Assembly: GCA_039028615.1 (NCBI GenBank)
Contig: JBCCHT010000002.1
Coordinates: 256,001-320,000 of the forward strand
Source: Myxococcota bacterium
GTDB lineage: Bacteria > Myxococcota_A > Polyangia > Nannocystales > Nannocystaceae
Direction of reading: 5' to 3'
Length of the DNA stretch: 64,000 nucleotides
Shown: piece by piece, positions 1-64,000 of the stretch
Layout: each line of letters starts with the position of its first letter
Numbering within the stretch: position 1 is the first letter of the stretch
Notes under the pieces: generated by a model
Seen by the model: the letters and a program-made list of their open reading frames with translations, nothing else
Databases searched by the model: none
Told to the model about the DNA's origin: nothing
Made by a program: the position numbers and the translations under genes

Positions 1-2
1 AC

Positions 3-944
3 GAGCTGTCGAGCACCGAGGTCCTGTGCATGGAGTTCATGCCGGGGCGCAAGTTCAGCGAGGTCCTCGACGCGGGCGAGAGCACCGACGAGATCATCCA
101 GCGCTACTTCGACGGCGCCTACAAGATGCTGTTTCACGACGGCTTCTTCCACGGCGACCTGCACCCGGGCAACGTCCTGCGGCTCGAGGACGGCCGCCTC
201 GCCATCATCGACTGCGGCATGGTCGGGCGCCTGTCGCCGATGATGCGCGACAAGCTCATCGACATCCTGTGGGCGGTGATCAACGAGGACCTCGAGGGCG
301 TGGCGCGGTCGTTCTGGGCCCTGTCGGTCCGCCAGGGCCCCGTCGACTACCAGGCCTTCGAGCGGGACGTCGTGGACATCGCCGAGCGCTACATCGTGGG
401 GCTGCCGCTGTCCGAGATCCAGATCGGCACGCTCTTCGCCGAGATCGTGGCCGGGGCCACCCGCCACCAAGTCCGCATGCCCACGGACTTCACCATGATG
501 TTCAAGGCGATCATCACCACCGAGGGCATGGCCAAGGCCATCGCGCCCGACCTCGACCCGGTGGAGATGGCTCGGCCCTACATCGAGGAGATGATCACCC
601 AGCGCTACAGCCCCGACCGGATCAAGCAGCAGGCGCTGGCCGACTTCGGGGTGTTGTCGCGGATGTTCCGCAATCTCCCCAACTCGGTGCCCGACCTCAT
701 CGAGGAGATTCGCGGGGGCAAGATCGCCATCGGCGTCGCGCCCAAGACCATCGATACCCTCGAGCAGGGCGCCGACCAGCGGGCGCGCCGCAACGTCCGA
801 GCCGCCCTCACCGTGACGTGTCTGGGCTGCGGCACCTATACGATGGGCCTGGGTCTGCCCGTCTGGGATCTGGTGGGCATCCCCGCTCTGGCCGCCGCGT
901 TCTTCGTGGGCGCGGGCGTGGGTTTGTTCTCGCTGTGGAGATGA
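3..944 (+). CDS. ABC1/AarF/UbiB family atypical protein kinase (5' end lies outside the window)
   Basis: Frame is open from the window start (ELSSTEVLCMEFM...). Has the motifs GFFHGDLHPGN and IDCGMVGRL plus two C-terminal hydrophobic helices typical of UbiB-like proteins. Confidence 0.9.
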   Translation, partial: ELSSTEVLCMEFMPGRKFSEVLDAGESTDEIIQRYFDGAYKMLFHDGFFHGDLHPGNVLRLEDGRLAIIDCGMVGRLSPMMRDKLIDILWAVINEDLEGVARSFWALSVRQGPVDYQAFERDVVDIAERYIVGLPLSEIQIGTLFAEIVAGATRHQVRMPTDFTMMFKAIITTEGMAKAIAPDLDPVEMARPYIEEMITQRYSPDRIKQQALADFGVLSRMFRNLPNSVPDLIEEIRGGKIAIGVAPKTIDTLEQGADQRARRNVRAALTVTCLGCGTYTMGLGLPVWDLVGIPALAAAFFVGAGVGLFSLWR

Positions 945-959
945 TCGCGTCGGGGTGAC

Positions 960-3900
960 ATGACCGAGACGGCCGAGACCAATACCGCGACCCCGCGAGC
1001 CTCGGTCCCCGCCAGAGCATCGGCCGACGTCGTCGCGACCGCCCAGACGGTGGGGCGCTTCACCGTGCTGGGTCGAGTGGGCGCAGGCGGGATGGGCCAG
1101 GTCTTCGCCGCGTACGACCCCGTGCTCGACCGTCGCGTGGCCCTCAAGCTGCTGCATGCCAACCGCGGCCCCGCCGACCACGACCGCCTCGTTCGCGAAG
1201 CCAAGGCCCTGGCCCGGCTCACCCACCCCAACGTGGTCGCGGTCCACGACGTCGGCATCGAAGACGATCGGATCTTCGTGGCGATGGAGTATGTCGACGG
1301 GGTCACGCTCAAGGCCTGGGCCCGACAGCAGCCCGGCCGCGATCGCATGAGCGAGGCGCTGGAGCTGCTGCGCCAGGCGGGACGAGGTCTGCAGGCCGCA
1401 CACGCGCAAGGGCTGGTGCACCGCGACTTCAAGCCGAGCAACGTGCTGGTCGGCACCGACGGCCGGGTCCGCGTCGCCGACTTCGGGCTGGCGCGCTCGC
1501 CCCACTCCAAGTCTCAGCGCGAGACCACCCGATCCCACGAGAGCATCCCGAGCCTCGCGGGCGACGACAGCCGGGACTCGACCCCCCAGGACCCCATCGA
1601 GCGACCGCTGACCCGAGCCGGAGCGGTGGTCGGCACGCCCCGCTACATGGCGCCCGAGCAGGCCCGCGGCGAGCAGGTCGATGCCAAGAGCGATCAGTTT
1701 TCGTTCTGCGTCGCCGCGTGGGAAGTGCTCTTCGAGACCCGCCCCTTTCGCTTCGAGACCACGACGCCCGAAGCCATGGCTTCGCTCAGCGTCGAGCCGA
1801 CCCACGATGGCGAGATCCAGCTGCCCGGGAACCTCGAGGCGGCTCTGCGCAAGGGCCTGGCGCGCCGTGCCTCCGGCCGCCATCGTTCGATGGAAGCGCT
1901 GCTGGCCGCGTTCGACGGGGCGATCGACGAGCGTTCCGGTCGCCCGCCGCAACGCAGCTCCCGAAGAAACGTTGCATCGGGAGCCATCGGACTGCTGCTG
2001 GTGGGCGGCTTGGCCTACCAACTCGGCGGCCAGAAGACCGAGGCGCCCCAGTGTACGGGCGCGGCTTCGCAGCTCGCCGAGCTGTGGAACGACGCCAATC
2101 GGGAGCAAGTCCGCGCCGCCATCCTCGATACCGGAGTCGGGCACGCGCCGCGCAGCGCCGATGCCGTGGTGCGCGACCTCGATGCCTACGCCGACGCATG
2201 GATCGACGGACACACCCGCGCGTGCGAAGCCACCCGAGTGCACGCCGAGCAATCCGAGGCGATGCTCGACCTGCGCATGACCTGCCTGGCCCGCCGACGC
2301 CGAGGCCTGCGCTCGGCCGTCAACGCGCTGCGCCGCACCGAGCCCGCCTGGGTCGACGACGCCGTCACGCTGGTGCGCTCCCTCGACTCCGTCGAGACCT
2401 GCGCCGACCTGGCCTACGTGCAATCCGAGGTCCCGCTCCCCAGCGACGAGACGACCCGAGCCGAGGTCGATGCCCTCCGGGACGACCTCGCCGAGCTGCG
2501 AGCCACCTGGATTCTGGGCCGCGTCGACGAAGCGGTCGACCGCGCGAAGTCCATGGTGGCCCGCGCCCGCGACATCGACTACCCCATCGTGCTGAGCGAG
2601 AGCCTCCACCAGCAGGGGCTCATCGAAGACCGCACCCAACGCTTCGAGGATGCCGCCAAGAGCCTCCGCGAGGCGTTCTTCATCGCCGAGCGCAGCGGGG
2701 CCGATCGCCGGGCCGCAGCGATCGCGTCCTATGCCTCCTACGTCGTCGGGTATCGGCAGCACGAGCTCGACGAGGGCCTGCTGTGGAACGACCTCGCCAG
2801 TGCCGCGTTCGAACGCAGCGGGATCACCAGCACCCGGCTCGAAGCGCGAATCCTCCAGCACCGCGCTCTCGTCTACGAAGCCGCGGGCCGCTACGACCGC
2901 GCGTTCGAGCTCCAGGACCGAGGATTGGCCGTGATCGAAGGCGAGTCGCTCCCGCTGGTCGAGTCCAAGATGCTCTCCGGGCGAGCGAGCAACGCGTCCT
3001 GGCTCGGCAACACCGCCAGCGCGATCGCGGACCTCGAGCGTGCCCTGACCCTCGAAGAACAGGTCGCCGGCGTCGACCATCCCATGCTCGCCGACGTGGC
3101 CTTCAACCTCGCGCTCACCTACGGCTTCGTCGGTCGCATCGACGATGCCCTCGCGCTGCTCGAGCGAGCCCACCGCATCTATCTCGCCAGCGAGGGGGAG
3201 TCCGGACGCAACGTGGGCTCGGTGATCGCCGAGTTCGCACGCCTGCACATGCTGCAGGGGCAGTTCGAGCGGGCGAAGGGCGAGCTCGAACGAGCCGCGA
3301 CGATCTTCGAGGCCACCATCGGCCCCAAGCACCCCGAATACGCGATGCTCCACCATCGCCTGGGCCAGCTGAACGTTCGCCTCGGCGACTACGACCAGGC
3401 GATGCCCGGCCTCCAGCGCGCGCTCGCTCTGTTTCGGGAATCGATGGGCGAAGACCACGTCTACACCGCCATCGCATGGAGCGGCGTCGGCGACATGCAT
3501 CGGCTCCAGGGCGACCTCGACCAGGCCCGCGAGGCATACGAGCGGGCGTTGCCTCCGCTTCGCACCGCCCACGACGAGTACAATACGGCGGTGGTGCTCA
3601 ACGGGCTCGGGCGACTGAACCTCGAGGAAGGCGCCCTCGATCGCGCCCGCGAGCAGTTCACCGAGGCGCTGAAGTCCCACGAGCAGGCATCGACCGCCGA
3701 CGGCATCACCGACTCGCTCGATGGTCTCGCCCAGGTGCACGAGCGCGAGGGCGACTTCGCGGAGGCCGTTCGATTGCTCGAGCGAGCGCAGACGCTGGCC
3801 AAGACCGAGCTGGTCGTCCTCCCCGTCACCCTCGCCTCGATTCGCTTCTCGCTGGCCCGCAGCAGCTGGCAAGCCACGAAGGACCCTGGCGCTCGCGCCC

Positions 3901-4007
3901 TCGCCCTGCTGGCCCGCGAGCACTACGCGAGCCTCGGGACCGCCGAAGCGGACGAAGTCGAGGCGATCGATCAATGGCTACGCGAGCTTCCCGAGTCCCT
4001 CCCATGA
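960..4007 (+). CDS. Membrane Ser/Thr protein kinase with C-terminal TPR array
   Basis: GAGGMG, VALK, HRDFKPSN, DFG and APE motifs; TM segment GAIGLLLVGGLAY; Cys-containing juxtamembrane region; many TPR-like helices. Confidence 0.95.
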   Translation: MTETAETNTATPRASVPARASADVVATAQTVGRFTVLGRVGAGGMGQVFAAYDPVLDRRVALKLLHANRGPADHDRLVREAKALARLTHPNVVAVHDVGIEDDRIFVAMEYVDGVTLKAWARQQPGRDRMSEALELLRQAGRGLQAAHAQGLVHRDFKPSNVLVGTDGRVRVADFGLARSPHSKSQRETTRSHESIPSLAGDDSRDSTPQDPIERPLTRAGAVVGTPRYMAPEQARGEQVDAKSDQFSFCVAAWEVLFETRPFRFETTTPEAMASLSVEPTHDGEIQLPGNLEAALRKGLARRASGRHRSMEALLAAFDGAIDERSGRPPQRSSRRNVASGAIGLLLVGGLAYQLGGQKTEAPQCTGAASQLAELWNDANREQVRAAILDTGVGHAPRSADAVVRDLDAYADAWIDGHTRACEATRVHAEQSEAMLDLRMTCLARRRRGLRSAVNALRRTEPAWVDDAVTLVRSLDSVETCADLAYVQSEVPLPSDETTRAEVDALRDDLAELRATWILGRVDEAVDRAKSMVARARDIDYPIVLSESLHQQGLIEDRTQRFEDAAKSLREAFFIAERSGADRRAAAIASYASYVVGYRQHELDEGLLWNDLASAAFERSGITSTRLEARILQHRALVYEAAGRYDRAFELQDRGLAVIEGESLPLVESKMLSGRASNASWLGNTASAIADLERALTLEEQVAGVDHPMLADVAFNLALTYGFVGRIDDALALLERAHRIYLASEGESGRNVGSVIAEFARLHMLQGQFERAKGELERAATIFEATIGPKHPEYAMLHHRLGQLNVRLGDYDQAMPGLQRALALFRESMGEDHVYTAIAWSGVGDMHRLQGDLDQAREAYERALPPLRTAHDEYNTAVVLNGLGRLNLEEGALDRAREQFTEALKSHEQASTADGITDSLDGLAQVHEREGDFAEAVRLLERAQTLAKTELVVLPVTLASIRFSLARSSWQATKDPGARALALLAREHYASLGTAEADEVEAIDQWLRELPESLP

Positions 4008-6154
4008 GCGCGGCCATGACCTGCCAGCATGGTGCCGACCACCTCGGGCCTCCCGCTCGGCTCCGCCGGTTGATGGCCACGGCGGCCTTGCTCCTGGGCC
4101 TGGGCTGCACGTCCGTGCGCGGCTCCTTGCCCGAGCCCGAGCCGCGCGCCCCGGTCACCGCCTCCGAGACGGGCTGGCTGGCGGGCGCGGCCGAGATCGA
4201 CATCACCCCTCCCCCCGGCTACGCGATGGGCGGGCACTCTCTCGAAGGCGCGGTGGGGTTCGGCGTGTGGACCCGATTGCGCGCCCAAGCGCTGTACTTC
4301 GAGGACACGCGCGGCGTGCCCTTGGTGCTGGTCGCCTGTGACTTGTGGGCCGTGGAAGCGGGCCTGGTCGACCGCGTCGCGCAGCGGCTGCGCGAGCACC
4401 CCGGCCTCGAGCACATCGGCCGCGAGCACCTGATCATCGCCGCCACCCACACCCACCACAGCCCGGGCCTGTTCTCCACCGGCCTGGCCTATAGCCGCTA
4501 CGCCGCCGCCGACAGCGGTCACGATCCCGTGCTCTTCGAGGCGCTGGCCAACCGCCTCGCGACCGCCATTGCCGAGGCCGCCGCGTCGCGCCGCCCCGCT
4601 CGGATCCAACACCACACCGTGGCCCTGCCCGCCGTCGCTCGCAACCGCAGCGTGGAGGCCTTCCTGCACGACCCCGAGGCGCCTGCCTTGCTGAGCACCA
4701 ACGCCGGGCTCCCCGGGTGTCGCGGACAACCCAGCTCGGGCGGCGTCGACCCCTGCCATGCCGTCGAGCCCTTGGTCGAGACCCTGCACGTGGTCGATGC
4801 CGCCGACGGGCGCAACATCGCGGTGGCCGGCGTCTTCGCCATGCACCCCACCGCGATGCCCAAGACGACCGAGCTGTATCACGGCGACGCGTTCGGCATC
4901 GCCAGCACGCGCGCCCAGACGCAGCTGGCCGACCCCGAGCACGGAGAGCCGGTCGTCGCCCTGTTCAACGGGGCCCAGGGGGACGTCTCGCCCAACTGGG
5001 ATCCTCAGGGGCGGCCTTCGACCATCGAGCTCGGCCATGCCCTCGGGCGCGCCCTGGTCGACGCCATCGAGACCCCCGGCACCCCAGTGGAGGGTGAGAT
5101 CGAGGTCGCCTTCGCCTGGCAGACCCTCGCCGGGCAGCGCTTCGAAGACGCCGAAGGGACGCCCCTGCGCACCGCTCGAAGCGCTCGCTCGGGCAAGGGG
5201 CAGTTCGGCGGGGCCGAGGATGGCCGCACCTGGCTCTTCGAACGAGGCTGGCGCGAAGGCAAGCGCAACAAGCGACGCCGCAACAACGGCCAGGGCAACA
5301 AGCGCGCCCCCTTCCCATGGCCGCTTTCGTGGCTCACGCCCCCGCCGGGCTCGATGCCGAAGGCGGTGCCGCTGTCCGTGGCGTCGCTCGGCCACGTCAC
5401 GCTGCTCGGACTCCCGGGCGAGTTCAGTACGGTCCTGGGCCAACGCATCGGCACGCGGGTCGGCGCGGGCCTGCCCGACGATCGAGTCGTGGTGCGCCTG
5501 GGCCTGGCCGGCGGCTACCTCTCCTACTTCACCACCCCCGAGGAGTACGGCGCCCAGCACTACGAGGGCGCTTCGATGCTCTACGGCGAGCACGCGGGCG
5601 TGCTCATCACCGAGCGCCTGGCCGAGCTCGCCGCCTCGCCCCGGGTCGAGCGCCCGCCCGACTTTCGCTACCGACCCGGACCTCGCCGAGACTGGGCGAT
5701 GGACCGCGGTCGCCAGCGCGCCCTGCTCGAGATCGAGGACCGCATCGCCGTGCAGCTCGACACGGGGCCCCCGCCCGGGCTCCCGCGCTTCTACCTGTGG
5801 GACACCGCCCCGCGCTGGCCCAGCGACGATCCCCACGCCCTCACCAGCCCCCGCGTGCGCGTCCAGGCGTGGCACGACGACCAGGGCTGGCAGGACTACG
5901 CCCCCGGGGGCATTCCCGTCGACGATCGCACGGGCACCCTGGCCCTGATGCTCACCCACGTGCAGGACGACGCGTGGCGCTGGGGCGTGTGGTGGCTCGA
6001 GCCCGGTGCCTCGCCCGGCCAGCCGCTGCGCTTCATCGTGGAGACGGTGGGCGTGGGCACGACCTGCTCGGAGCCCTTTTCCACCGACCAGTGGTTTCGC
6101 CCCACCGGGCCGGGCGTGCTCGACGTTCGGCCCTGCGAAGCACCCGCGCAATGA
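4004..6154 (+). CDS. Neutral/alkaline non-lysosomal ceramidase family lipoprotein
   Basis: C-terminal part of the 1718..6154 ORF; ATG at 4004 overlaps the kinase stop (ATGA). Lipobox LGLGC; motifs AEIDITP, ATHTHHSP, MHPT, GAQGDVSP, GAEDG, PGEF, YGAQHYEG. Confidence 0.85.
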   Translation: MSAAMTCQHGADHLGPPARLRRLMATAALLLGLGCTSVRGSLPEPEPRAPVTASETGWLAGAAEIDITPPPGYAMGGHSLEGAVGFGVWTRLRAQALYFEDTRGVPLVLVACDLWAVEAGLVDRVAQRLREHPGLEHIGREHLIIAATHTHHSPGLFSTGLAYSRYAAADSGHDPVLFEALANRLATAIAEAAASRRPARIQHHTVALPAVARNRSVEAFLHDPEAPALLSTNAGLPGCRGQPSSGGVDPCHAVEPLVETLHVVDAADGRNIAVAGVFAMHPTAMPKTTELYHGDAFGIASTRAQTQLADPEHGEPVVALFNGAQGDVSPNWDPQGRPSTIELGHALGRALVDAIETPGTPVEGEIEVAFAWQTLAGQRFEDAEGTPLRTARSARSGKGQFGGAEDGRTWLFERGWREGKRNKRRRNNGQGNKRAPFPWPLSWLTPPPGSMPKAVPLSVASLGHVTLLGLPGEFSTVLGQRIGTRVGAGLPDDRVVVRLGLAGGYLSYFTTPEEYGAQHYEGASMLYGEHAGVLITERLAELAASPRVERPPDFRYRPGPRRDWAMDRGRQRALLEIEDRIAVQLDTGPPPGLPRFYLWDTAPRWPSDDPHALTSPRVRVQAWHDDQGWQDYAPGGIPVDDRTGTLALMLTHVQDDAWRWGVWWLEPGASPGQPLRFIVETVGVGTTCSEPFSTDQWFRPTGPGVLDVRPCEAPAQ

Positions 6155-6186
6155 AAAGCGGCGGTGCCCCTCGGGGTCACCGCCGC
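6154..6186 (-). terminator. Probable intrinsic terminator between convergent genes
   Basis: Hairpin GCGGCGGTG-CCCCTCGGGGT-CACCGCCGC preceded by AAAA on the + strand, giving a U-tract on the - strand. Confidence 0.6.
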
Positions 6187-6221
6187 CTCGTCGGCGCCTC
6201 GGCGCCGCGCTTTCGACCCGA

Positions 6222-8126
6222 CTAGATCGGCTCGACCACGCCGCCGAGCAGCTCGGCCATGCGTGAGTCGATGACGTTCGAGGTGCTCGAGTTGAGCGCC
6301 GACAGCTCGCCGGAGACGACCTCACCGATGGACCGCACCTCGGCCAGCAGCGAGGTGAACAGCTCCTCCAGCGCCTGCATGTGATCGGCATCGCCGACCT
6401 CGGCCACGTGCAGGGTCGCGGGCAACAAGCCCCCGGTGGGGCCGGCCAGGCCGATGCCGTTGCCCAGGTCGATCTCGGGCAGCCCGATCAGGAAGGGCTC
6501 GGGCATGGTGGTGAACATCGGCCAGGTCTCGAGGTAGGCGTGCAGCCCATCGAGGCCCCGATCGAGGTCACCTAGGGCGCGAGCGAGGGTCCGGCGCTTG
6601 CGATCGACATCGGACTTGGCCCGGCTGGCGGCGCCGCGGCGCGCCACGAGCTGCTCCTTGACGGTCGCGATCTCGGCCTTGATGCGCTTCTTCTCTTCCT
6701 CGACGGGATTGGGACGAGGCCGGGGCGGAGGCGCCCCTTCGCCGGCCGGCGGGCGCGGCCGCGGGGTGGCCGGCGCGGGCACGCGAGGGGTGGGCACACG
6801 CGGCGTGACGGGCACCCGCGGGTTGATGGGCACCCGCGGGTTGATGGGCACCCGCGGAAGGGGCACGCGCGGCAGCGTGGCCATGGGACGAATCCCCGCC
6901 ATGTGCTCGAGCGAAGGGCGAACCCGGGAGATCGAGGCCGCATTCGTGAGCGGGCCCGCCGACGCAGCCGCGGTGGTGGTGGTCGTGGTGGTCGTCGTCG
7001 TGGTCGACGCGGCCGCGCCACGCCCGATCGATGCCGCGGCGATGCGAGACGCTGCGCCGGAGGTGGCAAAGGACGACAGCGCAGCCGAAGGGCGCGGCGC
7101 CCCGAAGCGACCGCCCGCAAAGGCAGCACTGGCTCGAGCCACACCGCGCGGCAGCAACACCCGCCCGGGGCCGGCCAGCGTGGGACGGGGACGTCCGCCG
7201 CCGCCACCACTGTTGCCCCGACCAACGGCCGCGAGCTTGTCCTCGAGCTCGGCCAGCCGCTCCTCGCTCTGCTCGACCTGGCGCTCGGCCTGGACGACGG
7301 CGGGCAAGGCCACCTCGACGGCATCGCTGGCCGACTGGGCCGCGGCGACGGCATCGGCCAGCTCGTCGAGCCGTGGGGTCACGTCGGCCAGCCACTCGGC
7401 GGCCATGGTCTCCTCGGCGAAGCGCACCTCGCCCGCCGTGGCCTCGGCCTCGACCAGCGTACGCAACGTGGTGAGAGCATCGTTGAACAGCGCCTCTTGC
7501 AGCTGGATGTCGTCGGCGACTCCGCCGAGGCCCTTGCGCATCATTCGGACCAGCTTGCGCAGCTTGGCCCGCTTCATCGCCCGCGTGTGCGTCGCCAGGG
7601 CCTCTTGCAGCCCGCCGATCAGCTTCTCGTCGTTCTTGGACTCGTCGCGCAACGCGACCAGCACGGCACCCAGGGACTCGGCCCCTTCCGCGGTGGCGGT
7701 CTCGATGCGCGTGCGCCACTCGGCGGCACGCAGACCGGTGGGGCGCCCGTCGGCACCCGCCGATTGGTCGAGCAGCAGGGTCAGGCTGATCTCGAGGGCC
7801 TGGCCGCGAGCCAGCGCGGCGGCGCGCTCCTTGATCGCCTTGCGGAGCTTCCTCCACTCGCGTCGCTCCGAGCCGAAGGCACGCGAGAAGAACCGATGCG
7901 ACTCCTTGAACTTCTCGAGGTCGGATTTGGCCAGGTTGAGCGCGAGCTGGAGCTCTTCGACGTTGGCATCGACCTCTGCGAGCTCGCCTTGCAGCTCACC
8001 GACCTGGCCGTCTTCGAGGGTCAGCCCCTCGACGAGGCCGGACAGCGCCTTGAGGGCGTCTTGGGCGGATGAAATCTCGGAGGCGCTCCGCAGCGCGGAG
8101 ATGGCTTCGGTGATGCGATCGGACAT
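6222..8126 (-). CDS. Hypothetical coiled-coil protein with a long Ala/Thr/Pro/Arg low-complexity insert
   Basis: 634-aa ORF with helical heptad-like N- and C-terminal parts, a poly-Thr run and PRVP repeats. No family recognised. Confidence 0.7.
   Translation of the reverse strand: MSDRITEAISALRSASEISSAQDALKALSGLVEGLTLEDGQVGELQGELAEVDANVEELQLALNLAKSDLEKFKESHRFFSRAFGSERREWRKLRKAIKERAAALARGQALEISLTLLLDQSAGADGRPTGLRAAEWRTRIETATAEGAESLGAVLVALRDESKNDEKLIGGLQEALATHTRAMKRAKLRKLVRMMRKGLGGVADDIQLQEALFNDALTTLRTLVEAEATAGEVRFAEETMAAEWLADVTPRLDELADAVAAAQSASDAVEVALPAVVQAERQVEQSEERLAELEDKLAAVGRGNSGGGGGRPRPTLAGPGRVLLPRGVARASAAFAGGRFGAPRPSAALSSFATSGAASRIAAASIGRGAAASTTTTTTTTTTTAAASAGPLTNAASISRVRPSLEHMAGIRPMATLPRVPLPRVPINPRVPINPRVPVTPRVPTPRVPAPATPRPRPPAGEGAPPPRPRPNPVEEEKKRIKAEIATVKEQLVARRGAASRAKSDVDRKRRTLARALGDLDRGLDGLHAYLETWPMFTTMPEPFLIGLPEIDLGNGIGLAGPTGGLLPATLHVAEVGDADHMQALEELFTSLLAEVRSIGEVVSGELSALNSSTSNVIDSRMAELLGGVVEPI
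6810..6857. repeat. 18-bp coding tandem repeat (about 2.7 copies) encoding PRVPIN
   Basis: GGGCACCCGCGGGTTGAT at 6810-6827 and 6828-6845, partial at 6846-6857; degenerate PRVP units flank it. Confidence 0.85.
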
Positions 8127-8399
8127 GGGGCAGACCTTGGGGGCGTCGGGAAAAACGTGAACACACGGAGGACACGTCAGTCGCCCACGGCAACCGCGTC
8201 GTCCTCGAACAGCCGAGCAAGGCTAGTCGATTTACGGCCCCATTTGAACTGCATCGACAACGTCGCGGAACTGCGTTGGCCCATCGACCCCGCCTCCGCA
8301 CGATGATTCATCGCGCGAACCTGCCCCTCACAGACCCCAACTGCCACACGTGGCCCACAACCGACCTGGTGGCCGCTGCCGAGCCCGGCAACCGGCCTC

Positions 8400-9065
8400 T
8401 CAGAACAGGCTGGTCTGCGTGGGCGGGGGCCGGGTGGCTTCGACGGCCTCGATGAGCTGCGGCCCGTCGTTGCGAACATTGCCGACCGCCTTGGACACCG
8501 GATGCCGCACCAACGTGCCCGCCACGGCCGGCTGCACCAGCGAGGTGAGCATGTCCAGGTCCTCGCCCATCAGCCACGGCTCGACGCAGTCGGGCTCGAG
8601 CACGGCGGGCATGCGGTCGTGGATGCCCCCGATGTCCGACGAAGGATCGGTGGTCACGATGGTCGTATGCAGGCCGTCGTCGTCGGTCGAGACGAGCCCC
8701 GCCAACAGCAACAACGAGCCGTCGCCTCGACGAAAGTACCAGGGCTGACGCTGCGGCTTCTCCCACTCGTAAAAACCGAGCAGCGGCACGACGGCTCGAC
8801 TCCGGCGCAGCAGCGGTGCCCACAGCCCGCTCCGCAGTCGGTCGTCGCGGGCATTGATCGCGATGCCCCCTCGCCGACGCGGCACGCCCCAGCGCGCCAC
8901 CGACAGCTGCCGTCCCCGCTGTGGGTCGCGACGCAGCACGCCCACGGGGTCGGTCGGGGCCAGGTTGTAACGAGCCGGCAGTGCAGCCACTTCCTCGTCC
9001 ACGAGCTCGGCCTCGAGCATCTCGACGAGCTCGGCGCCGTCGGGGCGGACTCCTCGACCACACAT
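8400..9065 (-). CDS. SOS response-associated peptidase (SRAP/YedK/HMCES family)
   Basis: Starts MCGR at ATG 9065 (catalytic Cys2); RYNLAPT, INAR, GFYEW, IHDRMP and VSKAVGNVRNDGP motifs. Confidence 0.9.
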   Translation of the reverse strand: MCGRGVRPDGAELVEMLEAELVDEEVAALPARYNLAPTDPVGVLRRDPQRGRQLSVARWGVPRRRGGIAINARDDRLRSGLWAPLLRRSRAVVPLLGFYEWEKPQRQPWYFRRGDGSLLLLAGLVSTDDDGLHTTIVTTDPSSDIGGIHDRMPAVLEPDCVEPWLMGEDLDMLTSLVQPAVAGTLVRHPVSKAVGNVRNDGPQLIEAVEATRPPPTQTSLF

Positions 9066-9104
9066 GCCATGGACCATACCGCATGGGCCCTCTAGGATCC
9101 GAGG

Positions 9105-10250
9105 GTGCCGAGCCGGACGAGCCCCTTCTACGACGAAGACCACGATGCCTTGCGCGACACCGTTCGCCGCTTCGTAGAGCGAGAAGTCACCCCTCACGTC
9201 GACGCCTGGGAGCGCGCCAAGGAGTTCCCTCGCGAACTCTACCGCAAGGCGGCCGACGTGGGCCTGCTGGGCCTGGGCTTCCCGGAGGAGTACGGAGGCA
9301 TGCCCGCCGATCAGTTCGTGCGGGTGCTGGTGACCGAGGAGCTGTGCCGCTGCGGCGCGGGCGGGGTGGTCGCGGGCATGATGAGCCACGGCATCGGCCT
9401 GCCCCCCGTGGCCGCGCTGGGCTCCGACGAGCTCAAGGCCGCGGTCATTCCCCCCGTGCTCGCGGGCGAGAAGATCTCCGCGCTCGCCATCACCGAGCCC
9501 GGCGGTGGCTCGGACGTCGCCAATCTCCGCACCACCGCCCGCCGCGATGGCGACCACTGGGTGGTCAACGGCAGCAAGACCTTCATCACCTCCGGCATGC
9601 GAGCGGACTTCATCACCACCGCCGTGCGCACGGGCGACGCGGGCATGGGCGGTATCTCGCTACTGGTGATCCCCGGCGACGCGCCCGGCCTCGACCGCAC
9701 CCCCATCGACAAGATGGGCTGGTGGTGCTCGGACACCGCCACCCTGTACTTCGACGACTGCCGGGTGCCCATCGGCAACCTGGTCGGCGTCGAGAACCAG
9801 GGCTTTGCCGGCATCATGTCCAACTTCAACGGCGAGCGCCTGGCCATCGCGGCCATGGCCTACGGGTTCTCGGTGGTCTGCTACGACGAGGCGGTCAAGT
9901 ACGCCCGCCAGCGCGAGACCTTCGGCCGCCCGCTCGTCAAGCGCCAGGTCATCCGCCACAAGCTCGTCGACATGGCCCAGCGCATCGGCGCCACCAAGGC
10001 CTATCTCGATGGCATCACCTGGCGCGTCGACCAGGGGCAGTGGCCCATCGCCGAGGTCTGCATGCTCAAGAACCAAGCCACGCAGTGCATGGAGTTTTGT
10101 GCCAAGGAAGCGGTGCAGATCCTCGGGGGCGCGGGCTACATCAGCGGGGCCATCGTGGAACGGATCTACCGCGAGACCAAAGTGCTGGCGATCGGCGGCG
10201 GAGCCGAAGAGATCATGAAGGACCTCGCGTCGCGCCAGCTGGGTCTGTAG
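9105..10250 (+). CDS. Acyl-CoA dehydrogenase
   Basis: ALAITEPGGGSDV, NGSKTFITSG, KMGW, R..FG, ERIYR...IGGGAEEIMK motifs. Confidence 0.95.
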   Translation: MPSRTSPFYDEDHDALRDTVRRFVEREVTPHVDAWERAKEFPRELYRKAADVGLLGLGFPEEYGGMPADQFVRVLVTEELCRCGAGGVVAGMMSHGIGLPPVAALGSDELKAAVIPPVLAGEKISALAITEPGGGSDVANLRTTARRDGDHWVVNGSKTFITSGMRADFITTAVRTGDAGMGGISLLVIPGDAPGLDRTPIDKMGWWCSDTATLYFDDCRVPIGNLVGVENQGFAGIMSNFNGERLAIAAMAYGFSVVCYDEAVKYARQRETFGRPLVKRQVIRHKLVDMAQRIGATKAYLDGITWRVDQGQWPIAEVCMLKNQATQCMEFCAKEAVQILGGAGYISGAIVERIYRETKVLAIGGGAEEIMKDLASRQLGL

Positions 10251-10299
10251 CCCCGGGTACGCGCGCGAGCGCCTGACCGAGTCGCGCGGGGCTCGGCCT

Positions 10300-12003
10300 T
10301 CAGCTTCCGGTCGCCTGCGCCCGCAGGGCTTCGTGGCGCGCACGAAACGGGCTGCCCTCGACCCACTGCGGGCGTCGCTGGTCGTTGGCGAGGGCATGAC
10401 CGGTGCGGAAGTAGATGGTCACGTCCTGCACGATGCCCGCCATGTCCCAGCTGTCGTCGTACTCGTCGGTCACCTGGTGATAGCGGCCCTGGACGAACTG
10501 CACGAAGTCCTCGACGGTCACCGTCTCGACGTCGTTGGGGTCGTGCGAGATGCCCCCCACCGCGAAGATGGCCGGGACCCCGCGCAGCGCAAAGGGATAG
10601 TGGTCGGATCGAAAGAACGCCCCCATCTCGGGCGCCGGGTCGGGATAGAGCTTGCGCCCCACCGTCTGCGCCGCCGCGGCCATGTAGTCCTCGAGCTCCG
10701 AGCTGCCCAGGGCGACCACCGTCATGCCTTTGGTCGCGCCGAAGGGAAACAGCGCATCCATGTTGATCACCCCCACCGCATCGGCCAACGGCAACACGGG
10801 GTGCTCGGCGTACCAGGTCGCGCCCAGCAGGCCCTGCTCTTCGGCGGTGGTCGCCACCAGCACCACCGAGCGCTCGGGCGCCTGCGGCAGCGCGGCATAA
10901 GCCTGCGCCAGCTCGAGCAACGCGGCCGTCCCCGTGGCGTTGTCGACCGCCCCGTTGTAGATGGTGTCGCCCTCCCCCGTGCCGCGACCCACGTGATCCC
11001 AGTGCGCGGTATAGACGACGTGCTCGTCGGGCCGAGTTCGACCGGGCAGCACCGCGACCACGTTGTGCGAGACGACCGGATTGACCTCGCGCTCGAGCAC
11101 CACCGACAGCCGCAGCGGCAGCTCGGTGGCCACAAAGTCATCGCGAGTGACGGACGATTGCAGCCGCTGCAGCGTGGCTCGGCCCGTGTCGTCGAGGCCC
11201 TGCTCCAGCGTGAGCCGCTGCACCAGGCCCACGATCGGCACCTTCGCCGGGCCCGAGGACTCGGCCAGCTGCTGCTTGGGTCGACGCGCGCCCTGACCGA
11301 ACACCTCCCATGCGACCGGCGAGTTTTTGCTGTCGTGCAGGATGAGCATCGCCGCCGCCCCGTGCTCGGCCGCCTGCTCGGCCTTGTGCCCCGTGGTGCC
11401 GTACAGGGTGAGCGCCCGCCCGTCGAAGAACTCGGGGTCGTCTCGCGAGGGGCCCGGATCGCCGCGCACGACCACGACGACCTTGCCGCGCACGTCCACC
11501 CCCGCGTAGTCGTCCCAGCCGTACTCGGGCGCGGTGATGCCATGGCCCACGAACACCACGGCGGCCTCCTTCAGCTCGACGCGGGGGTCGACCGTGGCGC
11601 TGCCGACGATGAGGTCGTCGGGGACCGCGAGTGATATCGGCTCGCCCGCGCCTCGGATGGAGGCCCGACTGGTGTCTCGCAGCGTCACCGATCGCAGCGG
11701 CACGGGCTGTAGGTAGCTACCCTCGAGCCCCGGCTGAAACCCCGCCTGCGCCAGGTGGGCGGTGAGATACGCGACCGTCTTCGTCTCGCCCGCACTGCCG
11801 GGAAAGCGGCCCTCGAAGTCGTCGGAGGCCAGGACCTGGATGTGCTCGCGCAGGTCCTCCGCCTGGATGCTGGCCACCGCTCGCTCTACACCCTGCACCT
11901 CCGACGCCGGGCTCTCGCCGTGCCCGGCGGGATGGCAACCGACGACGACGCCGAGACTCAGGGTGAACGAGCCGAGAACACTACGGGTGAGGTCATTCAT
12001 CAT
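10300..12003 (-). CDS. M28 family Zn-aminopeptidase lipoprotein with PA domain
   Basis: Lipobox VVGC; EGRFPGS, TAHWDHVG, NGAVDNATG, AEEQGLLG, INMD, RSDHYPF and YHQVTD motifs. Start overlaps the upstream stop (ATGA). Confidence 0.92.
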   Translation of the reverse strand: MMNDLTRSVLGSFTLSLGVVVGCHPAGHGESPASEVQGVERAVASIQAEDLREHIQVLASDDFEGRFPGSAGETKTVAYLTAHLAQAGFQPGLEGSYLQPVPLRSVTLRDTSRASIRGAGEPISLAVPDDLIVGSATVDPRVELKEAAVVFVGHGITAPEYGWDDYAGVDVRGKVVVVVRGDPGPSRDDPEFFDGRALTLYGTTGHKAEQAAEHGAAAMLILHDSKNSPVAWEVFGQGARRPKQQLAESSGPAKVPIVGLVQRLTLEQGLDDTGRATLQRLQSSVTRDDFVATELPLRLSVVLEREVNPVVSHNVVAVLPGRTRPDEHVVYTAHWDHVGRGTGEGDTIYNGAVDNATGTAALLELAQAYAALPQAPERSVVLVATTAEEQGLLGATWYAEHPVLPLADAVGVINMDALFPFGATKGMTVVALGSSELEDYMAAAAQTVGRKLYPDPAPEMGAFFRSDHYPFALRGVPAIFAVGGISHDPNDVETVTVEDFVQFVQGRYHQVTDEYDDSWDMAGIVQDVTIYFRTGHALANDQRRPQWVEGSPFRARHEALRAQATGS

Positions 12004-12584
12004 CGTTGCTCCGTGGAGGGGGCGAGAACCCAAGACAAGGCACACAGCACGCCGCGGCCGCGGGCCGGCCTCGGCTTGCGCAGGATGGCCAAGATCGCCT
12101 GCAGGTGACGGTTGATCTGCCGCAGGTCCTCGCGGCTGAGCCGAGCTTCGAGACGCAGCGACCACAGGTTGCGCAGCGGGCCACGCACCGCGACCTCCGG
12201 GTGCTCGAAGCCCTCGGAAAAGTCGCGCTCCGCCTGCCGCAGCAGCGAGCGCGTGGCTTTGCGCAGAGCCCCCACGTTGTCCGGGTCATCGGGCTCGTAG
12301 GCAATGTGCCAGCGCCGATGGGGTACGTCGTACAGCGCCTCGTCGCGACGCGAGGTCCCGCGCGAGCCCGCCTCGACCAGCAGCCCGACCGCGAGTAGCC
12401 GCCGTACGTGATAGTAGAGCGCGTCCGCGGGCCTCCCCAGCGACTGCGCCAGATCGGCCACCGACGAGGGCCCCAGTGCTTCCACTCGATCGAGGATGGC
12501 CTGGCGCACCGCCGACGTCAGCGCCTCGATCTGCTCGGGCTCCCGGATCCAACGAACCTTGGTCTTTGCCATGGGCGTCGTCAT
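12000..12584 (-). CDS. ArsR-like winged helix-turn-helix transcriptional regulator
   Basis: ALTSAVRQAIL...SVADLAQSLGRPADALYYHVRRL..GLL wHTH pattern with a C-terminal extension. Confidence 0.85.
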   Translation of the reverse strand: MTTPMAKTKVRWIREPEQIEALTSAVRQAILDRVEALGPSSVADLAQSLGRPADALYYHVRRLLAVGLLVEAGSRGTSRRDEALYDVPHRRWHIAYEPDDPDNVGALRKATRSLLRQAERDFSEGFEHPEVAVRGPLRNLWSLRLEARLSREDLRQINRHLQAILAILRKPRPARGRGVLCALSWVLAPSTEQR

Positions 12585-12585
12585 T

Positions 12586-12618
12586 AATTGAAAAGTTCTA
12601 CGTAAATTTCAATTGAAA
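12586..12618. promoter_or_regulatory. AT-rich palindromic operator candidate upstream of the wHTH regulator
   Basis: AATTGAAA (12586-12593) is inverted to TTTCAATT (12607-12614), and TTTCAATTGAAA (12607-12618) is a perfect palindrome, in an otherwise very GC-rich context. Confidence 0.6.
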
Positions 12619-12627
12619 CCTTCACGA

Positions 12628-12658
12628 AAGGCCCCTGGTCCAAGGACCGCGGGGCCTT
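12628..12658 (-). terminator. Probable terminator hairpin after the Cys-rich lipoprotein genes
   Basis: AAGGCCCC-TGGTCC-AA-GGACC-GC-GGGGCCTT stem-loop just downstream of the stop at 12686; only a short U tract. Confidence 0.45.
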
Positions 12659-12685
12659 CTCGCTCCACTCGGCGGTCGCTCGCCC

Positions 12686-13618
12686 TCAGGCGTCTGCGCA
12701 GACGCCCGGCGGAGCGGACACGCAGGCCTCGTCGGGCGGCTCCTCGTAGTACGGGGTGCACGAGGTCCCGGGCAGAAGCGCCGGGCACGGGTCGTCGCCC
12801 ACCAGCGGGCAGTACGGCGTACAGCACCCCGAGCCCTCGCAGCCGGGGATGACATCGGCTCCGACGCATGCCGAGCCTTCGGGGCACACGTTGATGAACT
12901 CGCAGGCGTCGCCGATCATCGTGCCGGGCCGCGTGGCATCGGGGGCACACACGAAGCCCTGCTGTACCGGGTAGCACGCCTCCCCCTCTCCGCAGTCCTG
13001 GGCCAGCGGGTCGCAGCTCGGGATGCACAGCAGCAGGCTCGAGCTACCCGAGATCGAGCACTGATCGCAGGAATTGGGGCACACGGGGTCGTCGATGTCG
13101 CCAATGCAAAACTCGATGCAGGCGCCCATGTTCGTCTTTTCATCGACGTTCCAGCACATCGAGGTGCCGTCACAGTCGTCGATGCCGCTGAGCGCGTTGC
13201 CTTCGACCGAGCACGGCTGCCCCGGGGCGTTGGGGTCCTCGACGATGGGCACACACTTGGTCGCGTTCCACGTCGATCCGCCGTCGTTGGCGAAGGGCAT
13301 GCACTTGTAGCCCCGCGGGCAATCCTGGTCGATGATCGAGCAGAACTCGGGCAGGTCGGGCACGCCTCCGTCGTCCGTGGTGGGTCCGCTGTCCAGCACC
13401 CCGGTGTCTTGGGGTTCCTCGGTGGCGGTGCCGGGCAGCGTGTCGGTGGTACCGGGCGGGGTCGGAGTGCCGGTCGCGGCCTCGGTCCCGGATCCCGCGG
13501 TCTCGGCCTGGCTCCCGGCGTCGTCATCGGCCCCGACCTGAGGGCCACACGCCATCGTCAATCCCACGGCCATGGCGGCCGCCCATCTACCGAAGCCATG
13601 ATTCATGGATCGATCCAT
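12686..13618 (-). CDS. Cys-rich myxobacterial lipoprotein (CxxxxQDCPxGxKCMP-type domain)
   Basis: Lipobox TMAC, Thr/Gly/Asp linker, then CSIIDQDCPRGYKCMPFANDGGSTWNATKCVP...GIDDCDGTSMC. Paralogous to 13637-14500 and 38054-38836. Confidence 0.85.
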   Translation of the reverse strand: MDRSMNHGFGRWAAAMAVGLTMACGPQVGADDDAGSQAETAGSGTEAATGTPTPPGTTDTLPGTATEEPQDTGVLDSGPTTDDGGVPDLPEFCSIIDQDCPRGYKCMPFANDGGSTWNATKCVPIVEDPNAPGQPCSVEGNALSGIDDCDGTSMCWNVDEKTNMGACIEFCIGDIDDPVCPNSCDQCSISGSSSLLLCIPSCDPLAQDCGEGEACYPVQQGFVCAPDATRPGTMIGDACEFINVCPEGSACVGADVIPGCEGSGCCTPYCPLVGDDPCPALLPGTSCTPYYEEPPDEACVSAPPGVCADA

Positions 13619-13636
13619 AGCACCGATCGGCGTGCA

Positions 13637-14500
13637 TCAGGGCAACAGACACAGCCCCACGGGTGCGGGTGTGCATCCCTGGGCCTCCTCCCACCCCACG
13701 GATGTGCAAATCGTGCCAGTGAGCAACGTCGGACATGGGTCCGGCCCTTCGAGCGGGCAATAGGGCATGCAACAGCCTGACGTAGGGCCATCGCAATCGG
13801 GCACGCCCTCACCTCCCCAACACACCGAACCGGGGATACAGGCGTTGATGAACCGGCACGGGTCACCGAACGCGCCATCCGGGCTCGGGGCGAAGACCGA
13901 GCATGCGAAGACGTTCCCGGATCGGCTCGGGAGGCACGCCTCGCCCGCGAAACAGTCGGGGGCGAGAGGGTCACAGGCCTGGAGACAGACGGATACGACG
14001 CTCTCGCCGAAGACCGGACAGTAGTCGCAACGATTGGCACAAAAAGGGTTCGTGTCGTCGCCGATGCAAAACTCGATGCAGTAGCCCGTGCCCGTCTCGC
14101 TGGCGCCTCGACACATCGACGTGGCGTCGCAGTCGTCGGTCCAATCCGAGGCGTCTCCGAACACCGAGCACGGCTCGTCCGGCCCCTGAGGTTCGTCGAC
14201 GACGGGCACACAATGCCGGTCGTTCCACGAGCTGCTGTCATTGGCGTAGGGCAGACACTTTTCACCGGGCGGGCAATCCTGCTCGACCATCGAGCAGGGC
14301 CCGGAAGGGCCGGTAGTTCCCGAGCCCTCGTCCGCCCCTCCCGTGGTTCCGGTCGACGCACCACGGGTGGTGGTGGTCTCGGGCTGTTGCCCCGTGGCCG
14401 TCAGCGGGGTGACGACCCCCGTGGTGGACGACGACGCACCGGGTTCGCCATTCGTGCCGGTCGGCGCCCCCGGGCCGCAGCCGAAGACGAGCACCGCCAT
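13637..14500 (-). CDS. Cys-rich myxobacterial lipoprotein, tandem paralogue of 12686-13618
   Basis: Lipobox VFGC, Thr-rich linker, CSMVEQDCPPGEKCLPYANDSSSWNDRHCVP. Start is ATG 14500 or GTG 14512. Confidence 0.82.
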   Translation of the reverse strand: MAVLVFGCGPGAPTGTNGEPGASSSTTGVVTPLTATGQQPETTTTRGASTGTTGGADEGSGTTGPSGPCSMVEQDCPPGEKCLPYANDSSSWNDRHCVPVVDEPQGPDEPCSVFGDASDWTDDCDATSMCRGASETGTGYCIEFCIGDDTNPFCANRCDYCPVFGESVVSVCLQACDPLAPDCFAGEACLPSRSGNVFACSVFAPSPDGAFGDPCRFINACIPGSVCWGGEGVPDCDGPTSGCCMPYCPLEGPDPCPTLLTGTICTSVGWEEAQGCTPAPVGLCLLP

Positions 14501-14528
14501 CGCGATGAGCACCCGCCCCAGGTCGGCC

Positions 14529-16553
14529 TCACTTGCCTTCGCAATCAACGACGTCCTCGAACACACACGCCCCACCGCAGAAGCTCTCGGCCCGACCGTT
14601 GCGCAGATACGCATCCATCTGCTCCCGCGCGGCGCCGACCCAGCGCAGCCGCTCGTGGGGGTCTTCGCACAGGCGCTGTGGCTCGTTGGTGGTGGGATCG
14701 GGCGGGACGCCGAAGTCGTACTCGACGTACGCCGAGCCCTCGATCGGCCCCGCGCTCGAGTCGAGCCCCCAGACCTCACCGAGCCCGGTATCGAGCTGGG
14801 TGGTCCCGATCGCGCGCGCCATCGTCTGCGCCCCCAGAATCGACACCTGGTGGTCGCCCCGTGCCGCCCGCAGCAACACCTGGTGCGCGGGGCTGCCCGG
14901 CAGCGTGTCCTCGCGGATGTGTCGCGAGTAGCCCGCGGCCTCGGTCCGATCCCACAGCATCTGCATCAGCCCCTGGAGCATCCAGACGTCTCGCTGGTCG
15001 CTGAAGCGCGTCCGCAGGTTCGAGAAGAACCCGTCGAAGTCCTCGGCCCGCGACAGCAGCAGGTTGTAGGGCTGCCCGGTGACCCCCAAGACGCCGCGCT
15101 CGACGTCGGTGGTCAACGCCATATAGGTCGCACCGAAGTTCCCGCCCTGCCCGCTGCCGTGATAGTAGGCGCGGCTCGGGTCGACGAAGCGGCCGTAGTC
15201 CGCGTCCTGGCTGAAGCCGCCGGTCATCATGCGCATGGCCAGCAGCGAGTTGATCATGCCCTGGTGCTGACGATCGGTGAGCGACGAGAAGTCGTCGAAG
15301 CGCCCCTCCTCGGCAATCGCCCCCAGGTAGGGCTGGTCGTCGGTCATCATGCCCAGCATGTCGACGGAAAACAGCACGTAGCCGTAGTCGTTGGCGAAGC
15401 TCAAAAGGTGCGCCGCCTCGACCTGGGTGCGGTTGCCCAAAAGCCCATGGCCGTACTGCAACAGCGCCCCCGGGCTCTGATCGCTGACGCTCTGCGGGAT
15501 GATGATCTCGAAGGGGAACCAGCCCCAGGGCGCCTCGGGATTGGGCAGCGGGTCGCCGTCGGAGTCGAACACCAGGTGGCCTCCCGGGCCGCCCTCGGTG
15601 AGGAACAGCGGCACCTCCATCTGCCCGACGAGCCGCACCGCCACGGTGTCGTTCTCCCAGTCCTGGTCGACCACCGTGATGCGGTACTCCGGGCCCTGGC
15701 TGCCGACCAACGCCATCGCCGTGTCCCGCATGTCGAGCATCCACGCCGTGTTGTTCTCGCGGCTGGCCGTGGTGAAGTCCCACGCGATCTGCAGGTCGTG
15801 GCGGAGCACGTCGCCGGTCTCGAGCAGGTTGAAGATGTTGGTGTACAGCGCCCGTCGCCCTCGCACCGAGGCGTCATTGCTGGGCAGGCCGTCGCGCAGC
15901 GCTTCGAAGGCTTCCGAGGGCATCAAGGACTCGCCCTCGTCATCGACCAGGCGCCGAATCGCGACCACGTAGCGACGACCGTCATCGAGCCGAGTGGCGG
16001 GGCGAATCAACAAGGTCCGATGGTCGTCGGAGCCCGCGGTGGCATCGAGCTCGACCCAGTGCGGCACCCGCTCGCCCGACTCGGCATCCACCAGGATCGT
16101 GGGCGAGTCGAACTCCATCGAACGATCGATGTTGGCGAAGGTCGGGACGTCGCTGTCCCGCAGCGAGCTTTGGGTCAGCCCGGGGAAGTGGGTCATGATG
16201 GCCGAGCTGGCCGAGAACCCGTCCGCGCGATTCCAGGGTCCGGGCGAGGGCTTGAGCCCGAAGTAGTCCTCGGGCATCAGGTCCAGACCGAGCTGGAGCC
16301 GACGCCCGGTGGCCGTCGATTCGTCGACCACCGTGTAGACATTGGAGGGAAAGGGAAAGCCGCAGTAGCTGGGCGCCAGGGGGTCGCACTCGAGCAGCAT
16401 CCACTCGGCGACCGACTCCTCGGTGACCTCGAAGACCGGCTCTTGGCAGGCACCGAGCAGGCCGAGGCCGAGCCCGACCGTGAAGCAACGGGACACCAGG
16501 GTCTTGGGGGCGGATGTGCGGCGGGCGATCATGACGACGACGCGATCCTCCAA
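14529..16553 (-). CDS. Lipoprotein with an N-terminal Ig-like/lipase-N region and an alpha/beta-hydrolase-like domain
   Basis: Lipobox LGAC; FPFPSN, ADGFS, YGHGLLG, YYHGSGQGG elbow region, GDHQV and PHE motifs typical of extracellular lipase-like proteins. Start is uncertain. Confidence 0.75.
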   Translation of the reverse strand: MEDRVVVMIARRTSAPKTLVSRCFTVGLGLGLLGACQEPVFEVTEESVAEWMLLECDPLAPSYCGFPFPSNVYTVVDESTATGRRLQLGLDLMPEDYFGLKPSPGPWNRADGFSASSAIMTHFPGLTQSSLRDSDVPTFANIDRSMEFDSPTILVDAESGERVPHWVELDATAGSDDHRTLLIRPATRLDDGRRYVVAIRRLVDDEGESLMPSEAFEALRDGLPSNDASVRGRRALYTNIFNLLETGDVLRHDLQIAWDFTTASRENNTAWMLDMRDTAMALVGSQGPEYRITVVDQDWENDTVAVRLVGQMEVPLFLTEGGPGGHLVFDSDGDPLPNPEAPWGWFPFEIIIPQSVSDQSPGALLQYGHGLLGNRTQVEAAHLLSFANDYGYVLFSVDMLGMMTDDQPYLGAIAEEGRFDDFSSLTDRQHQGMINSLLAMRMMTGGFSQDADYGRFVDPSRAYYHGSGQGGNFGATYMALTTDVERGVLGVTGQPYNLLLSRAEDFDGFFSNLRTRFSDQRDVWMLQGLMQMLWDRTEAAGYSRHIREDTLPGSPAHQVLLRAARGDHQVSILGAQTMARAIGTTQLDTGLGEVWGLDSSAGPIEGSAYVEYDFGVPPDPTTNEPQRLCEDPHERLRWVGAAREQMDAYLRNGRAESFCGGACVFEDVVDCEGK

Positions 16554-16749
16554 CGGAGGACTGAAGGATATCCCGACGAATCGTCGCCTGCCGCTCAGGC
16601 ATTAAGCGGGCTGACCACAATCACCGCGTAACGGCACCGGACGGTAGTTTCAGGCCCGCTTTTCGCTCCAAAACCAACGTGGCCGCCGACCGAGGGATCG
16701 CCTATGCTGATGTACGATGTTGTGGTTTCGGGACCTTGGAAGGACTCCC

Positions 16750-18084
16750 ATGGCGCGGGGAGTCGCGGGCTTGGCGTTGGCGCTCGGATTCGGCTGCGGG
16801 GGCGATGACGGCGCTCGAGGCAGCGGAGGCGACGGTACGGGCCTCGCATCCCTCGACGGCACTCCGACCGATGGCGACACCCTCGACGGCACGGCCGACG
16901 CCGACCAGAGCGGCGACAAGTTCGACGTCCAGGTCACCGACGCGGGCGTGAGCGGCGATTGCCCGGGCGGCGGCGGAGGCATGGACGACGAGGTCGAGTT
17001 CAGCCTCATCTGGATCGCCAACTCCCCCGAGGGCACCGTCTCCAAGATCGACACCATCACCGGGGTCGAGCTCGCGCGCTACTACACCGGCCCGTCCAAC
17101 GGCGGCGACGATCCCTCGCGCACCTCGGTCAACCTCGCGGGCGATGTCGCGGTCACCAACCGCTCCGGCGGCATCACCAAAATCGCCGCCCGCGATGGCG
17201 ACTGCGTCGACGCCAACGGCAACGGCACCATCGAGACCTCCACCGGCCCCACCGACGTGCTGCCCTTCGGGCAAGACGAGTGCGTGCTGTGGAACCTCGG
17301 CCTGCCCAATGGCGGCAGCAACACCCAGGGCCCCCGCCCCACCGCGTGGGACGCGGGCGCGAGCAACAACCCCTGCGCCGCCGACAGCTTCCGCGTGTGG
17401 GTCGGCTACTACGACATCGCCGTCAACCAGGGTCACTTCTATCGCCTGTCGGGCAGCGACGGCACCATCCTCGACGAGGTCGTCACCCCCAACTGGTCCA
17501 TCGACATGAGCGCCAGCTACGGCCCCTACGGCGGTGCGGTGGACAGCGGCGGTCACCTCTGGACGACCGGCCTGCGCGGGCCCCTGGTGCGCATCGACGG
17601 CACCACCCTCGAGGTTCAGCAGTGGGAGCTGCCGGCCGATACCGCCGCCTACGGCATGACCCTCGACGCCGACGGTCACGCCTGGACCGCGGGTCTCAAC
17701 GGCGAGCTCGCCCACTTCGATCCCGACACCGAGCTGTTCGAGGTCTTCAGCCTCGGCAGCAACTCGCTGCGCGGCCTACAGATCGATCGCGAGGGCACGC
17801 TGTGGGCGGCCGTCAACGGCAACTGCGGCATCGCCCAGTTCGACGTGGCCACCCGCACCATCGTCAATCCGCTCATTCCGCTGCCCGGCTGCATCACCCC
17901 GGTGGGCGTGAGCATCGATGTGGACGGCAACGTCTGGGTCCCGGACCAAGGCGCGAATCTGGCCTTCAAGGTCAACCCGGTCACCTACGACGCGCAGGTC
18001 ACCCCCGGCCTCGTCGCGCCCTACACCTACTCCGACATGACCGGAGCGGGGCTGGGGCTCGTGTTCAACCCGCCCGCGGGTTGA
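16750..18084 (+). CDS. Vgb-lyase-like beta-propeller lipoprotein
   Basis: Lipobox GFGC; IWIANSPEGTVSKIDT, PSRTSV, repeated YGxxxDxxGxxW blades, C-terminal PYTYSDMTG. Possible RBS GGAAGGA before ATG 16750. Confidence 0.8.
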   Translation: MARGVAGLALALGFGCGGDDGARGSGGDGTGLASLDGTPTDGDTLDGTADADQSGDKFDVQVTDAGVSGDCPGGGGGMDDEVEFSLIWIANSPEGTVSKIDTITGVELARYYTGPSNGGDDPSRTSVNLAGDVAVTNRSGGITKIAARDGDCVDANGNGTIETSTGPTDVLPFGQDECVLWNLGLPNGGSNTQGPRPTAWDAGASNNPCAADSFRVWVGYYDIAVNQGHFYRLSGSDGTILDEVVTPNWSIDMSASYGPYGGAVDSGGHLWTTGLRGPLVRIDGTTLEVQQWELPADTAAYGMTLDADGHAWTAGLNGELAHFDPDTELFEVFSLGSNSLRGLQIDREGTLWAAVNGNCGIAQFDVATRTIVNPLIPLPGCITPVGVSIDVDGNVWVPDQGANLAFKVNPVTYDAQVTPGLVAPYTYSDMTGAGLGLVFNPPAG

Positions 18085-18218
18085 CCGGAACAGAACCGAC
18101 CGGAGCGGCCCGCGGGCTCGCGTCCCGATTGGAACGCGGGCCCGTCGAGCGTCAAACCGCCTCGTTTGCATGCGTAAGAATGAAGCCGAGAGCACGAGCG
18201 TGCGTCCCGGTCCACGAT

Positions 18219-19778
18219 ATGAATGCACGAGATGGTTTGAACAATATCGGGCTCGCGCTCGCGGCATGGAGCGTCATTGCGGCGACTCTGGCTTCCTGTA
18301 CCGATCGACCCGCCGTCATCGAGGCGGGCACGGGAACGGGGGACGAGAGCACCAGCGACGGCTCCCCCTCAATCGACACGACCACGACTGCGATGTCGAC
18401 CACGACGTCGAGCACCAGCGAGGGCCTCGACGAGAGCACGACGGGTAGCCCCCCGGATCTGGGGGACGACTCGGCGGGCCAGGAATGCGGCGTCGACTTT
18501 TCCTGCCCCGCCATCGATCTGCTGCTGGTGATCGACAACTCCGGCACGATGGGTGAGGAGCAGCTCAACCTCGCGCGGAGTTTTGCGACGCTCCTGGACG
18601 AGCTCGAATCGTTCGAGGACGCCGAAGGCGGCCTCGTGCGGCCCAACGTCAACGTCATGGTGACGACGACCGACATGGGTCACCCCTCGTGCACGGCCTT
18701 TCAGCACCCTTCGTACACCCCTCGGGAGGGCGCCCCCGTGTACACCGGCTGCAATGCTCGCATCGGCGACTTCGTCGGCCTCGACCCCTCGAACCCAATG
18801 ATCATCGAAGAGGCGTGCACGGAGAACTGCCCCGCCGACGTCGCCCCCACCGGTCATTTTATCAACTTCCATGCCGAGGGGAGCAACGTGCCGAACGATG
18901 ATGTCGGCGTGGCGCTCGCGTGCATCGGCCCCCAGGGCATCAACGGCTGCGGCTACGAAGCACCGCTCGAGGCCATGCTCCAGGCCCTCGACCCCCAAGC
19001 ATGCTGGAACGACCCCGACGTCTCCGGCTGTAGCGACGACCCCGAGTGGGCCGACACCGAAGTCGGCTTCCTGCGCGACGATGCGACGCTGGCCGTGATC
19101 CTGGTGACCGACGAGCTGGACTGCTCGGTCCAGGTCCCCGAGGGTTACTCGTTCTTCACTGACATCGAAAACTCCGTCTTCTGGAACATCAACCCGCAGA
19201 CCGAGGTCCCGCAGACGACGTCGGCCGTCTGCTACAACGCAGGCGTCAGCTGCGTCGACGAGGACGGCGACGGGCTCTACGAGGGCTGCACCTCCGTCGA
19301 TAACGAAGTGCTCCATCCCCCCGAGCGCTACAGCGCCTATTTCCAGGCACTCGTCGACGGCGGAAAAGACGTGGTGATGCTCGGGCTGCTCGGGGTGCCC
19401 ACCGTCGTTCACGACACCGAGCCTCCGTTCGGCCCCCTCGAAGGAGGCGTGGCCAGCCTCCTGTACCGCGCGTGGATCGACTTTCCCTTCCCCGCCGGCG
19501 ACATCCTGCCCAGCGAGTGGGACGCGGGTCGGCGCGCCGCCGACAAGATCTTCGAGTTCGGCGACCTGGGTCCGGGGTGCACCGGAACGGACAAGGTGGG
19601 AAGGTTCACCGGGCAAGCACTGCCCCCGGTCCGCATTCGCGAAGTCTGCGAGAGCCTCGACGTCGTCGAAGCGGACGGGAGCACGAGCCCTCGCTGCTGC
19701 ATCGAGTCGATCTGCGACGACGGCTTCGACCCGGCGATGCGCTGCCTGACCGGCATGCTCGGCCAGGTCGTCGACTGA
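18219..19778 (+). CDS. Cys-rich lipoprotein with a vWA-like (DxSxxM) domain
   Basis: C-terminal part of the 16959..19778 ORF. Lipobox LASC; Thr/Ser linker; IDLLLVIDNSGTMGEEQ, GCGYEAPLE, GFLRDDATLAVILVTDELDCS. Confidence 0.8.
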   Translation: MNARDGLNNIGLALAAWSVIAATLASCTDRPAVIEAGTGTGDESTSDGSPSIDTTTTAMSTTTSSTSEGLDESTTGSPPDLGDDSAGQECGVDFSCPAIDLLLVIDNSGTMGEEQLNLARSFATLLDELESFEDAEGGLVRPNVNVMVTTTDMGHPSCTAFQHPSYTPREGAPVYTGCNARIGDFVGLDPSNPMIIEEACTENCPADVAPTGHFINFHAEGSNVPNDDVGVALACIGPQGINGCGYEAPLEAMLQALDPQACWNDPDVSGCSDDPEWADTEVGFLRDDATLAVILVTDELDCSVQVPEGYSFFTDIENSVFWNINPQTEVPQTTSAVCYNAGVSCVDEDGDGLYEGCTSVDNEVLHPPERYSAYFQALVDGGKDVVMLGLLGVPTVVHDTEPPFGPLEGGVASLLYRAWIDFPFPAGDILPSEWDAGRRAADKIFEFGDLGPGCTGTDKVGRFTGQALPPVRIREVCESLDVVEADGSTSPRCCIESICDDGFDPAMRCLTGMLGQVVD

Positions 19779-19780
19779 CG

Positions 19781-20347
19781 TCAGGGCGGCGAGGCCCTCA
19801 GCCGCACATCGTGGCCGCTCGCGGTGCGGTACACGGGCTCCGCAGCGTCGGCGTCGACCCGGTGCATTTGGTTTCGACGCACGCGCGCCCCTCGATACAC
19901 CTCCGGGGGACCAAAGCCCGACTCGGAGTGAACGCGTGCGAGCGCCAGGCTGCCGTCGGGCAGCGACACGAAGACCTGACAACACGCCAGCTCCTGGCAA
20001 CGAGGGTCGAAGGTGACCCATGCCCGCACGCCCTGCGGAATCGACTCGACGTGCCACACCATGCCCAACGTGCGCGGCGTGGTGACCTCGGTCAGTGTCG
20101 AGTACGCGCTGGTTTCGACCAACCATTCGTCGTCATCGTCGTCCACCTGGTCGACGTAGAGCACCGACAACCGACGGTCGAGTCGTACGCGAATGCGATG
20201 AAGGTCGCGCTCGTGCCCGGCCACGTGCAGCAACTCCTCGGCAGGCTGCGGCGCCGCGTGAGAACAAGCGAAGGTGCCGAGCATGGTGAAGAGGATCAGC
20301 GTCGACCCCAGCCGCACCGCCTCGTGTTTCGTCCTCCGCGTCTGCAT
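19781..20347 (-). CDS. Hypothetical protein, possible lipoprotein
   Basis: Hydrophobic stretch ending TFAC; fills the gap between convergent and divergent neighbours. Start is uncertain. Confidence 0.5.
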   Translation of the reverse strand: MQTRRTKHEAVRLGSTLILFTMLGTFACSHAAPQPAEELLHVAGHERDLHRIRVRLDRRLSVLYVDQVDDDDDEWLVETSAYSTLTEVTTPRTLGMVWHVESIPQGVRAWVTFDPRCQELACCQVFVSLPDGSLALARVHSESGFGPPEVYRGARVRRNQMHRVDADAAEPVYRTASGHDVRLRASPP

Positions 20348-20792
20348 CGATCCAGGGGATGCCCGCGACCGTGAATTTCCATTCACGTGCCGTGGGGGCC
20401 ATGCACGAGTCAGCTCACGCTCGTGTTCATCGGTCCCACCCACCACCGTGCATAAAGGAGATCTTCGGCTTCGATCACCGGTCGACGGGTGGGTTCCGTC
20501 GGTCGGAGGCCACGCGCCGGATCAACCTCGACCGCTCGCAGTCCCGCTCACGTGTCCGCAACTGGCCCTAGTTTTCCGCCACGGCGCATCAACGCCGGTT
20601 TGCTGCGCGCTTGAACAGGTAGGTACCACTCGTTCCGAAAATGAGGGCTCCCCCTAGGGCGGCCAGCGCGCAAGGCAGGAGTGCAGCACCTACACTGGGG
20701 TTGCGCATATCGGTAGCCCCGCGCTCGGTCTTCCTCGCGTGTTCGAGCCATGACATGTTCCCGTCCGCAGACCAAGGACAGCACGCACCGTC

Positions 20793-22181
20793 ATGGCCGT
20801 TCACACTGCGCCAAGGGGTCTCGACCTCCCGATCAAGGGCGCGCCCAATCAACAAATCGTAGAGACAATCAACGTTCGACGTGTCGCCGTGATGGCTGCC
20901 GACTATCCCGGCATGCGACCGAAGATGCTCTGCAAGGTCGGTGACCGCGTCAAGCGGGGCCAACCACTCTTCGAAGATCGTAAAGCCGCCGGGGTCCTGT
21001 ACACCGCGCCGGGTGCCGGACAGATCGTCGGCATCAATCGCGGTGAGTACCGGGCACTGCAGTCGGTGGTCATCGAGCTGACCGACAGCGAAGCTGCCGG
21101 CGAGCCGACCGACGACGACTTCGCCACGTTCTCGAGCTACGAGGGCAAGGCGATCGACAAGCTCGAGGCTTCGGAGATCGCAGCGCTGCTCACCGAGAGT
21201 GGAATGCGGACTGCGTTCCGGCAGCGTCCGTTCGACCGCGTCCCCTCGACCGAGGCAGCGCGTCCGAACGCGATGTTCGTCACCGCGACCGACTCCAACC
21301 CGCTCGCCCTCGACCCCGCCCTGGCGCTCGCCGACGAAGACACGGCAAGTGCCTTTGAAGCGGGCCTAAAGGTCGTTGCGCGGCTTTGCGAGGGCAAAAC
21401 CTTCGTATGTAAAAGGATGGGCGCGGACATTCCGACCGGCAGCGCTTCGGTGCAGGTCGAAGAGTTCGACGGCCCGCATCCGTCGGGCACCGTCGGCTTC
21501 CACATCCACACGCTCTACCCGGTCAGCCGTCAGCGGTCCGCCTGGCATCTCAACTACCAGGACGTGATTTCGATCGGCCGGCTGTTCACCACCGGTCGAC
21601 TCGACGTCACCCGCATGGTGTCCCTCGCTGGGCCGGGCATCCGAACCCCGGGCCTCGTTCGGACCCGCGTCGGCGCGGAGATCGACGGCCTGCTTCGACC
21701 CAAGGAACTCCTCAACTGGGAGAGCCGCGTGGTGTCGGGCTCGGTGTTGTGGGGTCGCATCGCGATGGGCGAGGAGCACGGCTACCTCGGTCGCTATCAC
21801 CTGCAAATCACCGCGCTCGAAGAGGGCCGCAAGCGAGAGTTCCTCGGTTGGCTCAAGCCCGGCTTCGACATGTTCTCCATTACGCGAGCCTTCGCGTCGT
21901 GGCTGGCGCCGGACCAGAAGTACGACTTCGACACCAACCTCAACGGCTCGCCGCGCGCCATGGTCCCCATCGGGATGTTCGAGGAGATCTTCCCCTTCGA
22001 CATTTTCCCGACGTTCTTGCTGCGCGCCATCCTCATGCGCGACCTCAGCCGGGCCGAAGAGCTCGGCGTGCTCGAGCTCGCCGAGGAAGACCTGGCCCTG
22101 TGCACCTACGTCGCACCGGGCAAGCACGACTTTGGTGCCGCACTCCGCGCAAACCTGGACGAGATCTGGAAGGAAGGGTAG
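20793..22181 (+). CDS. nqrA: Na+-translocating NADH:quinone reductase subunit A
   Basis: GLDLPIKGAP, GMRPKM..KVGDRVKRGQPLFEDRK, GPHPSG, NGSPRAMVPIG, EEDLALCTY; first gene of the nqr operon. Confidence 0.96.
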   Translation: MAVHTAPRGLDLPIKGAPNQQIVETINVRRVAVMAADYPGMRPKMLCKVGDRVKRGQPLFEDRKAAGVLYTAPGAGQIVGINRGEYRALQSVVIELTDSEAAGEPTDDDFATFSSYEGKAIDKLEASEIAALLTESGMRTAFRQRPFDRVPSTEAARPNAMFVTATDSNPLALDPALALADEDTASAFEAGLKVVARLCEGKTFVCKRMGADIPTGSASVQVEEFDGPHPSGTVGFHIHTLYPVSRQRSAWHLNYQDVISIGRLFTTGRLDVTRMVSLAGPGIRTPGLVRTRVGAEIDGLLRPKELLNWESRVVSGSVLWGRIAMGEEHGYLGRYHLQITALEEGRKREFLGWLKPGFDMFSITRAFASWLAPDQKYDFDTNLNGSPRAMVPIGMFEEIFPFDIFPTFLLRAILMRDLSRAEELGVLELAEEDLALCTYVAPGKHDFGAALRANLDEIWKEG

Positions 22182-22187
22182 TTCGCC

Positions 22188-23420
22188 GTGCAATTTCTGA
22201 GAGACAAGCTCGACGAGGTCGGCAAGCAGTTCGAAAAGGGGGGCAAGCTCGAGTGGCTCTACCCCTTCTACGAAGCCAACGACACCATCCTGTTCAACCC
22301 GGGAGACGTCACCAAGGGCACGACCCACGTCCGTGACGCGATGAACCTCAAGCGCATGATGATCACGGTCGTCGTGGCGCTGCTGCCCATCGTGCTGTGG
22401 TCGATGTTCAACACCGGCTACCAAGCTTCGCTCGCGGTGGAGCAAGGGGCGACCGCCTATAACGGTTGGCAGGTCGACCTGTGGCAGTGGGTGGGCTTCG
22501 AGTTCGACTCGGGCTCGGTCATCGGCAACCTGACGCTGGGTGCGCTGTTCTTCCTCCCCGTGTTCATCATGGTGGGGGTGGTCGGCGGCCACATCGAGGT
22601 CGCCTTCGCACTCATCCGCAAACACGAGATCAACGAGGGCTTCCTCGTCACCTGGTTCCTGTTCGCGCTGACGCTGCCGCCCACCATCCCGCTATGGCAG
22701 GTCGCGCTGGGCATCTCGTTTGGTGTGATCTTCGGTAAGGAGGTCTTCGGCGGCACGGGGATGAACATCTTCAACCCGGCGCTCACTGCCCGGGCGTTCC
22801 TGTTCTTCGCCTACCCGGCGCAGATCTCGGGCGACCAGGTGTGGACGGCCGCTCAGAGCACGGGCGCGGTGGACGGCTGGTCCGGCGCCACCTGGCTCGG
22901 CCGCGTCGCCGCCGACGGCGTCGGCGTCCTCGATGCCGACCCCAACCTGTGGCTCAAGTCCTTCTTCGGGCTCGTCCCCGGTTCGATGGGCGAGACCTCG
23001 ACCTTCCTGTGCCTGGTGGGGGCCGCAATCCTCATCCTCACGAAGGTCGGTTCCTGGCGAACGATGGCTGGCGTCGTGCTCGGCACCGCCGTCATGACCC
23101 TGACCCTCAACGCCATCGGCTCGGACACCAACCCGATGTTCGCGCTGCCCTTCGAGTGGCACGTGGTCCTCGGCGGCTGGGCCTTCGGCATGGTCTTCAT
23201 GGCCACCGACCCGGTCTCGTCCGCCTTCACGGACTTCGGCAAGCTCCTCTACGGCTTCGGCATCGGCGTCATGGTGGTCCTCGTCCGGATCGTCAACCCG
23301 GCGTACCCGGAAGGCATGATGCTCGCCATTCTGTTCATGAACATGTTCGCTCCCCTGGTCGACCACTTCGTCGTCCAGGCCAACGTCAAGCGCAGGAAGG
23401 CTCGGTATGGCCTCAAATAG
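22188..23420 (+). CDS. nqrB: Na+-NQR subunit B
   Basis: HVRDAMNLKRMM, EVFGGTGMNIFNPAL, FMN-attachment SGAT, MATDPVS, YPEGMMLAILF. Confidence 0.97.
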   Translation: MQFLRDKLDEVGKQFEKGGKLEWLYPFYEANDTILFNPGDVTKGTTHVRDAMNLKRMMITVVVALLPIVLWSMFNTGYQASLAVEQGATAYNGWQVDLWQWVGFEFDSGSVIGNLTLGALFFLPVFIMVGVVGGHIEVAFALIRKHEINEGFLVTWFLFALTLPPTIPLWQVALGISFGVIFGKEVFGGTGMNIFNPALTARAFLFFAYPAQISGDQVWTAAQSTGAVDGWSGATWLGRVAADGVGVLDADPNLWLKSFFGLVPGSMGETSTFLCLVGAAILILTKVGSWRTMAGVVLGTAVMTLTLNAIGSDTNPMFALPFEWHVVLGGWAFGMVFMATDPVSSAFTDFGKLLYGFGIGVMVVLVRIVNPAYPEGMMLAILFMNMFAPLVDHFVVQANVKRRKARYGLK

Positions 23421-24234
23421 CACCAGCTACATCCTCGGCTTCTCCGCCGCGGTGTGCCTGGCGTGCTCGGTGTTCGTCGCCGGCTCGGCGGTGATCCTCA
23501 AGGATCGACAAGAGCTCAACGAGCTCGTCGCCAAGCGCACCCAGGTCCTCGAGGTCGCGGGACTCGTCCAACCCGAAGAAAAGGGCAAGCTCTCCGCCGA
23601 CGTCGTCGCCGACCGCTTCGAGGCCGTCGTGCCCATCCTGGTCTCGCTCGAGACCGGCGACGTGCTTCCCAAGGCGGAGGGCAAGGAAAACGCCTTCACC
23701 TTCGAGGGCCAGACCCTCGATGCCGGAACCTACGACCAGAAGGCCGCCTCCAAGGACGACTCGCTGGGCAAGGAGGCTCCGGCCAACGATGCCAAGGTCC
23801 TGCGGCTGCCCAAGGTCGGGCTCGTCTACCAGGTGATGGAAAACGGCAAGCTGACCAAGCTCATCTTGCCGGTCGAGGGCTACGGACTTTGGGGAACGCT
23901 CTACGGCTTCCTCGCGCTCGAGCCGGACACACAGACCATCGCCGGGCTGACCTTCTACGCCCACAAAGAGACTCCGGGTCTCGGCGGTGAGGTCGACAAT
24001 CCCGCCTGGAAGGCGCTGTGGAAGGGTCGCAAGGCCTTCGACGACGAGTGGGAACCCACCATCGAGGTCATCAAGGGCCCGGCCGGCCCTGCCGACCAGG
24101 CGCCCTACTCGGTCGACGGCCTCTCCGGTGCCACCCTCACCTCGCGCGGCGTGACCAACCTGCTGCGCTTCTGGCTGGGTGACGACGGCTACGGGCCCTA
24201 CCTCAGCAAGTTCCGCGAGAAGGGAGCAGCATAA
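23407..24234 (+). CDS. nqrC: Na+-NQR subunit C
   Basis: N-terminal [33 protein letters not shown] (FMN-Thr). Confidence 0.96.
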
Positions 24235-24236
24235 CG

Positions 24237-24857
24237 ATGGCGAAGAATCGCGAGTTTTTGCTCGATCCTCTGATCAACTCCAACCCGATCGCGGTGCAGG
24301 TGCTGGGCGTCTGCTCGGCGCTGGCGGTGACCGGCAAGGTCGAGACCGCGCTGGTGATGTCGGTCGCCCTGACCGTGGTCACCGGGCTGTCGAACTTCTT
24401 CGTCAGCCTGCTGCGCAACCACATCCCGGCCAGCGTCCGCATCATCGTCCAGCTGACGATCATCGCCTCGTTGGTCATCGTGACCGACCAGGTACTGCGG
24501 GCGTTCCTGTACGAGACCAGCCAGCAGCTGTCGGTCTACGTCGGGCTCATCATCACCAACTGCATCGTCATGGGCCGAGCCGAGGCCTTCGCGATGCAGA
24601 ACCCGCCCTTGGCGAGCCTCATCGACGGCATCGGCAACGGCCTCGGCTACAGCATGATCCTCGTCGGCGTCGGTGTGGTCCGGGAAATCTTCGGCACCGG
24701 CAAGGTGCTCGGCATCTCGGTGATGACGCTTCAGAGCGAGGGTGGCTGGTACAACCCGAACGGCCTGATGGTCCTGCCTCCAGCCGCTTTCTTCTTGATC
24801 GGCTTGGGCATCTGGATCATGCGAACGATGCGTCCCGCGCTCGTGGAGGAGGATTAG
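24237..24857 (+). CDS. nqrD: Na+-NQR subunit D
   Basis: [36 protein letters not shown]. Confidence 0.97.
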
Positions 24858-24861
24858 ACCG

Positions 24862-25461
24862 ATGCTCGAGAACTACATCAGCCTCCTGACGAAGTCCGTC
24901 TTCGTCGAGAACATGGCCCTGGCGTACTTCCTGGGCATGTGTTCGTTCCTCGCCGTCTCCAAGAAGGTGAACACCGCCATCGGCCTCGGCGCGGCGGTCA
25001 TCTTCGTGTTGGCGGTGACCTGCCCGCTCAACAACCTCATCTACAACGGGCTGCTCCGCGAGGACGCAATCATCCCCGGGGTGGACCTGAGCTTCTTGAG
25101 CTTCCTGACCTTCATCGGGACCATCGCCGCGGCGGTGCAGCTGGTGGAGATGGCGCTCGAACGCTACGCCCCCGCCCTCCACGGGGCGCTGGGTGTGTTC
25201 CTCCCGCTCATCGCGGTCAACTGCGCCATCCTCGGCGCCAGCTTGTTCATGATGGAGCGCGAGTACGACTTCGGTGAGAGCTGCGTCTTCGGCTTCGGCT
25301 CGGGACTGGGCTTCGCCCTCGCCATCGTCGCCCTGGCGGCGATTCGCGAGAAGATGCGCTACTCCAACGTCCCGCCCGGCCTCCGCGGCCTGGGCATCAC
25401 CTTCATCGTCACGGGCCTGATGGCCATCGCCTTCATGGCCTTCGCGGGAATCTCGCTGTGA
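24862..25461 (+). CDS. nqrE: Na+-NQR subunit E
   Basis: [45 protein letters not shown]. Confidence 0.97.
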
Positions 25462-26717
25462 ACGTGCTCATCGCAGATACCATCGGAGCGGGACAGGTCG
25501 CCGGCATCGCCGTCGGCATGTTCACCGTCGTCATCTTGGCGCTCGTCGCCATCTTGGTCATGGCCCGCCGCAAGCTGGTCAACACCGCCGACGTCAAGAT
25601 CCTCGTCAACGACGACGAGTCGAAGGCGATGACGGTCCCGGCCGGGTCGACCCTGCTCAACACCCTCGCCGACCAGAAGATCTTCATCCCCTCCGCCTGC
25701 GGCGGCATGGGCAGCTGCGGCGTGTGCAAGGTGCACGTCAAAGACGGCGGCGGAGCCATGCTCCCCACCGAGGAGGGCTGGATCTCCCGCGGTGAGGCTC
25801 GCGAAGGCTGTCGCCTGGCCTGCCAGGTGAAGGTCAAGCAGGACATGAAGATCGAGGTCGAGCCCGAGGTCTTCAGCGTCCGCAAGTGGAAGTGCAAGGT
25901 CCGCTCGAACGAGAACGTGGCCACCTTCATCAAGGAGCTCATCCTCGAGCTTCCCGAGGGCGAAGCCGTCCCGTTCCGCGCGGGCGGCTACATCCAGATC
26001 GAGTGCCCCCCCCACGTCGCGCACTACAAGGACTTCGACATCCAAGAGGAGTACCGCGGCGACTGGGACAAGTACGACATGTGGCGCTTCACCTCGAAGG
26101 TCGAGGAAGACGTCACCCGCGCGTACTCGATGGCGAACTACCCGGACGAGGCGGGCATCATCATGCTCAACGTCCGTGTTGCTTCGCCGCCGCCGCGCAA
26201 GCCCGACGTCCCGCCCGGCCAGATGTCCTCGTACATCTTCAACCTCAAGCCGGGTGACGAGGTCACCATCTCGGGCCCCTACGGCGAGTTCTACGCCCGG
26301 GAGACCGAGGCGGAGATGGTCTTCATCGGTGGTGGTGCCGGCATGGCGCCCATGCGCTCGCACATCTTCGACTTGTTCCGCCGCCTGTCGACCAAGCGCA
26401 AGGTGTCCTTCTGGTACGGCGCGCGGTCGCTCCGCGAGGCCTTCTACCAGGACCACTTCGACAAGATCGCCGAAGAGAACCCGAACTTCACCTGGCACCT
26501 GGCGCTGTCGGAGCCGCTCCCCGAGGACAACTGGGAGGGCTACACCGGCTTCATCCACCAGGTGGTGATGGACAACTACCTCAAGGACCACGAGGCGCCC
26601 GAGGAGATCGAGTTCTACATCTGCGGTCCCCCCATGATGAACGACGCCGTCATCAAGATGGCGCTGGAGCTCGGCGTCGAGCCCGAGAACGTCATGTTCG
26701 ACGACTTCGGTGGCTGA
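25458..26717 (+). CDS. nqrF: Na+-NQR subunit F
   Basis: 2Fe-2S motif [12 protein letters not shown]...[35 protein letters not shown], terminal FDDFGG. Confidence 0.97.
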
Positions 26718-27789
26718 CTCGAGCCCCACCTCCGCGACACCGCGAGCGACCACCCGCAGGGCGTGGTTTCTCGCGGTGTTCGGCGTTTTGGCCGTCGTCG
26801 GGTTCATCGCCTGGTCGCGCGCCAACGTCCCGCAGCCCCCCGCCGACCGCCTGGTCTTCGAGGGGGGCACGATGGGCACCACCTATCGGGTGGTCGTCCG
26901 CGGGGTCGACCCCTCGCGCCGCGAAAAACTCGGCGCGACCATCGAGTCCGAGCTCGAGGCGGTGAACGCCTCGATGTCGACCTACAAGGACGACTCCGAG
27001 CTCTCGCAGCTCAACCGCAGCCCGGTCGGCGAGGCCTTCTCCGTCTCGCCCGAGCTCGAGGAGGTGGTGGCCCTGGCCGAGCAGGTCTCGGAGGCCAGCG
27101 ACGGGGCCTTCGACGTCACCGTGGGCGCCCTGGTCGACGCCTGGGGCTTCGGGCCGACCCGCGACGAGAGTGCCCCCAGCGACGACGAGATCGCCCGGCT
27201 CCGCGCGCAGATCGGCTGGCGACGGGTGCAGCGAAGCCCGGGCACGATGACGCGCACCACCGAGCTTCTGCGGGTCGACCTGTCCGCCATCGCCAAGGGC
27301 TACGGCGTCGACCGGGTGGCGGCCGCGCTGCGGGCGGCCGGCGTCGAGCACTTCATGGTCGAGGTGGGCGGAGAAATCCGTACCGCAGGCGAGCGCCAGG
27401 CCAACGAGGCGTGGCGTATCGGCATCGAGGAACCCCACGCCGATCCCGCCAAACGCAGCCTGCACCGCGTGGTCCAGCTCGACGACGCCGCCATGGCGAC
27501 CTCCGGGGACTATCGGAACTACCGCGAGGTCGACGGTCGTCGGGTTTCGCACACGCTGGACCCGCGCAACGGCCGGCCCATCGAACATCGTCTCGCCTCC
27601 GTCTCCGTCATCGCGGATCAGGCGGCGCTGGCCGACGCCTGGGCTACTGCCCTCAATGTGCTCGGTCCCGACGCCGGCCTGGCCCTGGCCCAGCGCCAGG
27701 GGCTGGCGGTGTACATGATCATTCGTGAGAACAATGGCTTCGAGACCCGGGCGACACCGGACTTCGAGCGTCATATACTCCCGCCATGA
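26710..27789 (+). CDS. apbE: FAD:protein FMN transferase
   Basis: [58 protein letters not shown]. Confidence 0.95.
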
Positions 27790-27989
27790 CGACGATCCTG
27801 CTCACCATCGGCATCGTGGCGACGCTCATGGGTGGCATGGCGATCGGCGTGCTGCTGTCGAACAAGCCCTTGCAGGGCTCCTGTGGCGGTATCGGTCCCG
27901 ACTGCGCTTGCGACGAGGCCGGCATTCCGCGGCGCTGCGAGAAGCCGCCCGGGCCCTCGCTCGTCGGCATGAACCTCAACCGTCGCTAG
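27786..27989 (+). CDS. nqrM: Na+-NQR maturation protein NqrM (DUF539)
   Basis: Single TM, MAIGV...PLQGSCGG..C.C motif, positioned after apbE. Confidence 0.85.
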   Translation: MTTILLTIGIVATLMGGMAIGVLLSNKPLQGSCGGIGPDCACDEAGIPRRCEKPPGPSLVGMNLNRR

Positions 27990-28044
27990 CGGCGACACGA
28001 CGGTCGAGCCGTCGGTCGTGTCGTGAACTCGACCGCCTGCTAGC

Positions 28045-29259
28045 GTGGTGCGGGTGGAGCCCCTGCCCTCGGTCACGCTCGGCGATCGGACCCTGTTCCC
28101 CGCCCTCGACTCGCGCGCTTACCTGAACCACGCCGCCATCTCGCCCCCCTCGTCGCGGGTGCAGGCGGCGGTGGCCACCCTCGTGGACGACTACGCCGCC
28201 AAGGGCCTAGGCGCGCTCCACCGCTGGCTGGACCAGCGCGAGGGCCTACGAGACAAGCTCGCCACCCTGGTCGGCAGCAGCCCCGACGAGCTCGGCTACG
28301 TCGCCAACACCACCGCCGGGGTCCGGGCCATGGCGCTGTGCATCCCCTGGCAGGCGCGTGACCGGGTCGTGCTGCTCAACGGCGAGTTCCCGGCCAACGT
28401 CACCCCCTGGCAGCAAGCCGCGCAACAGCACGACCTGCGGCTCACCTGGCTCGAGACGGAAGACTTCCGGGGGAGCTCGGGCACCGGTCTGCAGCGCCTC
28501 GAGCAGGAGCTGGCCGCCGGGGTGCGCCTCGTCGCCGTGTCTGCGGTTCAGTTCCAGACCGGCCTCCGCATGCCCCTGCGTGAGATCGGCGAGCTGTGCC
28601 GCCGCTACGGCGCGGAGCTGTTCGTCGACGCCATCCAGGCCTGCGGCGCGGTGCCCATCGACGTCGAGGCCAACAACATCGACTACCTGTCCTGCGGCAG
28701 CCACAAGTGGCTCATGGGGCTCGAGGGCGTGGCCTTCCTGTACATCCGTCGGTCCGCTGCGCAACACCTGCGCCCCGTCGTCGCCGGGTGGCTCAGCCAC
28801 GAGGATGGCCTGCGGTTCTTGTTCGAGGGCAAGGGACACCTTCGCTACGACCGACCGATCCGACGCCGCGCCGATCTGGTCGAGGGCGGGGCTGCGCCCG
28901 GAGCTCTGCTCGCCGCCCTCGAAGCGGGCCTCGACCCCATCGCCACCCTGGGCGTGTCCAACGTGTTCGAACACCTGCAGGGCTATCTCGAGCCGCTGGA
29001 GCGAGGTCTGGTCGAGCGGGGCTTCACCAGCCTGCGCAGCCCCGTCGCCGGCCAGCGCTCGGGCATCCTGTCGGTCGATCCGCCCGCGGACATCGACCTG
29101 TTGGCGCTCAGCCCCGCTCTCGGCGAGCGTCGCATCCACGTGTCGACCCCCGACGGGCGCCTCCGCTTCGCCCCGCACTGGCCCAACGGGCACCACGAGG
29201 TCCCCGTGGTGCTCGACGCCGTCGACGACGTCATGTCCGAGCTACGGCGCGCCCTATAG
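28045..29259 (+). CDS. Class V PLP-dependent aminotransferase / cysteine desulfurase-like protein
   Basis: YLNHAAISP, VDAIQACG, SHKWL (PLP lysine). True start may be GTG 28054. Confidence 0.9.
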   Translation: MVRVEPLPSVTLGDRTLFPALDSRAYLNHAAISPPSSRVQAAVATLVDDYAAKGLGALHRWLDQREGLRDKLATLVGSSPDELGYVANTTAGVRAMALCIPWQARDRVVLLNGEFPANVTPWQQAAQQHDLRLTWLETEDFRGSSGTGLQRLEQELAAGVRLVAVSAVQFQTGLRMPLREIGELCRRYGAELFVDAIQACGAVPIDVEANNIDYLSCGSHKWLMGLEGVAFLYIRRSAAQHLRPVVAGWLSHEDGLRFLFEGKGHLRYDRPIRRRADLVEGGAAPGALLAALEAGLDPIATLGVSNVFEHLQGYLEPLERGLVERGFTSLRSPVAGQRSGILSVDPPADIDLLALSPALGERRIHVSTPDGRLRFAPHWPNGHHEVPVVLDAVDDVMSELRRAL

Positions 29260-30030
29260 CGGCTCGAGGCAGCGGTGGCCGAGCATCTCTTTGCGCTCGA
29301 TCCACGCTTCCATCACCTCGCGCACCCGCTCCATCAGCAAGGGAATCTGCTCGTCCGTCAGCCCCTCGGTCTCGATCTGCGGCGCGATGTAGACCTCGAT
29401 GGGGCTCGGCCGAATGGTGAACGATCCCTTGGGCAGCAGCCTCGATGCGCCCCGCGACATCACGGGCACGATGGGCAAGCCAGCGTCACGCGCCGCCCGG
29501 AACACGCCCGTCTTCAGCTTGCCCAGGTGAGCGTCGAGCGTGCGGTGGCCCTCGGGGAACGCCAGCACCGAGATGCCCCGTGAAGCTCGCTCACGGAAGG
29601 CTTCGGCGATCCGTCGGAAGCGGCTGGCGCCCTTGCGCACCGGGATGGCGTTGCTGATCCGCAGGAGCCACCCGTAGCCCGGCACGTTGAGATGCGACGC
29701 GTTCTCCAGCCCGCATAGCGGCACGCGAATCGAGCCGATGGCGATGTTGGCATCGAGCATCGTCACGTGGTTTTGCGTGTACACGGAGACCCGGCTGGGG
29801 TCGTACTTCTCGTCTCGGATCACCCGAAGCGGCGAGAACATCAGGTACAGCGGCCACGCACACTTGTCGTGGAAGACCTTGTGCTGGAACTTCTCGAAGG
29901 GAACGAACAGCACGATCGGCAACGAGATGATGGCGATGATCATCATCGTGCCCAAGGTCGAAAGCCAAGCGACCAGGGACCACGGGAACCACAGCACGCT
30001 TCCCAGCAGGCTTCGGGCGGGATTGGCCAT
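29254..30030 (-). CDS. 1-acyl-sn-glycerol-3-phosphate acyltransferase (PlsC family)
   Basis: NHVTMLD (HxxxxD) and FPEGHRT motifs; N-terminal TM. Start is ATG 30030 or GTG 30048. Confidence 0.85.
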   Translation of the reverse strand: MANPARSLLGSVLWFPWSLVAWLSTLGTMMIIAIISLPIVLFVPFEKFQHKVFHDKCAWPLYLMFSPLRVIRDEKYDPSRVSVYTQNHVTMLDANIAIGSIRVPLCGLENASHLNVPGYGWLLRISNAIPVRKGASRFRRIAEAFRERASRGISVLAFPEGHRTLDAHLGKLKTGVFRAARDAGLPIVPVMSRGASRLLPKGSFTIRPSPIEVYIAPQIETEGLTDEQIPLLMERVREVMEAWIERKEMLGHRCLEPL

Positions 30031-30119
30031 GGCGGGATGATGCCCCACCCGTGCCTTGGGCGGGGACCTTCCCGCGTGAGCGGACCGGGTGCAATCGCGT
30101 GCGCAGCCCGAGCTCGTGC

Positions 30120-31271
30120 TCAGGGCAAGACTAGATCCGCCGCGACGGGGAAGTGATCGGACGCCACTTCGGAGACTTCACACTGGAGCGGATCGCCGGC
30201 CTTGCTCATCCAGCCGCCGCGCGGCGCATCGTCGACCCCGTTGTCCCGACAGGCGTTGTAGACCTCGGCCACCTGGAGCTGCGGACCCGCGAGCAGCACG
30301 TAGTCCAGGCGCACGAGATCGGCCCAGGTCTCGTCCCGAGCGCTGTCCTCCTGCGTCGCGTCGACCCGGGAAAACCCGAGGTCCGCGAAGGTCTCGAAGG
30401 GCTGGTACAGCAGCGGGAACTCGATGTCCGAGCCGACCTCGTACGAGTCGGGCAGACCGGGCGGAATGGACTCGAACACCGAGCCCAGCGCGGGGTCGTC
30501 GATGCTCTCGTTGAGGTCCCCGAGGATGACCATCGGGTCGCCGGGATACTCCGCTTGGTACAGCGCCACCGCCTGCGCCACGCGGTGCGCTTCGACCTGG
30601 CGACGGAACCAATCCAGGGGCTCCTGCCCCGACTTGAGGTGCAGCGTCACCAGCCCCAAGCGACACGGCGGCTCGCCTGCCTCCGCCAGGTCGGCCTGCA
30701 CGACGAGGATGTCGCGCCCCACGTCGTTGGACTGGCCGCCTGGGCTGAGCTCCGCCCCGCCGTAGGAGCCCACGATGCGCAGGCCGGGTCGGCTCATGCA
30801 CGCGTTCGTGAACTCGCCCCCGATCGCGGGCGGGCGGTTGCCCTGAATGACGTCGGGATAGCCCGCCGCATTGCCCAGCGCGAACAGGGACGTCGTCTCC
30901 CACTCCACCACCTCTTGCAGACACACGATGTCCGCGTCGATGCGCTGGAGGATGTCGACCGCCGCCCCGAAGCTGTCGGAGGCCTCGGCCCCCACGCTCT
31001 CGATGTTGAAGGTCGCGACGCGAACCGTTCGACCGCCGCACGCCGAGGGCTGCACCCCGGAGTCGCTGCTGTCGGCCGACTCCGCCGCCGAGTCACCGCC
31101 CGTCGTGTCCCCCGTGCCGAAGCTCGGGATCACGTTGGTGGTCATCGCCGGATCGGAGCCCGAGGACCCGCCGTCCCCATCGACGCCCAGCGCCGCCTCG
31201 AGGTTGCAGGCCAGCCCGAACCCGGCCAGCACCGCGATCCCGCTCCCCGTGATCGTGCCGCGTATGCTCAT
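30120..31271 (-). CDS. Endonuclease/exonuclease/phosphatase (EEP) family lipoprotein
   Basis: Lipobox GLAC; RVATFNI, DADIVCLQEV, HLKS, GDLN, RLDYV and SDHFPV motifs. Confidence 0.9.
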   Translation of the reverse strand: MSIRGTITGSGIAVLAGFGLACNLEAALGVDGDGGSSGSDPAMTTNVIPSFGTGDTTGGDSAAESADSSDSGVQPSACGGRTVRVATFNIESVGAEASDSFGAAVDILQRIDADIVCLQEVVEWETTSLFALGNAAGYPDVIQGNRPPAIGGEFTNACMSRPGLRIVGSYGGAELSPGGQSNDVGRDILVVQADLAEAGEPPCRLGLVTLHLKSGQEPLDWFRRQVEAHRVAQAVALYQAEYPGDPMVILGDLNESIDDPALGSVFESIPPGLPDSYEVGSDIEFPLLYQPFETFADLGFSRVDATQEDSARDETWADLVRLDYVLLAGPQLQVAEVYNACRDNGVDDAPRGGWMSKAGDPLQCEVSEVASDHFPVAADLVLP

Positions 31272-31424
31272 CCGCCCCGGCCGGGAGCTTATCAGCCCCT
31301 CGGAAACCCCGTTGGCCGCCCAAAGCGCCTTCAATCGACGATCCTTTGGCAACCAAGGCCACGCGCGTCCGTCTTTTCGAACCGAGGGACGACCGTCGTG
31401 CGTACGTCCTGGAGACACAGCCCC

Positions 31425-32111
31425 ATGACTGCACCCGAGACCCCCTCGAATACTCGTCACTGGGGCCTGCGCGCCGCCGGCACTGGCCTGCTGGCGTGCG
31501 GCCTCGGCACCCTCCTCGGCACGTCCCGCTACGTCGCCCTTCCCGGCGCGCTCGGCCTCGATTGGAGCCAAATGCCGCTGGCCATCGCGATCTTTGCCGC
31601 GTTCGCGGGGATCTCGGTCGGCCTGTGTGTGGGCGGCTCCACTCTGCTCGCGGCTCGCCGCGGGGCGGGACCGCTGGGGCTGATGCTGGCTGGCGCGGTG
31701 GGCGGATTCCTCTCGGGGCTCGGTCCGGGCGTGCTGGGCATCGCGGGCTTCGGCTCGCTGCATGCTCCGTACGCAGGGACCGCCAACATCCTCAGCTCGT
31801 CGCTGGTCGGGGCGATCACCTTCGTGGCTCTGTGGTCGCCGCAGCTGTTCCCGAACCGCGGAGGGATCTCGCCGCTGCGTCACCTGGGGCACGCGTCCAT
31901 CGCATCGATCGTGTCGCTGGGGGCCTTCGGCATGATGGGCTGGACCCTCGCCCAGGGCTTCGACCTCGTTCCCCGCTTCGACCAGATCGAAGCCACGGCA
32001 CGCGCCATCGGGCTGCTCCCCTTCTCGATGATCACGGGCGGCCTGCTCGGAGCCATCGGCGGGGCGGCCATCGGGGCCGCGTGTGCTCTCGTGGGTCGAC
32101 TGCGGCGCTGA
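31425..32111 (+). CDS. Hypothetical Gly/Ala-rich integral membrane protein (about 6 TM)
   Basis: C-terminal part of the 30153..32111 ORF; GGAG before ATG 31425; several hydrophobic segments; followed by a terminator. Confidence 0.7.
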   Translation: MTAPETPSNTRHWGLRAAGTGLLACGLGTLLGTSRYVALPGALGLDWSQMPLAIAIFAAFAGISVGLCVGGSTLLAARRGAGPLGLMLAGAVGGFLSGLGPGVLGIAGFGSLHAPYAGTANILSSSLVGAITFVALWSPQLFPNRGGISPLRHLGHASIASIVSLGAFGMMGWTLAQGFDLVPRFDQIEATARAIGLLPFSMITGGLLGAIGGAAIGAACALVGRLRR

Positions 32112-32136
32112 AGCCTATCGAGTTTGGGGCTCGACG

Positions 32137-32167
32137 AGGGTGCTCGCTTTGGCGGGTGCCCTTTTTT
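32137..32167 (+). terminator. Intrinsic terminator, copy 1
   Basis: GGGTGCTCGC-TTTG-GCGGGTGCCC stem (three G-U pairs, valid on +) followed by TTTTTT. Confidence 0.85.
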
Positions 32168-32196
32168 CGTGCAGGCGCGGGAGGGAGCTGGGTTGA

Positions 32197-32404
32197 GCGC
32201 TCGAGTTGTAGGGAGGTTGGCGTGCCGGTCGGGCAGGTCGCCTGTTCGCCGGATTGAGTATTCCGGCCGTGCTCAAACAGTGGTTTCACTCCTTGTCACA
32301 GCGTACCTACGCGCAAGAGCTTGGCAGACCGCGTCTGGTTGTGGGCGAGTCGCTACCAAAACTGCGCGCGCCCGGAATACTCAACCCGACGACGGCTCCC
32401 GCTT
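32197..32404 (+). repeat. Left arm core of a long inverted repeat (208 bp)
   Basis: Ungapped reverse-complement match to 32737-32944 with 3 mismatches by manual alignment. Weaker similarity extends outwards to the terminators and inwards to about 32459/32681. Confidence 0.95.
32254..32384. mobile_element. MITE-like or structured repeat element with 13-bp terminal inverted repeats, copy 1
   Basis: TTGAGTATTCCGG (32254-32266) ... CCGGAATACTCAA (32372-32384); non-coding, with internal hairpins. Confidence 0.5.
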
Positions 32405-32736
32405 CACTCGGTACGACGGGGCCGATCCATGGGGGCGGGTTTCGGGTTGGTGGCGCGCCCTGGGGACCTACGGGACCTCCTCGGTGTTCGCACGAGTACT
32501 CCGCCACGTGACTGCGTCTCACAACTGCTCGAGTCGAACTCTCTTCAAGAACACTCGAAGTGCACCGCGGGGCCGTTCAGGCGAGCCCTCCGCAAACGAA
32601 CCTCAACGGAATGGCCCGCTCCCTTCGCTCGCAGAGCACTCCGCACAACCGCGGGTTGGTCGCCACGCGGTCCACCAAACGGCGCACCACCGACCCCAAA
32701 CCCCGCCCCTTCGGATCGGCCCAGCCATACCGAGCC

Positions 32737-32944
32737 AAGCGGGAGCCGTCGTCGGGTTGAGTATTCCGGGCGCGCGCAGTTTTGGTAGCGACTCGCCCAC
32801 AACCAGACGCGGTCTGCCAAGCCCTTGCGCGTAGGTACGCTGTGACAAGGAGTGAAACCACTGTTTGAGCACGGCCGGAATACTCAATCCGGCGAACAGG
32901 CGACCTGCCCCACCGGCACGCCAACCTCCCCACAACTCGAGCGC
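32737..32944 (-). repeat. Right arm core of the long inverted repeat (208 bp)
   Basis: Reverse complement of 32197-32404. Confidence 0.95.
32757..32887. mobile_element. MITE-like or structured repeat element, copy 2 (inverted)
   Basis: Same 13-bp TIRs; one mismatch relative to copy 1. Confidence 0.5.
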
Positions 32945-33002
32945 CAAACCCGTCCCCGCGCCCGCGCCCGCGCCCGAACACCTCACTCCCAAAAACCAAA
33001 AG

Positions 33003-33035
33003 AAAAGGGGCACCCGCCAAAGCGAGCACCCCTTT
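33003..33035 (-). terminator. Intrinsic terminator of groEL, copy 2
   Basis: On the - strand: GGGGTGCTCGC-TTTG-GCGGGTGCCCC-TTTTCTTTT, about 30 nt after the groEL stop. Confidence 0.9.
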
Positions 33036-33063
33036 CGATGGCGACCCCGAAGGGCCCGAGCAC

Positions 33064-34728
<1,665 letters not shown>

Positions 34729-34748
34729 CTAAAAACCGGTGGGGGCGA

Positions 34749-35039
34749 TTAGCCCTCGATGACGGCGAGGATCTCTTCCTCGCGCAGGACGATGTGCTCT
34801 TCGCCGTCGAGCTTCAGCTCGGTGCCGGCGTACTTGCCGAAGAGGACCTCGTCGCCCTTCTTGACGTCGAGGGCGAGGCGATTGCCATCGCCGTCGCGCT
34901 TGCCCTCGCCAGTGGCGACGACCTTGCCGCGAGCGGGCTTCTCTTTGGCGCTATCGGGGATGTAAAGACCGCCAGCGGTCTTGGTCTCCTCGGCCACGCG
35001 CGTGACCACGACGCGGTCGTGCAGGGGACGGATCTTCAT
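34749..35039 (-). CDS. groES: Co-chaperonin GroES
   Basis: [12 protein letters not shown]...[23 protein letters not shown] before ATG 35039. Confidence 0.98.
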
Positions 35040-35154
35040 CGGTGATTCTCCTGGCTGAACTTTGTGGGGTGAAGTGGGAGGCGCGGCTCGAATCGAAATG
35101 GCTCGAGGCCGCAAACCGCCGGGCATCCTCGCGAGATCGCTGAGGATTCCTTCT

Positions 35155-35181
35155 CTGGCACTCGGACCCCCCGAGTGCTAG
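35155..35181. promoter_or_regulatory. CIRCE element (HrcA operator)
   Basis: CTGGCACTC-N9-GAGTGCTAG versus the consensus TTAGCACTC-N9-GAGTGCTAA, upstream of groES. Confidence 0.9.
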
Positions 35182-35189
35182 GCGGGCGC

Positions 35190-35217
35190 ACTCTAACCTC
35201 ACCGCTCGACGGGTCAA
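35190..35217 (-). promoter_or_regulatory. Sigma70-type promoter of groESL
   Basis: On the - strand TTGACC (35217-35212), 16 bp, then TAGAGT (35195-35190), immediately upstream of the CIRCE box. Confidence 0.65.
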
Positions 35218-35369
35218 CCCGACCCCGAAGAAAAAATCCGAGTCCTCCGTGCACATAGCCGTGGGCTGTCTCACACTTAAACAGCAGGGGCACACAAGAG
35301 CCCCCGTAGGTCGTCCCGGGCCGCTCTACGACGAAAGGAAACGCACTCCTCGAACGAGGTGAATGACAC

Positions 35370-35957
35370 ATGGACGATTCAATGGCGCTGCACCACCACA
35401 CCCTCGAGTCCTTCTTCTTCGAGGAAATCGACCACGCCCAAAAACGAAGTGGGCACAGCCTCTCAGGGACGGTCGAAGCCTATGTGGTCGGCCTATTGGC
35501 TCGTTTCGCGCGTCGAACTCAGGTCGCGGGGCGTAAGAGTCGGCCGCTCGCGCTCGACTACCTCAGCGCCCGCGGCGAGCGGGGATCGGCCCGTGCCACT
35601 GCCCTGCGAGGCGTCGGCGACCGGGCGCTGTACATCAGCGGCGTCGCGCCACGTAGTCTGCATCGCAGCCCGGTCAACGTCCGATACATCCGGGGGATCG
35701 GCGAAGCCGCCTACCGCGAGGTCGCCGATCGCAGCGAATGGAGCGGCGCCCTCGCCGTCCTCGGAGAGCTCGCCGAGAGCTTCGAGGGGGTGGCCGAAGT
35801 GATCAGCGCGGTGGTCGACCTCGACGCCAAGTCCGGCACCTCGGATCTGCTCGGCCTGTACGAACGCTGGCGTCGCGACGGCGACCCTCGGGACCGCCGT
35901 CGCCTGCTGGAAGCCGGCGTATTCCTCGACACCGCCGGCTCCGACCAGGTCCAATGA
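35370..35957 (+). CDS. Hypothetical protein (first of a coupled pair divergent from groES)
   Basis: RBS GAGGTG; EAYVVGLL, LRGVGDRALYISG, YIRGIGEAAY and LYERW segments. Confidence 0.8.
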   Translation: MDDSMALHHHTLESFFFEEIDHAQKRSGHSLSGTVEAYVVGLLARFARRTQVAGRKSRPLALDYLSARGERGSARATALRGVGDRALYISGVAPRSLHRSPVNVRYIRGIGEAAYREVADRSEWSGALAVLGELAESFEGVAEVISAVVDLDAKSGTSDLLGLYERWRRDGDPRDRRRLLEAGVFLDTAGSDQVQ

Positions 35958-36583
35958 GCACGGCGGCCACCGGTTCGCTGCTGCAACGACTCTACCGGGG
36001 GCTCGAGGCTCTGTACCAGACCGAGACGGGGGTCGACCCCGAGGCGCTCGTCGTCCGTCGACCCCCGCAGCCCGGTGCCCGCGAGCTGCTGCTGCTGCGC
36101 GAGGCCGAGGACGGCGACCTCGAAGTCGCGCTCGTCTTCGACGAACAGATGCTCGCCCGCTTCGAGAGCAGCGTGGCCGACCGAGCGTTGTCCGACGAGA
36201 ACCTGCACGACGCGATCCCTGTCGTCGAAGGCCTCAGTCACCTGGTCTACATCGCCGAGGCCGCCCGCCAGAACCGACCGGTGAGCGGCCTCGAGCTCGA
36301 GACCCAGGCCGAGGTCGACAAGCTGGGCCTGTGTTTGCTGCAGCGCTGGCCCGACGCCCGCGATCACTTCGATCGCCTGGTGGACCGGCTCTACTATCGC
36401 TTCGAGCTGCACCCCATGAGCGACGCCCTGGCGCGACGCTATCGAACCGCGAACCGGCTGGCGCTCGGCTTCTCGCGGCAGCTTCGACCTCACGTGGCCG
36501 AGGGCCGGCTCGACGCGCTGCGCCGCGAGCTCCGAGACTTCTGGGGCGCGTCGATGGACGGCAAGCGCTCGCGCGCCGCCTGA
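35954..36583 (+). CDS. Hypothetical protein (second of the pair; EGxSH / ELExQAEVDK motifs)
   Basis: ATG 35954 overlaps the upstream stop (ATGA); C-terminal part of the 35738..36583 ORF. Confidence 0.8.
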   Translation: MSTAATGSLLQRLYRGLEALYQTETGVDPEALVVRRPPQPGARELLLLREAEDGDLEVALVFDEQMLARFESSVADRALSDENLHDAIPVVEGLSHLVYIAEAARQNRPVSGLELETQAEVDKLGLCLLQRWPDARDHFDRLVDRLYYRFELHPMSDALARRYRTANRLALGFSRQLRPHVAEGRLDALRRELRDFWGASMDGKRSRAA

Positions 36584-36628
36584 GCTCCCGAGCGTCGAGA
36601 GCAGGCGGCGGGCCCACGCGTTCGTCCC

Positions 36629-37720
36629 CTACTCCGTCAGCAGCTGGTGGGTCGCGATCTCGTCGTCGGTCATCCAGTGGATGTCCTCGGCGGGCGCGGC
36701 CGCGAGCGTGAACCAGTAGAAGTCGGGGCCGAGCGGGTCACCCAACATCTCGATGAAGTACGCGAGCTGAGACTCGTGAGCGGGGTGGTCCTGGGGGTAG
36801 TCCGCGCCGTCCATCACTCCATCGGACCACGAGTGGACCCCGAGCATCGCGCCCGGCTCGATCGAGCGCTCGAAGCCGGCGCAGAACAAGTCGACCCCGC
36901 CCGAGGCGATCTGGCCGTCCGCAGGGACGAAGGTGCCCCAGCCCGCCTCGCGGATCAGGCGGCCGGTCTGCACGTTGACCTCGTCGTTGATGGAGCCCGG
37001 TACGTCTTGCATCACGAGCGTGTCGACCTCGGGGCGCTGCTCGATGATGGCGTCGACCTGGCGATACGTGACGCTGCCCAGCGTGCCCTCGAGGGTGGCG
37101 GTCGACCCGTCGATCGCGAAGCGAGACGTGCCCGCCCCGAAGAAGAAGCACGCGGAGAGGGTGCGAGTCTCTGAGCCGTCGGACTGTTGCACGATCATCG
37201 GGTCGACCGAGACCGAGCCGAGCTCTTCGTCGAAGCTGATGCCGTCGGTCTGGCCCTCGAAGAGGGTCTCCCCTTCGAGCCACAGGACCGCCCCGGTGGG
37301 TTCTTCGCTCGCGGCATCGATGGGAACGAGCAGCACGCGGTCGCCCATGATGACTGCGATGGCGAGCATGCCGTCGATGTCGGTGGGAGCGACCTCCTCG
37401 ACTTCGAGGGCTTGGTCATCGACCCGGATGGCACCGGAGGCCACCCCATCGATGAGGTCGTCGAAGCTCAGGCGATCGATCGAGACGCACTCGGCCGGGG
37501 GCCCGAGATCGGTGCCTCCGCTCGTGTCGTCGGCGTGGGTGGGAGCGGTCGTAGACTCCGTCGCATCGTCGACGGCGGCGCTGCTCGTGCTTCCGTCGGC
37601 CGACTCGGTCGCGCTCGACGGCGTCTGCGTGTCTTCGGCACCCGGAGCGACCGGGCACGCGGCGGCACTCAGGGTCAGGAGCGAAAGGAAAGGGACTTGG
37701 ACTCGGGTCCAGTGGGACAT
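36629..37720 (-). CDS. Lipoprotein with a C-terminal ClpP/crotonase-like (COG3904-type) domain
   Basis: Lipobox AAAC; Ser/Thr linker; VPGS..D, IASGGVDLFCAG, LGVHSW and IHWMT..EI motifs. Confidence 0.72.
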   Translation of the reverse strand: MSHWTRVQVPFLSLLTLSAAACPVAPGAEDTQTPSSATESADGSTSSAAVDDATESTTAPTHADDTSGGTDLGPPAECVSIDRLSFDDLIDGVASGAIRVDDQALEVEEVAPTDIDGMLAIAVIMGDRVLLVPIDAASEEPTGAVLWLEGETLFEGQTDGISFDEELGSVSVDPMIVQQSDGSETRTLSACFFFGAGTSRFAIDGSTATLEGTLGSVTYRQVDAIIEQRPEVDTLVMQDVPGSINDEVNVQTGRLIREAGWGTFVPADGQIASGGVDLFCAGFERSIEPGAMLGVHSWSDGVMDGADYPQDHPAHESQLAYFIEMLGDPLGPDFYWFTLAAAPAEDIHWMTDDEIATHQLLTE

Positions 37721-38053
37721 GGCGAATGCCTCGGTCGGTTGCGATGACGCACCGAGGACCGAGAGGCACGCATATGCCCGAAGCAGCTCCACGTAGGATC
37801 AGCGCCGCTCCCGGTCACCTGCGGGCCACCGAGAACCGGAGAGCGCCACCAGCTGACTGAGATCGGGCGGTAACAAGCACGTCCCGCGGCTCCGATCATG
37901 TCCGAAAGATACTGTCGTCCGAGGGCGGCGCAAGCCGGGACCGCGTTCGCTCACGAACGAGGGGTGACGCGTCGCACCAGGGCCACGAGCGCCCGAAGAA
38001 ACCGGTCGAACGCCTGAAACCTCGCGGCGACGCGGTCGGCGGAACGCCGAGGC

Positions 38054-38836
38054 TCAGAAGCAGACCGCGGTGTCGCCCTTCAGCGGGAAGCACTCCTGCC
38101 CCTCGGGGCACTCGGGTGCTTCGAGATCGCAGGGCAGCAAGCATGCCGCGATCACCTCGTCATTGGCGACCGCACAGACCCGCTCCGCGTCGGCACAGGT
38201 CGGTGGTTCGATCGACTCGCAGAACGACACGCAGGTTCCGGTCAGGGCGTCGGGATCGACGTGAAAGCACATCGACGTGGCATCGCAATCGTCGATACCG
38301 CTGGTGGGCGAGCCGACCATGGTGCAGGGTTCACCCGCAGCGGCGGGGGTGTCCGAGATCGGAGCGCAGCGGGTGGCGTTCCATGCTTCGCCGCCATCGT
38401 TGGCCCACGGCATGCACTTTTCCCCGTCGGGGCAATCTTGCTCGATGATGTCGCACTCGTTCTCGACGCCACCGTCCGCGCCCCCGCCGTAGATGAAACC
38501 GGCGCCGGAGTTGGAATCGTCGACACCGCTGTCGGCATCGGTGGTGGTCGTGTCGAAGGCACCGCCCGACGAGTCCGCCGCCCCATTGGAGGTGGAGGTG
38601 AACGAGTCCTGATTGCCGTCGTCCGCGGGCGAGGTGGCGGTGGTGGTCACGTTGGCTCCGCCCGAGCCGTCGCCGCCCGACGGGAGCGTGCCGTCGTCGC
38701 TGCAGCCGACGAGGACCCCGGCCAGCCCGAGCACCGCGATCAGGGGGGCGCCGACTTCGCGAAGCGGGGCCCGGCAGAACGGGCACGACGGTTCGGAGGC
38801 GCGGACATGCCGGTCACAGCTCGGGCAGCTCTTCAT
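38054..38836 (-). CDS. Cys-rich lipoprotein with an N-terminal CxxCxRH...CPFC leader and a single YG motif; candidate rSAM substrate
   Basis: MKSCPSCDRHVRASEPSCPFC, lipobox LVGC (Cys45), Ser/Thr/Gly/Asp linker with FIYGG (Tyr116), then the CDIIEQDCPDGEKCMPWANDGG domain. Confidence 0.85.
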   Translation of the reverse strand: MKSCPSCDRHVRASEPSCPFCRAPLREVGAPLIAVLGLAGVLVGCSDDGTLPSGGDGSGGANVTTTATSPADDGNQDSFTSTSNGAADSSGGAFDTTTTDADSGVDDSNSGAGFIYGGGADGGVENECDIIEQDCPDGEKCMPWANDGGEAWNATRCAPISDTPAAAGEPCTMVGSPTSGIDDCDATSMCFHVDPDALTGTCVSFCESIEPPTCADAERVCAVANDEVIAACLLPCDLEAPECPEGQECFPLKGDTAVCF

Positions 38837-38876
38837 TGCCCTTCAAGGCTAACAAAACAAACTACTATTACCAACA

Positions 38877-40118
38877 TCATTCGGCGCCAGGGCCGAATGG
38901 TTCGACGATCAGCTCAAAGGCGCCCATCCCGAACGGCTCGTCGGGGGCGGCCTTGGTCATGACCACACGCTCGCGCAATCCACGCTCTCGCAGATCGAGC
39001 ACTCGGTGATGGCAGTACGGGTTGTTGCCGGGGCGACCGAACAGCGGCTCCGCGGTGGCAGTGCAGCCGGCCTTGCAGGTCTCGGCGTAGTAGCAGTCGC
39101 GGCAGTAGCCCCACAGATCGTCGACGGTACGGCGCTCGAGGGCGCGAATCTGCGGCGCCTCTTCCCACAGCTTCATCAGGCTCTGCTCGCGCACGTTGCC
39201 GCCCGTATTGGCCGGGCCCCCGAGGCTGGGGCAGCTCTTGATCGCACCGTTGGACTCGATGCCCAGACCGGTGCGCCCCGCCTGACACCCCTGGTAGTGG
39301 GCGTCGGCGTTCTGGTTGCGACGCAGCCTCTTTTCGAGCGGACCGAAGTAGCCGAGGTTGTTGCCCGGCCAAAACCGAATGCCCCGGGCGTCGCACAGAT
39401 CGAGCACCCCTTCGAGCTCTTCGTAGACCTCGACCAGCATGTAGGGCTGCAAGACCATCTCGGTGTGATCGGCCGCGTTACCGTGCGCGATGGTGAGGAA
39501 CATCTGCCAGACCCCGACCCCCGCGTCGGCGAGCAGCCCCCCCAGCTCGACCAGCTCCCCCATGGTGCCGCGGTTGATCTGCGAGTTGGCGCCGAGCCTG
39601 ATGCCCGCCTCCTTCGCGAACCGAAGCGCATCGAAGGCCCGCGTCCATCCGCCCGGCGTGCCGCGCAGCGCATCGTGGGTGGACTCGAGACCATCGATGG
39701 ACACGGAGATGAGCTCGATGCCCGCCTCGGCCAGCGCTTCCACGCGGGGGCGAGTGAGGGTGAGGCCTCCCGTGGTCATGGTGGCCTTCATGCCGCGCTG
39801 CCGAATGTGCCGGACCACCGCCAAGACATCGTCGCGGAGATAGGCCTCGCCCCCGATCATGGTGACCTCGCCGACCCCGAGATCGGCGAGTTCATCGACC
39901 AGATCGAGCGACTCTTGCAGGGTGAGCTCATCGGGCCGAGCCTTGCCCGCCCGCGGGCCGCAGGCCTGGCAGCGCTGGTCGCAGGCCAGCGTGAACTCCC
40001 AGACCGCATACGTGGGCGAGGGGCGTTCGCGAACCTTGCGGTCGTTGAAGTAGCGATCGCGAGACTTGGGCAATCCGTCCACGACGGGCAAGCGACGGCG
40101 TGCTCGATGCAACGACAT
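38877..40118 (-). CDS. Radical SAM/SPASM peptide or protein maturase (PlpX splicease / TIGR03913-like)
   Basis: VWEFTLACDQRCQACGPRAG (CxxxCxxC), IGGE, SVSIDG, GNNLGYFG; SPASM cysteines CQAG...KSCPSL...GYCRDCYYAETCKAGC...GNNPYCHHR. Confidence 0.9.
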   Translation of the reverse strand: MSLHRARRRLPVVDGLPKSRDRYFNDRKVRERPSPTYAVWEFTLACDQRCQACGPRAGKARPDELTLQESLDLVDELADLGVGEVTMIGGEAYLRDDVLAVVRHIRQRGMKATMTTGGLTLTRPRVEALAEAGIELISVSIDGLESTHDALRGTPGGWTRAFDALRFAKEAGIRLGANSQINRGTMGELVELGGLLADAGVGVWQMFLTIAHGNAADHTEMVLQPYMLVEVYEELEGVLDLCDARGIRFWPGNNLGYFGPLEKRLRRNQNADAHYQGCQAGRTGLGIESNGAIKSCPSLGGPANTGGNVREQSLMKLWEEAPQIRALERRTVDDLWGYCRDCYYAETCKAGCTATAEPLFGRPGNNPYCHHRVLDLRERGLRERVVMTKAAPDEPFGMGAFELIVEPFGPGAE

Positions 40119-40172
40119 GCCGCTTCACGGTAGCAGACGGAGCGTTCGGGGCTCGGCGGATCGGTCGTTGCT

Positions 40173-40739
40173 ATGGTGGATGCGGTGAGCCAGATCGGCG
40201 ACTTCCTCGAGCGGGCGCGGGCCGCCGACGCGCCCCCCGTGTGCTGGGACGAACCGCCGTGGGACGGCGCCCAGGCGGCATTGCACTGGCTTCGACTCGC
40301 TCCCCCACCCTCTCGCCGGACCGTCGCTGCACGCCCGGTCTCGCGGGACGAGGTCGCACGGCTATGCGTGGCCATGGTCGCGACGTGCTTCGATGGACCC
40401 GGGCCCCCCTCGTGGTCGAGTCATGGGTTGGAGACCGCGCTCGATGCCGTGGCGGCCGCGACCGGGGACACGCCAGAGCCTCTGCTCGTCGCCGCTTGGA
40501 ACGAGCTCGGCACTCGCTCCCTCGATCGCGTGACCAACAACTTCTGCCGTGCGCTCGGGATCTGCGTGTTGACGTGGGAGCCCAAAGAGCGTCCGTGGGA
40601 TCTGCGGTGGATGCTCGAGCCGGGCACCCAGGCGCAGCTATGCCTGCGCTACTGGACGATGGCCAAGCGACCCGAGCTGTGGAACGACGAGCTCGAAGCA
40701 ACCACCGTGGCCTCGCTGGGACCGCACGCCGAGCCCTGA
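40173..40739 (+). CDS. Hypothetical protein
   Basis: Fills the gap divergent from the rSAM gene. A TGnTATGGT box suggests the true start is GTG 40185. Confidence 0.55.
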   Translation: MVDAVSQIGDFLERARAADAPPVCWDEPPWDGAQAALHWLRLAPPPSRRTVAARPVSRDEVARLCVAMVATCFDGPGPPSWSSHGLETALDAVAAATGDTPEPLLVAAWNELGTRSLDRVTNNFCRALGICVLTWEPKERPWDLRWMLEPGTQAQLCLRYWTMAKRPELWNDELEATTVASLGPHAEP

Positions 40740-40918
40740 CTCGTCCTGCCTGTGGCACGCTGCCCCCAAGGGGCGGTGGCAACGTGGGGACGGTGCAGCG
40801 AGCCAGGCGCCGCACCGCCATAAAACGCCGAATGTGACCGCCAGCGCCGCGATCGGATGCACGCCGGCTCGGGTTCGCTAGGTCGTTGGCGTTCGTTCTC
40901 CTTACCGACTGGCAAATC

Positions 40919-41737
40919 ATGAGCTTCACGACAACGCTGGTGATCGCTGCGTTCTTCGCCGCCTCCGAGCCCGGCTCCGCCGCAAACGAGACCCGTGAAC
41001 TCTTCGATCGGGCCGCAACGCAGTACCAAACGTCGGACTACCGCGGGGCCGTGGACTCCTATACGGAAGCGTATCGCCTCTCGTCGTCCATCGAAGACTC
41101 GGAGCTTCGAGGCAGCGTCCAGGCGGCCATTTTGTACAACCTCGCTCGGGCGCACTCCAAGGCGTACCGATTCGACGAGAACCCCGAGCACCTGCGACAG
41201 CAGATCGATCTGCTCGAGAAATACCTGGCGCAGACCGCCGACCTGGCCGACCAACAGGACGCGCGAGCGCTGCTAGCCGAGGCCCGCAAAGAGCTGGAGA
41301 TCGTGCTCGCCACCGAATCCCCGGAAGAGCCGGAGTCCGACGCTGACGAAGCTCGGTCGACCGAGGGAATCTTCCTCGCCACGACGCCCTCGCCTACGGA
41401 CGACGAGCCCCCCAAGGGGCGCGGCATGGAGATCGCCGGCTACGTCCTGTTGGGCCTCGGCGTGGGCTCGGGAGGCGCCGCCATCACTGGGGCCGTGCTC
41501 TCCAATCGCGCCCGCGACGAGCACATCGCCGGTCCGACCCTCTCCGACCGAAACGCAGCCGAGTCCAAGGGGTCGCTCGGCAATGGGCTGATCGTAGGGG
41601 GCTCCGTGGCCGCCGGAGTACTCGTCACGACCGGCGTTGCGCTGCTCATCGCGGGGCGAAAACGAAGAAACGGACCGACCCCCACGGCTTGGGTGTCGCC
41701 GAACGGCGCAGGCATCTCGATGGGAGGGCGGTTTTAG
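40919..41737 (+). CDS. Exported TPR-like protein with C-terminal hydrophobic segments
   Basis: Signal-like N-terminus; LFDRA..QY...DY..A...Y.EAY and ILYNLARAH TPR helices; two TM-like segments; terminal GISMGGRF. Confidence 0.75.
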   Translation: MSFTTTLVIAAFFAASEPGSAANETRELFDRAATQYQTSDYRGAVDSYTEAYRLSSSIEDSELRGSVQAAILYNLARAHSKAYRFDENPEHLRQQIDLLEKYLAQTADLADQQDARALLAEARKELEIVLATESPEEPESDADEARSTEGIFLATTPSPTDDEPPKGRGMEIAGYVLLGLGVGSGGAAITGAVLSNRARDEHIAGPTLSDRNAAESKGSLGNGLIVGGSVAAGVLVTTGVALLIAGRKRRNGPTPTAWVSPNGAGISMGGRF

Positions 41738-41739
41738 TC

Positions 41740-43344
41740 ATGGCACGTCTACGATTGTTCGTCCCCGGCCTCGGTGCCTCTGTCCTGTCGGCGTCGTGCT
41801 TCGTCACGCCCAGCACCCTCGGCAATCCGTGCGTCGTCGACGAGGACTGCGGGGCGGGCCTGGTCTGCCGCGCAGAGATCTGCGAACTCGACGAGGGAGA
41901 GTCCACGACCACGACGACCGACGACCCCGCAGACACGGGCGACACCGCCGTCGACCCCGAGACCAGCGCGGGCGAGGAGACCGACGGAGGCAGCTCGGAC
42001 TCGACCGGGATTGCAGCCGAAGGCGAGTTTCGCTTCGTGCACGGGTCCGCAGACCTGGGCGCGGTCGATCTGTACGTCCAGGGCGCGGAGGCCCCCTGGG
42101 TCGAAGACCTCGACTACGGAGACGCCTCGGAGTGGCTGGGCACGGCGGAGGGGAGCTACGTCTTCGAACTGCGCGCCGCCGGGTCGGCGCCGAGCGATGC
42201 CCCGATCTTCACGGGAGCCCCCGTGACCCTCGGCGAGGGCGACCGCATCTCCACCTTGGCCGTAGGCCTGACCGCGGGCGGTGAAGACGACGCACTTCGG
42301 CTGCTCCCGCTACGGGAGGACTGGGGCACGGGGTTGGCCGACCGGGCGCGTGCTCGCATCGTGCACGCAGGTGCCGACGCGCCCACGATCACCATCGACG
42401 GGCTCGAGGGTCCCCCCTTCGACCTGCAGCGATTCGACGACAGCGCGGCGATTGGCGTCCCGCTCGATACGGCCGGAGGCGAGCGCATCCAGCTGCTCGA
42501 TGCCAGCGGCGTGCTCACGACCTTCACGACCCCGCCGCTGTCCGAAGGTGACGAGGTCCTCGTGGTGGCGACGGGCCTGTTCGACTCGCTCGCCCGAGAG
42601 CCCGATGGCTTCAGCCTGTTTCTCGTCGGTGCCGAGGGATCGCTGGGGCAGGTACGACAGGACCCGCAGCTGTTCACCCTCCACGGGGCCCGGGACGCGG
42701 GCAACCTCGAGAACTGCACCAACGGGTTCGAGGTCGCGACCAACTTCAACTACGGCGAGGTCCAGTCCTCGTTCATCTCCCCGGGCGAGTACGACTTCGA
42801 GATCTACGGCTATCCGTCGGGGTGCACGGGCGCGGCCCTCAACCCCGGAGGCAATGCCTCGGGGCCCCTCGAGGCCGGCGAGCGGTACCTGCTGTTGCTC
42901 ACGGGAGAACAGTCGCCGGACGGCGGAGAGCCGGCCATCCAGGTGGCTCCGTTTCGCGATCGATTCCCCACCGATGCCGCCGGGACGACCATCCGGTTCA
43001 TTCACGGTGCGTCGGCCGAGCAGATCTACGTCGGCAACGTCTCCGACGGCCTGGTCCCGGCGGCCGACGTCTACACCAACCCGATCGCGTGGCGCTCGGA
43101 GAGCCAGCCGGTCTCGCTGGCCGAGCAGTCGTACTTGCTCGGCATCGCCGACGCGGTCGGCAAGCCGAGGCCTCCGCTCAATCCCCTGGTGACCTTCGAC
43201 TACGCGGCCACGGGAAGCTCGAGGCAGTGGGGAATCGTCTCGGGTGATCCGTCTCCCGAGGAGGGCGACGGGGTCATTCAGCTCATGCTGCTCGACACCA
43301 CGGGCTCGGACTGGACGGTCCAGCTGGTGGACATCAACCAGTAG
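41740..43344 (+). CDS. DUF4397-like repeat lipoprotein with a small N-terminal Cys module
   Basis: Lipobox SASC; CVVDEDCGAGLVCRAEIC; repeated RFVHGSADLGAVDLYV / RIVHAGADAP / RFIHGAS units. Confidence 0.8.
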   Translation: MARLRLFVPGLGASVLSASCFVTPSTLGNPCVVDEDCGAGLVCRAEICELDEGESTTTTTDDPADTGDTAVDPETSAGEETDGGSSDSTGIAAEGEFRFVHGSADLGAVDLYVQGAEAPWVEDLDYGDASEWLGTAEGSYVFELRAAGSAPSDAPIFTGAPVTLGEGDRISTLAVGLTAGGEDDALRLLPLREDWGTGLADRARARIVHAGADAPTITIDGLEGPPFDLQRFDDSAAIGVPLDTAGGERIQLLDASGVLTTFTTPPLSEGDEVLVVATGLFDSLAREPDGFSLFLVGAEGSLGQVRQDPQLFTLHGARDAGNLENCTNGFEVATNFNYGEVQSSFISPGEYDFEIYGYPSGCTGAALNPGGNASGPLEAGERYLLLLTGEQSPDGGEPAIQVAPFRDRFPTDAAGTTIRFIHGASAEQIYVGNVSDGLVPAADVYTNPIAWRSESQPVSLAEQSYLLGIADAVGKPRPPLNPLVTFDYAATGSSRQWGIVSGDPSPEEGDGVIQLMLLDTTGSDWTVQLVDINQ

Positions 43345-43350
43345 GCCCGC

Positions 43351-45114
43351 TCAGCCCACGGGCGGGGGTGCGGAGATGAGCTCGAGGTTGAGCCCGCCGG
43401 GCACCATGTAGCCCGTGGCGTGCCCGTAGCCCATGATCTGGAGGCCCAGGCCGGGTGCGTCCTCTTCATCGGCCATGTCGGCGACGAGCCGATGCACGCC
43501 CCCCGTGTCCTTGCTCAGCAGCTCTCGCACCAGGGTCCACGAGGTGCCGTCGATGGGCTGGGGCGTACCGGTGAGCGGAGCCCCATCGAGCGTCGCGGTG
43601 GCCCCCGCGGGCAGCAGGATGTCGGCGTAGCTCACCAGGTAGTCGTCGGGCGCGAGGAAGATGTATCGACTGCGGAACTGGTCGACGGCCACCGCCAGGC
43701 TGAAGGCGGGGTCACCGATGGTCGGCACGTCGTTGGGCGTGTGCAGCTGGCCGCCCTTGACGAACATGCCGATCGCGAAGGACTCGTTGCCCGTGACCTC
43801 GAAGCCCTCGCTGGTCTCGAAGGCCACCACCTGCCCCGCGTCGAGCGTGGTCGGAGCACCCGCCGGCTGACCGCCGGGATACTCGAGCGTGGTGCCGTCG
43901 AAGTTGCCGTAGATGCGAACGTAGTGGCCGATGTTGGCCCCCGTCGCCGAGCTGGGCGGCGCGACGATGTAGTGCGCCCCCAGGACCTCGGCGGGCAGCA
44001 TGGTCTCCTCGAGGTGGTCGGCATAGCCCTCGCCCGCGATCTCGGGACTCGGCGAGGAGGTCAGCGGCACGAAGCCCACGACCTGAACCGGCGCATCCGC
44101 GGTGACGAGGCTGCCGCTCAGGTCGCTGTGCACGTCGCCCCAGAACACGCCCGGATTGCCGAGCAGCTGGACCACGTCACCCGCGTCCATCTCGAACACC
44201 GCGGTGCCGCCGGGATCCACGGCCGCCACCCCGGTACCCGCCGCGAACTGGGCCTGCTCAGCCAGGTGTACGGTGACGGTGGTGCCGTCCTGCGTGGCGG
44301 TGATGGCCGCCCCCCCGGGCGCATCGTCGAACCCTCCCGTGGTCCCCTTGACCGAGTCCTTCAGGAAGATCCGGTAGTTCCCGGTCATCGCCGTCGAGGG
44401 GATGAGCAGCGCGGCGTCATTGCTGACCGACAAGCACGAAGAGCCGAGCCCGATCTGCTGGACCAACGAACAATTGGCGACCTCGTCGGTGTACTCGAGC
44501 GGGTTGAACTGCCACACGGTGACCGGCACCGAGCTGGTCAGGTGGTACGCCCCGCCGTCCACCCGAATGGAGCTGTTGGGTCGATCGCCCGTGGTCTGAG
44601 CGTTGAACTGCGGGCCCTTGAGGCCTTCGACCCACTGCAGCGGAATCTTCTCGAGCGAGCCCGGGGCGACCGTGGCGGTGGCGACCTCGACCCCATCGCG
44701 CTCCACCGTGATCTCGGCCGGCTCGTCGCCGCCATTGGCCACCGCCGCGGTGAACGAGAAGTTGGTCAGCACCGGGTTGTAGGTCACCGTGGGCCAGAAG
44801 TCGCAGCCGACGTAGGTGTGGTGAATGGCCGCCTCGGCGCAGGTCTGTGGATCGACCCCGGGATCGGTGCCGCCACCACCCGGGCCAACATCGAGCACGG
44901 GACCGCCGGGGCCATCGTCGCTGTCGGAGGCCGTGCCTCCCATCGTCTCGTCACCGGTGCCGCCCCCCGAGGGGCTCGAGCCCGCCGGACCCCCACCGGT
45001 CGCGCCCGCGCTCGTGCCGTTCGACGCGAACCCGTTGTCGTCGGGGTCGATCGTGCAGCCCGCCACCAGAAAACACGCCCCCGCCACCGCGACGATTCGT
45101 CGAACATCCCCCAT
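43351..45114 (-). CDS. IgGFc-binding-protein N-terminal domain lipoprotein
   Basis: Lipobox VAGC; YVGCDFWPT, VWQFNPL, SNDAALLIP, DLSGSLV.AD.PV, DHLEE, GDPAF, QFRSRYIF and terminal PGG. Confidence 0.85.
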   Translation of the reverse strand: MGDVRRIVAVAGACFLVAGCTIDPDDNGFASNGTSAGATGGGPAGSSPSGGGTGDETMGGTASDSDDGPGGPVLDVGPGGGGTDPGVDPQTCAEAAIHHTYVGCDFWPTVTYNPVLTNFSFTAAVANGGDEPAEITVERDGVEVATATVAPGSLEKIPLQWVEGLKGPQFNAQTTGDRPNSSIRVDGGAYHLTSSVPVTVWQFNPLEYTDEVANCSLVQQIGLGSSCLSVSNDAALLIPSTAMTGNYRIFLKDSVKGTTGGFDDAPGGAAITATQDGTTVTVHLAEQAQFAAGTGVAAVDPGGTAVFEMDAGDVVQLLGNPGVFWGDVHSDLSGSLVTADAPVQVVGFVPLTSSPSPEIAGEGYADHLEETMLPAEVLGAHYIVAPPSSATGANIGHYVRIYGNFDGTTLEYPGGQPAGAPTTLDAGQVVAFETSEGFEVTGNESFAIGMFVKGGQLHTPNDVPTIGDPAFSLAVAVDQFRSRYIFLAPDDYLVSYADILLPAGATATLDGAPLTGTPQPIDGTSWTLVRELLSKDTGGVHRLVADMADEEDAPGLGLQIMGYGHATGYMVPGGLNLELISAPPPVG

Positions 45115-45236
45115 CGGAACAACGATAGGAAGCGGCTCGGGGCGCGGGACGGCCGGATCTTCTCACCACCGTGGCGGGTTTCGATCGTTGGGCGCGGCAA
45201 AGCGACCGGCGCGCACCGCTCGAGGGCGATCCGAAC

Positions 45237-45863
45237 TCAGCGTCCGTGTGGATCTCCACCCACCTGCTCGCGAAGTGCCTGCGCCCAGTCGTCGAGCTGC
45301 TCTGCGCTGGCCTCTGCCCAGTCGCCGCCGCCGGGCTCGGCCAGGGTCTGGCGCAGCAGCTCCTTGGCCCGACGCAGCCGGCTCTTGATCGTCTCGCGGT
45401 GCACCCCCAACACCTCGGCCAGCTCCGCGTAGCGCAGGCCCTCCCAGTAGTACAGCTCGAGGGTCACCTGAAGCTCCAGCGGGAGGCGTCGCAAAGCCTC
45501 GAGCAGTTGCGCCTCGTCTTGCTTGCGCGCGATCACGGTCCCGCACGAGGGCTGGAGGTCGTGCACCGAGTGCAGGCTGGTATCGAGCTCGTCCCTTCGC
45601 AGGCGGCGAAAGTGGGCGAACAGCTCGTGGCGAGCAATGCTGAACAGGTACGCCCGAAAGCTCGTCGCCTCGCGCAGCCGCTGTGCGTTCTCCAGGCACG
45701 CCAACATCGTGCGCTGGATCAGCTCTTCGACGCTGTCGCCCGCCTTATTGCGGAAGAAGCGACACAAGGGCCGAAAATGCCGCATCAGTAGGGCGCGCCC
45801 GGCCTGCTCGTCGCCCGCCCGCCACCGCGCGAGCAATCGTGCGTCGTCGCCGGAGTCGCCCAT
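45237..45863 (-). CDS. ECF RNA polymerase sigma factor
   Basis: DARLLARWRAGD..AG..L..RH, ELIQRT, SFRAYLFSIAR (sigma2); LRRLPLELQVTLELYYWEGL..AELAEVLG....TIKSRLRRA (sigma4). Confidence 0.92.
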   Translation of the reverse strand: MGDSGDDARLLARWRAGDEQAGRALLMRHFRPLCRFFRNKAGDSVEELIQRTMLACLENAQRLREATSFRAYLFSIARHELFAHFRRLRRDELDTSLHSVHDLQPSCGTVIARKQDEAQLLEALRRLPLELQVTLELYYWEGLRYAELAEVLGVHRETIKSRLRRAKELLRQTLAEPGGGDWAEASAEQLDDWAQALREQVGGDPHGR

Positions 45864-45883
45864 CCACGGCAAGGATACCGGGT

Positions 45884-47029
45884 CTACATCGCGCACGCGT
45901 CGGCCGACGAAACGTCCATGTCCACCCCGGGTAACGCGAAGCCAGCCACGATCTCGGGCGGCGGCCTGGGCTCGGTCAGCTCCACGATCTGCCCGTAGCG
46001 CCAGTAGTAGTGGTGCCCGGGCTCGAACTGAAAATCCTGCACATACACACAACCCAAGGTCGCTCCGGGCGCATCGGTGACCCACGGAGCTTGGGTCGCG
46101 GCGCCCCGACCACACCCGGCGAAGGCTTGATCCCCGAAGTTGGTGGCCGCGGCCGCAACCACCGTCACTGGTTGGTCCGTCGGTACCTCCACCCACGCCA
46201 TCGCCCCGAAGGGCGTCTGGTAGGCCGCATCTCCCGAGGTCACCCCGGTCATCGTGCAGCCATGGCCGAGCCCGTGGTTGTCGATCCCCGCCATCGCCGC
46301 TTGGGCGTGCCCCGGCAAGGTGCTGAACGCGACGATCTCCCCGCCGCCGCTCCAGTCGGCCCCGGCGGCAAAGACCTTGAACGTCGCCGCGGGCCAGTTG
46401 CCCTGCCACTCGGCTCCATACCAGTGGAAGCGCAGCGCATCGAAGTCGTAGCTCGCGGCCACGCATCCCCCCAGATCGGGATGAACCCCGCGACGGCACA
46501 GGTGGTTGCCTTGCTGTTCGGGGCCGACCTGCCCGTACACGATCGTGGTGGGGTCACATGCGTCGTAGGCCGCCTGGTAGATGCTGCAATCGGGCTCGCC
46601 ACGACGCTGGCACATGTCGACAAAGGTCCGCTCGGCGCCGCAGCGCGTGCGGTCGTTCCAGAAGGCGCTCCACAGATCGGCGTGGATGAAGGCGGGACCG
46701 TGGGGATCGGGCTCCCACGGCCCCGCCCCTTCATCAGCGGAGGCTCCGTCCGCACCGTCGTCGGTGCCGTCGTCGAACGAGGTCTCGGCCCCGCCGTCGT
46801 CGTCGTCGAACGAGCCGGTCGCGCCCTCTTCACTCGCGCTCGATCCCGAGCTTTCGTCGGCCCCCGCGACCGACGGTCCCCCCGTGAAGATGGGCCCCGT
46901 GCCCGCGACGGTCGGGCCCCCACATGCCGCTACGAGCCAACAAACGAACACGTAGACCAGGTTCTCGGCACGGCCAGCGCGACCTCGATCGTGCGCTTCG
47001 GACCGGGACTGCAAGTCGGTTGTTCTCAC
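45884..47029 (-). CDS. Hypothetical Cys-containing lipoprotein
   Basis: Lipobox VAAC, acidic Ser/Gly/Asp linker, then a globular region with several Cys. Start is uncertain (GTG 47029 or 46951). Confidence 0.7.
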   Translation of the reverse strand: MRTTDLQSRSEAHDRGRAGRAENLVYVFVCWLVAACGGPTVAGTGPIFTGGPSVAGADESSGSSASEEGATGSFDDDDGGAETSFDDGTDDGADGASADEGAGPWEPDPHGPAFIHADLWSAFWNDRTRCGAERTFVDMCQRRGEPDCSIYQAAYDACDPTTIVYGQVGPEQQGNHLCRRGVHPDLGGCVAASYDFDALRFHWYGAEWQGNWPAATFKVFAAGADWSGGGEIVAFSTLPGHAQAAMAGIDNHGLGHGCTMTGVTSGDAAYQTPFGAMAWVEVPTDQPVTVVAAAATNFGDQAFAGCGRGAATQAPWVTDAPGATLGCVYVQDFQFEPGHHYYWRYGQIVELTEPRPPPEIVAGFALPGVDMDVSSADACAM

Positions 47030-47160
47030 GGCATGAACGTAGAGTGACGCCCTCGGAAAAAGGGTGACGACTTTTTTCGTCTTTCTTCGCGATGCTCGGC
47101 GGCCACCATTGGGACCTGCAAGAACCGGCGTTGCTCGTGGTAGCGTGACCAACGGCTGGC

Positions 47161-50079
47161 ATGAACGATCGTACCGATCGCACGGATCGTCTCGACGACA
47201 TCTTGCGGGATGCGGCGGAGGGGACCGACGACCCCATGGACGCGCGCATCCTCGCGGCGGTGGAGCATCGACTCTTCGCCACGAAGCTCGAGCCCACCGC
47301 TCGCCTGGGTCGCTATCACATCATCGATCGCATCGGGGCCGGGGGCATGGGCGTGGTCTACCGCGCTCGGGACCCCGAGCTGTCCCGCGACGTGGCGCTC
47401 AAGCTGCTGCTGCGGAGCAACTCGCATAGCGACACCGCCCGCGCTCGCCTGCGCCAAGAAGCCCAGGCCCTGGCCGAGGTCTCGCACCCCAACGTGGTGC
47501 AGGTCTACGACGTGGGCGAAGACGATGCGTCGCTGTTCATCAGCATGGAGCTCATCAAGGGCATCGACCTGCGGCAGTGGCTCGAGGCGGGCGCCAAGCC
47601 CTGGGCCGAAGTCGTCGCGATGTTCCTCGCCACCGGGCGCGGGCTGCAGGCGGCTCACGAGCGCGGCCTGGTGCATCGTGACTTCAAGCCGGCCAACGTG
47701 CTGCTCGGCGAAGACGGTCGGCCTCGCGTCGTCGACTTCGGCCTGGCCTACGTCACGGAGAACACGGGCACCCAGCCGGTCGACACCGACCCCACCAGCT
47801 CGGGTCCGCGTAGCGGAGGGGGACTCACCGAGACCGGCGTCGCGCTCGGGACCCCGGCCTATATGGCCCCCGAGCAACACCTCGGCGTGACGGCGGACGC
47901 ACGCAGCGACCAGTACTCGTTCTGCCTGTCGCTATACGAGTGCCTGTTCCGTCAGCGCCCGTTCGTCGGCGGGTCCGTCCACGAGCTGAGCCGAGCCAAG
48001 CACGAGGTGCAGCCCAGGCCGCCCGCGGGGCACCGCGTCCCCACGGCGGTGGTCAAGGTGGTGCTACGCGGGTTGCGGCCCGAGCCCTCCGGGCGGTGGC
48101 CGAGCATGGGCGCGCTGCTGCACGCGCTCGAAGCCGCCGCGCGCCCTCGTCGTGCGCGCTGGGTGCTGGGCTTGACCCTGGGCGGCACTGGTCTCGCGCT
48201 GGCTTCGGCCTCGGCCCTGACTCCGCCGGAGTCGACGTCGACCGGTTGCCCCCCCGCGGCCGAGCGCCTGATCGGAGTCTGGGACGACGCCCGGATCACC
48301 GCCCTGCACCAAGGCCTGGAGCGCAGCGGCCTCAGCTACGCGGACACCACCTGGCCGCGGCTTCGCTCGCGGCTCGACGACTACGCCGAGACCTGGGGCA
48401 GCGCCTACGAGCAGGCCTGCGAACAGTCGCGCCAGACCGACGCCGACCCCACGCTCTCCGATCGACGCATGCGCTGCCTCGCCGTGCAGCGCGACGAGTT
48501 GGCCAGCCTGATCGACGTGCTCACCACCGCGCAGGGCGACGCGGTGCGCAATGCCATCCGCGCCGCCACCGAGCTGCGACCGGTCTCCGCCTGCGAATCT
48601 CCGGGGCTCATCCCTGCCATCGATCCCGCGCGTGAGGCCGACGCCGACGCGATCCACCGCCAGCTGCTCGAGGCCGACTCGCTCACCAAGATCGCCCAGT
48701 TCGACCGAGCGCTGGAGATCGCCGAGCCGGCGCTCCCGCGAGCGACCGAGCTGGAGCTCGACGCGCTGCGGGCCCGGGCCCTGCTCGTGGTGGGCCGCCT
48801 GCACAAAGCCAAGGGTCAGCCCGACGAAGCGGCCGAGTCGATGTCGGAATCGGCGATGCTGGCCACGTCGATCGGTCTCGACCGGCTGGCGGCCGAAGCC
48901 GCGATCGATCTGGTCGGCATCGCCGGGGCCTGGCGCTCTCGCTACGACGAGGCGATGGAATGGAATCGCCACGCGAAAGCCTCCATCGAGCGCCTCGACG
49001 ACGATCCGGCGCTGGAGGCTGCTCGCCTCCACTCGCTCGGTACGCTGCAGATGTATCTCGGGCACCTGGACGAGGCCATCGACGCGCTTCGGCGCAGCCT
49101 CGCGCTTCGTCGGGCCCAGCTCAGCGAGGCGCACCCCACCGTCGCGTGGGCCCAGTCGACCCTCGGCGATGCCCTGGTTCGAGCCGGCCGCTTCGACGAA
49201 GGCCTCGCCGCCACGCGGGACGCCTTGATCGCGGGGGAGCAGGCGTTCGGGGCCACCCACCCCAGCGTGGGGGTGATGCAATCACGGCTGGCCGTCGCCT
49301 GGATTCGCCAGGGCGACTACGACAAAGCGGCCGAGCACTCGGAACGCGCGGTGTCCATTCTCGAGGAAGCCTTGGGTCCCGAGCACCAAAATACGGTGAG
49401 TCTGACCATCAACCTCGGCCAAGTGGAGCATCGACGTGGCCGGCTCGACCGCGCGCACGAGGTCTATCTGAAGGTTCGCCCGCGGCTCGCCGGAACCTCG
49501 AACGAGGCGGTGGTCCTCGCGGCGCTGACCGACTTGGCGCGCGAGCGGGGCGACCACGAGCAGGCGCTCTCCTTCGCCTCCCAGTCCCGCCGCCTCCGCG
49601 AGTCGCTGTACGGCAATAGCGACACCCGCGTCGCCATCGGCCTGCTGCTCGAAGGCCTGGCCCTCGCGTATGTCGACCGCGACGACGATGCGTTCGCCGC
49701 CTTCGCTCGCGCCCGCGACATCTCGGCTGAAAAGCCCCTGCCCGCCCCCGTGAAGCTCATCCTCGAGGCCTACGAAGGGCGAGCGCACCTGCACGCGGGT
49801 CGCTACGAACAGGCGCTCACCGGTCTGCAGAGCGCCCTCACCCAGCAGCACGAGCTCGGCTCGGAGCCCATCGATCGCGCCGACGTGCGCTTCCACCTGG
49901 TCCGCGCACTGTGGGGAATGAACCGACGCGACGATGCGCTCCGCCAGCTGCGGGCCGTCGACGAAGACCTCGCTCCGCTGGGAGCCATGGCCGAGTATCG
50001 CCGCGAGCCCATTCGGCAGTGGCTTCGAAACGAAGGCATCGACTTCGAGCTGAGTGTAGGGGGTTCCGGCAAGGACTGA
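47161..50079 (+). CDS. Membrane Ser/Thr protein kinase with TPR array
   Basis: GAGGMG, VALK, HRDFKPAN, DFG, APE; TM; TPR repeats (HP.V pattern). Confidence 0.95.
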   Translation: MNDRTDRTDRLDDILRDAAEGTDDPMDARILAAVEHRLFATKLEPTARLGRYHIIDRIGAGGMGVVYRARDPELSRDVALKLLLRSNSHSDTARARLRQEAQALAEVSHPNVVQVYDVGEDDASLFISMELIKGIDLRQWLEAGAKPWAEVVAMFLATGRGLQAAHERGLVHRDFKPANVLLGEDGRPRVVDFGLAYVTENTGTQPVDTDPTSSGPRSGGGLTETGVALGTPAYMAPEQHLGVTADARSDQYSFCLSLYECLFRQRPFVGGSVHELSRAKHEVQPRPPAGHRVPTAVVKVVLRGLRPEPSGRWPSMGALLHALEAAARPRRARWVLGLTLGGTGLALASASALTPPESTSTGCPPAAERLIGVWDDARITALHQGLERSGLSYADTTWPRLRSRLDDYAETWGSAYEQACEQSRQTDADPTLSDRRMRCLAVQRDELASLIDVLTTAQGDAVRNAIRAATELRPVSACESPGLIPAIDPAREADADAIHRQLLEADSLTKIAQFDRALEIAEPALPRATELELDALRARALLVVGRLHKAKGQPDEAAESMSESAMLATSIGLDRLAAEAAIDLVGIAGAWRSRYDEAMEWNRHAKASIERLDDDPALEAARLHSLGTLQMYLGHLDEAIDALRRSLALRRAQLSEAHPTVAWAQSTLGDALVRAGRFDEGLAATRDALIAGEQAFGATHPSVGVMQSRLAVAWIRQGDYDKAAEHSERAVSILEEALGPEHQNTVSLTINLGQVEHRRGRLDRAHEVYLKVRPRLAGTSNEAVVLAALTDLARERGDHEQALSFASQSRRLRESLYGNSDTRVAIGLLLEGLALAYVDRDDDAFAAFARARDISAEKPLPAPVKLILEAYEGRAHLHAGRYEQALTGLQSALTQQHELGSEPIDRADVRFHLVRALWGMNRRDDALRQLRAVDEDLAPLGAMAEYRREPIRQWLRNEGIDFELSVGGSGKD

Positions 50080-50134
50080 GCCGTCCCCCCACCTCGACGA
50101 CGCGCCGGGTTGCTGGCTACAGTGGGTGCCCGGC

Positions 50135-53089
50135 ATGACCGAGACCCGGCCCGACGACGGAGCAACCGACTCCGGCGCATCGTCATCGACCCCCGAAGCG
50201 GAGCTGGGGCTGGCGGGTCGCCGCGGCCTGGCCGAGCTGTTGTCGAACGCGTTCGGTCACCCGCAAACGACGGAGGACTTCGGCCGCTACGAGATCGGGC
50301 GTCGGCTCGGCTCGGGAGCGTTCGGCGAGGTCTACGAGGCGGTCGACCCCCGGCTCGACCGCAAGGTCGCGATCAAGCTGCTGCACCGCGGAGCCAGCCA
50401 CACGAACATCGAGCGCCTCCGTCGAGAGGCCCGCGCGATGGCCCAGGTCCAGCACCCGGCCCTGGTCGACGTGTACGAGGTCGGCCAGGTCCGGGACCGA
50501 GACTTCATCGCGATGGAGCTGGTGGTGGGCACCACCCTCGCCGACTGGGCCCTGGCCCATCCCCCCACGGAGCAGGGGCGCTGGCGCAGAGCGCTCGAGC
50601 TGCTGATGGAGGCGGGACGAGGCCTGGCCGCAGCCCATGCCCGCGGCCTCGTCCACCGCGACTTCAAGCCGGCCAACGTGCTCGTGAGCGACGACGGGCA
50701 AGCCAAGGTCGCCGACTTCGGTCTCGCCCGCATCGGCGCCACCGAAGCCTCGCACGAGGACATCACCAACCCCGGCGACCTGAGCGACTCGGCCTCCCTC
50801 GGCGAAGGCGCGCTCACGCGGACGGGCGCGATCATGGGTACGCCGCGCTACATGTCGCCCGAGCAGCACCTCGGTCGTCGCGTCGAAGCCCATAGTGACC
50901 AGTTCAGCTTCGCGGTGACCGCCTTTTGGGTGCTGCACGGGAACGCCCCCTTTGCCGGAGAGACCCTCACCGCCATCCTCGACTCGATCGAAGACCAGCG
51001 CTTCGAGCCGCCCGCCGTCGCCCAGATTCCTCGAGCGGTCAACACGGTGCTGCGGCGCGCGATGGCCTTGCACCCCGCCGACCGCTACCGGTCGATGGAC
51101 GCCCTGCTCGAGGCCCTGCAACGCGCGAGCGCGCCCCGTCGACTCTGGCCCTTGGTGGCGGTCGGCTCTGCGGCAGCGCTCGCGGTCACCCTCGGGGTGG
51201 TGCTGACGTCTCCCGACGAAGCCACCCATCCCCCCTGCGACCTCGACACGGCGCGAAAACAGGCGGCCACCGCCTGGAACCCCACGCGACGCAAGGCGGT
51301 CGTCGCCGCGTTGGAAGCCACCGGGGTGCCCTATGTCGAGGCCACCGTGCGCGGCATCGACGAGAACCTCGATGCCCGAGCCGAGCGATGGGTGCAGGCC
51401 CGGGCCCATGCCTGCCAGTCGACGTGGATCGAGCAGTCCGAGCCGGAGGAGGTCTTCGATCGCCGAGTGAGCTGCCTGCGGGACGACCTGGCGGACACCG
51501 ATGCCCTGGTCACGCTGCTCGAATCGGCCACGCCGAAGCTGGCCGAGCGCGCCGTGTCGGCCGTGGCGAGGCTCCCGGACCCGAGCCGATGCACCCAGGA
51601 AAACCGAGCCGCCCGCAGCGAGACGCCGCACGCGGGAGAGCTGCGTCGACGGCTCTCCACCGCTCGCGCCGCTCACTTGCTGGCCGAGTACACGAGCGCG
51701 CGGGAGGAAGCCCAAGCCATCGCCGCGTATGCCGAACAGGCGGGTCTGCGCAGCGTCCACGGGGATGCCCTCGAGCTGTGGGCCAAGGCCCAGTCCGCCA
51801 TCCAGCCCGGCTCGGCGCGCACGCAGATCACCGCCGCGTTCGAAGTCGCGGTGCAGCTCGATGAAAACGAAGCCGCCGCGAACCGAGCGCTGTCGGCCGC
51901 CTCGATGCTGGTCGACGAGTTCCCGGAAGAAGCCACGCAGTGGATGCGCCACGCCCACGCAGCACTCGACCGAGTCACCGCGCCCGGCATGGAGCTGCGG
52001 GCCCGCGCCGAGAAGATTCAGTGCCTCGTCAGCGGGACGCTGGGCAACTTCGAGGAGGCGCTGGGGCACTGCGAGCGCGCGATGGAGCTGGCGCAGCAGA
52101 TCCCCGAGCCGGCCGCCGACGCCCGCTGGGGCGTGACCATGACCACCGCCAACGCGCTGCGAGACCTCGGCCGCGAGCGAGAGGCGGTCACCCTGCTCGA
52201 GCGACTGCGCAGCGAGGCGATCGAGCGCAACGGGGCCAACCACCCGCGAGTCGGCGGCGCCACCATGAACCTGGGCAACAGTGCCAAGGTCGCGGGTGAT
52301 GTCGATCGGGCGGTCGCGCTCTACAAAGAAGCCGAGAAGATCTTCTCCATCGCCTACGGTCCCGACCACCCCTGGGTCGTCTCGAGCCTGCTCAACCGCG
52401 GCGGGGCCGAGCTGTCGCGACGCAACGTCGACGAGTCGGCCGCCGTGTTCTCGCGAGCCCTGGAGCTGTGCGGCGATCGGGAGGACTCCCGCACGATCCG
52501 CGTGATGCGGATGCTGGCCGAGTCGCGACGACACCAAGGTCGCTACGACTTGTCGCTGGAGCTGCTGACCCGGGTCACCGCGCTCGAGGACGAGCTGCTC
52601 CCGGACGACCACCCCCATCGGTCCTTCACCCATCACAACCGGGGGATGATCTATCTGATGCAGGGCGACCTCGAGTCGGCGCGCAAGGACTTCGAGCGCT
52701 CGCTCGAGCTGCATGTGGGCGCTCCGAACACGGCCCGCGCCGCGCAGAGCCACACCCAGCTCGCCAAGGTCGCGATGATGCAGGAGCGCATGGAAGACGC
52801 CGACGCGTCGATCGGGCGAGCGCTGGCAATCCTTCGGCAGGTCACCGTGTCTCCCACCGACCTCGCCGCGGTCTTGCTCCGTCAGGCCGAGGTCTTCATC
52901 GAGCTCGAGCGCTTCGAAGCCGCGCAGAGAAACCTCGATGAAGCCGCGCCCCTCATCGACAAGGCGACACCCGAGCTGAAGCAGGACCTCCCCGAAGCGC
53001 TGGTCGAGATCTCCGCGCGCATTCCTCCCCGAGTGCAAAACGCAGGTTCTGCCGACGTTCAACGAGGATCATCGCGCCTGTCCCAATGA
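50135..53089 (+). CDS. Membrane Ser/Thr protein kinase with TPR array
   Basis: GSGAFG, VAIK, HRDFKPAN, DFG, SPE; TM; TPR repeats. Start is ATG 50135 or GTG 50126. Confidence 0.95.
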   Translation: MTETRPDDGATDSGASSSTPEAELGLAGRRGLAELLSNAFGHPQTTEDFGRYEIGRRLGSGAFGEVYEAVDPRLDRKVAIKLLHRGASHTNIERLRREARAMAQVQHPALVDVYEVGQVRDRDFIAMELVVGTTLADWALAHPPTEQGRWRRALELLMEAGRGLAAAHARGLVHRDFKPANVLVSDDGQAKVADFGLARIGATEASHEDITNPGDLSDSASLGEGALTRTGAIMGTPRYMSPEQHLGRRVEAHSDQFSFAVTAFWVLHGNAPFAGETLTAILDSIEDQRFEPPAVAQIPRAVNTVLRRAMALHPADRYRSMDALLEALQRASAPRRLWPLVAVGSAAALAVTLGVVLTSPDEATHPPCDLDTARKQAATAWNPTRRKAVVAALEATGVPYVEATVRGIDENLDARAERWVQARAHACQSTWIEQSEPEEVFDRRVSCLRDDLADTDALVTLLESATPKLAERAVSAVARLPDPSRCTQENRAARSETPHAGELRRRLSTARAAHLLAEYTSAREEAQAIAAYAEQAGLRSVHGDALELWAKAQSAIQPGSARTQITAAFEVAVQLDENEAAANRALSAASMLVDEFPEEATQWMRHAHAALDRVTAPGMELRARAEKIQCLVSGTLGNFEEALGHCERAMELAQQIPEPAADARWGVTMTTANALRDLGREREAVTLLERLRSEAIERNGANHPRVGGATMNLGNSAKVAGDVDRAVALYKEAEKIFSIAYGPDHPWVVSSLLNRGGAELSRRNVDESAAVFSRALELCGDREDSRTIRVMRMLAESRRHQGRYDLSLELLTRVTALEDELLPDDHPHRSFTHHNRGMIYLMQGDLESARKDFERSLELHVGAPNTARAAQSHTQLAKVAMMQERMEDADASIGRALAILRQVTVSPTDLAAVLLRQAEVFIELERFEAAQRNLDEAAPLIDKATPELKQDLPEALVEISARIPPRVQNAGSADVQRGSSRLSQ

Positions 53090-53228
53090 TGCTCCGTCGT
53101 CCGTTCGAACATCCTCAACGGCGGATTTAAACCACACAAAACAATCGCGACAGGTGAGGAAAATCCTGCATTCCTGGACGTTTGGGGGCCACATTCCAGG
53201 GCTCTTACCCGTGCATCTGCGAAGTCCC

Positions 53229-54446
53229 GTGAAGCGCTTCATTCTCACCACCCTCCCCATCCTGCCTCTCGTCGTGTCCGTGACCGCATGCGGTGACGAT
53301 GGCGACCCCGCGATCGAGGAGGGCACGGGCACCGGCTCCGTGGACACCGGAACACCCACGCCCGCCGAGTCCGGCGATGTCGTCGACGAGTCGGGAGATT
53401 CCGGTACCGCGGCTGACACCACGGGTGAGGAGCAAAGCGGCATTCCGGTCCTCGGTGATCTCGGCCACACGCTCGACGACGTCGTGCTCGAGGTAATCGC
53501 GACCGGCCTCGAGACCCCGACCGACGCCGAGTTCAATCCCGATGCGCCCGAGGAGCTGTGGGTCCTCAACCGCAACAGCTCGGTCATGATCGTCAGCAAC
53601 CCGGGCGAGGCCAACCAGGCGGAGCTGATGCGAATCGGCACCACCTTCAACAACGGGACGCACTTCCTGGCCAAGCCCGCCGCGCTGGCCTTCGGGCAGC
53701 CGGGCTCCATGGCCACCGCGCAGCAGGAAGACCAGATCACGCAGCCCTCGACGCCGGCCGACTTCATGGGCCCCACCCTGTGGACCAGCGACAGCGCCAT
53801 CTTCGACGCGGGCCACCCCTCGCACCTCGACATGCTGCACAACAGCCCGCTCGCGTCGGGCATCGCGTGGGAGCAGGGCAACGTCTACTGGGTCTACGAC
53901 GGCACCCACGGCTCGCTCACCCGCTACAACTTCAACGAGGACCATGACCTCGGCGGCACCGACCACACCGACGGTGAGCTCCAGCGCTACGCCGACGGCC
54001 AGCTCGGCTACCAGCCCGGCGTGGTGCACCACGTGGTCGTGCACCACGAGGCGGCGCTCGTGTACGCGGCCGACCCCGCCAACAACCGCGTCGTCGCGCT
54101 CGACCCCTCCGTCGGCAACCCCGGCGGAGCGATCGCGCCCAACTACGACGGCACCACGCAGACGATGATCGACGGCTCCTCCGTCACCACGCTGATCGAC
54201 GGCGCCACGCTCGAAGCGGCCATGGAGATGCCCTCGGGCTTGGAGATGGACGACGGCTACCTGTTCGTCACCGACAGCGCGACCTCGGTCATCTTCGGCT
54301 TCGACTTCGACGGCAACCTCGTCGACTGGCTCGACACCGGGTGGCCCGCCGGCACCTTGATGGGCATCGCGTTCGACGACGAGGGTCGCCTCTACGCCGT
54401 CGACGCGGTGATGAACCAGCTGGTCCGCATCTCGCCCGCCGAGTAG
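53229..54446 (+). CDS. Hypothetical beta-propeller-like lipoprotein
   Basis: Lipobox VTAC; acidic linker; NHL-like blades (PTDAEF, GIAWE, PSGLE, GIAFD); His-rich motifs THFL, FMGPTLW, SHLDMLH. Confidence 0.78.
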   Translation: MKRFILTTLPILPLVVSVTACGDDGDPAIEEGTGTGSVDTGTPTPAESGDVVDESGDSGTAADTTGEEQSGIPVLGDLGHTLDDVVLEVIATGLETPTDAEFNPDAPEELWVLNRNSSVMIVSNPGEANQAELMRIGTTFNNGTHFLAKPAALAFGQPGSMATAQQEDQITQPSTPADFMGPTLWTSDSAIFDAGHPSHLDMLHNSPLASGIAWEQGNVYWVYDGTHGSLTRYNFNEDHDLGGTDHTDGELQRYADGQLGYQPGVVHHVVVHHEAALVYAADPANNRVVALDPSVGNPGGAIAPNYDGTTQTMIDGSSVTTLIDGATLEAAMEMPSGLEMDDGYLFVTDSATSVIFGFDFDGNLVDWLDTGWPAGTLMGIAFDDEGRLYAVDAVMNQLVRISPAE

Positions 54447-54453
54447 CGACGCG

Positions 54454-55602
54454 ATGCTGCGACCGCGCTCGACAGCGACGAGACGAGCCGGGCTCGCGAC
54501 CCTCGTGGTGGTCGCGAGCGCCTGGTCCGTCGACGCGAGCGCGCATCCCAACACCCCGGTGCCCCTGTTCGGCGAGGTCCCCTGCATGACCGTCGTCGAC
54601 CAGGCGGGGGCGCCCGTGGTCGAGCTTCCCTACGCCATCGAGAAGCCGACGGGCGAGATTCCGCCCGACAACTCGGAGCTCGAGGACAACCACACCCTCC
54701 AGTTCTTCGCGCTCGAGCGGGCCTTCCCCGGCATCTCGCCCAACTGGATCGGCGAGTACGACCTCGACCGCGTGGAGGCGCTGGGCATCGTGGACCCGGA
54801 CCAGCTGCTGCCCGAGCACGTGCTCGAGTGGACGCCCGATCTCGACGCCGACGAGTGGTACCGCATCGTCCCCGACGACGCCCGCCTGCCGCTGACGCCC
54901 ACGCCGAAGACCACCATCGCCTGGGACACCACCGACAACGACCCCGGCGCCTACCTCGTCTACGGCTATAGCTGGGAGCCCCCCATCAACCTGTGGACGC
55001 CCCGCTTCGGTGCGGTGCGGCTGCTCGCCGATGGCAACGACCCCGCCAGCGGCGGACCGGCGGTGTTCTTGGCCGTCGACCTGGGCGCGACCGTGGACGC
55101 GGGTGACGACTACACGGTGCGCGGGTGCTTCGACGCCGCGCCGGGGAGCGAGCTCGTGCTGACCTGGGCCGCGCGCGTGCCCGAGCCCGAGTGGGAGTGG
55201 AACGAGTTTGCGCGCCTCGAGGTGCAGGCCGGCGAGCTCGAGGTGCTGCTGCCCACCACCCCCGACCTCGCGCTGCAGACACTCGCGATCCGAGCCGACA
55301 TCGTCGACCCGCAAGGACGCGCGTCGTCGGCGATGGCCCCCGTCGGCGTGGACGTACGCCCCGGCCCGCCCGTGGAGACCGATGGCGACTCGACCGGCGG
55401 CGACACGGACGACGAGACCGGCGACGGAAGCTCGACCGGACTGGGCGACGGCGGCAGCTCCGAGGGCACGGGCACCGCCCCTGGCTCCGATGGTGGAGGC
55501 GATGGGTGCTCCTGCCGTCAGTCTTCGGGAGGCGACGACGCGCTCGGTTGGCTCGGCCTGCTCGGCTTGCTCGGCTTGATGCGACGCCGCTCGCTCCGTT
55601 GA
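54454..55602 (+). CDS. Secreted protein with a MYXO-CTERM sorting signal
   Basis: Signal peptide ending ASA-H; Gly/Ser/Thr/Asp linker; terminal GCSC...LGWLGLLGLLGLMRRR. Confidence 0.85.
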   Translation: MLRPRSTATRRAGLATLVVVASAWSVDASAHPNTPVPLFGEVPCMTVVDQAGAPVVELPYAIEKPTGEIPPDNSELEDNHTLQFFALERAFPGISPNWIGEYDLDRVEALGIVDPDQLLPEHVLEWTPDLDADEWYRIVPDDARLPLTPTPKTTIAWDTTDNDPGAYLVYGYSWEPPINLWTPRFGAVRLLADGNDPASGGPAVFLAVDLGATVDAGDDYTVRGCFDAAPGSELVLTWAARVPEPEWEWNEFARLEVQAGELEVLLPTTPDLALQTLAIRADIVDPQGRASSAMAPVGVDVRPGPPVETDGDSTGGDTDDETGDGSSTGLGDGGSSEGTGTAPGSDGGGDGCSCRQSSGGDDALGWLGLLGLLGLMRRRSLR

Positions 55603-55647
55603 TACCGAACGCTTCACAGCTCGCCCCCGTGTTAGCGTCGGGGTGCG

Positions 55648-56247
55648 ATGGGTTTGTTCGGCCGGCTGTTCAAGAAGAAGGAACCCCTCAACAACTGCGA
55701 CTGGTGCGGGACCGACTTCGCCGAGGCCGGCACCGAGTCCGGGGGCCTGCTCTTTTGCAGCGCGGCGTGTGTGGAGGCCAAGGACGCCCCCGCGGTGGAG
55801 CGCACGCAGCGAGCCGTGCACCAAGCTCGCGAGCTGACCGTCGACGAAGCCCGCAGCGCCCTGAAGCTGGCTCGCGACGAGCTCGTCCACTTCGCGAAGT
55901 TCCTCGAGAACGGGCTGAACGACGACCGCATCGACGGTTCCCCCAACCTGGAGGCGGAGACCAACCAGCGGGAGTTCGAGCTGTGGCGTAGCCTCGACGA
56001 CGTCCGGCAGGTCGCCGTACGGGAGCAGCTCAACGTCGGCGGCTACGATGCGCTGCGGGAGCGTAGTGTGGTCAACACCATCGAGATCCGTCGGGACTCG
56101 GACGTTTCGCTCGGGCTCGGCCTCACCGGGCCCAAGCTCCGCCGGACGTCGAGCGTCACCGCCGACTTCGCGGCGGGGAACATCGAGCGAATGGCCGAGG
56201 CGATCGAGGCGCTCGAAGCAACGTTTCGAGGCCTCGGTCTGCGGTGA
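55648..56247 (+). CDS. Hypothetical protein with an N-terminal TRASH/MYM-like Cys motif
   Basis: MGLFGRLFKKK, then CDWC...FCSAAC, then a helical region. Confidence 0.7.
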   Translation: MGLFGRLFKKKEPLNNCDWCGTDFAEAGTESGGLLFCSAACVEAKDAPAVERTQRAVHQARELTVDEARSALKLARDELVHFAKFLENGLNDDRIDGSPNLEAETNQREFELWRSLDDVRQVAVREQLNVGGYDALRERSVVNTIEIRRDSDVSLGLGLTGPKLRRTSSVTADFAAGNIERMAEAIEALEATFRGLGLR

Positions 56248-56250
56248 GCC

Positions 56251-58272
56251 TCAGCGCGGGGCGGCGGCGATGTTGCCCCCGTCCACCGTGAGCACGGTGC
56301 CCGTGGTGGACTCGGCCTTCGCGAGGGCGACGAAGGCCTGGGCGACGTCGTCGGCCGAGACCTCGCGCCTGAGCAGGTTCGAGCGGAAGTAGGCGTCGGC
56401 GGTCAGGCCCCTCGCCTGCGCCCGCGCCTCGACGTCGGCGGGGTCGAGCAACCCGCTGCGAATGCGGTCGGCATTGATCGCGTTGCTCCGCACGCCGACC
56501 GGGCCGCCTTCGATCGCATACTGCTTCATCAACGCCACCAGCCCCGCCTTGGCCACCGCGTAGGGGCCAAAGCCCGCCCCCGGGTTGAAGGCCGCCTTCG
56601 AGGCGTTGAACAGCAGCACGCCCCCCATCCCCTGCGCCACCATGACCGACGTCGCCGCCGCGGCCAGCCACTGGTGGGCGAGCAGGTTGATCGCGAGGCT
56701 GTCCTCCAGCACCTGCGGCGGACACTCGGCGATGGGCGCCTGCGGTGCCGTGCCCGCGTTGGACACCACGATGTCCAGCCCGCCGAAGCGGGCCACGGCA
56801 TTGCGAACGCTCTGCCCGACGGCCTCGCGATCGCGCAGGTCTACCGCCTCATACGCCGCGCCCAGCGACTTCGCGATCGCGGCGATCCCCTCGGCATCCC
56901 GATCGACCAGAAACAGCGCCGCGCCCTGGGCCGCGAACGCGTTGGCCGTCGCCGCGCCGATCCCCGATGCCGCGCCCGTGATGTACACGACCTTGCCCTG
57001 CAGCGGCGGCGGCGTCTTGCGACCGAGCTTGGCCTGCTCGAGCGACCAATACTCCATGTCGAACAGATCCGACTCGGGCAGCGCCTGGTACCGCCCCACC
57101 GCCTCGGCGTCACCGATGACCGCGATCGTGTGCTCGTACAGGTCGGCCGCGACCCGAGCCGCCTTGGCGTTGGCCCCGGCCGCCACCAGGCCCAAGCCGG
57201 GCACCAAGACCACGCGCGGGTCCGGGTCGAGCGGCGTCTTGCTGAGCCCGCGCGTCTCGATCTGCCCCTGCACATACGCCTGGTAGCGCTCGCGGTAGGC
57301 CTGCAGCGCCTCTTCCACGTGTGCCGCCAAGTCTTGGGCGCCGTGTGGATCGAGGAGCAGCGGCCAGGGCTTGGTGCGAATCACATGGTCGGGGGTAATC
57401 GGCCCGCGGCCGGAGAGCTTCGACAGCTCTGGCCGATCGGCGAAAGCCCGCACCGCCGCGCTGTCGCGCAGCTCGAACAGATACGAGCGCTCGCCCTGCC
57501 CCAGACGACCGCGCAGCACGGGAGCGAGGGTCGGCCAGTCGACGGTCGGCCGCTTGTCGCTCACCTGCACCGTCGCACGGCGGCTCGCGATGAACTCTTC
57601 GGCCTTGGTCACCGCGGCGACGTGCCGCTCGTAGGACTCCCGCGCCGAGTCACCAAACGTGAACAGCCCGTGCTGGAGCAGCAGCAGGCCCTCGCACTCG
57701 GGGTGCGCCTCGTAGGTCTGCGCGGCCAGCTTGGCCAGGGCAAAGCCGGGCATCACATACGGCACGATGGCCAGCGCCTCACCGAAGATCTCGCGGCACA
57801 GCGCCTCGGACTTCGGCTGATCGACCAGCGCCAAGATCGCGTCCGCGTGGCTGTGGTCGATGAAGCGATGGGGCAAGAATGCATGCAGCAGCGTCTCGAC
57901 CGAGGGATTGGGCGCCGAAGCATCGAGCAGACGCACCCGCGCCGCGTTGACCATGTCCTCGTCCGACAACGACTCGCGCTTGCGCAGGGCGGCCAAGGTC
58001 TCGAGGCGCACGGCCGGCAGCCCTTCGGGCTCGATCTGTCCCAGGTCCCAGCCGCTGCCCTTGACGCAGAGCACGGGGGTGGGCTCGCCCAGGTCGTCCG
58101 GCAGCGAGGTCTTGACCGAAGTATTGCCGCCGCCGTGCAGGACCAGCGTGGACTCGCCGCCGATGAGCCGCGACGTGTAGACCCGCAGCGCCAGGTCCTC
58201 GTTGCGCCCCGGCCCCTGCCCCCACCGCTGCACCGCGGCCTTCGCTTCCTCGTCCGACCATCCCGATCGCAT
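56251..58272 (-). CDS. Bifunctional class II aldolase / short-chain dehydrogenase
   Basis: LHGGGNTSVK, KGSGWDL, PSVETLLH, DHSHAD, QHG, TPDH, EYWSLEQAKL; SDR motifs TGAASGIG, NAG, YAVAK and VDGG. Confidence 0.93.
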   Translation of the reverse strand: MRSGWSDEEAKAAVQRWGQGPGRNEDLALRVYTSRLIGGESTLVLHGGGNTSVKTSLPDDLGEPTPVLCVKGSGWDLGQIEPEGLPAVRLETLAALRKRESLSDEDMVNAARVRLLDASAPNPSVETLLHAFLPHRFIDHSHADAILALVDQPKSEALCREIFGEALAIVPYVMPGFALAKLAAQTYEAHPECEGLLLLQHGLFTFGDSARESYERHVAAVTKAEEFIASRRATVQVSDKRPTVDWPTLAPVLRGRLGQGERSYLFELRDSAAVRAFADRPELSKLSGRGPITPDHVIRTKPWPLLLDPHGAQDLAAHVEEALQAYRERYQAYVQGQIETRGLSKTPLDPDPRVVLVPGLGLVAAGANAKAARVAADLYEHTIAVIGDAEAVGRYQALPESDLFDMEYWSLEQAKLGRKTPPPLQGKVVYITGAASGIGAATANAFAAQGAALFLVDRDAEGIAAIAKSLGAAYEAVDLRDREAVGQSVRNAVARFGGLDIVVSNAGTAPQAPIAECPPQVLEDSLAINLLAHQWLAAAATSVMVAQGMGGVLLFNASKAAFNPGAGFGPYAVAKAGLVALMKQYAIEGGPVGVRSNAINADRIRSGLLDPADVEARAQARGLTADAYFRSNLLRREVSADDVAQAFVALAKAESTTGTVLTVDGGNIAAAPR

Positions 58273-58365
58273 GAAGGGCAGTAAAAGCTCTGCTCCCGCC
58301 GCTGTCCACCCCGCGATCGGGTCCCCGCCGTAGGCCCCGAGACGAGGCGAGAACGCTCGAGCTGG

Positions 58366-59274
58366 CTACGGGGCGCAGGCCTCGAGCATGGCCTGGAAGC
58401 CGGGCCACCTCTGCTCATTGCCGTTGTCGAACAGCGGCTGGGTGAGTCCGTCCTCCTTCACCAGTTGCACGGCCGTGACCTCGACCTTCGCGTCACCGAG
58501 CACCACCTGATTGTCGTGGACGAAGCCACGAATCCCGCCGCCCTCGTCACCGCTGCCGATCGCCCCCTCGGAGTCGTCGAAGTACGCGACGCACCGCGTC
58601 GACCGCTCGCCGCTGCGCGGGGTCAGAATTTCCTCTCCGTAGTACGCGCGGTAGATGTTGCGGAACGCCGCCACCTTCCCGCTCCCGTGACTGCCGTTGG
58701 CCTTGATGCGAAACACCGCGTGATACTGCTCCTTGGCCCGTGCCGGCTCGGATGGGGTCACGGCCAACCCCACGCCATCGAGCAATGCCTGGCCGACCGC
58801 GATCCGCTCGGCCCTATCCGTGAACTGGTCGTTGTCTCGAAACAGCGCGAGCAATAGATCGGTACGACCCTGGTTCGGGTCGCAGCCATCGCCCACCGTC
58901 GTCCCGGGTGCGCACTGGGCAGCACCGCCCGGACTCGTGCGCGCGTAAGAGTCGAACGCCACCCCGAAGCCATGGTCGATGCAATCCACCATGGCCGCGG
59001 CCGCATGCGGTGCCAGATACGAGTCCCCCACCCTCCTCCCCGGATTCGTGAAGTGCTTCGCCATGAGCGTGTTGTCGATGTCGAAGATGCAGATTCCCCG
59101 GGGCGGAGCCAAGGGTGCCGTTTCTCGGTCCTCCGGTATGAATGACGGCAGCGCGGAGTCACCGTCTTCGACGACCGCTTGGGCGGCCGAGCTCGACCGA
59201 GGATGGGCGCAGGATGCCAGAGACAGCAGCCCTAGCCCCGCGACGACGATGGAGAGTTGCTCGACGATGCGCAT
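58366..59274 (-). CDS. Hypothetical lipoprotein with HAD-like motifs
   Basis: Lipobox LASC; CIFDIDNTL (DxD motif I), GK, YFDD (motif IV). Start is ATG 59274 or TTG 59289. Confidence 0.6.
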   Translation of the reverse strand: MRIVEQLSIVVAGLGLLSLASCAHPRSSSAAQAVVEDGDSALPSFIPEDRETAPLAPPRGICIFDIDNTLMAKHFTNPGRRVGDSYLAPHAAAAMVDCIDHGFGVAFDSYARTSPGGAAQCAPGTTVGDGCDPNQGRTDLLLALFRDNDQFTDRAERIAVGQALLDGVGLAVTPSEPARAKEQYHAVFRIKANGSHGSGKVAAFRNIYRAYYGEEILTPRSGERSTRCVAYFDDSEGAIGSGDEGGGIRGFVHDNQVVLGDAKVEVTAVQLVKEDGLTQPLFDNGNEQRWPGFQAMLEACAP

Positions 59275-59389
59275 GGCCTCGACGATCAACGTACAGGTGC
59301 GCCCTCACGCCGCCACTGCCACTTCGAGCCATTGAATTGGCATTCCCCGCCACGGGCTCGCACGAACCCGAGCGGGGGTGAGGCCCCGC

Positions 59390-60097
59390 TCAGCTCGCGG
59401 GGTCTTGGCCGAGCAGGTTGCGGCAAGTAGGCGAGGTGGGGACCGCCTTGGGCGACGGGTTGGTGCGCAGCACCAAGTCCCCCAGGTGCATGGTGACCCC
59501 CATCCAGAAGTGCTCGTTCTTGAAGTGGTGCAGGCGATGGTGACGCCACAGCCGTCGATACAGGCGCCCCCGCGGGCGATAGCTCGAGTGGCTGATGAAG
59601 TGGGTCCACTCGTAGACGAGGCCGATGGCGATGACGGCGAGCAAGAAGCTGAGCCACAGCGCCCAGGTGGGGGTGACGATGGCCGCGACCCCTGCGGCGA
59701 TGGCCATGCCGATCAGGGCGCCGCGCATGGGCGTGCACCAGTAGCGAGGGTCGTGGGGGCTTTCGTGGTGCAGCCGATGCTCGCGCGCGAGCTCGGTGTC
59801 GAGGGTCCAGCGCCCGAGCTTGCGTGGCCGCCAGTGCAGCACGCCGACGTGGATGACCCACTCGGTGAAGGGGTGAAGCGCGAGCACGGCCGCGGCCACG
59901 GCCCCGTCCCACAGGCTGAAGTCGCCGACCACGATGCGCAGCGCGGCCACGGGCACGAGCAGCGCGGCGATGATCTGGGCCGAGCGCTGGCGGATGAAGA
60001 TCTGAAAGACCCCGCGCAAGGTCAGACCCGGCGCGCGGGGATCGAGTTCGACGGACCGAGGGCGGCGCCCAGCCACCGTGGAGCTACCAGCGTTCAT
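59390..60097 (-). CDS. Fatty acid hydroxylase / sterol desaturase family protein
   Basis: His boxes EWVIHVGVLH, HRLHH, YEWTHFISH and HHRLHHF; start overlaps the regulator stop (ATGA). Confidence 0.9.
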   Translation of the reverse strand: MNAGSSTVAGRRPRSVELDPRAPGLTLRGVFQIFIRQRSAQIIAALLVPVAALRIVVGDFSLWDGAVAAAVLALHPFTEWVIHVGVLHWRPRKLGRWTLDTELAREHRLHHESPHDPRYWCTPMRGALIGMAIAAGVAAIVTPTWALWLSFLLAVIAIGLVYEWTHFISHSSYRPRGRLYRRLWRHHRLHHFKNEHFWMGVTMHLGDLVLRTNPSPKAVPTSPTCRNLLGQDPAS

Positions 60098-60876
60098 CGA
60101 TCGGAGCCTTTCGCGGCCGAGTCGTCGGCCTCGTCGGGAGTGAGGGTCGCGTCTTGCAGGGCACCGACCAGCCCCAGCACCGCCCGCGTGCCCTTCTCCA
60201 TGAGCGCGTCGGCCATGTGCTTGGCCGCCCCGCCGTCGCCACGCTCGACCGCCTCGGCGATGGCCCGATGACCCGCGACGTCGCGCGTTTCCTCGGCCAT
60301 GACCTGCACCAAGACCTCGCGCAGTCGGTCGTAGGTCTCGCGCAGCGTGTTGAAGGAAAGCTCGTAGGCGATGTTGCCCGAGCCCCGCACCATCACGTCC
60401 CAGAAGCGAAGCGACAGGTCCTGCAGCTCGGCCAGATCGTCGACCTCGGCGGCGGCGTGCATGCTCTCGATGAGCTCGCGCAGCGCCGTGATGTCGGCTT
60501 CGGTGGCCCGCTCGGCACACAGCCGCGCGATGTCCGGGGCGAGCACGGCTCGCATCTCCATGACGCTGCGCGCGACCCCGAGATTGATGGTGTTGTCGCG
60601 GCGGAAGAGCATCCGACCGAGCAGGTCGAGCCCGGCGTTGCGGCGAAAATCGAGGACCTTGGTGCCGCCGCCCTGCGAGATACTGACCAGCCCGGCCTGC
60701 GCCAATCGCTTGAGGGCCTCGCGAATCGCGCCGCGATTGACGCCGAGGGTCTCACACAGCTGTCGCTCGGCCGGGAGATTGACCCCGGCCCCGAAGTGTC
60801 CTTCGACGATTTCGCCCGACAGCTGGTCGTAGACCTCATCGGACAGCGTTTTCTTGGCGATTTTACGAAGACCCAT
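60094..60876 (-). CDS. GntR/FadR family transcriptional regulator
   Basis: LPAERQLCETLGVNRGAIREALKRL...QGGGT HTH plus an FCD-like C-terminal domain. Confidence 0.93.
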   Translation of the reverse strand: MGLRKIAKKTLSDEVYDQLSGEIVEGHFGAGVNLPAERQLCETLGVNRGAIREALKRLAQAGLVSISQGGGTKVLDFRRNAGLDLLGRMLFRRDNTINLGVARSVMEMRAVLAPDIARLCAERATEADITALRELIESMHAAAEVDDLAELQDLSLRFWDVMVRGSGNIAYELSFNTLRETYDRLREVLVQVMAEETRDVAGHRAIAEAVERGDGGAAKHMADALMEKGTRAVLGLVGALQDATLTPDEADDSAAKGSDR

Positions 60877-60925
60877 GGCAACGCCCGCGTGCCCACTCAA
60901 CATGGATCATGATCATCGGATGGTC

Positions 60926-60942
60926 AACTGGTCATACCAATT
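60926..60942. promoter_or_regulatory. FadR-subfamily operator
   Basis: AACTGGTCATACCAATT matches the FadR/PdhR-type TGGT-N3-ACCA palindrome, 50 bp upstream of the regulator. Confidence 0.75.
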
Positions 60943-61038
60943 TACGAACGTGAGATCGGCAGTGCGCGGAGTGCGAAAAAGGCACCCTCTGGAGTCTGCT
61001 TTCGGCCGCAGCGGGCCGGTATCGTGGCCCCTGCCCCC

Positions 61039-63693
61039 ATGAAGGACCCCCGCCCCTCGCCGATCTACCGCAAAGACTATCGCCCGCCTCACTATTGGAT
61101 CGACGAGGTCGTCCTCGAGGTGCGGCTTTACGAGGACCGAGCCGAGGTCGAGGCCACGATGAGCGTGCGGCGGAACCCGGACGCGGGTGACGAGCCGCAG
61201 GCGTTGGTGCTGCACGGCGAGCAGCTGCAGCTCGAGTCGGTCGCGATCGACGGACAGATGCTGCCCGCCGAGGCGTACGAGACCGACGAGCGCACCCTGA
61301 CGATCCACGAGGTGCCGGAGCGCTTCGAGCTGCACACGGTCGTGCGCAACGAGCCGCAGAACAACACCGAGCTGACGGGGCTGTACCGATCGGGGCAGAC
61401 CTTCTGCACCCAGTGCGAGGCCGAGGGCTTCCGCCGGATCACCTACTTCCTCGATCGCCCCGACGTGATGGCCCGCTACACCACCACGATCGAGGCGGAC
61501 CGCGAGCGCTACCCGGTGCTGCTGTCCAACGGCAACCGCGAGGCCGAAGGCGAGCGCCCGGGGGGCCGTCACTTCGTACGCTGGCGCGACCCCTTCCCCA
61601 AGCCGAGCTACCTGTTCGCCCTCGTCGCGGCCGAGCTGAAGAGCCACACGGGCACCTTCACCACCCGCTCCGGTCGCGAAGTGAAACTGGAGATCTGGGT
61701 CGAGCCGCACAACGTCGACGCCTGCGAGCACGCCCTGCGCTCGCTTCGGAAGTCGATGGAGTGGGACGAGAAGGTCTTCGGCCTCGAGTACGACCTCGAC
61801 ATCTACATGATCGTCGCCGTCAGCGACTTCAACATGGCGGCGATGGAGAACAAGGGCCTCAACATCTTCAACGACAAGTACGTCCTGGCCCGCCCCCAGA
61901 CCGCGACCGACGACGACTACGAGAACATCGAAGGCGTCATCGCCCACGAGTACTTCCACAACTGGACCGGCAACCGCGTCACCTGCCGGGACTGGTTCCA
62001 GCTGACGCTCAAGGAGGGCCTCACCGTCTTCCGCGACGAAGAGTTCAGCTCCGACATGGGCTCGCGACCGGTCAAGCGGATCATGGACGTCCGCACCCTC
62101 CGCACCGCTCAGTTCGCCGAGGATGCCTCCCCCACCGCTCATCCGATCCGGCCCGAGGCCTATATCGAGATGAACAACTTCTACACCGTCACGGTGTACA
62201 ACAAGGGCTCGGAGGTCATCCGCATGATCCACACCCTCTTGGGAGCCGAGGGCTTCCGCAAGGGCATGGACCTGTACTTCGAGCGCCACGATGGCCAGGC
62301 GGTGACCTGCGACGACTTCGTGACCGCCATGGCCGACGGCAGCGGGGTCGACCTCGCTCAGTTCTCGCGCTGGTACGAGCAAGTGGGCACGCCGGTCGTG
62401 CACGCCGAGGGGAGCTGGGACGAGGCCGCGGGACGCTACGCGCTGACCCTGCGGCAGGAGCCCTCCACGATCGCCAAGGGAGACACCTCGCCGCTGCACA
62501 TCCCGGTGATGGTGGGCATGGTCGGCGCCGATGGACGCGACCTGCCCCTCACGGTCGAGCCCGCGGTGGCCATGAAGGACCACGGCGCCCTGCTCGAGCT
62601 GCGAGAGCAGGAGCAGACCTTTACCTTCGAAGGCCTGACCGAGCGCCCCGTGCCCTCGGTGCTCCGTGGTTTCTCGGCCCCGGTGCGGCTGGAGCTGTCG
62701 CGAAGCGAAGACGAGCTCGCGTTCCTCATGGGACACGATGCCGACCCCTTCAACCGCTGGGACGCGGCGCAGACCTTCGCCCAGCAGATGATCCTGAGCA
62801 TGGCCGCGCAGCGACGAGCGGACGCGGCCATGACCATCGACGCGCGCTTCGTGGAGGCGTGGGGGCAGATCTTGGCCGACGAGAAGCTCGACGGCTCGCT
62901 CAAGTCGCTGACCTTGCAGCTGCCCAACGAGCGCGTGCTCGGCCAGGCGATGGAGGCAGTCGACGTCGACGGGCTACATGCGGCGCGCGAGCAGGTGCTC
63001 GGAGCCCTGGCCGATGCCCACTTCGCCGCGCTGCAATCGACCTACGCGTCGCTGGATCTCGGGCCCTATCGGCTCGACCGAGAAGCGGTGGCGGGCCGAC
63101 GACTTCGCAACACGGTACTGGGCATGCTCGGCCATCGCAGCGACGAGACCGCCCGCGAGCAGGCGGCGACCATGGCCCGGGCTCAGCTCGACGACGCCGA
63201 CAACATGACCGATGCCGAGGCCGCGCTGCACTGCCTGGTCGGAGCCGGGGGTGACGCCCGCGAGACGGCGCTCGCCGACTTCTACGCCAAGTGGCAGCAA
63301 GCACCGCTGGTCATCGACAAGTGGTTCACCGCCCAGGCGTTGTCCACCCGCCCCGACACGCTCGACCGGGTGATCGCTCTGGCCCGACACACCGACTTCA
63401 ACATCCGCAATCCCAACCGGGTCCGCTCGCTGCTCGGCAGCTTCTCGGTGCGCAACCAGGTGTGCTTCCACGCCCTCGACGGCCGGGGCTACGCCCTGCT
63501 GGCCGACCACGTGCTCGAGCTCGACCGACTCAACCCGCAGGGCGCTGCGCGCCTGGTCGGACCCCTGGGGCACTGGCAACGATTCGACGCCACGCGCCGC
63601 GAGCTCATGCGCAGCCAGCTGAGCCGAATTACCGCGCAGGAGGGCCTCTCCAAGGACGTTTTCGAGCTGGCGAGCAAGGCCCTGGGCGCCTGA
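61039..63693 (+). CDS. pepN: Aminopeptidase N (M1 family)
   Basis: TQCEAEGFRRITY, DPFPKPSYLFALV, AAMENKGLNIFN, HEYFHNWTGNRVTCRDWFQL.LKEG, NPNRVRSL. Alternative start GTG 61024. Confidence 0.97.
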   Translation: MKDPRPSPIYRKDYRPPHYWIDEVVLEVRLYEDRAEVEATMSVRRNPDAGDEPQALVLHGEQLQLESVAIDGQMLPAEAYETDERTLTIHEVPERFELHTVVRNEPQNNTELTGLYRSGQTFCTQCEAEGFRRITYFLDRPDVMARYTTTIEADRERYPVLLSNGNREAEGERPGGRHFVRWRDPFPKPSYLFALVAAELKSHTGTFTTRSGREVKLEIWVEPHNVDACEHALRSLRKSMEWDEKVFGLEYDLDIYMIVAVSDFNMAAMENKGLNIFNDKYVLARPQTATDDDYENIEGVIAHEYFHNWTGNRVTCRDWFQLTLKEGLTVFRDEEFSSDMGSRPVKRIMDVRTLRTAQFAEDASPTAHPIRPEAYIEMNNFYTVTVYNKGSEVIRMIHTLLGAEGFRKGMDLYFERHDGQAVTCDDFVTAMADGSGVDLAQFSRWYEQVGTPVVHAEGSWDEAAGRYALTLRQEPSTIAKGDTSPLHIPVMVGMVGADGRDLPLTVEPAVAMKDHGALLELREQEQTFTFEGLTERPVPSVLRGFSAPVRLELSRSEDELAFLMGHDADPFNRWDAAQTFAQQMILSMAAQRRADAAMTIDARFVEAWGQILADEKLDGSLKSLTLQLPNERVLGQAMEAVDVDGLHAAREQVLGALADAHFAALQSTYASLDLGPYRLDREAVAGRRLRNTVLGMLGHRSDETAREQAATMARAQLDDADNMTDAEAALHCLVGAGGDARETALADFYAKWQQAPLVIDKWFTAQALSTRPDTLDRVIALARHTDFNIRNPNRVRSLLGSFSVRNQVCFHALDGRGYALLADHVLELDRLNPQGAARLVGPLGHWQRFDATRRELMRSQLSRITAQEGLSKDVFELASKALGA

Positions 63694-63764
63694 GCCATGG
63701 GAGCGCTTGCACCACCCAGGTCCCTCCTCCATGCTCATTGCATTGGCTTACTCGAGGTGTGTGC

Positions 63765-64000
63765 ATGAAAATTAGGAGAATGTGGGGGTCGCGCCTTGCG
63801 CTGGTACTGACGGGAGCCGTAGCCGTGGGCTGCGGCGGCGACCCGGGAGCGGATACGGGCAGCGACTCCAGCGACGATACCGACAGCGGTGAGGTCACCC
63901 CGCCGCCCGAGACCGAATCCGAGGGCGAAGTAGTCGGCTGGCTCGAGATCGGCTGGGGTGAGGGCCAATATGTGCCGCTGTCGGACGGCGACGACTTCCC
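63765..64000 (+). CDS. Lipoprotein, truncated by the window end
   Basis: RBS GAGGTG; MKIRRMWGSRLALVLTGAVAVGC lipobox then an acidic linker and WLEIGWGEG; frame open to the end. Confidence 0.7.
   Translation, partial: MKIRRMWGSRLALVLTGAVAVGCGGDPGADTGSDSSDDTDSGEVTPPPETESEGEVVGWLEIGWGEGQYVPLSDGDDF

Follow-up and report, generated by a model that had tools for sequence, protein, structure and literature searches.

The window, a 64,000-nucleotide stretch of the 12.27-Mb genome (68% GC) of a Nannocystaceae bacterium, encodes two neighbouring proteins: a radical SAM/SPASM enzyme of the splicease clade, and a predicted lipoprotein with a zinc-ribbon-type leader at its start and its only tyrosine in a disordered stalk. 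The two are well supported as an enzyme and its substrate, predicted to work in the manner of the spliceotide systems, an established family (excerpts of PMC10533398, PMC10849128, PMC9811515, PMC11002830 and PMC11117315). We propose, with moderate confidence, that the ribbon docks the splicease, that the stalk tyrosine is then edited to a ketoamide, and that the lipoprotein is afterwards exported with a ketoamide that may trap proteases.

The enzyme and its neighbour in the window

The features concerned are the following.

38877..40118, minus strand: radical SAM/SPASM enzyme of the splicease clade, 413 aa, without a C-terminal ribbon (Pfam, NCBIfam, tree)
38054..38836, minus strand: predicted substrate lipoprotein, 260 aa (translation, homologue alignment, AlphaFold2 model)
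38774..38827, minus strand: four-cysteine zinc-ribbon-type leader, Cys4-Cys21, CxxCxRH-x7-CPFC (conservation, weak Zn_ribbon_3 match, pLDDT)
38702..38752, minus strand: hydrophobic signal region and lipobox, last residue Cys45 (conservation, hydropathy)
38462..38701, minus strand: disordered Ser/Thr/Gly/Asp stalk, residues 46-125 (low pLDDT)
38486..38494, minus strand: Ile115-Tyr116-Gly117, predicted modification site within the conserved Phe114 motif (sole Tyr, Tyr-ribbon tie)
38057..38455, minus strand: folded beta domain rich in Cys (Cys128-Phe260), shared by a large family of myxobacterial lipoproteins (pLDDT 94-98, paralogues)
12686..13618, minus strand: leaderless paralogue of the Cys-rich domain, a natural control (no ribbon, no YG)
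13637..14500, minus strand: second leaderless paralogue, a natural control (no ribbon, no YG)

The layout that an earlier note had read from this DNA was confirmed. The enzyme and substrate frames both lie on the minus strand, 40 bp apart, and the Tyr116 codon (38489-38491) is TAC, encoding the sole tyrosine of the protein, which is followed by glycine; CPSCDRH-x7-CPFC, the lipobox at Cys45 and GFIYGGG are all found in the 260-aa translation. The partner encoded 40 bp downstream of the enzyme gene thus carries, in I115-Y116-G117, the Xaa-Tyr-Gly site of known spliceases. The three enzyme motifs named at the time (VWExTLAC, GNNxGY and GNNPYCHHR) are present too and have counterparts in PcpX, as its sequence in the PMC11414181 supplement shows. 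Elsewhere in the window, the ATG start of the second leaderless paralogue, at 14500, falls within a longer GTG-started frame (13637-14779). A promoter scan gave 0 sites, and terminator-like sites numbered 3 against 1.3 expected.

A COG3904/ClpP-like gene downstream of the pair (36629-37792) was considered as a protease partner and rejected: it is unmatched at 95 other enzyme loci, and of the 60 family genomes 8 have it, including one that lacks the enzyme. No flanking gene at all was common to the window locus and those 95 loci, and hence there is no conserved peptidase or transporter among the neighbours.

Both the Radical_SAM and the SPASM domains of Pfam were recognized in the enzyme above cut-off. 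Among the NCBIfam models, TIGR04103 scored 416 bits and TIGR03913 403 bits, the next family reaching 149; both values lie below the curated cut-offs of 725 and 591.75 bits, respectively, and the TIGR03913 match covers only profile positions 5-391 of 477. A TIGR04103 score below cut-off does not exclude splicing, since the validated splicease RhaX itself scores 626 of 725. RhaX was represented in our set by locus L080: the first 69 residues of its enzyme, and its precursor, match the RhaX/RhaA sequences printed in the PMC11414181 supplement. The PqqE, NirJ and AhbC/D models gave 82-134 bits, compared with 416.

Maximum likelihood was run as a quick analysis on 67 rows, of which 9 came from this genome, 2 were annotated outgroups and 56 had been picked among the fetched loci; NirJ and Ahb had no row, the search was short, and long branches drew warnings. 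In this tree the window enzyme falls in a Nannocystaceae-type clade of 25 rows with a support of 100. This clade, reached by a long branch, is nested in a 61-row clade (SH-aLRT 96) together with a cyanobacterial/Rheinheimera group (17 rows, 100) and a group of GDL enzymes (5 rows, 99), while PqqE and TIGR04053 fall outside. The enzyme thus belongs to the splicease clade and not with PqqE or, going by the profiles only, with NirJ and AhbCD, as the earlier note had anticipated. Its relatives are mostly Nannocystaceae records. Its identity is 44% with RhaX and 47% both with L126, which is closely related to PcpX, and with a GDL maturase annotated as such; RhaX in turn is 43% identical to a GDL enzyme. 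A sequence search of the PDB with the enzyme found no solved splicease (the best matches were SkfB, BlsE and PqqE, 54-71 bits), and no myxobacterial enzyme in the compared set was matched to a published activity.

The window enzyme keeps 88 of the 104 columns that are conserved across the other splicease groups. Among the 16 that differ, W354A, M212H, S55P and P233E are changed throughout the family; the replacement of CxxxCxHC by CxxxCxAC (9/138) and Q207F are limited to its subclade. Clade membership can thus be stated as such, while for the reaction itself we infer that the enzyme does the same chemistry as the spliceases.

Ribbon, stalk tyrosine and gene pairing

An AlphaFold2 model of the 260-aa protein, built on 119 sequences (pTM 0.56), was confident at the N-terminus (pLDDT 86-87, residues 1-20) and in the beta domain (94-98, residues 131-260), the stretch in between that includes Tyr116 being disordered (about 46-58, residues 31-120). 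In the leader, C4, C7, H10, C18, P19, F20 and C21 are invariant across 21 aligned ribbon-bearing homologues. The leader weakly matches Pfam Zn_ribbon_3, below cut-off, and appears to be of the zinc-ribbon type with a putative metal site. Behind it, the 12 residues ahead of Cys45 have a mean hydropathy of 2.6, and Cys45 is invariant in 21/21 ribbon-bearing homologues and present in at least 90% of the 119. The hydropathy ahead of this cysteine averages 2.13 in 22 ribbon-bearing proteins and 1.84 in 83 leaderless ones, with the residue at -1 always Gly, Ala or Ser. The invariance of Cys45 and this match to the leaderless members support the lipoprotein signal, which is as good as that of the leaderless relatives, and with it the prediction that the 260-aa protein is a lipoprotein.

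The Cys-rich domain gave no Foldseek match in the PDB at E<=0.001 and belongs to no Pfam or NCBIfam family. Its automatic name, 'ribulose phosphate epimerase', receives no support from Pfam, and its matches in the ESM Atlas were confined to myxobacterial clusters without a name. Tyr116 lies 12 residues ahead of the folded domain, between it and the lipid anchor. A homologue 77-78% identical to the substrate retains both the ribbon and IYGGG.

To what extent ribbon and tyrosine travel together could be judged from the domain homologues, taking as stalk the 45 residues ahead of the domain. Among the 120 listed of 194 homologues, a stalk Tyr-Gly or Tyr-Ala is carried by 22/22 ribbon-bearing proteins and by 5/98 ribbonless ones, and at least two of these five resemble truncated gene calls; the proposed coupling of ribbon and stalk tyrosine is therefore borne out in this set. 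The two window paralogues do lack both ribbon and YG, as had been claimed, but they are not the only relatives, for the domain family counts about 61 members in this genome and not three. Within these 61, a stalk Tyr-Gly/Ala is found in 2/2 ribbon-bearing paralogues and 1/59 others (a YG), an association that is more than chance. Both ribbon-bearing paralogues adjoin a splicease-type gene; the one outside the window has Tyr-Ala-Gly and not YG. The tyrosine sits in or beside a family-wide Phe motif (Phe114 is present in at least 90% of the 119 homologues) at three offsets: FIYG, FYA/FYG, and VYG just ahead of the domain. On the domain tree 13 label changes are needed, at least three of them on well-supported branches. 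Since only three independent ribbon-tyrosine pairs lie on such branches and the sign test is not significant (p ~0.5), part of the coupling may reflect common descent, and these data suggest, and do no more than suggest, that members of the Cys-rich lipoprotein family gained the ribbon repeatedly.

The gene pair is not a singular locus; the enzyme and the ribbon proteins form a widespread family. This genome has six full-length enzymes and one split copy, along with nine ribbon proteins (seven with YG, two with YA only); five of the six full-length enzymes adjoin a ribbon gene, and four ribbon genes are orphans. Across the related loci L001-L066, a ribbon gene was found in the fetched flanks of 58/66 enzymes, 41 ribbon genes lying on the same strand as the enzyme and 31 on the opposite one. 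The enzyme occurred in 56 genomes of an even sample of 151 from the phylum, and at the 30 best loci of this wider sample a ribbon gene lay within 1.5 kb at 26; 37 of the 38 ribbon ORFs there carry YG, often repeated. Sampling of 60 genomes of the family showed the enzyme in 56, in up to nine copies each. The expected co-occurrence of ribbon-bearing lipoprotein genes with the enzyme was thus recovered in both sets. Most members of the precursor family do without the folded Cys-rich domain, which is found on 6 of 72 precursors only, and several ribbon genes at other loci are truncated.

The site itself proved to be fixed in its tyrosine and relaxed in the residue that follows. The 22 ribbon-bearing domain homologues among those listed divide into 12 with YG and 10 with YA. 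At L001-L066, 72 precursors were found, three of which were dropped as cut by the locus end; the 69 complete ones comprise 46 with YG, 14 with YA only and nine with neither, namely six with Tyr-Thr or Tyr-Ser and three that are apparently truncated or spurious. Glycine directly follows tyrosine in 72/113 cases, compared with a Gly background of 15%, and the consensus reads Tyr-(Gly/Ala)-(Gly/Ala)-(Pro/Ala). The window site departs from it by a Gly at +3, where 84/85 sites carry Pro or Ala. Of the YG that the earlier note had expected to be conserved in leader-bearing homologues, the tyrosine therefore stood (22/22) and the glycine only in part (12/22; 46/69 precursors; 37/38 ribbon ORFs of the wider sample), so the lack of YG conservation that the note had named as evidence against its reading was found in part. 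The spliceotide literature searched describes only XYG sites.

Relation to known spliceotide systems

Twenty-seven spliceotide systems have been characterised and 939 predicted in diverse bacteria, all described there as working without a Y protein (excerpts of PMC10533398 and PMC10849128; PMC11414181). Rheinheimera aquimaris has the type II system RhaX/RhaA, also named RasX/RasA (PMC11414181; PMC11626197 in excerpt). Its two-component plan is that of the window pair, again without Y: a precursor with XYG adjoins the enzyme, and over 388 positions RhaX and the window enzyme agree at 44%. The precursor RhaA measures 63 aa, has a helical leader and is encoded beside an ABC exporter; the window substrate, by contrast, is a 260-aa protein with a ribbon, a lipoprotein signal and a folded domain, and has no conserved exporter. 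With the type I systems PlpXY/PlpA and PcpXY/PcpA (TIGR04103, Nif11-type precursors) the window enzyme has its clade and motifs in common, but it scores 416 bits where 725 are called for, it has no Y protein, and its precursor is unrelated to Nif11/NHLP. The GDL-motif maturases of TIGR03913 are 47% identical to the window enzyme and their systems also contain a CxxC-x10-CPxC ribbon; there, however, it is the enzyme that bears the ribbon, as a fusion, and its partners are DUF1843 peptides of about 55-70 aa, whereas here the ribbon belongs to the substrate. As judged from the sequences, the pair belongs neither to type I nor to TIGR03913 and is most likely a myxobacterial type of spliceotide system that acts on envelope lipoproteins.

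The ribbon was followed beyond the substrates with a profile built from the 72 leaders. It matched the C-terminal CxxC-x10-CPxC of 4/4 full-length GDL-clade enzymes and nothing in the cyanobacterial or Rheinheimera enzymes; the window enzyme has no C-terminal ribbon tail. Enzyme and ribbon are fused in this way at two partial acidobacterial loci as well, and an alphaproteobacterial enzyme, from Tropicibacter, carries a ribbon at its N-terminus. Since the profile gives as much as 19 bits to generic zinc ribbons of this genome, only the acidobacterial GDL-type ribbons, at 30 and 35 bits, are clearly specific, those of L187, L129 and L191 reaching 17, 17 and 9 bits. The simplest reading, by analogy, is that the ribbon may be a docking or activating element, which the GDL enzymes would carry in cis and the window substrate would supply in trans. 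Known enzymes are activated by Y proteins or by the RhaA leader, also when these are fused to the enzyme C-terminus (PMC11414181). A Y-like profile found nothing at E<=1 among the ORFs of at least 40 aa in this genome and nothing at L001-L066; it matched 68 loci among those fetched by motif or annotation. The absence of a PlpY partner, noted earlier for the neighbourhood, thus extends to this genome and 66 related loci, and is expected, since all non-cyanobacterial splicease types are without a Y protein (PMC11414181). Our literature search, most subscription papers being outside its reach, found no paper on ribbon-led lipoprotein substrates.

Myxobacteria are major carriers of spliceotide systems. 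The 2022 spliceotide survey by Scott et al. in Chem is said to report many myxobacterial enzymes and large protein substrates, and the window family may be among those that it covers.

Proposed editing and its role

In the course that we favour, the ribbon would emerge first and would recruit and activate the cytoplasmic enzyme, taking the place of PlpY or of the leader helix of known systems. Tyr116 would lose tyramine, leaving an Ile-derived ketoamide ahead of export. The edited chain would then pass through Sec and be lipidated at Cys45, signal cleavage discarding ribbon and signal together, and the Cys-rich domain would form its disulfides after export. The ketoamide would thus be presented on a flexible, membrane-tethered stalk just ahead of a disulfide-rich domain. 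Spliceases can edit tags placed in loops of folded proteins (PMC11414181). As for its job, spliced peptides inhibit serine and cysteine proteases and unspliced ones do not (PMC11626197, in excerpt), which makes the trapping of such proteases at the envelope the best-supported guess, one that we put forward by analogy and only tentatively.

The same pair might instead carry out some other radical chemistry at the tyrosine, with the diverged Nannocystaceae enzymes making a side-chain crosslink or a formylglycine-like product or cleaving the backbone. This would account for the Tyr-Ala, Tyr-Thr and Tyr-Ser sites, and it is favoured by the relaxed +1 residue, the long branch to the Nannocystaceae clade and the 16 changes at otherwise conserved enzyme columns. 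We nevertheless consider it unlikely, as 88/104 splicease columns are retained, YG is still the commonest site (46/69) and near-universal in other lineages (37/38), and known spliceases tolerate varied X residues (PMC10533398 and PMC9811515, in excerpt). A ketoamide could also be made for another end than a protease trap, as a covalent handle for envelope amines or as a link whose breakage, by peroxide for instance, releases the Cys-rich domain. Alpha-ketoamides are labile to peroxide, which counts for the breakable link, and the site lies 12 residues ahead of the domain, between domain and anchor. Ketoamides are moreover reactive handles (PMC10533398, in excerpt). Still, a domain to shed is present on only 6/72 precursors and the repeated YG sites of many members suit a payload better than a hinge, and we regard this role as somewhat improbable.

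Two further readings concern the substrate. The hydrophobic segment could be an enzyme-binding helix, with no lipoprotein export; as in classical RiPPs, a protease would then cut free a short spliced product. A folded ribbon preceding a signal is indeed unusual. Type II leaders, too, bind their enzyme via a helix (PMC11414181). The segment and its cysteine, however, resemble those of the leaderless lipoprotein paralogues (2.13 against 1.84; Gly/Ala/Ser at -1), the 16-Cys domain is expected to fold outside the cytoplasm, and no neighbouring gene, and so no conserved peptidase or transporter, is shared with the 95 other loci, which leaves this reading with little probability. Finally, the family could be real and the window copy decaying or idle, with Tyr116 no longer modified. 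We hold this to be very improbable: both ORFs are intact, the 77-78% identical homologue retains ribbon and IYGGG, and the FIYG or VYG partners of sister enzymes are intact, although the off-consensus Gly at +3, the truncated ribbon genes elsewhere and the split enzyme copy of this genome point the other way.

Editing of the stalk tyrosine ahead of lipoprotein export, our preferred reading, can be carried further. In the myxobacteria, a zinc ribbon at the N-terminus would, together with a single tyrosine in the stalk, form a portable code that singles out ordinary folded lipoproteins of the envelope for editing of their backbone; the ribbon would be a mobile splicease-activating module, found on substrates, at the C-terminus of GDL enzymes and at the N-terminus of one alphaproteobacterial enzyme, and added more than once to the Cys-rich family, with the Nannocystaceae site widened to Tyr-Ala and Tyr-Thr. 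Taken as a whole this is doubtful and unlikely to hold in every part. If true, it would provide a native, membrane-anchored, full-size protein with a backbone beta-amino acid, which would be new to print.

The contribution of this locus lies in a substrate that has a folded domain and comes with its own controls, in a relaxed site and in a use of the ribbon in common with the GDL enzymes. A splicease-recruiting ribbon of about 25 residues, together with enzymes that accept Tyr-Ala or Tyr-Thr, would widen the tools for protein labelling. According to a 2022 review (PMC9811515, in excerpt), the final spliceotide products of native hosts were still elusive, and a substrate that is lipid-anchored, has a folded domain and is accompanied in its genome by dozens of untagged paralogues would offer a direct route to the location of the product and the role of the ketoamide. 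With the enzyme in 56/60 genomes of the family and in up to nine copies, such editing would resemble routine envelope biology.

Surroundings of the window pair and the Cys-rich domain

The splicease-clade radical SAM/SPASM enzyme and its predicted substrate lipoprotein are separated by a short spacer, and a further gene lies directly downstream of the pair:

38877-40118 (-), enzyme
38837-38876, spacer (40 bp)
38054-38836 (-), predicted substrate lipoprotein
36629-37792 (-), COG3904/ClpP-like predicted exported protein

The spacer is strongly AT-rich compared to the 68% GC genome, with a purine-rich stretch at its end, ahead of the ATG. The sole paralogue of the COG3904/ClpP-like gene (C8:118030-118944; C-numbers denote contigs of the source genome, G000) is located ~4.5 kb from a different splicease gene, an association that was not kept elsewhere. 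In addition, a repeated sequence was observed between groEL and its upstream gene (32250-33060), and ORF translation gave near-identical stretches in several ORFs.

The unannotated Cys-rich lipoprotein domain has ~61 paralogues across G000, including those at 12686-14500, most of which carry a Phe-x(3)-Pro-Asp-Gly-Gly motif ahead of the domain. No fold match was found for this domain, and its database name, "ribulose phosphate epimerase", is a mislabel.

Further enzyme copies and ribbons in other positions

A sixth enzyme copy in G000 (C42:17483-18898), without a ribbon gene (four-Cys zinc-ribbon-type leader) within 1.5 kb, may be a partner for the four orphan ribbon proteins of this genome. 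At C80:11171-13304, a splicease-type gene is in two pieces with a small Cys-rich secreted ORF (11970-12509) in between.

Among the fetched enzyme loci (L-numbers), a Tropicibacter plasmid encodes a splicease-like enzyme bearing the ribbon at its own N-terminus (L192:2749-4371); the same operon also encodes another radical SAM protein, one phosphotransferase and a pair of peptidases. In Caballeronia, a separate short ribbon-helix ORF (L150:417-629) overlaps the end of the enzyme gene; it may be either a frameshift or a stand-alone activator.

Variant sites in ribbon lipoproteins

In a Cys-Tyr-Gly subtype (G000 C8:122925-123572 and C26:121445-121879; also L210, L212, L213 and L217), Tyr-Gly directly follows the lipobox Cys, so the residue predicted to undergo homologation would be the lipidated Cys itself. 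Several enzyme-adjoining ribbon lipoproteins have Tyr-Thr (L002, L003, L062, L064, L066) or Tyr-Ser (L031) as the sole stalk Tyr site, making them candidates for other chemistry or widened specificity.
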